A DNA stretch of 54,636 nt, filler included, from Dirinaria sp. TL-2023a (lineage: Eukaryota), in assembly GCA_051941275.1 (NCBI GenBank). It is 2 parts of 2 records of this genome, joined end to end, with 100 filler letters (N's around TTAATTAATTAA, not from the genome) between each part and the next. Parts side by side here need not be neighbours in the genome. Positions count along the whole stretch, not along the records: positions 1 to 27,342 come from JAVEBF010000145.1; 1 more part is not named here. One strand, given 5' to 3'. The notes beneath the pieces are model-generated. The model had not been told where the DNA came from and ran no database searches. It worked only from the letters and a program-made list of their open reading frames with translations. Position 1 is the first letter of the stretch. Each line of letters begins with the position of its first letter. Of the stretch, positions 1 through 54,636 are shown piece by piece. A program made the translations under genes and the position numbers.

Positions 1-335
1 ATCCCCATCCTTCCCCCACCGGGCCACCGAGCCCCATCGCACAGCCTAGACTAGTAACCCGTCCAACCGATAATCTTCCCTGGTGAGGAAAGCTTATTGT
101 GGCGCGTGTCTTGGGCGGAGCCCACACTACTTCGCCCACTCACAGTTAGAACACTCATAGAAGCTTGAATCCGGCTACCTTACCTGCAGGTGTCTAACGC
201 GTAGCGTTAATCCTCTAAAGAATAATAATAATGGATCTCTTCAAATGATGTCTGATCATTTAGGAATCTTTAAAAGCCTCTGGCCATTGGCACATATCTC
301 GTGGTTGCCGTCTGAACTGTTGCGAGGCCTGCTCG

Positions 336-2286
336 ATGTCCACTAGAGGTCATGCTGCCACCCAAAACACCAAGCGCCTCTCCGAGAAAGACCTGTAAGT
401 TTTTGCCAACATCCATGTTACGGCTTGCCCGCCGACTCTTTTCAGTGAAACAGTCAGACTATCAGACCAGGAGCAAAGTAAATTCAAGACTTTAGTTGCA
501 ACGAGCAAAGACTACTCTGAAAGCGAGAAGGCGGCGTGCAACTTTGACACATTTGCAGCATTCGATGTATTCTGGCAGAAGACCAATGATGCCAAGGAAG
601 AATTCGATCAAAGCCATGAGAAGGGCTGCGGGCTATGGTCAAAGAGCTACCAAAGTTCAGCCGTCGTGGCTCGCAACTTCATGAAAGACTTCTCACCGAT
701 CATCGACATCGTAAGAGACTTCGGTGCGCCGTATGGTGGGATGGCAGTGGGCGTAGTCTCGGTTCTTTTCGCAGTATGGTTTCCACGCTCTATGATTTCG
801 AGAATTGCGTGCACCAACATGTATTCCAGGTCGCAGGTAATAAGGACGATATGGAAAAGACCTTAGCCTCAGCTCTATTTGCCATCAAAGATCGGTTACC
901 AGGACTGAACTTGTATCAACATATCTATAATGATAACCATGAGCTAGACATGAGACTTCAAACTCGGATTGTATCAGCATATCAGGGTTTTATTGGATTC
1001 TGTATTGAAGCATCGAAGTATTATAAGGGCGGTGGTCCACGTAAGTATCGCCCTCGTGTACCGGTATCGAAACGATAATTGAGATGATCTTATGACATTT
1101 CGCACTTTAGGGAGGTGGCTGAAAGCCTTTGGAAGGCCCAATAGCATTCTTGACAAGGTGGCCAAGGTTCAGAGTGATATAGTGGATATCCGACTATTGT
1201 GCGATGAGCTACTCGATAAGAATGTACATTTTATCAAGCAATTAAACCTCAGTAAGTCCTAAACCGCCTCGTGCGAGCTTCGCCAAGGCTGATCCGATAA
1301 GCAGACCAGAAAGTGACAATCGAAGGTTAGATGCCGTATCCTTAGATCATATTCTATTGACTAAATGCCATACAGGACTTGAGGACCAAATACAGCGTAC
1401 TGCATTCCCTTTTCCATTTATATAAGCCCGCTCATACGGGTATCTAGAACTACTAGGAGCCCAGGACAATAATATGCTTAATGAAATCCAACGGCATCTC
1501 AACTTATCCAATTTCTCATACGAAAATCATCATAAAGGACTAGACGAGTACCAGAAGGCGTTAGAATCCGATGAGCAGCTCAACGCGCCCTACTTCGAGC
1601 AGATGCGAGGCCGTCGGCTCGACTTATTTAAAGCCGACAAGGATTATCAGTCGTGGAACTATTCCGATCAATCATGTCTTTTGATCCTGTCAGGCCATAA
1701 TAACAGGAGCATATCTGACATAGATCAGTGTTGGCTTTCTCCTATCGCCACGGCCCTAATTCAAGATTTTAATCCCTGTCCCAGTAACTTAGCTTACTCG
1801 TACTACATTTTCCATCCACAGGGTGAATTGCTCTACCGATCTCTCTCGGTGATCCTGCTGCAACTGCTCAACCGAAAGCGCCAAGCGCTGAGAGACAAGT
1901 CACAGTACGACGAGTTCCGCGCCGCCCTGTACGAACTGCAGAATGTCGAACACCAAGGGAGGAGCATCATGGACATTGAGGACGAGAGGCTAGCTGCTTT
2001 CCACAAGGTTTCCCTTCGAGTGCTGAATTTCTTCCATGAGTCAGAACATGTTTATATCATCATCGACCGAGCTGACCGATGTTGCGATTTGAAGAAGGGC
2101 TCGGACCACCGAAAGACTTTGCTAAAGACACTTGTCAGGATGGTGGAGGCCGCACGGTGTACGCTAAAAGTGCTGGTGGTGATTAATGGCGACCAGTGGG
2201 ATGTAGAGCGCCGAAAGGACGAGCTTGGGCAGAAAATCAAAGGGAAGGTTATCGTGCACACTGCAGAGCAAGGGGATAGCTCCTGA
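336..2286 (+). CDS. NLR/NACHT-like protein (about 539 aa, 7 exons): helical N-terminal domain, coiled coil, degenerate NACHT-like C-terminal domain
   Basis: Exons 336-394, 446-773, 830-1040, 1111-1251, 1305-1325, 1376-1396 and 1448-2286 have GT..AG boundaries and join into one 1620-nt frame. The N-terminus (FSPIIDIVRDFGAPYGGMAVGVVSVLF) resembles N-terminal domains of fungal NACHT proteins. YQSW..SDQSCLLILSG and VYIIIDRADRC lie where Walker A and Walker B would be. Confidence 0.75.
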
Positions 2287-2643
2287 AAGAATGGAAGAGC
2301 TGCGCAACAACAAATCGCGACGCGACATCGGTAATGGGATGGAAGTGCCAGGCAAGCGCACAGCTGTGGTAGTTATTTGGCGTAACAATGTGTATGAAAG
2401 AAACTTTTGCTTTCAAAGCAACGATACTTTGTAATTAGATGATGTTGATCTTCCAAGGCCGAGGCCGCCACCCTTATAACGTCTGCGGGAAGAGAAGAGG
2501 CCTTTCATGTACTTGGGCATCCGTAGCTGTCTTATAGTGCTGATCAAGTTGCGAAGGTTGTTGACGACTGTTGAGTTTCACATGAGAAGTAGATATGCTT
2601 CAAGGTATTTTATATCATGTTATTTGATTTCGCCTTACTTGCA

Positions 2644-2804
2644 CAAGCGGGTGAACATGGCGCAGTGGTAAACACTGTGCCTGTGTGCAACAACCCAAAA
2701 TCCCGATGAAGACTGAACTCTAGCCTCTGCGCTTATAGTACAGGGCATACCAGCAGGGATCTGGTAAGGTCAGCCTCACAAGTTGAGGGATCATCTTTAA
2801 TTTT
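2644..2804 (+). ncRNA. Putative Pol III-type / tRNA-derived non-coding unit, copy A
   Basis: TATA-like TTTATAT 2609-2615, A-box TGGCGCAGTGG 2658-2668, hairpin CCTCA/TGAGG 2774-2788 and T-rich end 2796-2804. Shares collinear blocks with 25017-25154. Confidence 0.45.
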
Positions 2805-3469
2805 GCTATTTCTCATTTTCGTTCTATGGGATATGTAAGTATTAATGTCTTCCCCGCCCAACAACAGGAAGAAGTGATGGACATCAGGCGCGCGCAAACC
2901 CGCGCCCCTGTGAAATGGTTTTGCTTCGTCCAGTACAATAAAGGACCTCGCCAGAGTCCCGTGATTGATTAGGGCTAAATTTAGAACCTGCACTTCGCTA
3001 GAAGCCGCGAGGGTCCTGAGCAGTCATACTGCGGTAAGACAGGTCATTGATACGAGAATAGGAGGTTCTGGTCAAGTATTGGAGTATCCTCGCACAAAAA
3101 CTGCTTCTACCACCTATAACACATTTAATATTGTTTGAATCTGATGATTTGTTAAGGCGGATGATATAGGAAGCAGCCTACCTCAAGACAGCTAATGGGC
3201 ATCGCAAAATCAGCGCACTAGTCACTTTCATCCACGATCAGGCTCTCAGTCACCGGGTAATTGCAGGCAGTAAGTCGTAATTTGGATGTGTCCGCTCTGG
3301 TTTGGCACTCAAGCGCGTTATAGACTGTTATCGTTGTCTCCAAGGAGAAATACATTTCAATTACCATTTCTCATCGAGTCGATTTTGAAAGTTGAAGCGT
3401 CAGTAGCAGCCCGCATACTATACTTGTCCCTCAATCAACATTGATACATACCAATTCCTACTCACTGCA

Positions 3470-4770
3470 TTGGCTTCCAACATAGACCCTGCTCATAATG
3501 CGTGCGTCGAGGCGTTGTGCCAGGAGTATATCGACCCAGAGTGTCAGTATGAGTACGAGTACGATAACAAAGCATCGCCAGAGGATCCTAAAATCCCCAA
3601 CTCGAGACCGTTCGAGATCTACGATAAACAGGACCGCAACATGGCCGTTACCCTCCCGTCGAGGGGGCTTTTCGGCGACTGCAAGCCACCGATAGAATAG
3701 TTAGTCACATGTGAAGCCACTGCTATCGCAAGAGGAGTATGATATCTTGTCCACTTGAAGTACGTGGAAAATTAACGGAGAAACTCAAACGGGGCAATAA
3801 AGTGGATGGTGAAATTAACAGCATTATCCTCAGGTCATTGATTAACAAATGCGGCAAAAATCTCGACGATCAAAAAGTCATCGATTGGGCTGTGCACGTA
3901 ATGTACAAGTCTTCGAAGACTGGTAGAATCAGATGATTCTAGGAAGATGATGGGCAGTAATTATGTATTTTCGGGATCTGGACATGAGCAATGCTGGGTT
4001 TGGACGATCTAGGATTACCGTACAATGAGCTTTAGGAGCGAAGAAGAGAGATTGACTGTATAGACTGGAAACACCTACATCCAAGAAACTTGTGAACAGC
4101 TCAGGACCAGCGCATGCAAGAGTCCTAAAACTGTCCGGGAACGCATACGCACAGAGAAGAACCTGAAAGAGAAGAACCTAAAGGAGAAGGAGTTTTGGAA
4201 AGCTTTAGTTCTGCTTACATCTGCGCATGGTCATGAGTAAGTTATGTATCAATCGTTCTCCGGAATTAAGTTGATGTTGGTCATTCACAGTAGCAAAGAG
4301 CGTCGCAGCATCATACGCATAATGCCATACAAGGAGTTCCAGACATGATTCGAGCAAGCGCAACCCGCGGAGCAATTTGATACATATCTACGAATCAAAG
4401 ATAAGGTATGTGCCTGTTGTAATTATTTCCTAACAAAGCAGGTACACGCGAACAAGCAAGCACCAGCGACAGGATCAGCTGTTGAACGTTCGTCCCGGAA
4501 CTTTACCCGAAGAGATCGACGACGTGGGCAAGAGAAGACCCACCGCAGATAGGAGGTTGTTCCAGCGATACTCTAAACATGGAGTTCCGAGTCTGATCGC
4601 AGCTTTCCCTCCTTTGAATAATCGTGCCACGAAGCATTCAGTAGTGTCATCTTGCGGCTGCAGCTGCACCGGGCTCCGGAGGTGCAACAATAAATGATCA
4701 TGCAATGGTAAAACACGATGCTGGTGGCATGCCAAGATTCTTGGAATGGCGAGAATCATAAAGTACATGA
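3470..4770 (+). pseudogene. Possible decayed protein-coding relic of unknown family
   Basis: Consecutive protein-like + strand fragments (3470-3700, 3739-3936, KNLKEKNLKEKEFWKALVLL near 4155-4215, Cys-rich CGCSCTGLRRCNNK near 4650-4695) broken by stops. Intron-like GTAAGT..CACAG at about 4237-4290. Confidence 0.3.
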
Positions 4771-5287
4771 GAGTGCGGGATTCCGAACAAAGCTTGGCTC
4801 CGAAGAGGAGCTGAAGAAATCGATAAACTGTAAAGTGTTGTTAGCGTTAGGAGGGAAAAAAGGGGGTACTTGAGAACTCCCAACACGGCTGCGGATGCCG
4901 CCGGAGTGACCCTGCCTGAGGTTTTATCATAGGGGCAAGACTAGCCGTGACTGCTTCCATTTACTCTCTACAATAAGTGGAGCCGCGGATACCGCCTCGA
5001 CCCTACATGATGGGCAGCTGCTTACATTACACATGTACGCTGCAGCGGTGCGCGATAGGTACCGATCTAGCAGCAATCTTTCGGAACATGCCTCACGCTC
5101 TTCCGACTGCTTGTTGATCGCAGCTTCACACGCTACCTTGCTGCATGAACACGCTAGCCAGGCTTTTTCGTGGGAACGACAAACTCTTTCCACTTGTACG
5201 TGCATCCAGCAGAAAAAGAACGCTCGTGGTAGAGATACTGCCGATCTATGTGGATGTCCGAGCGAGCTTTAATTTCCATCCCTGATC

Positions 5288-6135
5288 ATGAGTCTTCAAC
5301 TCCATGTCTGCGAAGATGGAGACATGAATGATGCCTTCGCCATCATCTCCAACGCTTTTGGCCGTGAGCACCCTTATATCGACGCCGTCTACCCAGATCA
5401 CGATCAGCCCCTCGGCCGCGAACGTGGAGGCGAGCGCCTCCTCGCTGTCAAGCATTCTGATCCAAATACTACTTTTCTGAAAGTGGTAGATCCCAGAACA
5501 ACAGAAATTGTGGCAGTGGCGAAATGGAATGTTTACGATGGCGTTGTACCTGAAGAATTTGTGCCTGATGGTCCGTTTTGGCCAAGCCAAGACGAGAAGG
5601 AACTCGCGCAGCACATGTTCCATGGGTTTAATGTGCCCAGAATGAAGGCGATTAGAGAGTCTGGTGGGAACCTGGTCTGTGAGTCACTCAACATGCTCGT
5701 CCGAGACATGGCGCCCAAGTATCACTCTAACTGCTTCATCACTGCAAAAGCAATGGACTTGCTGACTGTTGCCCCGCGAGCGCAAAAACGGGGTGCGGGC
5801 CGAATGCTCGTAAGGTGGGGAACAGCTATTGCGGATAAGATGGGCGTCGAAGTTTGTCATTATCTGTTGATCTGTTGCAGGCCCTGCAACTTTTCATCTG
5901 GCTGATATGTGACTGTGTGAAGACAGTGGTTGAGGCAAGCGATCAAGCACGTCATTTGTACGAGTCAGAAGGCTTTGAATATGTGGAGCATTACACAGTG
6001 TCTTTGCCAAAAAAATGGGCGGGAAGGGATCGGCAAAAGTTCGACTGGATGGTGAGGCCAGCCAAAAAGAAGGGACAAAGTCTCAACAGTGACGACCACA
6101 TCAATATTAGTATGAAGGCAGAGATCAACCAGTAG
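5288..6135 (+). CDS. GNAT-family N-acetyltransferase (3 exons)
   Basis: FLKVVD..T.EIVAVAKW, acetyl-CoA motif A (DLLTVAPRAQKRGAGRMLVRWG) and VEASDQARHLYESEGF. Two GT-AG introns link ORFs 5288-5905 and 5854-6135. Confidence 0.88.
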
Positions 6136-7012
6136 CTCTTAAAGGCACGTATGCTTCCTTAATTCCTGCAACAAACATGACCTGATGGCTAATTGGCTGA
6201 GTAGTTCGAGACTAGTGAGCTGCATAATGCTTAGTTTGAATGTCATGAGACTAAACATGTTGTGACATATCATAATTGCCCCTGAAATAGAGTTGTACCG
6301 AGAACTGTGTGCAAGGCGGCTAGGAGGCCAACAAGGGGCGAGATCTGTGTCAAAATATCGACCCTTGAGGCGCGATCATTTGCTGTGATGGTCGATGGAT
6401 CATCGATCGAATTGCGCTGCCGCCTAAATAAATTGCATGTTCTGAAGCGTTTACGCTGAATTAGCGAGCCTCAAGCATGGATTCGATCCAGTTCTCTGGC
6501 CTCCAACCTGCCTCTTCTCGCGGCTCCATGCATTAGCACAGGGAAAGCTTGTGGGCCACAATCGAACCTTCAGTCCTTCATGCACAAAGTGCATCATACT
6601 TTCAAGTCAGTGTTGAGTATAGCCGACGACTAAGGTAAGCTCTAGCATTGCTAAAGTAGAAGCCGAGGCAGCGACCATAAAGGGAAGGAGGGTGCATGCA
6701 TTGAGCTTCTATATCTATGCAGGCTCACTGGCGCTGGTAGTTTCCTGAACGCACGACAGTGCTCGATCGGCTAGAGACCCTTGGCATCCAACGGAATCTT
6801 GCAGAGTGCAAGCATTCCGAAAGTAACTTTGTTGTTACATCGCAGTACAATGATTCTTACCGATGCTGCCGGACGATATGCAGAAACCTATCATTGGCCT
6901 TTGATACTTGATATTTCATTCGTGTTTCAACGTTTTTTCTTTTTCTTCTTTTTGTGTGCAAAAACGACGAGAGACTAAGGCCCACTCTTGAAGCTGCAGT
7001 CTTAGTAGCATT

Positions 7013-9025
7013 ATGGCTTTCAGTGAGAAAGGGTATTCGATGCAAGCGGCAGCAACGCAAGAGGACGTCTCAATAGACAACTCGCAACAGCGCCGCGAAA
7101 ACAGCATCACCAGAGACGAGGACGCGATTGCGCGATTTGGCAAAAAGCAGCAGCTGAGGGTGAGTTATAATTCGGTAGTCCGCGACCTCTGGCAGCAGAA
7201 CCGGAAAGCTGATATTGTGACCGCCAGCGCAATTTCGGCTTGCTGTCCATGACAGGCCTCACATGTACTTTGATGATAACATGGGAAGGGACCTTGAGGT
7301 CAGTATAATGTTGAGGCCTATACAAAAAGTGTCGTTTTTCTCCGAAATGACAGATTGGCAGTGCTTTTCAATCTGGGCTCTTTAATGGAGGTCCTTCCGG
7401 ACTAACATACGGATTTCTCTTTACCTGGATTGGGACGGGTCTACAGACACTTGTAATGGCTGAAATGGCGTCAATGTCGGTCTTCAGATAGGAAGATGCC
7501 TTCAAACTCTGCTAAATGCTGTTGGAACAGGATACCGCTTGCCGGCGGCCAGTACAATTGGTACGAACCTGATACTCGGCCGGTCGACCCTACAGAACAG
7601 TCTATGATAACAAAGCTTCAGGGTGGCAATCCTCGCTCCGAAACAGTTTTCGAAATTCCTGAGCTACTTGACGGGATGGATGACAGTCATAGCCTGGCAA
7701 GCAGGACTGGCCAGCTGTGCGTTTCTGGGAGGAACAATGACACAGGGTTTGCTGGTTCTAAATTATGAGAGTTATGTGTTTGAAAGATGGCATGGTACCC
7801 TGCTCTTCTATGCCATCATTCTCCTTAGCCTCTTCATAAACACCTTTCTCGCCCGCCTACTCCCAAAGATCGAAACGGCAATGCTCCTGATCCATGTCGC
7901 CGGCTTCTTCTGTATTCTGATTCCAATGGTGTATCTTGCATCCCACGGTACGGCTAAAGACGTTTTTGCTACATTCTCAGATGGTGGAGATTGGAGTTCT
8001 TCAGGCGTAGCTTTCTTCGTGGGACTTTCTACCAGCATGTTTTCTTTCATAGGTATTTTTTTCAAAACCAACCCTCATTTGCATGGAATGCAAGTATTGA
8101 ACAATGTGCAGGAATTGACACCGCGTCACATATGGGTCAGTGAGGTTTCCTCCTCCCTTTTCCTTTTGACATCGCAAATTGACCTTCTCACTGCTGAACA
8201 GCGGAAGAAATCGAGGAAGCAACAACCGTTATTCCAAAAAGTATGATTATATCAGTTGCTTTAAACGGTGTACTCGGATTTGCCATCGTAATCGCAACCC
8301 TCTTCTGTCTGGGGGATGAGAATAATGCTATAAATTCGTCCACAGGATACCCCATCATTGAAGTCTTCCTCAACGCTACAGGCTCCAACGCCGCCGCAAA
8401 TGCCATGGTTCGTTTCTCCAATTCAAAACAACAACATGAAAGCCAATCATCTAAAGTCATGGCTAAACATGGACAGACCTCCGTCCTTATCGCAGCATTT
8501 ATCTTCGCCGCCATCGGCGGCCTTACTACAGCCTCGCGCATGGCATGGGCATTTGCTCGAGAGCGCGGTCTCCCTGGCTCAAGCGTGCTGGCAAGGGTCG
8601 ATCAGCGCACCTCCCTCCCGCTGTACACCATTGCCCTCACAACGCTCACCTCCCTGCTCCTCGCCCTCATCAACATCGGCTCGTCCAAAGCCTTCAACGC
8701 CCTCACCTCCCTCGTCATCGCCGCCTTCTACTCCTCCTTCCTCATCTCCGCCGCCTGCTTCCTACACAAGCAACTCACCACCCCAAAAGCTGAGATACCC
8801 TACGGGCTGTTCACGCTTGGGAAGGCAAGCTTGCCTGTAATAGTGTTGGCGATAATTTTCAGTGTCATTGGCATCTTCTTCTCCTTTTGGCCCACCGTCT
8901 CGCAAGTCTCGGCGCCGACCATGAATTGGTCAGTAGTCGTATTCGGCGGTGCCTTGACATTCAGCTTGCTCTTCTGGGCGGTCCACGGGCGTAAGGTTTA
9001 TACCGGGCCCCTCATTGAGCTTTGA
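7013..9025 (+). CDS. APC-superfamily amino acid permease (GABA/choline transporter type), multi-exon
   Basis: Spliced frame gives GKKQQLRRNFGLLS, GGPSGLTYGF, AEMASMIPLAGGQYNWV, SHMAEEI, ASRMAWAFARERGLP and MNWSVVVF..GRKVYTGP, with many hydrophobic helices. Confidence 0.92.
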
Positions 9026-10226
9026 CACCATATAGAATTCTTTCACACTATTGCTTTTCTTGCCCAGCCATCAATTACTTCCACCACAAACGAATCGCAG
9101 ATTTAAATGAGTTTTTGACTACGAACACGGTAGCAACTAGGGAGAGAGGAGAATCTACCAACGGAGCTTACAGAGAGCAAAAACTATATATACGCAACGC
9201 CAGGCGATACAAATGAATAACTTGTTGTCGAATCCTCCTTGTTTCGAATGGTTGGGTTAGATTAATTCACATGCCAAATTTCTCCATGAAAAGGATGCTC
9301 CAATGGGTTTTACATTTCCACAACTGTCACTGAAGATAGGTATACCTTCAAAGTCAGAAATGGTAAGGACCAAACCAGTAGAAGAAACGGCAGAAGTATC
9401 TTCTTCGAGCATAAAGGCCTCATCTTGAGGCGAGTCGCCGCTGAAAGAACCGAAGTCATGGGTCGCCATGGGCGCCTCAAAACACGAAAATCGTGACCTA
9501 TTCAACCACACGTTCCCTTTCCCTCCCGGAGCTCTTCGAACTGAAGCTTTGATCCCAGATCCAAGTGGTTATATGGTAAATTTTGCTCTTTCCTTTTTCC
9601 TCTCTCAACACAAAAAAAGGAGGAACCTTTCGTGTACTTTTAAACCCCCGCCGAGTCCTCAGACTTTATGGACCGAAGGCTCGAAAGCCTAGCGCTGGTG
9701 CCCCATGAAAGATTAAATATCGTTGTTGTACAAAGTTTTGTCTTGGACTCTCTGAGAACGACTTATTGTTACAACCAAAGTGGGAACACAACAATTTTTC
9801 AAAAGAAGGCCAGGCTTGATAAAGAAAGTGGATCAGTCTGTGCCGTGTGCCATGTAGATGTAGCGCTTTCAATCGGCAGAGTCTCTACCGACCGATCGAT
9901 CACTGTAAATTCGACAATGCTGAATAGTGTGGGACAAGCGTTGATGATGTGCGGCATTGCTTGTCCACGATAAACTGTTTGTGAAGTGATAGATGTCACT
10001 GCATTTTGTACTGCAGTTGCTCGAGGACTTAGCGCTGATCGCGATAACAAACCCTTATCTGATCGCGTCACACTAAGCCTCATATGGCACTCTTTTACGG
10101 GAATAGCAAATCTCCCGCGCATAGCTACCCGCGTAAGCGCGTCTCCGCAAACATCCCAAATAAACACCGCTGAATATCTCCAGCGAACAAGTCCAATCGT
10201 CTTCTATAAGCAACCCCAACCTCACG

Positions 10227-11041
10227 ATGCCATCAGCAAACCCATCTCGTACCCCGTCGCCCGCCGCTCCTCCGCCCGTAGCCCTGACCCCTGGTCCGCG
10301 TGCCTCGAACCTGCACGCCTCCTTCACAAACGCCCTCACGCACACGCTGCGCACATGTTCCTACCCAGCCTTCAGCGCCTGCTTCCCCACGCCCGCAGAA
10401 CATGCAGTCCCCATCCTCAAGAGCGTACATACACAGATCACGGCGAAGATCGAAGAGAGCGCGCAGCGGGAGTTCGAGGAGATACTGGTGGAGAGAAATG
10501 TGGTGAGGGGGTTGAACGAGTTGGAGAGGCTGATGGGGGAGGCGGCGCGCAGGAGAAGGGAGGGGGTTCTGGATGGGCCTGGCGTCGCGTGTGTACCACC
10601 AGCACTCTTTTTTTTTTTTTTTCCATCCACATAACTCCCCATTTTGGTTTTTGTTTTTGGGTCTATATGTTTTCTCGATTGTTCTTCGTCTGTCCCTGCT
10701 TATGCTAATATCGACGGACGTGGAAAACAAGGCCACACACACTACCCCCCGAACCGCTTTATCTGGCGCATCTGGCGCCGTATCTTGCGAGCGCGGAACA
10801 GGACCTCCAGAAGGAGCTGAGTGAGGTTCAAGCCGAGAATGAGAGCCTGACGCGCGGCATCCAGGCGCAGAGAGAGCAGGTGGAGGGATTGTTGCAGGGG
10901 CTAGAGGCCATGGTCACGGATTTAGAGGGTGCAAATAAAGTCATGGGGGAGGTGGTTGACAGAAGTGAGATCAAGAAGGAAACGGTCGGCTTGGATGATG
11001 AGTTAAGGGCTACTGGGAGGGAGCTGGAAATGAAACTGTAA
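10227..11041 (+). CDS. NNF1: Kinetochore MIND/Mis12 complex subunit Nnf1
   Basis: PGPRA..L...F..AL..TL..CSY..F.ACFPT and EFEEILVERNVVRGLNELE. One T-rich intron (about 10590-10730), then PHTLPPEPLYLAHLAPYL and a coiled coil ending at TAA 11039-11041. Confidence 0.88.
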
Positions 11042-11363
11042 AGGTAGGCAGGTATGAATTGGGGCTTCTTGGATGTGGACGGCGTCAGAAAGGCGTCAGA
11101 TGAACGCTATTTTCGGGCAACAGTTGCACGCATATTGGGGTATTATGGTTCTACAGGAGTCTCCGGCCCAGAGGGCCATGCTTGCTTCCCGGTATTCCTG
11201 CACCGTGTCGCGGGGGGAGAGTAGGATGGGAAGTTCTAGCGAAGAGCTTCCATAACGCCATGGATACCTCCACGTATCCCAACGACTAGAAATCTGGTAT
11301 GTCCACTAACCCACATCCACATCCTTCGGAACACCGTCGCAATGCATCAGCTAGAGCTGTCCA

Positions 11364-13353
11364 TCACTTCGATTTCTTTGCCTTTTTCTTCGGCCGTTCC
11401 TCCTCTACAGGATCCGAGTCCGCATCACCGTCGGCCATCTCCGCGTCTGATCCACTCCCACTGCTTTGATGCTCGGAGTCATATTCTTCGGCCACGTCGG
11501 ACTCAGAACCGGATTGGAAGTCTTCGTCTACGCTCTCCTCGTCTTCGTCTGCGGATCCACGATCAGCTCCAGCGGCGACGACTTCATCGTCCGATGAAGC
11601 CATGTCAGCATCCTTGAGAGCGGCCGCGATAAGTGCGCTGGAATCGTCAAGCATTTCGTTCCTTGTCTTCAGACCTTTTGCCTGGAAAAATTCCTCTAGT
11701 GGTTGTTGTTCCTCACTGAGAGCGCAATTAGCTGGGAAACTCTTCGAAGGAATTCAATTACCGGTTGATGTTGCTGAATTGATGCTCACCAGCACCTCCT
11801 TTCATCGTAATAGTAATATCAAAAGTTCGGCTAGCGGACACCGCGCCGCCTACTCTCGACATGACAATGACGGCTATATTGTCAAATGCAATATATGTCG
11901 CTGGCTTCGGCACAAACATAAAACTCTTATCCAGGCAGAAGAGATGGCCTTCGTTGGCCTTAATACTGCATTTGACACCGGATTGCTGATGATGGCTATT
12001 GAAGCATCAGTGGGCAACTCGTTCCAAATAAGAGCATGCATTCAATAGATCCAGATTTGGTTGAAGGTTGGCTAGACGTACCTTACGAAGTCTTTCGAAG
12101 GCGTAATGACCTTCTTTCCCGCCAGCCCACGGAACACTTGAGCAACAACAGAATGCTGCGGCGACTCGTAATGCGCGGCCAACTTGCCCTTGTATTTCTC
12201 TTCAAGCAGCTCCCTAATGGCTGTTAGCGGCAATAACACTATTGAGGCGGCATTATGCGTACTCCGTCATGTTGAGATCGATGACAACCTCTTCCTCTCG
12301 CTTGAATTGCATTACGAGGAATGGGTACCGAGTCTGGCCTTGGCGTAAAGGTGGATCGAGCCCAATGGTAATTAGTGTATGGAGATCGTCAGGCTTAGGG
12401 AGTAACATGAATTTCTTGATGTTCTCGTACGGAATCTTATAGTCGTATGTTTTTCCGCGTAAGCGGAATGAGGTTTCGTACATGTCCACGTCAAACCGGC
12501 CCCTGGATAGATGTCAGCAAAATTCTGCGTGTATAGCATAGCGTATGTCATGACGGACCGAGGCGTCAGATGCAGTATATCCAGGAAGGTTGCGAACGTG
12601 TCTCCAGCGACTTCTCCTATCTCCGCCTTTTCCATCAAAGTCTCATAGAAAAGCATTGCGGCATTCTGCTCTTCTGCTTCTGATCCGTCTACGCTCTTCT
12701 CTTCGCCTTCTTCGTCTCTCTCCTTCTTTGTCACAGTCCCGGGAAGGTAGAACCTCATCTCCACCAACTGGTCTTTCGCGCCGCCTCCCTTACGCCCTCG
12801 ACTTCGGGCGCCTCCAAGGTGCCCATTTGTACCCGTCTCACTGCCGCCAGCTGGTAGCGAAAACTCAACTGCCACTTCGTTCTTGCCTGCGAGGTTTGTA
12901 TTGGATACTTCTGAATAGGGTATCTCGAAAGCGGGGCGGTTCTGCACGTTGAATGAAAGCTCTGCTTTGCCGAATTCGCCCTTGCCCCAGTTCCAACCTC
13001 GCAGTGCATGCTCCTTATTCTCCAAGTTGATGCCGTAGAAGAGCTTGAAGACCTTACTGACACGGTCGTAATCCTACAGTAGTCAGTTCACTGTTAACCG
13101 TTTTTTTGGTGGTGTGCACCCTCACTTCCTGATCAAACCCGTCTAATTGTATGATGCCTGAGGTGCGTGACAGAATCTTGAGCTCGTAGCCCTTAGCTGC
13201 GCGACTCCATTGTGCTGCGCCTATATTACTGCCGTCAAGGGTGAAGGTATCACCTCCGCCTGAGGGCTTCCAACCCAGTCCGCTCTCGGCTATCCTGCAT
13301 TTGCCGGACTGTCTCGAAAGATCTAAGTAGATACTTTCGAACGACTCCATCAT
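11364..13353 (-). CDS. POB3: FACT complex subunit Pob3/SSRP1 (multi-exon)
   Basis: ESFESIYLDLS..GKCRIAESGLGWK, LRGWNWGK, LTPRGRFDVDMY, FRLRGKTYDYKI, GLDPPLRQGQTRYP, and an acidic C-terminal tail ending in PKKKAKK. Confidence 0.97.
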
Positions 13354-13824
13354 CCAAGCTTGAGAATACGATCAGCAGTCTAGGAACGAACTGGCGCTGG
13401 ATCTTCTGTGAAGTTGGGTGCAGGTTTGAGGGTTGATGCGAGAATGAGCTGATTGCGTATCTACTGCAAAAAGACGCGATGCCTGGCTCGCCTGGCTGAG
13501 CAATATCAGTAAGCCCTGTTTCAGCCCTAAAAAGAGGAGGGGGAAATATAATGCAAGGAGAGGTCTGCGCATTTATTGGTTCTCAAGTTGTGCACTGAAT
13601 AAGTGAGATCATGATTCGACATTTTCTATTAACAGCATAGTGATATCGGCTTAATTTTTCCGCACTTTTGCCCTGCTTCGTTGTCAGATCAGAGAAATCG
13701 AGAATGACTCGAGTTGTAGATGCTTCGACTTTCGCGAGCAATAATACGAACTTTAATGGGATAACCATGGGTCCAGCTAGGTTTTGTACAACTACTTTCG
13801 ATTCTGAATTGACACCTATCTTAG

Positions 13825-15100
13825 CTTGGCGGATATCTTGCTGGATTATTGTATGGGACTGTGTTCAAAACGGCTCGGCCAAAGGAATACCTTCTTGAAC
13901 AGACTGATTCGTCAATAAAAGATAACCAAGCTGCTGATATCGGCCTGTACCCCAAAGTCAGCCAAATCTTCACGACGCATGATCAACGCAAAAGCCGATT
14001 CGATTTCCCATGCCCGGGCTGCCAGATGCTGGGCGCGGATGGTGTTCTAAAGCGTCCTACAGGCTCTTCATTGAATCTTACGCGCTGGAACGTACTCCAT
14101 CAGAGGTTGAGAGCTAATTTTGACGGCTTGGAAAACCCTCGTTTTCAAGAAAGTCGTCTGAAATCTCAGTATGATGGTTAAACGGTCCACGACCTTGGCA
14201 AGCGAGCTACCGCAGTAAAACCTGATAAAAATGTCCCTGGAGTCCACTAACAGGACGTAACGACAGGATTGAATAACAGTCTTGATGCAGACATGGTCAT
14301 AGTCGCACACTGAATTCATTTGATTGTGCGTCGTAGCTTGCTCCCTGAGAGAAGAGATACGTATGGTCACATGCAATATAGGTGACCTGTAGAGGAGTAA
14401 CCCCTGAGCGAGATGATTCCTACGAAATCAAGGGTCCCTTACATAAAAGCTTCAACATGTTTGTAAAGAAGAGATGATGAATTGGGTATGTCAAAGCTCG
14501 CTCGAACTCAATGCACATCAGCTCGGTTTTCCCATAGCTATGCGAATAATGCGATGCCTGGCGAGAATGGTGCCCTCGCTAAGGGTGAACGCTAATTCAT
14601 TTGGCTCTGGTACTACAATTATCCTGGGGATTTAAAGAATTCACTGAGATCATGACTGATACTGATGGCCATTTTCGTACGAACCCCCGATCAGCTGATA
14701 AAATTTGTCCCGAAATCCGGACCAAGTCGAAGTCTGCAGCTAGTGAGCTTCTCGATACGCCATTTGTGGAGCTTGTGAGCAAGACTGCAAATCCTTTTAT
14801 ATCGACCATTCGAAAGCTTGCAGCGCTAAGAGCAGCCTTCTATGATAGCCGGCTGCTTTTGGCTGGGGAAGCGCTTACCCCCTATCGCTCATACTGGTAC
14901 TAAATTCATTCAGAAAATACACTTAGCTTTTTGTTGCCCCGTAAGGTTCGTCAAAAGGAGAAGACTATCGAGCAGTTCGAAAAGGAGATTTGGTGGATGT
15001 AGAGGACGACCCGGCTGATACCCATTGCTTGCGGAGAGTACTACAAATCTGGCATATTTATTGTAAGATTTGGCTTGAAAATTGTTTGCCTTGGAGCTGC
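13825..15100 (+). pseudogene. FAD-dependent monooxygenase pseudogene (2,6-dihydroxypyridine hydroxylase-like fungal family); 3' end approximate
   Basis: Rossmann-like GGYLAGLLYG at about 13828, LTRWNVLHQRLRANFDGL, and PFVELVSKTANPFISTI...AAFYDSRLLLAGEAL. Interrupted by stops (14179-14181, 14901-14903) and frameshifts. Confidence 0.7.
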
Positions 15101-15848
15101 CCTAACATTGGCCCGCGTAGTGTCTGTCTCTAGGGATGTATCAACATAGAAGTGCAAATTCAGATCATACACGCTCCATGTTTCATTAGTGGAGGGTTGG
15201 GATAATCTTTCGAAGGGCGTATGCCATCAGGGCTGAAGGTACTAGCGGAGCTCCAAATGTTACCTCGCCGCATCAGATCTTAGCGTAATGCTTGTATAAG
15301 ATAAGGTACTGTAACTTCATGTAAGCTTGAGTATCACCAATTGATTATGACTTAACTTAGAAGTACCTTGTTCATTGGGCGAGTGGCTTGTCACCAACAG
15401 GATACCTTAGCTCTGAAGGACTGCAGCAATTAACCGCGGGCGCCCCGAGGTTGGCCCCAAGGCCCAGGCAGGTGTGGATTCTGCTAGCACAGAGCACGCA
15501 CCGCCTGGGGCGGCTCTCACATCATTGGTAGGTAGGTAGCCCCGAGACTTCCCGTTTTGCCGACGCGAGTCAACATCAAGCCGACCTCCAATCCAATGAT
15601 GATCAGATTCATCTGTCAAAGACGTCTCGTTCGCATAGATCAAGCAATATCTTCTCAATCATTAGTGTATCTGTCGCCCACTACATCCCTTCCTACTGTC
15701 AGATTATGATACTCTTGACAGAAAATCTGTTATCGATCGCAATTAAGGGTGACCTAGACCCCAAAAATGACAAGCCATATGCGCCTTAGAAAGAGCACGG
15801 AAAAACGCCGCGACAGTTTGGGCGATAAAGCGCGACTGTTTACCACGT

Positions 15849-17130
15849 CTAAGCAGAAGGACACGGAAAGTAGCACGTGAGATCTAGAGTGTACGCTGGC
15901 TCTCCAGCGGTGCTAGCCACACAGTAGCTTCCATTCGATGCGATCTGTTGACTCGAGCCTTTCGTGTCGCCCGCCCAAGAGAAGACAGGACTCAACATGT
16001 AATCGAACTGCATCCCGCTACCGGAGGCGCTATAGGTTGCGGTTCTGGTGAATTGAAGAGGTTGCTGTAGCCCGTTGACTACGAAGTGCTGCCCATTGTT
16101 GGCCAGATACTCAACCATCTGACCCTTTTGCGCGCCGGACGGGTCGAAGACTGTGACTGTGAAGCCTGAATTCCCTTGTCGCTTCACTGCGACACTGCAC
16201 TGCAGCAGATCTTTGCTAACACTGTCCTGCGCATAATGATTGTCGGCTCCCACGTTGTAGGGGAAACTTAGATGGCTCTTTAATTGTGTCATATGGAAGG
16301 CGTAAGGGTCACCGCTGCAAACGCTTGGGTTGACGCAGTGTTGAACCGCGCTGTATTTGTCGTCATTCTCGAGAGCAGCATAAAGGTGTAGAAGATGACT
16401 CACTTGGTATTTGTGCCAGTCGTATCGAAGGCTACCTGCCAGTAGTCGCCGTTCAATACATTACCCGAGCATGTCTTCTTTGGGCCTTGGGTGTTGGTTC
16501 CTTGCAACCATGCATTGAGTTGGGCCACGCCATCTGTGATGATTACCAAGTAAGGTAAAAGTGTTTGGAAATAGCGCAGAAACAACAAGCTTACTGGCAT
16601 TCTCGTTTGCGTTGATGCAGCGAAGACTGTTTCTGACAGTGCCCGCTGAGAAATTGGGTTGCCGGATCATACCCATAGGCCACGCGTCGCAATTGATACT
16701 TGAATCTCCCGGGGTTCTGTTCAAGGGATCGTGGAACACTTGACTGAAGGGCATTTTGTTGCAAACACTGCCGTCGATTGTCTGGCAGCCAGACTGCATC
16801 CCGTTTGCGTCATTACTGTTGGTGGAGTCGTAACTAAATCCATATTTAAGCTGACATTAGTATAATTGATTGTGAAGACGCTGTCAAAAACGGGGTACAG
16901 TACACCATTGTCGAGGTCGCGGAATTTACACAGTGTATGTGATAGCAGGCGTTGTTGCAAGCTCCTGCTGCATTGGCGCAGAACATAGTGAATGTACCAC
17001 AATTGCGACCTTGTCTCTTAATGATGTCCCTGGAGTGTGCACGCACGGAGGGAACGGCATCATCTGAGGTGAGAGCGTCTGTTAAGCATAATTGGACAAG
17101 GACAAAAACACTTGCGAGAGTGAGCTTCAT
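15849..17130 (-). CDS. Secreted Cys-rich protein with NucA/NucB deoxyribonuclease-like domain (4 exons)
   Basis: Signal peptide MKLTLASVFVLVQLCLTDA, Kex2-type KR site, ACNNACYHIHC, and CDAWPMG...SLRCINANEN matching the fungal CDE(W/Y)P...LRC...EN pattern. Three GT-AG introns keep the frame. Confidence 0.75.
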
Positions 17131-19727
17131 GCTGAATGCATGAATGAGGAACGAGTCAATGGTCATGTCAAGTGTGGGCTACAACGGGAGGAAAAGCGAC
17201 ATATTCGAAGTCAGGACGATCCTGGGTATGGAAGGGGACTATATATAATGAGATCTCACAGCCCATCTGATACATATGCTTGTTGGTCCAGGCCGACTAC
17301 CCAGTCTTTTCAATCCTGAGGACCGAGGACATTTGGCGTCAGTCAGCCTTAGTATGCATATGATATACCGACCCACTATCTGCAAGCCAGGGAGGGTGAT
17401 GCGACATTAGACATATGCATACTAAAACCGATCCCATGGAAACACGTGCCTTTGAGCACCCTATCTGCATCTAGTACTGCGTTGTTAAGATTGAAGTAGA
17501 TTGGTCAATCAGTCACTATAGGGCCATGGAAAAGATCATGGAGACTACCTGAATAACAACATTGCAAAAAAGAGTCACAGGTGGGACCGCTATGATAGGT
17601 CCGAGAAAGTTTTTAAAAAAGAGAAAAAAGACCACTTATGCCAACAATAAGAGATTAGATCTTGGCTAACCGTGGGGGAACTGGTGTAGACCCTGTAAAG
17701 GATCCGAACTACATCATGCGGAATTTCTCCTGGGCAAGAGCTGCTCAAGATCATGGCAAAGCGAGAAGTCTAATGTGCAATTATCGAGATCATAGCGCCG
17801 GACAGCACCGAATTCTTTATTTTTGATAGAGGCGCGCCTATAACAAAATAAGCGTCTTATAAACGATCTTTAGCGGATTCTTGGTTCTGCCCTGTTCATG
17901 TACATACCTCGTAACCGGTTAGCTTCTGCTCTTACTAACGCATGCACTCTGTTGTGTGTCAGTGGGGATAGTACGAAAGCAATAGAACCGCTTGGCCGGA
18001 AGCCAAAACCCCAGCTGCTGTCAATCAGTTAGAATAGTAGTAGATCAATACTTTCAATGTTCAAGCTCAAGCCTATGAGTTTATCTGGACTGACATATTT
18101 AACGCAGCATATGTTAGAAGTGCGCTGCACTTTTTCCTTGGATTGACATTTGCCAATCACCGGCTCATCGGTTAGAAATAGACCTCTCATGCATTTCAAA
18201 TGGAACTAATGTCAGATCCTCGCCAGAAGGCTGTTTCCCAATTTAATCCACGCATATCATACTGTCGCATAGACGATGTCTCTTCTTAAATATGTCTTGT
18301 TGCCCATCACGACTTTGGAGCTCATTTGGGATAACGCTGATACTTGAAGTATTGTTGTAGTGAACGGGGCGCCGGATGGAGGTTTCTTTCAGTCGCCTTT
18401 CTGCACAACCTTGGACTTAGCCTGAGTCGGGTCGATAGCTTAATCTACTTATTAGTGGGATTATCGAAATGCATATTCAAAGTACAATATATAGATGAAG
18501 ATGTTGTATTTACCTAATTCTAGGATCGCGAGCGTATCCCTGCATTGATCTATATACTCTAGACAATTCTGTGATTATACATAATCGAGTCTCGTTCCGA
18601 CTTCGCGCCATTTCAATGTGGCAGAAACAGCGCATAATATCTCTCGACTTGACTTTCGAAGCTCATATACTTCTCTGACTAGTGTGTGTTTTATATGTCA
18701 GATTTGGGGAGCACCTTATAGGTGGTATGGGTAGACTCAAAGTAACTCTTACGGAATATGGGGTACTTGGACCGTTTTCCAGAAGTACCGAACTTTTTAA
18801 ATCGAGAACCACAAAAGACTAGCACTTCCCGCGAAAATCTTTCAGTAAGAGAGTTGCTCTACGTACTCTGTTGAACAAGATATCAAAAAAATATATTACT
18901 GTAGCTCTCCTTGCGCAGAGCTTAGGGATGGACTAACATCAATCACAGGACTACCTTACGTACAGAGATCGACGTCATAGGTCCTGGCTGGTGCAGTCAT
19001 TGAGTCAACTGAAAGTGGCCTGGGCGACTACCCAATACTTCCACCAACTTGCTATGTTGGGTGCACCTGTTCTCTCCAAAGCTTACCTGTAGTCACCCGG
19101 AGGACTGGTCTTGGCGTACACAGCGCTAGCCTGGAATCACCTACCTACCTTACCTATGTATGTATGGTGTCAATCTCCGTACGCAAGATTCATGCTAGAC
19201 ATTTTTCTTGCTAGCACGATGTACGCCAAGAACTAGTAGGTTGCTTGGGTGACTGTAGGTGGCCTTTGGATGAGTCGGGTGAAGCTTAAGGTACCTACCT
19301 CATGTAGGCTGCCAATCGTATCATTAGTGGTACGGATCGCCTGGGTTAGCATGCTCTTTCCTGTTGCTGCACATGCAGTCTCGCTATTACACCCATCTCA
19401 GTCTACAGTACTCTGTACAAAATACTACTGCCTGCGTTTTATTTCAGGCATAGATTTAAATTTGACTGTCTGCCCGGTCCAAAGTATTTTTACGTTGACT
19501 TCGATGAATCTCTCTATCCCATGAATGCTTAAGTGTCTTATTCAAGTTAACCTCTCATCAGCCTCGACCTAACATTCCATTATCGGAGATACTACATGCC
19601 TCAGCTGGCATACTTAGTCGCTTAAATTCTCCACTTTGGTGCCTTAATTTGCATTGATCACACTGAGCCGTTTTTTGAATACCTGCAACTTAAATACAGT
19701 AGCAAGAATCCTCAGATCACTACTACT

Positions 19728-21103
19728 ATGATCCCACAAACTGCACCCCGAAAACGAAGGGGTTCATTGCCTCCCGAGAGCTCTGAGACGGTATACGGGG
19801 TTAACAACCCCGCTGGCAATCAAGCTGGGATCATTCAGTCTACAAAGACAAGAGAAAATCGGGTCAAACATACGGAGCTATTGACGTGGCAAGAGATACG
19901 TGAGTCAAAATGCTCACAGCTACTGTAAAGCCGACGATGTTCTAACGGTCACGCAAAGCCTCATGGCAGCAGTTAGTCTTTTGCATGGTCTCGATATTAT
20001 ACTTTACTGATTATTGACAATCTGCAGGGACAATGAATATATTATCTCGGGCTATCGGTAAGGCAACTGCAAGATACTAGCATTCCGCGGACTGACAGGA
20101 CGCGGTATCAAAGACGTCCTACTGGTTCTCTACGGCGATGCGTCGCTAGCCTTGGGTCTATACATAATGAAACAAGTAAGTATACTCTGTAAATCGACCG
20201 ACGAATGGAGCAGTTCACGCATTGCCTCAGTAAATATTTACTCTCACCTCTTTGGATCCCTCCTCTTTGCGAGTCTACCCATCATTACCTACTATGGGCT
20301 CTGTCCGTACTACCTCAGCACACAGCTAGCAGATATATTGGTCTTCTCAACCTTCTTCTTTGGCGTAGCGATCTGCTTCCTTCTGTCAGCGACGTAAAGC
20401 ACCTTCTCGACCACCTTTTGTAGCTATCGAAGCTAAGACTTGCAGTTTTCACGTTATTTCAAACCACAGCGCGGACGTAGCAGCTTTTGGCAACCAACTC
20501 GATTACTTGGGCATTGTTGTTCTCATGTGGGGTTCTACAATTCCGACTGTCTATTATGGATTTTACTGCAACTGGCAACTGCAGGTTTTGTATTGCACAA
20601 TGGTCAGGTCATACTGTACTTATTGATACCTTGAACCTGTAGCTAATACGATGAGTGGTAGATATCAATATTGGGTGCCGGTTGTGCATTTGCCACGCTG
20701 CATCCAAGATTCCGCCATCCTTCTCTGCGTCCTTACAGGGCTGCTATGTACTCTTGCCTTGGACTATCTGCCGTAGTGCTCATTGTTCACGGGATAATCC
20801 TTGATGGCTGGGTAATACAGAACAAACGCATGAGCCTTGATCGCATGGGCTTGATGGCGTTGCTCAACCTTGCCGGAGCTTACGCTTACGCTGCAAGGGT
20901 AGGTTGAGGAGTCCGAAGGGCATCACCTACGAGTAAAGCTGATTATTTAGTAGATCCCCGAGAAGTGGTATCCGCGAAAGTATGATATTGTGGGCAGCAG
21001 TCACCAAATTCTCCATTTCATGGTTATATTCGCCGGATTAGCACATATGGATGGGCTGGTACGAGCGTTTCAGTTTTCGCACTCGCAAGGCGGCTGCCTG
21101 TGA
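19728..21103 (+). CDS. PAQR/haemolysin-III family membrane receptor (IZH/AdipoR-like), multi-exon
   Basis: Spliced frame [67 protein letters not shown]. Includes a 13-nt exon at 19959-19971. Confidence 0.92.
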
Positions 21104-21664
21104 TTGCTGATAACCTCAAAGGTTGCAACCAGTCAGTCCAATTAGGCTGGACGTCTTGTTCAGGAAGTGATTATCCTTGATGCAGACTACCGTGCACTGG
21201 ATCTGGAGCCGGGTCTGGTATATTTTTGAGCAGATCTATCTGCAGTCCAATCACGGTAGGCTGGAGTACCCACTAAGAGGCGGCATTGGCGGGCGCACCT
21301 GCAGCTAGGATACCTTCCGAACATCCCCCCTTAGATAAGCGCCCGCTCGGCCCTCACTATTCCGATTACTGTTGTTGCCGAGTGGTTTGCAACATGAAAC
21401 GAGCTCCGCTGCAACCCCGTACGGGGTTCGAAGACCATTAATTGGTTGCCTTTGCCGCTGCAATACCTTGAAGTATCAGGGGGAGTGATGGTGCTCGAAA
21501 TTTTCTAACACACCATGGGCACAGCGCTGCTAGTCAGCTGAGTCTGGGCGCAATATGCTCGCCGGTGCCACCATTATTAACCGGAGTATTTTTTATAAAC
21601 AAGCAATGACTTCTCATCTTCTAGTTGCAGAACGTGGCCGCTTCCACGTACCCGATCTAGCATC

Positions 21665-23563
21665 ATGCCCTTCTCATACACCTTATTGTTTTTCTTTACA
21701 AATACTCTAGTCCGCTCAAGCAATGCTCTGGCCAGGATTGACGCCAAGGTTGAGACCGTTGGCTGGCAATCTGACCCCAATGGTCGAGGTACTTTCAGCC
21801 TCGTGAGCAACTGTGTGCTCACTTTGACCATCTGTGTCTACACAGCGATGTACCTTAGCGTGCCTCCTCGCAATGAATCTCCTGTCCAGTTTTGGCTGAG
21901 GAACATTAGATGGGCGCTTTTAGGAATTTTTGGGCCAGAACTAGTGCTCTTCATTGCCTGGAAGCAGTACCTTTCAGCCAAAAGCCTTGTGAGAAGGGCA
22001 CAAAATGGATTTCGAGGGCGGGAAAATTCTCGATGGGGAGGACTAAACGAGAATCATAGTGACGAGGTGACACATTCCGTAACGCTTTGGATACGCTGTT
22101 GTGTGCTTAGCTGGGCTCAGGAGGCAGCAGAACGCCTTTCAACTCACCGCGAATCCCGCGGTCTGTGGACTCTAGTCCACGGGTTCTATGCCGGCATGGG
22201 TGGCTTTGACTTCCCACTACGTAATCTGACCACTACCTCGGGGACATCGATTTTCGAGTTTGACTGCAAACGTCTCACGCTAACTGCTCGAGGTGTCGCC
22301 CTGCTTGCTGACTGCAATCTCCTACCGGACATCGAAAGGCAATTCCTCAATGATAAGAGCAAGTCGGATGGGCTTTCGAAGTTTCTGGCCTGTTTACAAG
22401 CGGCCTGGTTGATTGTGCAGGTCATCGGGCGACTGGTGCTAGGCCTACAAATCACTCTTTTAGAAATCAATACACTTGGTCACGTGTTCTGTGTTTTTGT
22501 CATTTATTTACTATGGTGGCACAAACCACGCATGGTTTTGGAACCTATCACGCTGTACGGAGACTGGACTGGCCCTCTTTGCGCTTATATGTATATGAGC
22601 AGCAAAATAAGTGGTCAAGCGAAAGCGAATGCTGGCATCATCAAAGACATCACGATCAAACCTGAGATTAGTACGATCGCGTTCCTTCCAGATGAGCCTT
22701 CCAAGCACGCTGTTAATACCGTTGAGGATTACATGAAAATCGCGAGCGGTCGATTGCTCAACGACACGTCAAATTCAGCAGCAGAGCAGAATTTTAAACT
22801 GGATGACGGTGCAGTCCGACAAACAAGCACCCGCTCAGAGATTGCTGAAGGAGCGATGCCGCAATGCATCCCCAGCGGCTCTTTTCGACCTCACCCAAAA
22901 TTGGCTCGTTCTGTCAAGGGTTTCTCAAATGGAGTGAGTCGCGCCGACTACTCGGAGGAAAGCCATGACTTGAGTGACCAGCAAGCACGAAGATGGTCCT
23001 TAGCTGCTGAAGCAGTGTGTATCTACCCATCGGTAAAGCGCCGTTTCACGCCAATCAACTATAATGACGCATTTGGGAAGACAAAAATGTGTCTCGAAGA
23101 AACAGAGCCCGAGGAACTCGTCGAAGAACACTGCAGTAATTGGTTCACACAAGGTCTGCTACCCGGCGATTACGGCCTGGTCATGGGCATGGCATTATGG
23201 TTCGCCAGCATGGCTTTCGGTGGCATTCATGCAGTCGCGTGGCACGATTACTTCCCATCACAAATCGAGTCATGGCTCTGGCGCATCTCGGCCATTTATA
23301 TCACGTGGTCTGGACTGGTGTGGCTATTGATAAATCTCGCTGCACGAATTTCAAACCCTTTCGATGAGTATTGGAACAGCCTTCGACTGTCCCGACCGCC
23401 CTTCGTTTCTTCTACGCCTCTTGCCATTATTTGTTTTATCTGTGGAGCGCTGTATACGTTTGCCAGGATGTATCTGGTCATTGAAGCTTTTATTAGTATC
23501 AGGAAGCTGCCTGTATCCGCTTACCAGACGCCGGACTGGGTGCAAATCATACCGCACCTCTGA
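21665..23563 (+). CDS. Uncharacterised fungal multi-pass membrane protein
   Basis: 632-aa ORF with the family motifs GWQSDPNGRGT...SNCVLTL, WTLVHGFYAGMGG, DKSKSDGLSK, ITLLEINT, WWHKP, FGGIHAVAW..YFPS..E..LWR and AYQTPDW..IPHL. Probable in-frame 54-nt intron at 22067-22120. Confidence 0.88.
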   Translation: MPFSYTLLFFFTNTLVRSSNALARIDAKVETVGWQSDPNGRGTFSLVSNCVLTLTICVYTAMYLSVPPRNESPVQFWLRNIRWALLGIFGPELVLFIAWKQYLSAKSLVRRAQNGFRGRENSRWGGLNENHSDEVTHSVTLWIRCCVLSWAQEAAERLSTHRESRGLWTLVHGFYAGMGGFDFPLRNLTTTSGTSIFEFDCKRLTLTARGVALLADCNLLPDIERQFLNDKSKSDGLSKFLACLQAAWLIVQVIGRLVLGLQITLLEINTLGHVFCVFVIYLLWWHKPRMVLEPITLYGDWTGPLCAYMYMSSKISGQAKANAGIIKDITIKPEISTIAFLPDEPSKHAVNTVEDYMKIASGRLLNDTSNSAAEQNFKLDDGAVRQTSTRSEIAEGAMPQCIPSGSFRPHPKLARSVKGFSNGVSRADYSEESHDLSDQQARRWSLAAEAVCIYPSVKRRFTPINYNDAFGKTKMCLEETEPEELVEEHCSNWFTQGLLPGDYGLVMGMALWFASMAFGGIHAVAWHDYFPSQIESWLWRISAIYITWSGLVWLLINLAARISNPFDEYWNSLRLSRPPFVSSTPLAIICFICGALYTFARMYLVIEAFISIRKLPVSAYQTPDWVQIIPHL

Positions 23564-25016
23564 TGTGTTCTTGAAACATATATAAGGATCACCTCTGACG
23601 AAAATTTCTGGGCTGAATCACCGACTTTTCACGAAATATCACGGTGATTTTAGTCCAACCGAGAAAGTCAATTAAAAGCATTTCCCACACAAGATCCTAA
23701 GCATATACATTGATCAGATATCGACATTTCTGGGAGCATTGGCCACTGAGGGACACAGGACCAGCCGTCGAATTCTGCTTCGTAGCGGCGGCAATAACTC
23801 GCAAACCCGTATGAGAATTGAAGCATACCGTCCGCTCTACGCCTGTCCTGTTAAATTGGGTTTCACAGATTGGCCGTATGGCACGAGAATGGTTTGGAGG
23901 GAAAGCAGTCATGCGAGACATGCGTGCAGTTACAAGGACAGACCACGTCCGGAGCAAGTGCATTGGGGAACGCGATGCGATTTGGCGCCGTAGCATTGAT
24001 TTGCTTCACACTCTTGCTGTCCGGGCCGTTGTTGCCCGAAAAGCATCTATCCCGATATAGCGGTAGCATGGAAACATACGAGGACCTCCCCGGCAGGCTG
24101 CCGTCTGGAGGAATATCATACTCAATGCACAGATATAATCGTCACTTGCGGCAGCGCAATCTGAAGCATCTACGCAAGGAGGATTACCTTGCTAAGTACC
24201 GTCAACAGAACGACGGAGATTGTTGCGGTGGACCTTCCGGCATGTTCGTACGTCTTCTCTACTCAAGACTTGCTGCCAAGTGCAGAACCGAATATCTTCC
24301 TTGGCATCTGAAAAGATTGGAGGAAATATTTCGTAGTTGCTGAAACAAGACATTTTTTACCCCTGGAGGTAGCGTGGTCTTTGCGCTATCTCGATTTCTT
24401 GCTCTTTGACCGCCTACGTTGAACAGCCACTATTGCCCACGATACGCCCGCCCCTCCTACCGCTTTTGCCAAAAGGCTAATAATGTAAGAAATCGGGCAC
24501 TGCCTGGTAGAACAGAGACATCTGAGAATGTGAACTCGGGGTTACGAGTATTGCAGCTGCGTCTGTCTCGTACACGAGCTGGCGAGAAGTCATTTTTTTC
24601 CCTCTTTTTTCAGAGACACAATGGTGCGTGTTTTCCCGCAAACTGTCTCCTTCTCTTGGTTATTTTTCAGTGATTGTCGATAAGTCAGGAAAGCGGTTAG
24701 TCCTGATAGCGTGATCCCTTAGTTAGATACTGAGCATTGAGCGAGCATCGTTGTAGCAGCTTGGCTGATGTAAGCCCGTTTGCAGCAGATGCAGCAAGGA
24801 AAGACGAACCGCTCTTGCCAATGATTGAAGCCAGTAAAGGAAAACGTAGACAACCTTCTTGCCTACTGATAAATGAAATGCTCATATCAGCGTTAAAGAT
24901 TTAAGTGGGAATCGGCAGGAACAGAAATTATCATCAGAAGAATAACTAATTTACGTATCTATGCTAAATTTTTGATGATAGTGCATATAATATTCAATTC
25001 GACGCAATATTCCGGT

Positions 25017-25154
25017 CAAGCGGGTGGGTAGTTGGCGCAGTGATAAAAATACCGAGACAACGATGAAGCTAGAGCCTGACATACGCTGAGTGGCTTGGTC
25101 AGTAAAGGTCCGAAGTGTTCAAATCTTCGGATCTGAGATTTTCGGCCTTTTTTT
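25017..25154 (+). ncRNA. Putative Pol III-type / tRNA-derived non-coding unit, copy B
   Basis: TATAATA 24986-24992, A-box-like TGGCGCAGTG 25033-25042, B-box-like GTTCAAATC 25117-25125 in the loop of a 9-bp hairpin (25107-25133), then T-runs at 25139-25142 and 25148-25154. Confidence 0.55.
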
Positions 25155-25205
25155 GCCTTTTTTTTTTTTTAGGTTTTTTTTTTTGGATTTTGTTTTTGTG
25201 TTTTT
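25139..25205 (+). terminator. Oligo-dT tract, candidate Pol III terminator / low-complexity T run
   Basis: Successive T4, T7 and T13-type runs directly after the A-box/B-box unit. Confidence 0.4.
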
Positions 25206-25733
25206 CAAAATTGCCCTAGGGTTTCCCGAGTCACTGCACATTTCCGGGCGGTCATGGAAATCAAGGTATTGATGGTTTGTCTTGGATAGAACATGTCTCT
25301 TTCTGCGGGCTTGGAGCGTTTGTTTGTATTTCTGTTGGCATGTGATTGATTAGCGAGACTAAGGCTACGCTAGAGGACTGCTTTTTTAAAGGTACTTACA
25401 CGCAGCTTTCCGTTAAATCTTGTATCCGGATTACAGACCCAGCGAGAAGCGAGCATTATAGCACTGTATAAGAACAGTTGGAAAATTGGCGTACGCAGCA
25501 ATACGCTTTTGCATTGTCTACGTCTTGGGTAGTGTGTTCTGCTCGATGAATCTTGGAAAACGATCAGCGAGCAAGGCTTCGAAGCAGATAAATGAATGCA
25601 AAAGAATATATGTTCTTTTTGAAACGTTCCATTGTAGCGAAATTTGCGCAGCAGGCGAAGCATTAGTCTGCCATGCGACCTAGTATAGGTTCCCAGCCCA
25701 CGCGTCCTTATGAATGACACACTTTATTCTCCT

Positions 25734-26168
25734 TCAAACATCGTTCGACCCTAAGGCAAGATTATGAGAATTCTGCGACAAAGTCACCCTTACTCCTCGG
25801 CTTTGCAAACTCGGACTGGTGACAAAGAAATCGTGCTTGACGTCAACGTCCCTCTCGCGATCCGTGTCATACAACTGCATCCGAGTCCCGAGTCTCCTAA
25901 ACACCGTCGCAAGTGCCAGATGAATCTCCGCTTGAGCTAAATTCATACCAACGCATTGACGCGTGCCTTTTCCAAAATGAAATAGATATTTGAGCTTTTC
26001 TCCCTTGTCCGAGCCCATCCATCTTGAGGGGTCGAAGTTTCTGGGTTCCGGGAATATATTAGGATCATCGTGCAGATCTTGTGGGCTCATTCCGACGGGC
26101 GTACCAGGCGGAATCACCCAGTCTCGAAACGTCAAGCTCTTATCAGGGTGAACCCGTTGTAAGCGATG
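25734..26168 (-). pseudogene. Cytochrome P450 3' portion (trichodiene-oxygenase-like), interrupted by LTR insertion
   Basis: HRLQRVHPD, IPPGTPVGMS, PERF-like FPEPRNFDPSRW and heme motif FGKGTRQCVG. Similarity stops just after the ExxR region, exactly where the LTR starts at 26169. Confidence 0.85.
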
Positions 26169-26388
26169 TGTTACGAGCATGCACCTGGTATACTACCTGG
26201 GGCAACACCTCCCAGGGCTCTCAGGGGTAATGCGCTAACCCGATCGGGGTGTTTACCCGACACCCGCACACGCATATATACCTGGGACCCCCTATTGTAT
26301 CTAGCTTCTCTTCTTCTTCTTTCCTTCCTTAGTGATAATATCTTAGTTAACTATACCTGCATTGACTTGCTCTGCACCGGTCCTAACA
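26169..26388 (+). mobile_element. Long terminal repeat (220 bp), probable 5' LTR of a Gypsy/Tf1-like element
   Basis: Termini TGTTACGA...TCCTAACA (7/8 inverted match, TG..CA), internal TATATA 26275-26280 and a CT-rich tract. Abuts the broken P450 frame. Confidence 0.75.
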
Positions 26389-26433
26389 CTATATTATCAC
26401 TCCATCTAGCTGAGGATGTAAACTTCAGATCAC

Positions 26434-26650
26434 ACTCGCAATACTTGCGGACGAGTATAACCTCCGCAATTGTCGCAACATGATGTTTCCCTGCTCTTGT
26501 GGTCTGGGCATCGTTGCACCAAAACTCGCAATACTTGTGGACGAGTATAACCTCCGCAATTGTCGCAATGACGTGTTTTCCTGCCCTTGTGGTTTGGGCA
26601 CTGTTGCAAACTCGCAATGCTTGTGAACGAGTATAACCTTCGCAATTGCC
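26434..26650. repeat. Tandem repeat, about 86-90-bp unit, about 2.5 copies
   Basis: ACTCGCAAT(A/G)CTTG..ACGAGTATAACCT.CGCAATTG starts at 26434, 26524 and 26610. Confidence 0.9.
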
Positions 26651-26729
26651 GGTGGCCCTCTTGTGGTTAGTACACTGGTGGCCCTCTTGTGGGTTAGTAC
26701 ACTGGTGGCCCTTTTGTGGTTAGTACACT
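26651..26729. repeat. Tandem repeat, 26-27-bp unit x3
   Basis: GGTGGCCCT(C/T)TTGTGG(G)TTAGTACACT at 26651, 26677 and 26704. Confidence 0.92.
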
Positions 26730-27342
26730 GTTTAAGTCCGTGCCATCTGGAGGATGCGAGAAGGCCCTACACGGCTGGGCAATCGACTCATTAGGAACCC
26801 TTCATGGCCAAGTCCTACAGTGAGCCTGCTTCAATGGCATCGCCAAGGCCTGTTCAGGCACCCCTCAAAGCCCTGCGCGGCAGGCAACATCGGCAAGGCC
26901 TGTTGATGCAACAGTGAGCCTGCTTCAATGGCAATCACATCGTCAAGGCCTTTTCAGGCATCTCCGTGTTATGGTGGGACCAAATCCAACGCCAAATAAG
27001 GGCATACAAAAGGGTTGACGGCTGGGAAATTTGGGTGCACACGACTGCCAAATATACCACAAAAGCACCGCCAGATAACCCGACAAATCGTCAATGCACC
27101 ATGGCCTGCTCAACCGCCATAACCTTCCTCAAAGCCCTGCGCGGCAGACAACAAACACACACAGCGAGCCGGCTACAACAGGCACTTTCCTACAATGTCA
27201 ACACGCACAGCAGGCCTGCTACAAAAGGCACAAAACATCGGTGTAGGGTCAACATCTATTGGCCAGAATATTAGGATACAAACTTGGAAGGGAACAAGTC
27301 GCCATACCGGGTACAAACGCTAGGAATTGGACCTTCAAGAAC

Positions 27343-27442
27343 NNNNNNNNNNNNNNNNNNNNNNNNNNNNNNNNNNNNNNNNNNNNTTAATTAATTAANN
27401 NNNNNNNNNNNNNNNNNNNNNNNNNNNNNNNNNNNNNNNNNN
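27343..27442. other. Artificial contig-joining spacer
   Basis: 44 N + TTAATTAATTAA (stops in all six frames) + 44 N, exactly 100 bp. Confidence 0.95.
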
Positions 27443-27486
27443 AAAAAAAAAAAAAAACACACAAAAAAGAAAAGAGAATTTACCAT

Positions 27487-28604
27487 CTACTCTGGCTTTT
27501 GCTCGCTAGGGTTTCCAAAGTCAGCACAATCAAATCTGACACCCTCCCCCCCAATAAGTAGGGTCTGGGGGGGGGGAAACTTACGGTTGGTAAAGGTCTT
27601 TGGCAGGCGGTAATCGGAGGCGATGCCATCGCGACCGAATCTGTTCACTTCTTTCGAGGCGGGCATCGATTGCAGCGCGACGTAGCAATCGCTGGGATCC
27701 TCCAAGACGGGCTGATCCCAGCATGTGACGTGCGGTTCGTAGTGCTCCATCGTCACTTTCAGGTCACCGTGAGCACCTATTTTCGCAAGGTTGGTTAGTT
27801 CTGACTGGCAAGTATTGTTTCAGTTGGCGTGCGAGCGAGCGCAGAAGCTGTTCATCGCTCTGAAAACCCTATTCTTGTGATTACGCTTCAGATCATTTGA
27901 TTGTATGGGCCTTTCAAACAGCGGTGGAGCGATTGAACCTACCGATCGGGCCTATGGCTCCACCACGAGCTGGCACGCCTGCGGCAATCTTTTGGAGAGC
28001 ACAGAAGTCAAGCAACTGTCCAGTAGCCTGTGCAATGGCGAGAAACGTGGTGGTGTCGCCTAGAGCCCCTTGTCGGATGTCGATGGTGAAAGCACACAGA
28101 CCATCAGCTGGATTGAAGCCGTAGACCGTGTCAGTGATCAATCCTATACCGCGTAAAGGCTTGCAAGGGAGTTATCGATAACCCATATATCCACGCAGTT
28201 TGCCATGTTCGAAAAGACTGGAAAACTCATTACTCACCACTGACTACACGAGTGGGAAGCGGAACTTCGAAATTAGCTTGGCCACGCTCACCGAAGGTTC
28301 GAGGTTGCGTCGATGCTCCCATCGACTGCAGCGCTTGTAGACAGCTGCCTGCAGGGAATCTTGACTCGGGCACAAAGATATCACACATAGGCACGAGGAC
28401 ATTGTTGGACACATTGTGCAACGACGGGAAGAGCCTAGATGCATTTGTGGATATTGTAGGCAATGTCGAGTTGCTGGTGACCAATAACGATGGGGGCAGT
28501 TGCAACGCGAAAGATAAAGTAGTTTCTAGCAGTAGCAGTACGATGATGACCACGGATTTGGCAGGCAATTCAAGATTTCCGAGGACACATCTTTTGAGAA
28601 CCAT
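27487..28604 (-). CDS. Secreted Cys-containing protein with a tandemly duplicated small domain; 3' end truncated by the gap
   Basis: Hydrophobic N-terminus (VVIIVLLLLETTLSFALQLP) and two similar units (C..SCLQALQSM...TFGERG...VPLP and C..DCYVALQSM...RFGRDG...YRLP) across GT-AG-linked exons. Confidence 0.7.
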
Positions 28605-29563
28605 AATTCACAAATGCAGGGCCGCAGAGCCGCGAATGAAAAGTCTAGAAGAGAAGGGGAAAGAGAGCTCGAGATGGGCTACTCGCCAGTAGAGACCAAC
28701 TTTATCTAATCGAGGTCCTAGGAATGGCGGTTTGCCTCATCCACGGATATGGAATCATTGACGCGCAGAGAATCCGACATGCTCAATCGCTTAAAGCGAC
28801 GGACCATGGAAACAATATTCCGAAACGCGCAAATGTCCCTCTTTCGGCAACCGAAATCTCGTTCTTTCACGGAGATGTGTTGTAGGAATTAGCCGACTCA
28901 AGAAAGGAATGCCTTTAAAACTTACGAAAAAGAAATATACTCCATCGACTAGAAGAGTACTTTTGGAGATGGGTTGAAAACTAAATTTTTGCGGGATTAA
29001 CGTACATCGGCACCGTATGATAATTAAAGCATACTCCTTGCTTAGAGTGTTATCAGCATCTTGTCGCCGGGGTATAGTAGTCGAGGATGGTTAAAAGCTC
29101 TTCGAGCGTACCTGCTCAAGGCCTTGAGTCCGGTTTAGAAGCCTAGACTGGTATCCATGGAAGTAAGGTAACCAAAATCATCCCTCGGGAAGTCAGGTCA
29201 GCTGTTTAAAAGGAAAAGCATTGTTAAAGATCTTTGGATTATTCTTGAAATCAATGGTGCACCGTGGTAGAAGTACCATTGCGCCCCCCTTCGCATTCTA
29301 ATAATTCTTCGCTATATTGGGATTTATAGTTGGTCATATTTGGTAGCGTATGCATAGAATTTCTTCAGTATACGTTTGCATGTCAATGCAACAATGAAGC
29401 AGACCAAGGTGTGAAGTGAGGTCCTTGCACTCACAACGTAGCGCCCTCGTGGCCTGCCTCACGCTTCAGCCTTTTTGGCCAAATGAGATTTGATGAGGTG
29501 AAGGTATTGCCAAACAAGCGCTTTGTTGCAATTCAGAAGCTAGTTTGGGAGCCAATAGCTTAC

Positions 29564-30662
29564 CTAAACGCTCATCTTCATACTGATTTTTGAATGCGGT
29601 TTGTAGTCGATAACTTCGAAGTCTTCCGGTTTCCAACCATCTATCTCACAGTTGAAAGGTTTCTTGATCATCAAGCGCGGAAAGGGATTTGGTTCTCTTG
29701 CCAGTTGAAACTCCAACGCCTCGACATGGTCAAGGTACACATGTGCATCACCCAACGTATGGATGAATGTGCCGGGAGTTAGGTCGCAAGCATGGGCCAG
29801 CATATGCGTGAGCAGCGCATACGAAGCGATGTTGAAAGGCACACCCAGGCCCATGTCACATGAGCGTTGATACAACTGGCAGGAAAGGACGCCCCGTGTC
29901 TTGGAAGAGTCTTTGCCGTTTGCGTGATTTGCGCCCTTGGACGTTCTTGGGAAGGATACGTAGAATTGAGCAAACATGTGGCAAGGAGGCAGCGCCATCT
30001 TCGCTAAATCCGCAGGATTCCACGCGCTCAGGATGATCCGTCGATCGAACGGTTTATTCTTTAGCTTATCAATGACCTCGGCCAATTGATCCACGCCTTT
30101 GCCTGTGTAGTCCGTCTTCGCATCGACGTATTCGGCGCCGAAGTGGCGCCATTGGAAGCCATAGACCGGTCCTAGATCCCCTACCTCGCGGTGGGAGAGG
30201 CCAACACTGTCCAGGTATTCACGACTGCCGTTGCCGTCCCAAATCTTGACGCCCGCTTCAGACAAGGGTATTGAGGACGTACAGCCGGAGATAAACCACA
30301 GAAGTTCCGCTACAACAGCCCGGAGGAACACGCGCTTCGTGGTTAAGAGAGGAAGAATCGGCACCGGAGGCTCCGAAGGATTCACTGAAGGCCGAGAGAG
30401 TGAGAAGCGAAGTGCTGGAGGAGCAAAGAGCGAGAGTGTTCCTGTCCCCGTTCTAGATACGTTTCAATCAATCAGAGTTCATACCAAGGATCTGTACCGA
30501 GTACCTGTCTGGTCGATGCTCTCCATCGGCAAGAATCTGGCGTATTAGATTGAGATACTGGTGTTCTTCATGCGTGCTTGGCTGCAGATTCAGGGATGAT
30601 GCATCATCTCCACGTATAGTACCATCGGTGCCGTTACGCGCATCTTGCATTGCCATGGGCAT
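29564..30662 (-). CDS. CDC21: Thymidylate synthase (2 exons)
   Basis: [40 protein letters not shown], catalytic [25 protein letters not shown] and GDAHVY. Confidence 0.98.
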
Positions 30663-30725
30663 TATCAATCAGCACAAGAGGAGCTTCAATGGACAGCCTT
30701 TTGTGAAAAGGAAAAGGCACTTTGC

Positions 30726-30797
30726 CCGCGACGCGACGCGTCCACCATCACGACCATCGAACATCGTACCATTAGGGTTCAGATCGGGTTTTTCGCG
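30726..30797. promoter_or_regulatory. MCB/SCB-like G1/S cell-cycle boxes upstream of thymidylate synthase
   Basis: CGCGACGCGACGCGT, with ACGCGT at 30736-30741, and CGCGAAA on the minus strand at 30791-30797, 65-135 bp upstream of the ATG. Confidence 0.65.
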
Positions 30798-31144
30798 ACT
30801 TTACGGAACAAGGATGATCCCTCCCGAATTCCCCTACTGAATCTTTGCGGTCCGAGGGGTCCATCATCCTTAGAAACAAAGTCACGTACTTCAAGTATTC
30901 GACCATTTGAAGATTCTTATTCCATCAAGCATTTATCAAATCGACACCCCTACAAAGAGACGATAATTCGCTGTCCAGCATTTGTATTAAAAAATCCAAC
31001 AACCCCGTAACTCCAAGCCTCTAGAGCATTTGAGGGTACAATTTGCGAGTTCGACATCCAACTGCTGAATATGAAATTAGTTGGTAGGTGACGCGGATTA
31101 GGCCACCTATGTTGCGCAAGATCCCCGGGTATGATCTCGCACAA

Positions 31145-31345
31145 AGAACCTCAGATCGCAAAGGATGAGAGGATGAAGAAAATTCCTCCCGTTCGGGGGA
31201 TCCTGCTCTCCTGCTGACTGCTTTAAGCGGCGCGGCACTTTAATTCGAACCACGTACTACACAGAGTGTGCTTTGGATAACGCTTGTGCAATAACGAACC
31301 AGGGTGAGCGCTGCGATTTGTGTTGCGCCTTTCACACCTTATTTT
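31145..31345 (-). ncRNA. Candidate structured Pol III-type RNA
   Basis: Minus strand: ATTAAATA (31380-31373), GGTGTGAAAGGCGCAA (31338-31323), B-box-like GGTTCGAAT (31251-31243), hairpins, then GATCTGAG (31157-31150) before a T-rich stretch. Confidence 0.3.
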
Positions 31346-32050
31346 AAGGAACTCCAGGCGATTCCGTCGAGGTATTTAATCAATAAATGGCTCTCTCAGC
31401 GGTCCGCGATTTGCTGCAAATGATCTGCTGAAGTTGAAACGAATCTGGTCCTCAAGTGAATGACTTCTGTGCTGTCGTGGCTCGAGCGTGCAGAGGGTTT
31501 TGCACACATGGTCCAGGGACTTGAGAATTGTGGCGCAATAATGATGATGAACTGCTGAACATAACGTACCTTACAGTAGGTATATACTTTCAGAGAATAA
31601 AAATGGACTGCAACTCGGATTGCTGTTTTACGTGCCTCAGTGGTGTAACAGTAGCGCTTGCTGAGAGACTTCAGCCTCAACCAATTAGGAAAATAAGTAC
31701 CTACATTACACACATGGCAATAATTAAGAGATCCATGGCTGAGAGCAGCCAAGTGGTCCCGATCATGACACTACTATCATGGTATTACTCGTACTCGAGC
31801 GTGAAACAAGTATTAATTCAAACTACCTAGTATCCTGATACTGTGGCAAGGGAGTGACTGTTAGAGTGGTTCTAATTTGGGAAGAGCCAGCCCCCATGAA
31901 CGAATTAGCCTCTTAGCTTCTGGGCTCGAGAAGACTTCGCTCCCGAGAAGACACGTTCTTTCTAGGCGTCCAGCTGGAACGGGGTTTCCGCGCTCTTGAA
32001 CTCTTCTATGAGGAAGAGATCGCGACTGGACCATATGGGTTCTCCATATT

Positions 32051-33212
32051 TTAAGAGGACTTCTTTCGTTCAACGTAGAGCTTACCGTTCTTGTCCTTGC
32101 GAACGGTGTACTTGTAGCCGAATTTTTCATACTGGCCCACGACTTTGTCCTCATCAGGCTTTTGTTCCGACGGAGTTTTTTCGGGGTTTGTGTCGCTGAT
32201 GAGGCCGCCGTTGTCCTGGTTCCACTGTTCGATTGATTTCCTCTGTTCTTCCGCGGCCTCGAGAGTACCATCTTGTTCCCAGCATTTCTTTACGCTCTCG
32301 CTCCATCGCGATGGCCAGTATTCGCACGCTACCCGTGGGTGCTTGTCCTCATCTGCGAGGATCGTGTTGATAACGTCGTCGGGAGTCTCGAAGGTAATTT
32401 TGGTGATCTTTTTGATTATTGAGCTTGTGGGATCTTTGGTCGGGTTATTCGAGCCTGGGCGCCGACGCCAGTCAACGACGTTAATGAAATGCCATGGAGT
32501 TTGAATGATCTCTTTTGCATCGTCCGATTTTATCTTCTTCTGGTCCTTTGCCCGGTTCACGACATCCACGAAGGCCTTGCGAAAACCGTCCACACTCTTG
32601 CCGGTACCTGAGTGGTCGACTACGACTATCCGATCGAAAGCGGCGTTATTAAGACGCTTTTTTAGGACACGATCCCAGTATCCGTCTAGGCCGGCATTGG
32701 TGGGTTGACCTTTGCCGTCTTGCTGATTAGTCTTATAGATTTTGCTTTTGCTCAACGGTAGGGAGTTCATGTTATATGAGCCTTTATCGAAAGGGTAAAT
32801 AAGGTAGCTATGAGAGCAATCGTAAGCTTAAACATTCTGCATCTTTCATTCAAGGACAACTAACCTGCCGCTGTTGCCAACGAAGAAAATCAGATCCTTT
32901 TTTTTCAACTTGTCTCGGATCTGCTCGGACAAGGCGCGAAGAACCGAATTCTCGTAGTCGGATAGTAGAGGACGTGGTGCTCGCTGAACTAAGTCCACCT
33001 CCGTGGTAGGGGCTCTCTCTTCAAGCTGAGGAGCCAGCCTTGGTTCGAGCGCGGAGAGGCCAACTCCATTGCTGCCAGACAATAGATCAATAAACCATAA
33101 CGAGGGACGGACGATACAAGAGAGCTTACTCGGATTTTGGTATCAATCCTGAGTGAACATTGACGGCCAATGACACCCAGGTCAGAAGTGATAAAGTGTT
33201 CTTCAGAAGCAT
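32051..33212 (-). CDS. Secreted hypothetical protein with PRTase-like motifs (3 exons)
   Basis: Signal peptide MLLKNTLSLLTWVSLAVNVHS, propeptide ending EERA/VQRA, two GT-AG introns joining ORFs 32846-33082 and 32051-32770, and motifs LIFFVGNSGSY and RIVVVDHSGTGKSV. Confidence 0.75.
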
Positions 33213-34206
33213 TATTGCAGAAACTGACTTTAGAGAAATGATAGGCCAGCCTATCAAAAGGATTACAAGGTAAAAAACAATAAGCGAAAAGGAAATGTAT
33301 TGATTATTGAGGACGAATAGCGACTGAAGTGAACAATGATCAAGTAGGAAGCATGACTTTTATATCTTGACATATACAATGATAATCAACAGCCTCGCTG
33401 GCATGTCCCAACATCTGTGTCTGCATCCGAAGACGAAGAAGAGTCATCGAGCGTCATTCCAAGTTGGTGTGCCGGAACCACAACCAACTTGCAACTGCGG
33501 TTGTCGCTTGATATAGAAGTGGAACGTGGACTCATTGCTTGAAAATTGTAGAGCTTAGAAAGCAGAATCGTTTCAAAGTTTCAAGTGTGAAGGTCGAATC
33601 CGTGCGGCTAACAAGTCTCTGGGTTGATTAACCGGAAGTGGTGCTGGCAAAAATCTTCCGAGACTCAGCCTCAATTGTCGGCCTTCGTTGGAAACGACGT
33701 AATTGTGTCATTGTGTTCGTTAGCAACTTAGCGTAAGTGCTAGCATCAAGAATAAGGATGCGTTTGAGCTTGGCAAGGGCGTCTAAAACATGTTCATAGG
33801 GCGCCTCTGATCCTGCTGCGCTCTGTAGTGACATCAGAATGTTATGCTGAGACTGTGGGTTATGATCTGTCATGCTGCATACCCCGGCATGCCATACTAG
33901 CTACCAAATCTTATGAACTGTCCTGAACGTTTCTTGAAAGGAAAATCTCCCCGTGATCATTATGTTTCAAACGAAGATGAAACCAACCACAACCTTTCTC
34001 AGGCGGAGAACAACATGTTTGACTATTCTTGAAAGTCGACAACGCTCTGACACATTTCATCATCGACCATTTCGATACGTTGGCAAAGACCTCTTCTATC
34101 GCCCGTAGCCATACTTAACTGTCAGTTTCCCATCAACTTACGCTTCATTCTAATCTCTCCATCCTCTCTCACCTTTGTGTATTTCCTTGTTTCCTTATTA
34201 TTCATC

Positions 34207-34566
34207 ATGCAGTTCTCGTTTTCGACTTACCAGCTGGTTCTGGCCACTACATTCGTTGGGACTTCGATTCTCCCGATTAATGCTCGAGTACCTCTAGACG
34301 ACAGGGCTGCTACTACCTTTTCGACCTTGATTGCTCGCAGATCGGCCGGTATACAACCGTCAGGCAGGCCGTCAGGAAGTGGTGGTGCTTTTCCGACTGG
34401 AACAGGCGCAGGCGCGACGCTTCCCACAGGTGGACATTTCGAAGCCTTCGTATACGAAAATACCACCAAGACCAACGACACCGGTCCGCTCGTATCAGTT
34501 CAAGTCTTGAAACAGCCCTCGGTCAAAGATGACGACCCCATGGAATTTGATAAGAGTTCATCATAA
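34207..34566 (+). CDS. Small secreted Ser/Thr/Gly-rich protein
   Basis: MQFSFSTYQLVLATTFVGTSILPINA signal-like N-terminus, PSGSGGAFPTGTG low-complexity segment and NxT sequons. Confidence 0.55.
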   Translation: MQFSFSTYQLVLATTFVGTSILPINARVPLDDRAATTFSTLIARRSAGIQPSGRPSGSGGAFPTGTGAGATLPTGGHFEAFVYENTTKTNDTGPLVSVQVLKQPSVKDDDPMEFDKSSS

Positions 34567-35427
34567 GGTCGAGACGGTGAGTCGGAGTTCAAAGCTTGCT
34601 GATCTGTCGCTAATGCTTCCCCGTTTCAGTCATGGAAAGTTCATTCAGAGCCAGAAGCCTTAGCCATTCTGCGACTAGAACAAGCCGGATTTGTTCGAAA
34701 CGCTGAGCGTAATAGAAGGGCTTGACGGTTGGGAGCTTAATCGATAGAAACTTCTTAATAATCAACACTGTAACTCGAGCCGTATTAGACCTTTCTTGCG
34801 TTTACCTGTGAATCGTCAGAGCTATCAATTCCGAAATTGCCACGTGGTTGGTCTTAAGAAATTCAAAGATGATGATGGGTTTCGAAAGGCTTAGTGCTCC
34901 CAAACTTACTGCATGAGATTCTGGCCATTGCTACCAGTCGATCGTAATGAAAACTACACGATTGGTTCCACTCTTTGAGGGTCAGAGTCTTGGTCGAGTC
35001 GACTGAAGTCGGTTCCTTTTCATGCGTGACTTCTCATTACTGACGCGGATCATTGATCTCCAAACTGATCTTTGAAGAAGTCCATGACAAGCAATAGTAG
35101 AAGCATGATGACAGTTGAGTGCTTCGGTGGTTTGTTAAAGCTAAATATACTTGAAGAGGTTGGAAACGCGCTTGATTTCAACCTTACCATTCTTAATATC
35201 AGCCTAGTATCTTCAAGATCTAGCACATGATACAAGCCAACATTGAAGACCATGATGCCGGAATGAGCACAATAAAAAGGCATTGTTTCTTTTCGAAGTT
35301 ATGGTGAAGACTTCGCTTGTAGTGGCTCAGAATTTGGCTCGGCTCAAGGGTCTAAAATACAGGCAAAGAAGCTGCACCTTTCGGCTCGCTGTCCGCTTGA
35401 GGTACATCCCTACGGACTTCAAAAAGC

Positions 35428-36420
35428 TCAAGTGAGGGGACCAATATGGTAAGGGATATTCTTGAAGCCACCAACAGGCTGCCTTGGGTCATCTTCAAAT
35501 TCTGTTAATGCCCTGATGACATATCCGAACTCGTCTTCGCGCTGTTCGTCGGTGTCTTCCCCGTCGCGAAGAGCCAAGAGCAGCTCATCGACAGCTTTGT
35601 ATCGAAAGCGCAGCTCTTCATCTGTTCTGGAACGCCACTGGTGTTCGATGAATAGAAGGCATTTCTCATTTCCTTCCTGACTTGCCCATGCATTCTGGAA
35701 GAACAGCGGCCCTTTCTCGAGCCAGATCCAGGCAAGCCAGTGCCTCCCGTGTAGATCTAGTTCATCTTCATAGTCACCAGGATCCTCTTCGTCGCCTGGC
35801 TTAAAATAATTTCGGTCATGAAGCTTGAGACCCCAAAACGCCGGCACTAAGAAGTTTAACATGATCATGAATTCCATTCGTTCACGGAAAGGTAAATCTT
35901 TGACAAAATTTAACCGATGCTTGTGAACCAATGCGTCAAGTTTTTGCTGCTGATGAACATTATCAAGCCCGACATGTTGGTTGTCAGCTTTTACCATTTT
36001 CGCAATATCCGCAAGACGCCAAAGCAAACTCCAGCCTACTTCAACGCGAGCTCGGATCAGATCTCCGCGAGGATCCTGGGCACTGATATTTTCTGAGCGC
36101 TTCTTCGGGTAGCTTTCCCCTGGCAGTCTGTCATCATGGTGTTCGACAGCCACGCCGGCGAGCCATCTGACAACCTTAACCCGGTTGTGAAGTTGAATCA
36201 ATGACCTAATGGAGGCTTTCGAACAATAAAGAGGTCGATATTGATGGAGTTCGAGATCATCATAGCACCGCTTCAGAACAGTGCTACAAACCGTTGTCTC
36301 GTATGTGTTGATGAGATCGTAAAGTACTCTACTCGTAAGACGGAGATTCTGGATTGTAGGCACATCGCTATACTGCATTACCTGAAGCAGAATCGTACCT
36401 GATAGTCGCATTTGATCCAT
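35428..36420 (-). CDS. F-box-like domain protein
   Basis: 330-aa intronless ORF whose N-terminus LSGTILLQVMQYSDVPTIQNLRLTSRVLYDLI matches the F-box pattern. Confidence 0.7.
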   Translation of the reverse strand: MDQMRLSGTILLQVMQYSDVPTIQNLRLTSRVLYDLINTYETTVCSTVLKRCYDDLELHQYRPLYCSKASIRSLIQLHNRVKVVRWLAGVAVEHHDDRLPGESYPKKRSENISAQDPRGDLIRARVEVGWSLLWRLADIAKMVKADNQHVGLDNVHQQQKLDALVHKHRLNFVKDLPFRERMEFMIMLNFLVPAFWGLKLHDRNYFKPGDEEDPGDYEDELDLHGRHWLAWIWLEKGPLFFQNAWASQEGNEKCLLFIEHQWRSRTDEELRFRYKAVDELLLALRDGEDTDEQREDEFGYVIRALTEFEDDPRQPVGGFKNIPYHIGPLT

Positions 36421-37340
36421 AGTAGCGCTTTTTTGTGAGAATAGCTAGACAAAGGAAAGCCTTCTGAGCGTAAAAGGTGACAGAGCAAAGAGAGACTAAA
36501 TCTAATAGATGCCCAATCAGACAAGGTGGCTTAGGTACCTGATCCGTAGGCTATGTAGGCTAACGGCCGTCTAATATGACGCTTCAACCAACGACCATGT
36601 TTGAGCACATTTGGCATAAGAACAAGTTCTGTACCAACATTGCTGATGAGTTTCGTACGCATGAAAGGCCGCATTCGAGCGGCACAGCAAAGTCAAAGGC
36701 TCAGATAAGCATAAGTATTGTGGTGGATTATGCGATCAGGATTTCCCTGCTGCGGGTTCCCTTCCTCCTCCCATCGACCTCAGCACGGCCAAGAATCCGG
36801 AGGCCGTGCCACCTCGGAAGCCGACAAAATCCTAAGTATACAAGTATACAAGTATTGTTAGCTGAACATGCTACCAACGACAGGTTGCTCCACGTGTCAC
36901 ACAAATTACATAACGAATGGCTTTGCCACTCCCGTCGCCCAGCATCAGTTCGACGCATATCGGCCAACAGACTACAGGGAAAAATGCCTTGAAAAAATTT
37001 CTAGTATCGACTACGCTCAAGTGTTCATAGGCCTAGGGTATCTGCTGCAATAAGCACAGATAGGCGGATCTGGCTAAATGTTGCAGCCGAAATTCGCTCA
37101 CCACGTCAAGCTCATGACAAGTGATTGGAATTGCTGTCGACTCCAGCGATAGTACAATTATCGCGGTCTTTGCGCACTGGCAGCGTTGAGAGCGATGAAT
37201 ACTCCTCGAATTATATAGGCTAAATCTTGAGGCGTATTTACTCGCCTCGATTGTTGTAGAGAGTTGGATTGTTGGAACATATGATATCACCGTCCCAAAT
37301 GTGCATTATCCGAACAGAGTAGTATGTACAATCTGTGCAA

Positions 37341-38450
37341 TCACACCATGCCACATAGCGGACGAGGCAGTCCTCCAGGCAGTGAGCTAGATCTGGAATT
37401 GGGCTGATCTCGGTTAATACCAACGTATGCCTCTCGCCGTGCTGGATCGCCAACAGTTATGGACCAGGTGCGGAGGCCATAGTATGTGGCGATACTATGA
37501 ACAAGCCATCGTCTATCGCCGCATTAGCGAACTCAGCCATGGAGCCTTGAGCTGTGAGGCGTACCCAAAACTGGCGCTCTGATCATCAGCCAGGCTACCA
37601 AAGACAAGCTGATCTCTGGGTATATCGATTTCTTCGCCCCTTGTCAAGCTTGGAGACGACGGGATATCGCTCATCTGCCCATTCTTTCCAACGAAAACTA
37701 TCTCCTCGTCTTCAGAATCGTGGACTTGATGATCCGCAAGCTCGGCCTTCGCCTTTTCTTCCCAGCTTTGAACGAAGTGCCTCACTTGCTCTTCAAGATC
37801 CCGCAGGAGACCTTTAGCGGCTTTCGCCTTCTTGAGTCTACCTCTGAGCTCCCTGGTGATTCTGCTAGCGTCCGAATCCTCTAAAGAGGCGCTCTTGACG
37901 GCGTGTCGTTGAGACTTCTCGCCAATAGCTGTCGTGGCGACCTTTTCATCCCAAAGCGGGGCTAGGTAGTATGGGACTGCATGTCTAGGATGAGTAGGAT
38001 GTACCTCCCAGTCGGTAGGCAGCGGCGGCTGTGCCCAGGGGTTGTTCAGAAGTCGGTCTGGTAATAGTAGCTACAGTCAACCTTCGACATGGTGTACGGT
38101 GATATTGTGGTGTTACCATTCTCCCATCTGCGGCGTTGGCGACTACCTTCCTTGCCTTTTAGCAAAGCCTCCCGCCGCTTCAGACTATCACGGCGGATGG
38201 GTTCGCGTCGAGGACGGCTGGAGGGTTCGGGATCGCGAGTCCGCTGATTACTGCTTGCTGTGGGATTTGAAGCTGGATCGTCGTCTAGCGGGATGGCAAG
38301 CGACTCGGATGTCCCACGGGCATAGGATGGTGATGAAATCGAAACGGTACCCAACGCTCGTGTGGCATGTTCTGTCCATGCTTCAATGTTCATCGGCTGC
38401 GCAGATGGTGTGCTCTGCACGTAGAATCCGACTTTCGGGTACGCTGCCAT
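37341..38450 (-). CDS. R3H-associated N-terminal domain protein (3 exons)
   Basis: IEAWT, RRDSLKRREALLKGKEGSRQRRRWENDRLLNNPWAQPPLPTDWEV, and R3H-like GRWLVHSIATYYGLRTWS. Confidence 0.88.
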
Positions 38451-38842
38451 GACTGTTATCAGGACAAGGTGGTGGCGAAATGGGGAAGGAGCTTTAGGAC
38501 TGGCACAGAACATGTAGACTCATAGAGGAGCTGTGCCAAGACCGCGGATCCTGGAGCTTGACGCCATCCATAAGGTACCTTACCTTACTGTCCTGGCTAG
38601 CGTGATCAGGGCCACTGCCCAGTGAGACTAACTGAATGTCGCCCGGCCGAGCACCCAAGCTTACCACCCGAACGAGCCCGTTTACTACCTGGGAACTACC
38701 TGTGCCTGCCAAAGCCGAACTGTAAGGTCTGGTACCTAGTCACCTAGATAGCCTCATCTTGGCGAGCTCCGCACATCCCAAACTCCTACCTGACCTTCAG
38801 CTTCCTCAAGCCCAGATCTCGCTCCTCCTCTGCACCTCCACC

Positions 38843-40034
38843 ATGCAGTCTGGCATATCAGGTATATCAAAAACCCCCAAATCGCAATCACCATAACCCA
38901 CTAACCCCCCCTACCCCAGCATCCACCGATCTCCACGCTGCCTTCTCCTCCTTCCTCTCCACGCCCTCAGCCTTCGCTCTCCTAGTAACCATAACCGGCG
39001 AATCGCTGACCCCGCTCGAAACCATTTCCTCCTCGAACTCCTCCTTTCATTCCTCGCTCCCACTCCTGACGCCCTACCTCCAGCCCACGCGACCTCTCTA
39101 CCTCCTACTCCGGCGACATACCTCCGATGCATCTCTCATATGCGTAACCTACGTTCCCGATGCGGCACCGGTACGGCAGAAGATGCTGTTTGCGTCGACG
39201 CGGCTCACGCTGACGCGGGAACTGGGGCCGGAGAAATTCCGGAACAGTATGTTCGTCACGGACCCTACGGAGCTCGAACCGGAGAGCTTTGAGAGGTGGG
39301 AGCGGAGTGAGGAAGGTGCTGAGGGCGAGCAGCCATTGACTCGGGAAGAGGAGGCGGAGAAGAGGATTAAGGCTGGGGAGGAGGAGGTTCGACAGGGAGC
39401 AGGGACGGGAGAGAGGAGATTGATCGGTGGCGGCGGGATGAAGATGGCGGTTGGGGCGGGCGTGATGGAGAAACTGGAAGCGCTGAGCAGGGGAGGGGAG
39501 AATTTGGTTATGCTGGTATGTTTTGACGCAAGGGACAGCGTGGGAAAATGAAGTAAGGTTTGAAGACTAACAAATCTGTGGTCGCAGAGGATCGATGTCA
39601 CGGCGGAGAGCATTGAATTGGCTGGCACTGCAACGACCAATCCAGCGAGTTTGGCAAGCAGTATCACGGACGACGAACCGAGATACTCATTCTTCAGGTA
39701 TTCAGAGTCCAGCGACGCACCAGAAGGGCCTCCTATCATCTTCGTCTACACCTGCCCGTCTGGATCTAAGATCAAGGAACGCATGTTATATGCGAGCTCT
39801 AAGCTCACTTTTGTGAACGCTGTCAAAGACGAGGCTAAGCTGAACGTTGTGAAGCGGGTAAGTCAGCCTGACTTCACTATCCATACATCCATTTTGGTAG
39901 ACAAGCTAATATAGACTTAGCTCGAAGCGTCAAGTCCGTCAGAGATCACCGCAGATGCGATAGAAGAAGAGTTCACACCGAAACAGGAGCAGAAGCAGGG
40001 CTTTTCGCGACCTAAGCGGCCAGGTAAACGGTAG
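38843..40034 (+). CDS. TWF1: Twinfilin (two ADF-H domains), multi-exon
   Basis: MQSGISAS, TYVPDAAPVRQKMLFASTRLTL.RELG, PRYSFF, FVYTCPSGSKIKERMLYASSK and tail FSRPKRPGKR. Confidence 0.95.
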
Positions 40035-40103
40035 CGGAACAATCAAGGACAAGGAGCCCAACAGACAAGTCCGAAAAGTGCGCATTGTGGCACAGAAGAC
40101 CGT

Positions 40104-41296
40104 TCATTCTTCGTACTGCCCGCTTACAAGCGGTATATGGCTTCCCTCCAGCAGACCCTTCAAATACTCGTATACAGTGAACGTCACTGCCTGGCCAGGC
40201 GCAACCCTCATTATCCGGGGTGTAATGCCTTGATAGAAAGCCTTGAAGCCTTCCTGCTTGAACATATCCCTTCCAATCGTCCGAATCCTCGAGATAGCCG
40301 TTTCTCCTGGCTGAGCGGGCGTCTTCTGCAACCTGGTTTTTATCGTGTCAATCGGCGCATTACTTAACGGCCCCATCGCTCCGGATATCAGACCTATTAC
40401 CATGGTCTGGTAACTCGGCAACTCTTTGTTGTGATACGCTGGCTGCGCATTTTGCAGCAAAGCCTTGAATTCAGTATACGCGCTGAAATTGACCGCTTGG
40501 TTTGTGCCTTGCCGCAACGCCGTCAAGGACACGCCACGATAAAGAGCGCCAAAGCCTTCTTCCCGAAGTACGGTATATGCTGCATGAGCCGCGTTTCGAT
40601 ACTTGGGTATGTCAAGTGGGTCGGCCATTGAGTGGTGCTGAGCCTGAAGCCGGATTTTGACCACTTCCATGGGCGTTACTACAGCAACAGCTTCCGTCAC
40701 TCCTGCAGCCAAACCCGCTGTCGAATAGCTTAGCAAAGTTGCTTGTGTGGAAGGAAACGCGGCAGTGGTGAGATACCAAAAAAGGTTGCCCTCCCACTCA
40801 CAGCCCCGGTCTCCTTATTTGCCAGCATTTGCTTATACCACTCGTACGAGGTGAAGCGGATTGCCATTTTGGGTACGATACCTGTCAAGACCGCGCCGAG
40901 GCCTTTGTAAAGACCTAGTGGTGTTTCTCGCTTCACGATATCCTTGCCGGTTGTCCAGAAGTTGCGCCGTTTCGCCTACGTCTTGGTCACTTCGGAATGC
41001 TCCATTTCCTGCCCGCTCGTACATACTCCACGTGCTCTTGCTCGCCTCGAAAGCTGCATCCGAACTTTGATCGTGTCTGCTTCATCGTTAGCAGGATTTT
41101 GCAAGCGCTGTGAGCTACGACCGACCTAGGGGATGGCAGACCAGAGCTTCCATCATGCCGGCGCCTCCTCCAGCTATGAAAGCCTTTTTAGTATATGCTC
41201 GCAAACGCGCTGGCGGGGCCAGGATGTACCAATGAGGTTCGTTGCCGCTGAAGCGGGCCTCTTGCCTTTTGATCGATTGATACTCTTTGCAGACAT
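40104..41296 (-). CDS. SFC1: Mitochondrial succinate-fumarate carrier
   Basis: AGGGAGMMEALVCHPLDTIKVRMQL, VTPMEVVKIRLQAQHHS, SNAPIDTIKTRLQ (three carrier signatures) and GITPRIMRVAPGQAVTF. Confidence 0.93.
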
Positions 41297-42303
41297 TGCA
41301 ATAAGGGTCTACGAAACAGTCTTGATTGGAAAGAAGCGAATTAAGGAGATGCAGGCAAGGAGACAATCTGAAAAGACTAGAGAGATTACGGAGGACGAGA
41401 TTGGGAAGATGTTCGAGTACTCTGAGGTGTACTCGATGATGTCTCAGAAGAAAGCAAGCTCAGTGACCCAGGAAAGTCGTTTGACAGTATCAGTATGGCC
41501 TTGGCCAGTCAATAGACCGCGGCAGCACATAGCTTCGGCAAACACAAGCTTCCCCTGGCTCGTGAAGGAAACATCAGGGCGAGCGGAACGGTGTTGAATG
41601 GATGAAAGGGCAGCATCCGGTTGGACAAGTGCAATCCTCCTTCGAAGCTCGCACAATTGCCCCGCCCCCCGTCCTCTAACATCTTGCCTCAGCTATTCCA
41701 GATATAAGGGATACCGTGAAGAGTCTTCAATATCAAGTTAAGGTTGATGGCTCTCCTCATACCTTAGGGAGCTTTCTTTTTACCATTAGCATGTGCATTT
41801 TGTCGAACATGTGAAAAGCCCAAATAAGAGTTCGCGGGGAAGCGAAGTTCAGCCGAACCGAGGCACGGCCGGGGCCCCCGAGGCCCCTCAGGCAGACTGA
41901 GTCCTGAATCCTTTCGGATAGGGCTTTAAGATCGAAAGTCCTGTCAGTATGGTTGATTACCCGTATGTTGTTAAGATGTGCTTTGGTATCTAGCGTCGCC
42001 GTAAGGTATCTCACAGAGTCCGATAATGAAAAACATTCTTCTCATTATGTGATACGTGTAATTTGAGAATGAGCAGGTAGGGTGTTCAGAAACAGCTCTT
42101 CATCAAATCGGGGTACCGTGTGTCCTTATAAGACGGTTAATGCTGTAATCTGACTGCTGTATCATATAGAAATATTCGGCTTCTAGCAATAGGCATTAGC
42201 AAGTTCGTATACTTATAGCTGCATGTAGCTCACTGGCGTTTTAAAATATCTTTCGACTCCGACTTTACTAGTTTGTTCTTCAGAAAGCTAAGGTACGTGC
42301 TCT

Positions 42304-43639
42304 TCATAGTAAGCTCTTGGCGCCTCGATTGAGGCCTTCGAGCCATTCCTTGAGTATTGCGTTGACTTGATCTGGAGCTTCCCACAGAGCCCAATGATGA
42401 GTATCAACGGACTTCTTAGTCAGATTAGGAAGGTACTTCTCCATTCCTTGAAACATAGCTGGTGGGATCGCCGCATCCTTTTCCGCTTGAATAGAGAGTA
42501 CCGGTATGTCAATGGTCTTCCGCGAAAGCCTGAATGTTCCAATATCAGTATGACATAATTTGGGATGGCTCTGCGGTCTCACTGAAGCTCGTCATGGAAA
42601 TTTTGTTCTCTTGTGCAGTACCACTTCACTATCAGTCGGTTAGTCCCACCTGGCTGTTCTGTTCAAAACACAATTCTTACATGTCCCATGAATCCCATTC
42701 CTCGCATACTGACTGACATAGTAGTCCATTGTTGCTTCATCCACAAGCTCAGTCTGGTGGACGTGAGGTAAAAGATCAAAATGTAGGCCATCCTTCACGT
42801 CGAAGGCTCTAGCGTGATCCGGAGATCTCCCTAGGTACATGCAATTAAGTAGCTGTCGGATCTGATCTTTCGAAACGATATTTGTCCCTACAGTGCCGCT
42901 AGCAAACTGCAATTGATATCCAAGGTTGGGTAGCCTGCCGCTTTTCACCAGGGTTTCCATTGACACAAAGTCCCCTTTTGCAGCCCAATAAGGGGCGCAG
43001 ACCGAGAATAAATGTGTAACGAATTCTGGATGCCAAAGGGCAATGCGATATACGATAGCACCACCCCTATTCAGCTCATTAAATTCGCTTGAGCATAACA
43101 TGCCATTCCTAGCTTACCAATCATGGCCGCCGAGGATGGCTTTCGTAACGCCAAGTTGTCGAGCCAATTCTACCATGTCATCTGCGGCTCTTTTGAAAGT
43201 GTAAAGGCTGATTGAACTCGGAGGAACCTTTGGCGCATCCTGACAGACTTCAATTAAGTCTCCTTAACCGACAATGGGTGGGGACTAAACCGTTCCACCG
43301 TAGCCCATCATGTCAGGACAGACTACTTGGTATCCTAGGTCCAATAAGAAGTGGACTTGGTTTCTCCAGCCCATAGATAGATCCGGCCATCCATGTATCT
43401 GGTCACAGAATTTACAATTGGCTCAGTATGAAGAAGGAGGAAGAAAACATCATACGAGGAAAATGGTAGCCTGGAAATGGTCTCGGGGACGACCAAGTAG
43501 ATAATCTGTGACGAAATTCAGGAGGAACGAGGGATGCAAGCTGACAGAAGAGTGACATACGGTACCTCTGCCCATGGACATAGGCAATACGTTGAGATAC
43601 CCGGGCATCACCAAGAAGTGTGATTGCGCTCATATCCAT
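42304..43639 (-). CDS. Alpha/beta-hydrolase, soluble epoxide hydrolase-like, multi-exon
   Basis: IHGWPD oxyanion motif, PDMMGYGGT, nucleophile GGHDWGG split by an intron, and HWALWEAPDQVN. Confidence 0.92.
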
Positions 43640-44021
43640 TGTACTGGTAAGTCTTTGGTCTTGTCTGGACCCGTAAGCCGAGACATGAGAAATTGAGACA
43701 CGAGTCACCGTAGGTCAAAAGTACCTTATGATACATTATGCAACTATACCTTAGCTCCTCCATGACGATCAGCCGAGGCTTATCACGTAACCATCATCTA
43801 CGCTAGTTGTTGAGTATGAAAGCCCACCGCTTCAAGATGGGATTCCGTGTGCGCAAAGTTGGAATTCGTGATCATCGAAGTGGAATGAAGTGGCAAGTAA
43901 AGATGTCCGCTTTGGAAGCTGTACGGGACTGCCAAGAGCAAATCCATGCCAATAGCTCTTACCTAAGATCTTACTTTGATATTGCATATCCTTCTAACCC
44001 GCCTTGCTTTTGGAGGTGGCC

Positions 44022-45076
44022 TCAGTATATGACAGTATCTTCAGCCGCCTCCATGACCTCTCCACCGTCATCGTTCTGGTCTTTTAGTGCTTCTGCCGGT
44101 TCAGAAGTTTCCTGAGAATCAGCAGGCTCGGTTAATTGATCTGCGTTAGTAATGCCCGATTCTCCCCGGTTCGGGTCTTCTTCTTTGTCAGTATTGGAAC
44201 CCACCGTGTCCTCTAAAGCTGGCTCGCTTTTCTTTTCCGCTTGCTCCGACACACGATCATGAGCAGGGTCTGATACGGGTAGCTGTTCATCTGTTGCTTC
44301 CTCGGCCTCACGTTGCGCAGAGTCATGTTCAATGAATCTCTCGGCCTCTACGACCTGTGACTTGATTTTGACATCCTGACTTGGTAAAAGCTCCCAGGGC
44401 TTGTAATACTGTCTTGAATTAGCTGAGCTATCTCGGCCAGCCACAATCGAGAGCTCACTTACTAGTTTTGGCTCTGCCTCTGTGCTCAGAAAGTGTGCTT
44501 GAGCTAGTAGATTCGAATGGCGAATTTGCATCTATAACAATGAATTAAATTTTCGAAAGACTCCAGGAAATCCCGCGTCTAGCATACCGACTGCTTGTCG
44601 TACTTCCGTTGTTCCCGCCTTCGAAAAGCCATAAGCTTATCAACTTGCTGCTTCTTCTTCTCATCAAATTCGTCTGCTTGTAGCTTTAGCTTTGCCTGCT
44701 GTTTCTGCTCGATGTCCGTTCGACGCTTCTGTGCTGTCGATGATGAGCTCTGGGATAGCGTGCCGAGCAGAGCGCCGAACAATCTTTGTCCACGTTTCCG
44801 CTCCTCCATCAGACCACTTTTTCGTCGTTCCGATGCTTTGTCCGTAGGGTTGGAAGGTGGTGATCGGGCATCGCTTGTCTCGTATTGGTTAACCCGCGGC
44901 CGCTTCGCATTTGACTCCGCGATCGACGACTGTCTTCGCTTCACTTGTAAAAGAGGAGAGGCAACCGGTTCCACAGTCTCTTCAGGAACGATGACAGCAG
45001 AGGCTACGGCCCTATTGGTGTATTAGAATAGCGTCGGACTAGAACGATTTGATGCTCACTTGGGTGCGTCCGCCAT
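44022..45076 (-). CDS. Pinin/SDK/memA domain protein
   Basis: EERKRGQRLFGALLGTLSQ, QKRRTDIE..QQAKL, RHSNLLAQAHFL.T.AEPKL/YYKPWEL and an acidic tail. Confidence 0.9.
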
Positions 45077-45445
45077 TGTATAGAGTGGAATAGCAGGACG
45101 AAGAGCCCGCCCTATAGCGTCAGAAAGAAATGAAACCGAATCATCAGTTAAGGCAAAGCTTGCAGGCTCTGCAGGCTCTGTTTTCAAGTGCCGGACCTCG
45201 GAAAAATACTCTTACCTTAAGGTAGTTGGACTGCGGCAAACCGGACCGAGCACCGCTTAGAAATGCGATTTCCAAACACTTAAAAGCTCTCCGAGCTCAT
45301 TATTCCCTTCAAGTAAATCATATGCTCTAACGGATGACCCTTTGTACTTCTTCCGAGCTATCCCATAGACACTGTAATTGGCACTGAAAATCTACTTACC
45401 TACTCCTACGTAGAAGCTGAACACTGCATCTTCTACGGCCTCACC

Positions 45446-45877
45446 ATGTCTCGTCATCATCCGTGAGTCTTCTAGATCCACCACAGTTCAAATTTCGCTG
45501 ACATACATTGCAGTGATCTTGTGATGTGCCGCAAGCAGCCCGGAATCGCTATTGGACGTCTCTGCGATAAATGCGATGGAAAATGCCCTGTCTGCGATAG
45601 CTACGTCCGGCCCACAACGCTCGTTCGGATCTGCGATGAATGCTCATTTGGCAATTACCAAAACAAATGCGTTGTGTGTGGTGGCGAGGTACGTTCTGGC
45701 ATACACATAGCAAGACATTCTGGGGCTAAATTCATTCAACAGGGTATTTCGGACGCTTTCTACTGTTTCGAATGCACCCGGCTTGAGAAGGATCGCGATG
45801 GGTGCCCAAAGATTATAAATCTGGGCTCCTCTAGGACAGATCTCTTCTACCAAAAGAAGAATTTCAGGAACCATTGA
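45446..45877 (+). CDS. RDS3: SF3b subunit PHF5A/Rds3/Ini1 (3 exons)
   Basis: [39 protein letters not shown]...[22 protein letters not shown]. Confidence 0.98.
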
Positions 45878-47048
45878 AGCCTCTCCGGATCTTCGATATC
45901 GACCATCTTCGAAAATTACCCAACAGCTCCGCTTGCTCATTCACGGCTGGGCGTAGCTCCAGTATACAGACAGGATTCGAACCGCGTCATGTAAAAAGGT
46001 TTAATACGCTCTGCGCTGCCACCAGTAGCAATAAGCGACTGAATCGAGTCAACATTTACGAAAGTTGGTCACAGCCATTTTCGACATCATCACAAGCCAG
46101 GCTGACTGCGCACCAGTCATGTGCAACATAAAAGCGTGAGAGTGATGGACACATTTGTCAGCATTGTCGAAGCGATGAGTCCGAAGAAAAGCTTCTGGCA
46201 CACCTCATGAGGAATGTCTTTTTGGCGTGCCTTGCAGAGGATTCCCATCATCATAAAGTAAGAAGCATGAGACACACCCAAGGATGGTTTTGGTATGATG
46301 GGCGATTCGCGACAAATCTGTTATTTGCAGATGATGGTTCGTAGTTTATCTAATACTGAAAGATGAAAATGGAATGAACACTTTTTAGAGCTGAAAACTT
46401 TTGATGATGCCTTCCATTCCATTATTGCTTCTAGCTACCTTACCTTAGGGCTGGAGCATGCTGTAATAATATATTACGATTAGCTCAATACGTCGCTTCT
46501 ATCACGGAATGAGGGAAGGACTGCCCCTGGCGAGCCTGGACCATCGAGTCCACACCAACCCCTCCTACCCCTCGCGACGCAATGCAGATGCAGACTTATC
46601 GGCCACACTCCACAGACAAACTATGGGGAGACGCGCAGAATTTCCAGCCAGGGTGGCCTCCCCTGTCCGTTTCGGATGGCTAACGAGAGGATGCGGGTTG
46701 GCTTCTAGAAGGTCTTGGTGGGGAAGAAAAACCCCCACTGTTCATGTGCACCGGATCGTCCTCTAGCCAAAGTATCACACGGGCCTTTGAACCCCACAAT
46801 CAGCTGCTGAGAAACGGGGGGTTTTAGAACGGAAATGTTGTTTAGATCCAATTTCCCAGGTACAATCTTTGATGTCGCATGCTCCTGTACATATGCCTTG
46901 AATCACGCGAGCGTAAAGTCAACGGACTGCTGTCCTTTGTTGAACTTGCATTGCTTGGAAGCTCTATCGCTTGCGGATAAGTAGAGAGAGACTCAGAGAG
47001 GATTGGCCATTTCTTCCACTACATCCTCCCAAAGAAAAGTTTTCAAGA

Positions 47049-48320
47049 ATGATGTGTTCCACGACAGAGGTTCTAGAGCAGAAGAGGAAGCAGCTCGAAC
47101 AGGAAATTACCGATTTTAGAATACAGAAAGAAAATGAATATCGAACCTTCGAATGGCAGCTCTTGGAAGATACTGGTGATGCGAATGCCCATACAGCTCG
47201 CCAAAGAGAAAATAATGTGCCACCGATTACCACTTCATCTCGAAAGCACCCATATCACCACGGGACTTTTGGGATCAAAGCGACTGGCAAAATCGGACAA
47301 CCCACAGGAGATATCTCAGATAGCCTCGACGAAACCAAGGATATTGCTCAAGTAGACGTACAACAACCAATGTCAACAGAGTCGAATGGCCTGCGAGATC
47401 CTGTGGGAGGCTCATCAGGTAGGACACGGTTCCACGAGCGGGAACAAGAATTCCAAGGACTGTTCACACCAAGCTACCTCCCTCTCCTGGATAGTAAGGC
47501 CAAACTGGAGTTGAAGTCTAACGATCAAGGAAAACCAAATCAGGGATCTTCTACTTCTATATCCTTGGGCTCGCGCGAGGGTTCACGAGGGAGTAATGGT
47601 GTGCAGGCCAATTCAACATACTCCTCCGCATCATTTCCGGATTCTCATTTTCGACCTTCGCTATCCCCCACACCTGCTCATGTTTTATCAGCCAGCGTTC
47701 CTCGTCAGCCCGTTCATCAGCGCACATCCTCTTCGCGGTCTGATACGTCTTTAGCGAGTCTGAGAAGTAGTCTTCGAGACCCTAACCAGCCTCGTTCACC
47801 CAAGCGTGTGCTATTCTCTATCGATAACCTCGTCGTATCGCCAAGCACCTCCCCTCTCATGAAACGAACCAGCGAAGGGTCGGAAACTCGTTCATCAGAT
47901 CTTGGCAGAGCGTCCCAACCAGCAGGCGACTCCGTCCGTGCGGACAGAAGATCAGATGATAGCGCTTGGAATGTATTGCCGTGGAATAAAGCCAGGTCTG
48001 ACGACAAACTTTCTAATGGCTTTATGCCCAGGAAGCCGGTTACATTCTCTGCTCTCGCATCATCAAGACCTATGATAAACTCTTTCCCATCGATCGATGG
48101 TGACGACTTCGAGCGTATTGATGCCGATGTTGACCTTTTCGCTTTTGACGAGGATATTGGTGCAGAGAAGCATGCTTACCAAGAAAAGGAGAATCCCGAA
48201 GACGGGCTTGAATCTGACGAAGAAGAGGCCAATGGTGGTGCGTTGCCGACCAGCTCGCCACATGCAGGAAGTCTACCAATAGAGATTAAGTGGCCGTCTC
48301 GACTGAGCGCGAACGGCTGA
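47049..48320 (+). CDS. Conserved-type hypothetical, largely disordered protein
   Basis: Long intronless ORF with an N-terminal coiled coil (LEQKRKQLEQEITDF..QKENEY), HEREQEFQGLFTPSYLPLLD, SPKRVLF, DLFAFDED and GSLPIEIKWP. Confidence 0.8.
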   Translation: MMCSTTEVLEQKRKQLEQEITDFRIQKENEYRTFEWQLLEDTGDANAHTARQRENNVPPITTSSRKHPYHHGTFGIKATGKIGQPTGDISDSLDETKDIAQVDVQQPMSTESNGLRDPVGGSSGRTRFHEREQEFQGLFTPSYLPLLDSKAKLELKSNDQGKPNQGSSTSISLGSREGSRGSNGVQANSTYSSASFPDSHFRPSLSPTPAHVLSASVPRQPVHQRTSSSRSDTSLASLRSSLRDPNQPRSPKRVLFSIDNLVVSPSTSPLMKRTSEGSETRSSDLGRASQPAGDSVRADRRSDDSAWNVLPWNKARSDDKLSNGFMPRKPVTFSALASSRPMINSFPSIDGDDFERIDADVDLFAFDEDIGAEKHAYQEKENPEDGLESDEEEANGGALPTSSPHAGSLPIEIKWPSRLSANG

Positions 48321-49600
48321 ACGAGAATCTCGGGCTCATTGCTTTATCCATTCATGCTTACCGAAGGCTTCCGGCTGTTTCAAGCCTTATTTAACAGGGT
48401 TCAAAAGAGTTTCAGCTCTCGTGCAAGATCTGGAAAGTAGCTACATGTTGTGAGAGCACCGACGCATTGAGCTGAATTCCACCAAGACTACAGTGCTCGG
48501 ACATTCTCTTGATGGAGAGCGGTAGCTAGTATCGCCAGAGCATTCGGAAGCGATGCTCTCAAGCGTCCAGCCTTCTTCAACCCACAGTGATGCGAAGTGA
48601 GCATCACAGGAGCCAGAACTTCGGCTATCCTATGCCCCGGTAGAGTACCGCCAAACATACCAGCAACTCACGAAAGTACGTATCAACGACATGACGGACT
48701 AGCATGCCAGTGAAGGCCCATCGTCAAACAGACAAAGCGTTAAAGTTGCATCATTACCACAATGAGAGGGATCATGAACTATGAAGCTCAGATGAATCAA
48801 TGCTCTAGCAGTCAAACCAAGAAACGAGCACGTATCCTTGTCAGAACATCGGATACTATTGGAAAATTCAGTCGAATACGTTTTGCCTGCATTTGCAATA
48901 CATGACTGCTCGAAATACTTGTCAGCATTGTTGTCAATCTGATGTTCGTCAATCGGTCCATGAAGTGGAGAAATCGTCAATACCTCAATAACGCTCTACA
49001 ACTGAACTATTCTCGAAAAATCACTTACGACTTCACTTACGACCGACATTGCTACTAAGAAACAAGAATATCAAATCAACGCTTCCAGTCAAATAGAATT
49101 TCTTGCCCTCGTATTGAGCACATCCTTTAAATGAATGTTTTTCTTCATGTCGAGGTGGTTTAAAGCCCACAACTCCAATCGACACATGGATGAGACCAAC
49201 ATGCACTTGATCGCTTCTACTTACTGCGTCTGGGATGCGTATCATTGACCTCACACCTCTTCCACTGTCGATCTTAAGCAGAAAATCTCCTGCGAACTAT
49301 TGAGCTTGTAAGTAGCCTTAAGTTACCCTTAGCCTATTTGCAAGACTTCAAAGCCCGTTCCATCTTTTTAGGGGATTGAGTAAGCTCTAGTCAAAATCTT
49401 GTCTAGCAGTTGCATTTGTTAGTCCATCATCAAGAAGTTCACTGCGAGCTTGCGAGTGATCTAATATACAGAGGTTAACGAAGCAGAGACCATTTGTGAA
49501 TCAAAGCTAAAGACATCGTTCTAGGGAAGGAGCCGATCCTCAAGCGCAAAGCTTGTACTACAATTGGGCGAACGGTCCCAAGGCCGGATAAGCTATCACT

Positions 49601-52174
49601 ATGTTCCAGAACGAAGGCAGCAGCTTGCCACTGGTGATTGAACTATCAGACGAAGAAGACACAGTGAAGAAAAATCAAGTCCGCACACCGCCCTTAGTGA
49701 TCGAATTATCTGACGATGAAGACACAACCAAGAATCATAAGTTGCATAGCCAAGTTGGGAAGCACAGAATCGGCCTTGACGAGGTGCCTAAGAACTTTGG
49801 CTCTAGTCGAGGTCTGAAAAGGCCTACCAGTAAAGAATCTACCACTGCACCGAAATTGGCTGTTCTTAATTTTGACCAAGAGGGAAGGTTGGAAAAGGTC
49901 GATGCAGTGTCCATCAAATCGGAACCCACTCTTGGTGCTGCCTTGCCGGTGATGATGGTAGATAAGAACAGGACTGAGTCTATAGAATACCCGCGGCCAA
50001 ATGTTCAGAACGGGAAACCACAGAGCACCCTTGACAATTACCCAGCCTCTACTGCTTCCACCACCACGATCCTTGACAAATATGAAAGTGGACCCACCAC
50101 CAGCAATATGAATTCAATCAGTACGGGAGAGGCTTTGAACGTAGAAAGCGCTATAACGCAGCCACGAAATTTCGTCGGTACTCCGCAACAGCTTCAAAGT
50201 AGAAACAGCAGCGATGAACAAGCTGTCTCTGCAATTCAAGGGAACATTCTTGAGGAGACTCGAAGACAAAAAGTAAATTTTGACATGGTATCCGATCCAG
50301 CTCCAGCAATTACAACAGCCGAAAAAATAGCTCGAGGACCGTTGCCTTCCTTCCACACCATCAGTGCTGAGTCTATCCGGTTTAATAATGGCGATTTTCC
50401 CAGAGAGCAGCGTACCACCAGAAATGCCCAAGATGCCACACGTTCAATATGCTTAGGCAAGAGCTCGCTCCGTGAAAGATCTTGTCTTGAAGGGAGAGAT
50501 CTCGTCACCCAGCACTTGGCCCTTACAGAAGTTCCTAAACCTCCTTATAGAGCACCTGAAGCTTACATGGGCCCTATGCCCCATCAGCACCCAAGACATT
50601 CAGGAAAGCCTACTTCCCAGGAGATAATGCCAACATTCAAGGAAGCCGTAGCTCCTACACGCACGTCGCGTACGAGCCCAGACAAAGTGCCTGTGAAACT
50701 CATATCTACTCCTTCTGCTACTGCCGAGACGAGGACGGAAACATCACTGGCTTCTGAGGACCGAAGAGCGATTGATGAAGGAATCTTATCAGAAATGAAC
50801 CGACTACTACACGGCCAAAAGCGTATACTAGAAGCAGAAGAAGCCGAGCGAGCAATGAGAGCCGAACTGATTTATCGGAACAGAAGCCAGGGACTGAAGC
50901 ACCTAGATCATCATAGAACCCCGCGCATTCAATCGCCAGCCCCATCTTCACACTCAGATCTCTTCATTCGAAGTCCAACACCACCACCCGCAGGATTGAA
51001 GCGCAAAAGGAATCAGGCTGAAGTGATCGGTTTCTCCAAGTGTTCGAAGCCTGTTAGTGATAGCTCGCAAAAACGGCATCAGGAACCCCTAAAACTTGAC
51101 GACTTTTGGGGAAATACGAAAAGATTAGCATCTGTGACTGGAAGTACCAAAAGTAACCAAAATCCTTTAACACTGAAAGATGGCTACTTCGATCGTCATC
51201 AGGAGCGAATCAACGCTTTAAAAGCGCGAGCTGACCGAGAAGATCGTGCATATGAGCAAGGGTGCTATGACGGGCAAGAGGTAGACTTAAAACTGAATGA
51301 GGCTGGCATACTGAACACGACACAAACAAGCACTCGTCCTACCACAGGCGGGAAAGGCCTTTCTCAAGAAACGATGCAGAGGTGGAGAATGAACCAGGCC
51401 GCACAAGTTCTTCCTACACCAAGCACCTCTGACGCCGAGGATGAACGAGTTGATATGCCAAAACTGCTCTACGAATATCATGTGCAGAGGCTAGTAACGC
51501 TCGATGGAGGAAGAGAGTTTGATGGTTGTCGAACTTCTTTTGGACCATACTATACCATCGGAGAGGCTAATACGGTAGCAGCGCAGAAAGTGCGGCAGCA
51601 GGATCCAGAAAATGCAAGCGTGATCTTCAACAGCGGTGGTTGGTCATACAACTATGAGAAAGATCAGACTGGAACAGAGCAACATACTCTCCAATCTGCA
51701 GGCGGTAGCATTCAGACGTGGGTCAGCCGTAGCATTGCACCACCGAACGAAGGTATCGGGGTGCCTCTGAAGGCTTTCACGACTCCCGCTTGGCTCTATG
51801 TCGCGATGGTGTCATCCAGCACATCATCAATACCCTTGGAAGGTGACTCGATGACTGATTTAGCAGCCGTTGATCGTCGTTCCCGGATCTTGCCCCAGGA
51901 TTCCTCATCTGCGTCGATCATCAAAGCATGCACACTCCTCGACCTAGCCAACAGGGCAGCCGGGGAGAGGTGGGTTGAAATGCAGGCAGCCGACTTGCCG
52001 AAGGACAGCGTAGGCGATATCTTACGATCTGAAATGGAGATGAATCTGCGTCGAGAGCTGGAGGACATGGACGAGGAAAACGAGAGCTTCAATCGAACAT
52101 GCCGCGATGCAGGAACAGGCCTGGAGATCCATATCTGGGTCGACATGGTGGAGGTCGAAGGACCACGCAACTGA
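49601..52174 (+). CDS. Hypothetical 857-aa protein with tandem SIM-like motifs and a folded C-terminal domain
   Basis: Uninterrupted ORF with PLVIELSDEED and PLVIELSDDED, NLS-like LKRKR, and C-terminal YEYHVQR..GPYYTIGEAN..IWVDMVEVEGPRN. Confidence 0.85.
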   Translation: MFQNEGSSLPLVIELSDEEDTVKKNQVRTPPLVIELSDDEDTTKNHKLHSQVGKHRIGLDEVPKNFGSSRGLKRPTSKESTTAPKLAVLNFDQEGRLEKVDAVSIKSEPTLGAALPVMMVDKNRTESIEYPRPNVQNGKPQSTLDNYPASTASTTTILDKYESGPTTSNMNSISTGEALNVESAITQPRNFVGTPQQLQSRNSSDEQAVSAIQGNILEETRRQKVNFDMVSDPAPAITTAEKIARGPLPSFHTISAESIRFNNGDFPREQRTTRNAQDATRSICLGKSSLRERSCLEGRDLVTQHLALTEVPKPPYRAPEAYMGPMPHQHPRHSGKPTSQEIMPTFKEAVAPTRTSRTSPDKVPVKLISTPSATAETRTETSLASEDRRAIDEGILSEMNRLLHGQKRILEAEEAERAMRAELIYRNRSQGLKHLDHHRTPRIQSPAPSSHSDLFIRSPTPPPAGLKRKRNQAEVIGFSKCSKPVSDSSQKRHQEPLKLDDFWGNTKRLASVTGSTKSNQNPLTLKDGYFDRHQERINALKARADREDRAYEQGCYDGQEVDLKLNEAGILNTTQTSTRPTTGGKGLSQETMQRWRMNQAAQVLPTPSTSDAEDERVDMPKLLYEYHVQRLVTLDGGREFDGCRTSFGPYYTIGEANTVAAQKVRQQDPENASVIFNSGGWSYNYEKDQTGTEQHTLQSAGGSIQTWVSRSIAPPNEGIGVPLKAFTTPAWLYVAMVSSSTSSIPLEGDSMTDLAAVDRRSRILPQDSSSASIIKACTLLDLANRAAGERWVEMQAADLPKDSVGDILRSEMEMNLRRELEDMDEENESFNRTCRDAGTGLEIHIWVDMVEVEGPRN

Positions 52175-52441
52175 TCAAATAGTGGGTTTGCTCGGTTGCT
52201 GAGCTGCAGGCTATCTATCATAAGGCTGTCATCGTTATAGTGCATCTACATTGAGGCGAATAGCTTCTCTCACATGGTATTACTAGGTTGACGTCCATAG
52301 CATACCCTAGTCTGACCACTTTCAAATTATCACATATTCAGTCACATTCGCTACGTGTGAAGAAGGTAACATATCCAGTAATATTGATTTTGAGCACAAT
52401 GGATCTTTTTTTAGGGCATTCATCCTGGACGGAAACCACTG

Positions 52442-53773
52442 TTAGCACTGGAAAGCCACGCCCTCCTTTGTTGCCATATTCCTGCCTCCGCCGGCGAATC
52501 CGGTGCCCTCGCTGCTGATCTCCACCAGACCCGGCTTCAACGCCTCTTTGTCCTTCTTCTTCTCCTTCCTCTCCTTTGCCTTGCCCTCCTCCTCTCTCGG
52601 AGCAAGGTCCGTCTCGCAAACAAAACAAACCACGCTCCTCCCTGCAGCTGCATGTTTCTGATCAAGCGCATGCGGATCCGGCGGGGGTTGTTCCTTTGCT
52701 GACGCCGACATGAATTGGCCTGCGCAAGGCTTGCACAGCACATGGCCGCACGGAACGGTCAACACGGCTTTCAGCGTGTTATTGAGGACCTTGGTGCACG
52801 CGGGACAGATCAAAGCTGCTGCTGCTGCTGCTGGTGGGGGTGGTGCATTATCGCCGCCTTTGGAGCCCGATCTCGAGCTTTGAGAATCTTTGCTCCTGGT
52901 GAAGTTGACCGAAACCAGGGTTTTGAGGGAGAGCGGGTGGGGCTTGGTTTTTTCGGACGATGATGATGATGAGGCGGGACAGATGGGGTTGAGTTTTAGG
53001 GGTTTTGTCGTCGTCGACGATGGTGTGTGAGTGTTTGTCGAGGGAGTGAGCGACGGCACCCAGAAGGAGGGGAGAGTGGGTTTTGAGGCCTTTTTCGTAA
53101 AATGGGGGGGATTAGTATATCATAGTTGCCCCTCTCTACGCGTGTGGATAGGATCGATCGCAAATGGATAGAGAAAGAGACGTCACCCACCTTTTCTTCA
53201 TCCAGTGCTTTTCGAGCCTTGGCCCTCTCGTCCACGGCATTCTTCAGCATCTCCGCCTCATCCAGCTCAAAGTTCCGCTTTACGCCCCTCTGCCCCACCA
53301 CCTCCGCAGCACCGCCCCTGCCCTCTTTCTTCCACCCTTCCAATCCCATCATCGTGGCCTCGAAATCGCGGATCGCCCGCTCCCGCTCCTCGGCCGTCCT
53401 TTCCCTCCCCAGCTCCGCGTCTTCCTGTCTCCGCCGCTCATCGTCCTTCTCCAATCGTTTGATCTCTTTCCGTTGCGCGAGGAGGTTGCTGACGGCGCAT
53501 TCGCGGCAGAAGATGTCGCCGCCCGTGGAACATGCGACGGGATCGCGGGACGGTTGGAGACAGAGGCGGCAGGAGGCGAAGGGCAGGAAGGAGTCGCGCG
53601 TGAGGCGGGTGGCTTGGGAGCCCCAGGTGGATTTCAACTGGGAGCGTTCGTGGGAGGTGAAGAATGCGAGGGAGGTGTTTCGCTTGCCTGGATGATTGGG
53701 TTTAGTTCATATGTAGCCGCAGGTGCAATTGTGGGACTTGTTTTTTAAAGAGCGAGAGCTTACTGTGTGACAT
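52442..53773 (-). CDS. NOSIP-like RING/U-box protein (3 exons)
   Basis: [71 protein letters not shown]-terminal [22 protein letters not shown] and EGTGFAGGG. Confidence 0.9.
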
Positions 53774-54001
53774 TGGGAGTATCTTCAACTGCAATGTTTG
53801 TATAGAGAGAGATACTTCTTTAGTCTTTCATGTGGGGGTCAATATCACGATGCCAAGCTTTGATAAAATGCGGAATAGAAGCCGCGTCCAAGACATCGTG
53901 TACGAGTACCTGATGATCACTCCTACCATCTCCACCCCGGAGAGAGATCTCTAAAGATTCTATTCCATGGCTTCAAAAAAATAGCACTTCGAATTCATAG
54001 G

Positions 54002-54636
54002 ATGACTGATCCGCGCGACCCACCCAGTCTACCATGGCGGGCCAGCTCCTCCTTCGTCATAGGACTCTCAGGCGCCCTCGCAAGGGTTTTCTACATGGGC
54101 CTCAACAGCGTGGAAGTACATGGATTGGACCGATTTCTGAAGCTGCTGGACAGAAGGAAAGATCTTGATAGCCGGGAGCGCGGCCTGCTCACAGGTGAAT
54201 CTTATATAAACCCTAGCTGAGAAGTCCCATGCTAAAACAAATGACCTGCAGTATCGAATCACATCTGCGTGTACGTATGTAGATTATTCCCGCTCCTCAT
54301 ATATCCGTCCTCTTATCCTCCCCCTTTTCCTCACGCAAGCACTAACAAAGAGATTATACTATCAGTATTGACGATCCGTTGATGTGGGGTGTTCTCCCCT
54401 TCCAATACCACTTCAACCCAAGCAACCACCGCTGGGGCCTCGGGGCGCACGACATCTGCTTCAGAAACAAGTACGGATAATCCTCCATCCATTCACAGCA
54501 GACTATATGCCAAAAAAAAAAAAAAAGCTTACCTGTTTTTCCTAGATTCACATCCCTCTTCTTCACCCTAGGCCAAACCTTACCCACGCATCGCTACGCC
54601 CACTCTCCGCACGGGGGTCCCTTCCAACCCACCATC
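54002..54636 (+). CDS. TAZ1: Tafazzin (cardiolipin transacylase), 5' part; runs off the window
   Basis: PSLPWR.SS, VHGLDRFL.LLD.R, RGLLTVSNHIC..DDPLMWG (HxxxxD acyltransferase motif), RWGLGAHDICF.N and FFTLGQTLP.HR. Confidence 0.93.

What the first reader, a model, noticed from the sequence alone, without database searches (positions are those of the whole stretch)
25017..25154. Dispersed putative Pol III non-coding RNA family: copy B, with A-box, B-box hairpin and T-terminator
Seen: this intergenic unit and the one at 2644-2804, 22 kb away on the same contig, share collinear blocks CAAGCGGGTG, TGGCGCAGTG, ACAAC, CGATGAAG, AGCCT, CATAC, TGGT and AAGGTC-[variable hairpin]-GATC, then a T-run. 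Both have a TATA-like element 31-33 bp upstream. Here the hairpin (GGTCCGAAG/CTTCGGATC) carries GTTCAAATC in its loop. Established: TRGCNNAGY and GTTCRANYC are the tRNA-type A and B boxes, and oligo-dT terminates Pol III. By eye it does not fold as a cloverleaf (no acceptor stem). CGATGA...CTGA resembles C/D-box motifs. Inference: conserved blocks with divergent spacers and a sequence-variable terminal hairpin look like a structured RNA family (Pol III snoRNA-like or novel) rather than neutrally decaying SINE copies.
Basis: partly seen in the sequence, partly recalled or inferred. Interest (0 to 1): 0.75.

Follow-up and report, generated by a model that had tools for sequence, protein, structure and literature searches.

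The report
Remodelled copy of fungal RNA family
This stretch looks like a shortened, rearranged copy of a multi-copy small RNA gene family, matching no catalogued RNA family, in a probably lichen-forming fungus; the family's folded core is conserved in another fungal lineage, but no transcript or function has been shown.

Summary
The blocks exist, but the story is larger. Copy A (2644-2808) is one of 18 core-bearing, dispersed copies in this genome. 15 of 54 metagenome pattern hits are homologues, forming three paralogous loci in one other lineage. The core keeps its stems with compensatory changes and a kink-turn signature in 21 of 24 rows. Genes have a tRNA-like TATA and A box and, here, a B box beyond the T-run, as in yeast U6. 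No Rfam match; no target-site duplications.

B (25017-25154) is not a core member: the core model misses it. Profiles built without A or B still find its head and a distal element that real tRNA genes lack. B has lost the central stems but has an internal B box, a strong hairpin and a possible kink-turn. Best reading: a remodelled paralogue, transcribable by Pol III, perhaps Snu13-bound; a pseudogene is the main rival. It is single-copy, with no homologue or transcript found. The scan noted other Pol III-type units in this genome, none matching by sequence.

The parts
24985..24994 (+). TATA-like AT-rich element of B, about 31 nt before the head
   Evidence: sequence; same placing before real tRNA genes of this genome and family copies
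25017..25043 (+). Family-type head (CAAGCGGGTG) and A box (25033-25043) of B
   Evidence: profile built without A or B hits 24983-25054 at E 9.5e-5; A-box census
25060..25091 (+). Shortened core of B; possible kink-turn (bulge 25062-25064, tandem GA 25065-25066 with 25088-25089, three Watson-Crick pairs)
   Evidence: descriptor met by 2 of 5000 shuffles and 1 of 863 window tiles (descriptor written after seeing B); disfavoured by about 8 kcal/mol in ViennaRNA
25107..25133 (+). 9-bp 3' hairpin with B box GTTCAAATC (25117-25125); resembles a tRNA T-arm relic
   Evidence: pair probabilities 0.99-1.0; A-to-B distance 84 nt
25133..25154 (+). 3' module (CTGAGATTTTCGGCC) and T-run terminator
   Evidence: pattern shared with family copies (pattern drawn up to include B); the tail profile did not list B among its 10 best of 18 hits
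25332..25448 (+). Distal element shared with family cassettes; 25332-25399 also reads as a minus-strand intron in the 3' UTR of the convergent P450 gene
   Evidence: profile hit E 6.1e-4; no such hit in 29 tRNA loci; B's is the only one of 40 intron-like stretches that scores; skipped in RNA contigs of a relative
2644..2808 (+). Copy A: core member of the family, with signs of decay (kink-turn GA lost, 3' module eroded)
   Evidence: 93.7 bits with core model R2, which includes A; E 9.6e-45 with a profile built without A
2863..2998 (+). Decayed downstream B-box region and distal element of A
   Evidence: profile hit E 9.4e-6

Best explanation
B is an internally deleted, remodelled paralogue of a multi-copy, tRNA-derived RNA polymerase III gene family of this fungal group, and is probably still transcribable. 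Shown: the family, its conserved core, its promoter-like layout and B's shared head and distal element. Inferred: TFIIIC binds the A and B boxes, TFIIIB the TATA element, and Pol III makes a 125-165-nt RNA ending in oligo-U; in this genome's copies the B box lies past the terminator, in B it lies inside. Copies arise by DNA duplication and die or rearrange. Inferred and least certain: the RNA folds a kink-turn between a 7-bp stem and an inner stem-loop and works as a Snu13 (L7Ae family)-bound nuclear RNP without a methylation guide; B lost the inner stems, re-formed a simple kink-turn and acts as a minimal version.
For: 18 core-bearing copies on 18 contigs. 15 of 54 metagenome hits score 70-79 bits, three paralogous loci with unrelated upstream flanks and different heads but the same core. 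92% of 576 cells paired, covariation 0.189 against 0.105 in shuffles, 0 of 500. Kink-turn signature in 21 of 24 rows; G-U cells 34 against A-C 17 favour the + strand. B box 210-247 nt from the A box in 8 of the 14 own-genome units with an A box called, other than B, plus one more by eye. B's head and distal element found by profiles built without A or B, absent from tRNA loci. B aligns to 13 of 16 members with at most 10 of 500 shuffles as high; best scores 39-46.5 against 29 for the best of 29 tRNA loci. Other deletion derivatives exist: L255, L257, L240, L019. L019 shares 15 of 17 core letters with B.
Against: Core model R2 misses B; R1 gives only 16 bits, from head and tail. Without its head, B beats shuffles (at most 25 of 500) for only 5 of 16 members. 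B has no second copy and an exact 29-base probe found nothing in metagenomes, so selection on B is untested. The kink-turn pairs of B have probability about 6e-5 in ViennaRNA, which does not model sheared G-A pairs or protein. The compensatory changes are few independent events among related rows, and the structure was drawn from these rows. No transcript was seen. No binding partner or target was tested.
Confidence: 0.45

Rival explanations
1. B descends from the family but is a pseudogene or a bare TFIIIC site: a deletion derivative whose RNA, if made, does nothing.
For: Central stems lost; single copy; the family sheds broken copies; whole-unit folding at shuffle level; A itself is decaying.
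Against: B keeps TATA, A box, a consensus B box, a perfect 9-bp hairpin and a long T-run, and meets a kink-turn descriptor at the homologous place.
Confidence: 0.3
2. B is an independent tRNA-gene relic (ZOD1 or ETC type); its likeness to A reflects generic A box, T-arm and T-rich sequence.
For: The 3' hairpin looks like a T arm; body similarity is weak once the head is removed; earlier scan notes list several tRNA relics in this genome (unchecked).
Against: Head and distal element hit at E 1e-4 and 6e-4 while 29 tRNA loci reach at most 8.9 bits on the head profile and none hits the distal part; 12 identical distal letters shared with L014.
Confidence: 0.1
3. B is a Pol III box C/D methylation-guide snoRNA with a tRNA-like leader, like yeast snR52.
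For: ACGATGA (25060-25066) is one letter from box C; CTGA at 25076, 25086 and 25133.
Against: Best duplex with 18S, 5.8S and about 1 kb of 25S is 10 nt with one G-U and not beside a D box, shuffles 9-11; none of 10 nt or more with a second, partial large-subunit copy; no Rfam hit.
Confidence: 0.07
4. The family is a tRNA-derived SINE and A and B are old insertions.
For: Dispersed copies with a tRNA-like head and a conserved central domain.
Against: No target-site duplications (mean longest repeat 5.1 against 5.3 in controls, 17 units); elements outside the predicted transcript (TATA, downstream B box, distal element) travel with the copies; about 20 copies; core conserved across lineages while heads differ.
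Confidence: 0.05
5. The core is a rearranged TPP-riboswitch-like aptamer that binds a metabolite.
For: By eye the core resembles the 3' half of the Rfam TPP consensus printed; TPP aptamers contain a k-junction (PMC4005666, start of abstract).
Against: A 3'-half profile from 117 bacterial aptamers finds the genome's three real TPP elements (22.8, 21.1, 7.7 bits) and no family core among its 25 best of 59 hits; the RF00059 search does not list the family.
Confidence: 0.03

Closest known systems
SNR6 (U6 snRNA gene) of Saccharomyces cerevisiae, promoter layout only
   Same: TATA, internal A box, terminator between A and B boxes (PMC13475603, passages); family copies in this genome have the same order with 210-247 nt between boxes.
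   Different: Sequence not alignable to this genome's U6 beyond chance for 6 of 8 queries, marginal for two (47 and 16 of 1000 shuffles); no ACAGAGA box; B has an internal B box.
Yeast tRNA-derived Pol III units ZOD1, RNA170 and ETC sites; SNR52 and RPR1 leaders (recalled; ZOD1 only named)
   Same: tRNA-type boxes kept after loss of the cloverleaf.
   Different: Here about 20 dispersed copies with a covarying core shared with another lineage; not compared by sequence.
Snu13-binding kink-turn RNAs (U4 snRNA, box C/D snoRNAs, U3)
   Same: 3-nt bulge followed by tandem G-A pairs (PMC5061560, start of abstract). Family rows mostly have G at 3n, which permits folding in metal ions; B has a Watson-Crick pair there, which would need protein, as for U4 (PMC4382518, abstract).
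   Different: No alignment to this genome's U4 (190-988 of 1000 shuffles as high); no guide sequence; Pol III-type promoter.
Intergenic structure 2 of Gao, Jones and Rivas 2021 (PMC8216456)
   Same: Stand-alone structured RNA, 144 nt, Pezizomycotina (Table 1 passage).
   Different: About one copy per genome (223 in 207). Its sequence could not be read (supplement too large), so identity is not excluded.
Neurospora milR-1 to milR-4 genes (PMC3547838)
   Same: Pol III small RNA genes of a filamentous ascomycete with TATA-like elements and poly-T (passages).
   Different: milR-1 lacks A and B boxes; no long Dicer-type hairpin is conserved here; sequences not compared.

Membership tests
tRNA | cloverleaf with acceptor stem, ARAGORN or Rfam hit | tested here: not met
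   no acceptor pairing
Pol III type-2 gene | A box, B box, TATA about 30 nt upstream, oligo-T | tested here: met
   B; A lacks an intact B box
Pol III type-2 gene | Pol III or TFIIIC occupancy and a transcript | not testable with these tools
   only assembled contigs of a relative were available
Family of copy A (this report) | core stems and sequence (model R2) | tested here: not met
   B absent at E up to 3
Family of copy A (this report) | head and distal element | tested here: met
Box C/D guide snoRNA | box C and box D motifs | tested here: inconclusive
   near-C ACGATGA and three CTGA; consensus as in PMC5640933 passages
Box C/D guide snoRNA | 10-21-nt antisense element before D or D' | tested here: not met
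   the 3' part of the large subunit and most snRNAs were not available
SINE | target-site duplications, copies limited to the transcript | tested here: not met
U6 snRNA | Rfam hit, ACAGAGA box, alignment to U6 | tested here: not met
U4 snRNA | Rfam hit, alignment to U4 | tested here: not met
TPP riboswitch | aptamer profile match | tested here: not met
Kink-turn RNA | 3-nt bulge, tandem G-A pairs, flanking stems | tested here: inconclusive
   signature in 21 of 24 family rows and in B; energetically disfavoured for B; binding untested

The most novel reading that the evidence does not exclude
Lichen-forming ascomycetes carry an undescribed class of Pol III RNAs, born inside a tRNA gene, whose kink-turn core and 3' hairpin module bind Snu13 and form a new nuclear RNP; the B box has moved between inside, just behind and 70-90 nt behind the terminator, and B is a working minimal form. 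The long cassette L028 may be a third type with the same 3' module.
Probability: 0.25. Interest if true: 0.85.

Novelty: new variant of a known kind. Interest (0 to 1): 0.6.

Why it matters
The set of Pol III genes in filamentous fungi is poorly charted outside tRNA, 5S and U6. A multi-copy family with a covarying core, shared by two lineages and absent from Rfam, is a concrete candidate for a new small RNA class. It also offers a natural series of promoter layouts (B box inside, adjacent, or far downstream) for testing how tRNA genes turn into new RNA genes. B itself matters mainly as the most remodelled member.

Tried and rejected
Rfam at gathering score on the window and by E-value on A, B, seven family loci, L005 and L208: nothing credible. 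Intron-broken or initiator tRNA: no acceptor stem, ARAGORN negative; relaxed ARAGORN gave 98 calls in the window, i.e. noise. TPP-like permuted aptamer: rejected. U6 and U4 derivation: rejected. C/D guide: no target. SINE: no duplications. A pseudoknot between AAGC and the 3' GCTT is 95% paired but never covaries, so it is neither supported nor excluded. The two RNA runs (one sample, share 0.06) cover the P450 3' part and a repeat, not B; a part without cover in contigs proves nothing. 39 of 54 metagenome hits were chance. Of 22 matches to the 3' pattern, 7 show no family features. Look-ups of earlier findings by sequence found nothing. A covariance-model scan of the whole own genome and of the long metagenome contigs could not be run, so weak B-like copies may be missed. 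One search used wrong columns and was replaced.

Full report
Setting. The window comes from a fungal assembly of 27.7 Mb in 3105 contigs; places 1-27342 are one contig. Neighbouring genes are fungal-type. The only public runs holding part of the region are labelled lichen metagenome and lie about 93% identical on the P450 gene, so the organism is probably a lichen-forming ascomycete (inference). B lies between a 632-aa ORF upstream and the 3' end of a convergent cytochrome P450.

Observation. The blocks, the TATA-like elements, B's hairpin, its B box and its T-run are present. The head pattern has 2 matches in the genome, A and B, and 0 in the reversed control. The direct A-B alignment is only modestly above the window background (70 against 62). 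A has no internal B box. Neither unit matches a tRNA or an Rfam family.

The family of A. A DNA search with A gave 14 places on 14 contigs, a second query 3 more, and a pattern search one more core-bearing copy: 18 in all, a lower bound. Two further copies have the head fused directly to the 3' module (L255, L257), and L019 is a decayed unit. Copies share an AT-rich element upstream, a head with A box, a core of about 110 nt, a variable 3' hairpin, a CTGAGCTTTTGCC end, a B-box-like TTCGAA about 65-90 nt past the end and a distal element 130-165 nt past it. The order TATA, A box, terminator, B box is that of yeast SNR6 (PMC13475603, passages). One metagenome scan gave 54 hits; 15 score 70-79 bits with model R1 and 39 do not. 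The 15 lie on contigs of seven assemblies and fall into three groups by upstream flank, two assemblies holding one of each: three paralogous loci in one group of close relatives, so not 15 independent witnesses. I did not establish what organism they are. Their heads differ from ours and from each other, their core is nearly the same, and their B box sits about 10 nt after the T-run in a tRNA T-arm-like stretch. A core that outlasts its head and flanks points to selection on the RNA (inference).

Structure. On 24 rows (16 own-genome, 8 of the 15 metagenome loci), a structure I drew from these rows pairs 92% of 576 cells, with covariation 0.189 against 0.105 in shuffles (0 of 500) and at most 0.06 when slid. 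Against over-reading: pairs with a two-sided change (5) do not exceed shuffles (152 of 500), the rows are related, and most changes are single events. G-U cells outnumber A-C cells 34 to 17, a mild vote for the + strand. A kink-turn signature (bulge AAT, GA opposite GA, closing C-G on a 7-bp stem) holds in 21 of 24 rows; A is one of the three without it.

Where B stands. The core model does not find B, so B fails membership by the core. Profiles built without A or B find, in 113,704 bases, B's head (E 9.5e-5) and its distal element (E 6.1e-4), on the same strand and in order; the tail profile does not rank B among its 10 best hits. As a control, 29 tRNA loci (15 of 44 matches, all on one mitochondrial-looking contig, left out) give at most 8.9 bits on the head profile and no hit in the distal part. 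B's distal element also reads as a minus-strand intron that RNA contigs of the relative appear to skip, but it is the only one of 40 intron-like stretches that scores and only 2 of 14 other copies look intron-like there. B aligns to 13 of 16 members better than nearly all shuffles, but only to 5 of 16 once its head is removed. B and L019 share 15 of 17 core letters, though that pattern has 4 matches against 2 in the control. The simplest reading is a family copy that lost the inner stems and the downstream B box and holds a B box in its 3' hairpin. Whether that box is new or the retained T-arm seen in the metagenome copies cannot be told. At the place of the family's kink-turn B meets a strict descriptor (2 of 5000 shuffles, 1 of 863 tiles; written after seeing B), but ViennaRNA prefers another fold by about 8 kcal/mol. 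B has no second copy, no exact match of a 29-base probe in metagenomes and no transcript evidence.

Mechanism. Shown: sequence layout, family, conservation. From established knowledge (recalled): A and B boxes recruit TFIIIC, TATA recruits TFIIIB, oligo-T ends Pol III transcripts, and kink-turns bind L7Ae-family proteins such as Snu13 (PMC5061560, start of abstract). Inferred: 125-165-nt oligo-U RNAs that form a Snu13-bound nuclear RNP without a methylation guide. The 3n rule (PMC4382518, abstract) predicts that family cores kink in magnesium alone and B only with protein, which is testable. Copies spread by DNA duplication, since untranscribed elements travel with them and no target-site duplications exist. 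I put 0.45 on B being a remodelled, working or at least transcribed paralogue, 0.3 on a dead derivative, and about 0.8 on shared descent.

Comparison and novelty. Not tRNA, U4, U6, TPP, SINE or a guide snoRNA by the tests listed. Ten paper searches, one of which was resent after a format slip, listed no description of such a family; the library lacks most subscription journals. I read passages only of PMC8216456, PMC5640933, PMC4138321, PMC5832005, PMC3547838, PMC13475603 and PMC2377427 and no supplements; the unread supplement of PMC8216456 bears on novelty, because its intergenic structure 2 has a similar length and range. The distal TAGGG motif resembles a Tbf1 site (recalled consensus; PMC4138321 passages name Tbf1 motifs at ribosomal protein and snoRNA genes), untested. 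Earlier scan notes describe other Pol III-type units with a downstream B box in this genome; none was returned by sequence look-up, and I could not check whether any is a copy of this family.

Verdict. A real, uncatalogued, multi-copy structured Pol III-type family, of which A is a decaying member and B a remodelled relative of uncertain function. Interest 0.6.

Noticed in passing
L028 (G000:C493, about 12700-12990, - strand): Long tRNA-like Pol III cassette (A box, about 230 nt, T-arm with B box, T-run) with a box-C-like TGATGA and a 3' module like the family's (17 bits, E 0.042); 10-13-nt complementarity to own 18S, only slightly above shuffles.
   Followed up: partly
window 25332-25399, - strand: Donor, branch and acceptor motifs of a 68-nt intron in the 3' UTR of the convergent P450 gene; RNA contigs of a relative join 25404 to sequence matching 25302-25331 at 27 of 30 letters. 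May be a cassette element co-opted as an intron, or a deletion in the relative.
   Followed up: partly
L255 and L257 (G000:C1505, C1858): Two near-identical duplicated regions carrying a 40-nt mini-unit: family head fused to the 3' module.
   Followed up: partly
L005, L008, L014 (last nine letters of the unit) and L300 (U6): The conserved 3' end TGAGCTTTT can pair over 9 nt (one G-U) with the 3' region of this genome's U6; about chance level for a search of this size.
   Followed up: no
G000:C2744, C2009, C2117 (L232, L233, L236): A second rDNA type; the large-subunit copy is 79% identical to the main one. Suggests another organism in the assembly.
   Followed up: no
L040, L041, L042: Three TPP riboswitches below the Rfam gathering score (36-38 bits).
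   Followed up: partly
window 26180-27342: The P450 frame breaks off upstream of 26180 into a stretch of short tandem and dispersed repeats; the relative's RNA contig continues with other sequence at 26168.
   Followed up: no
L294 and L296 (G000:C2, C1162): Two related tRNA-like genes with a 3-nt-longer D loop and G+C-rich inserts that ARAGORN calls differently (Gly, Pro).
   Followed up: no
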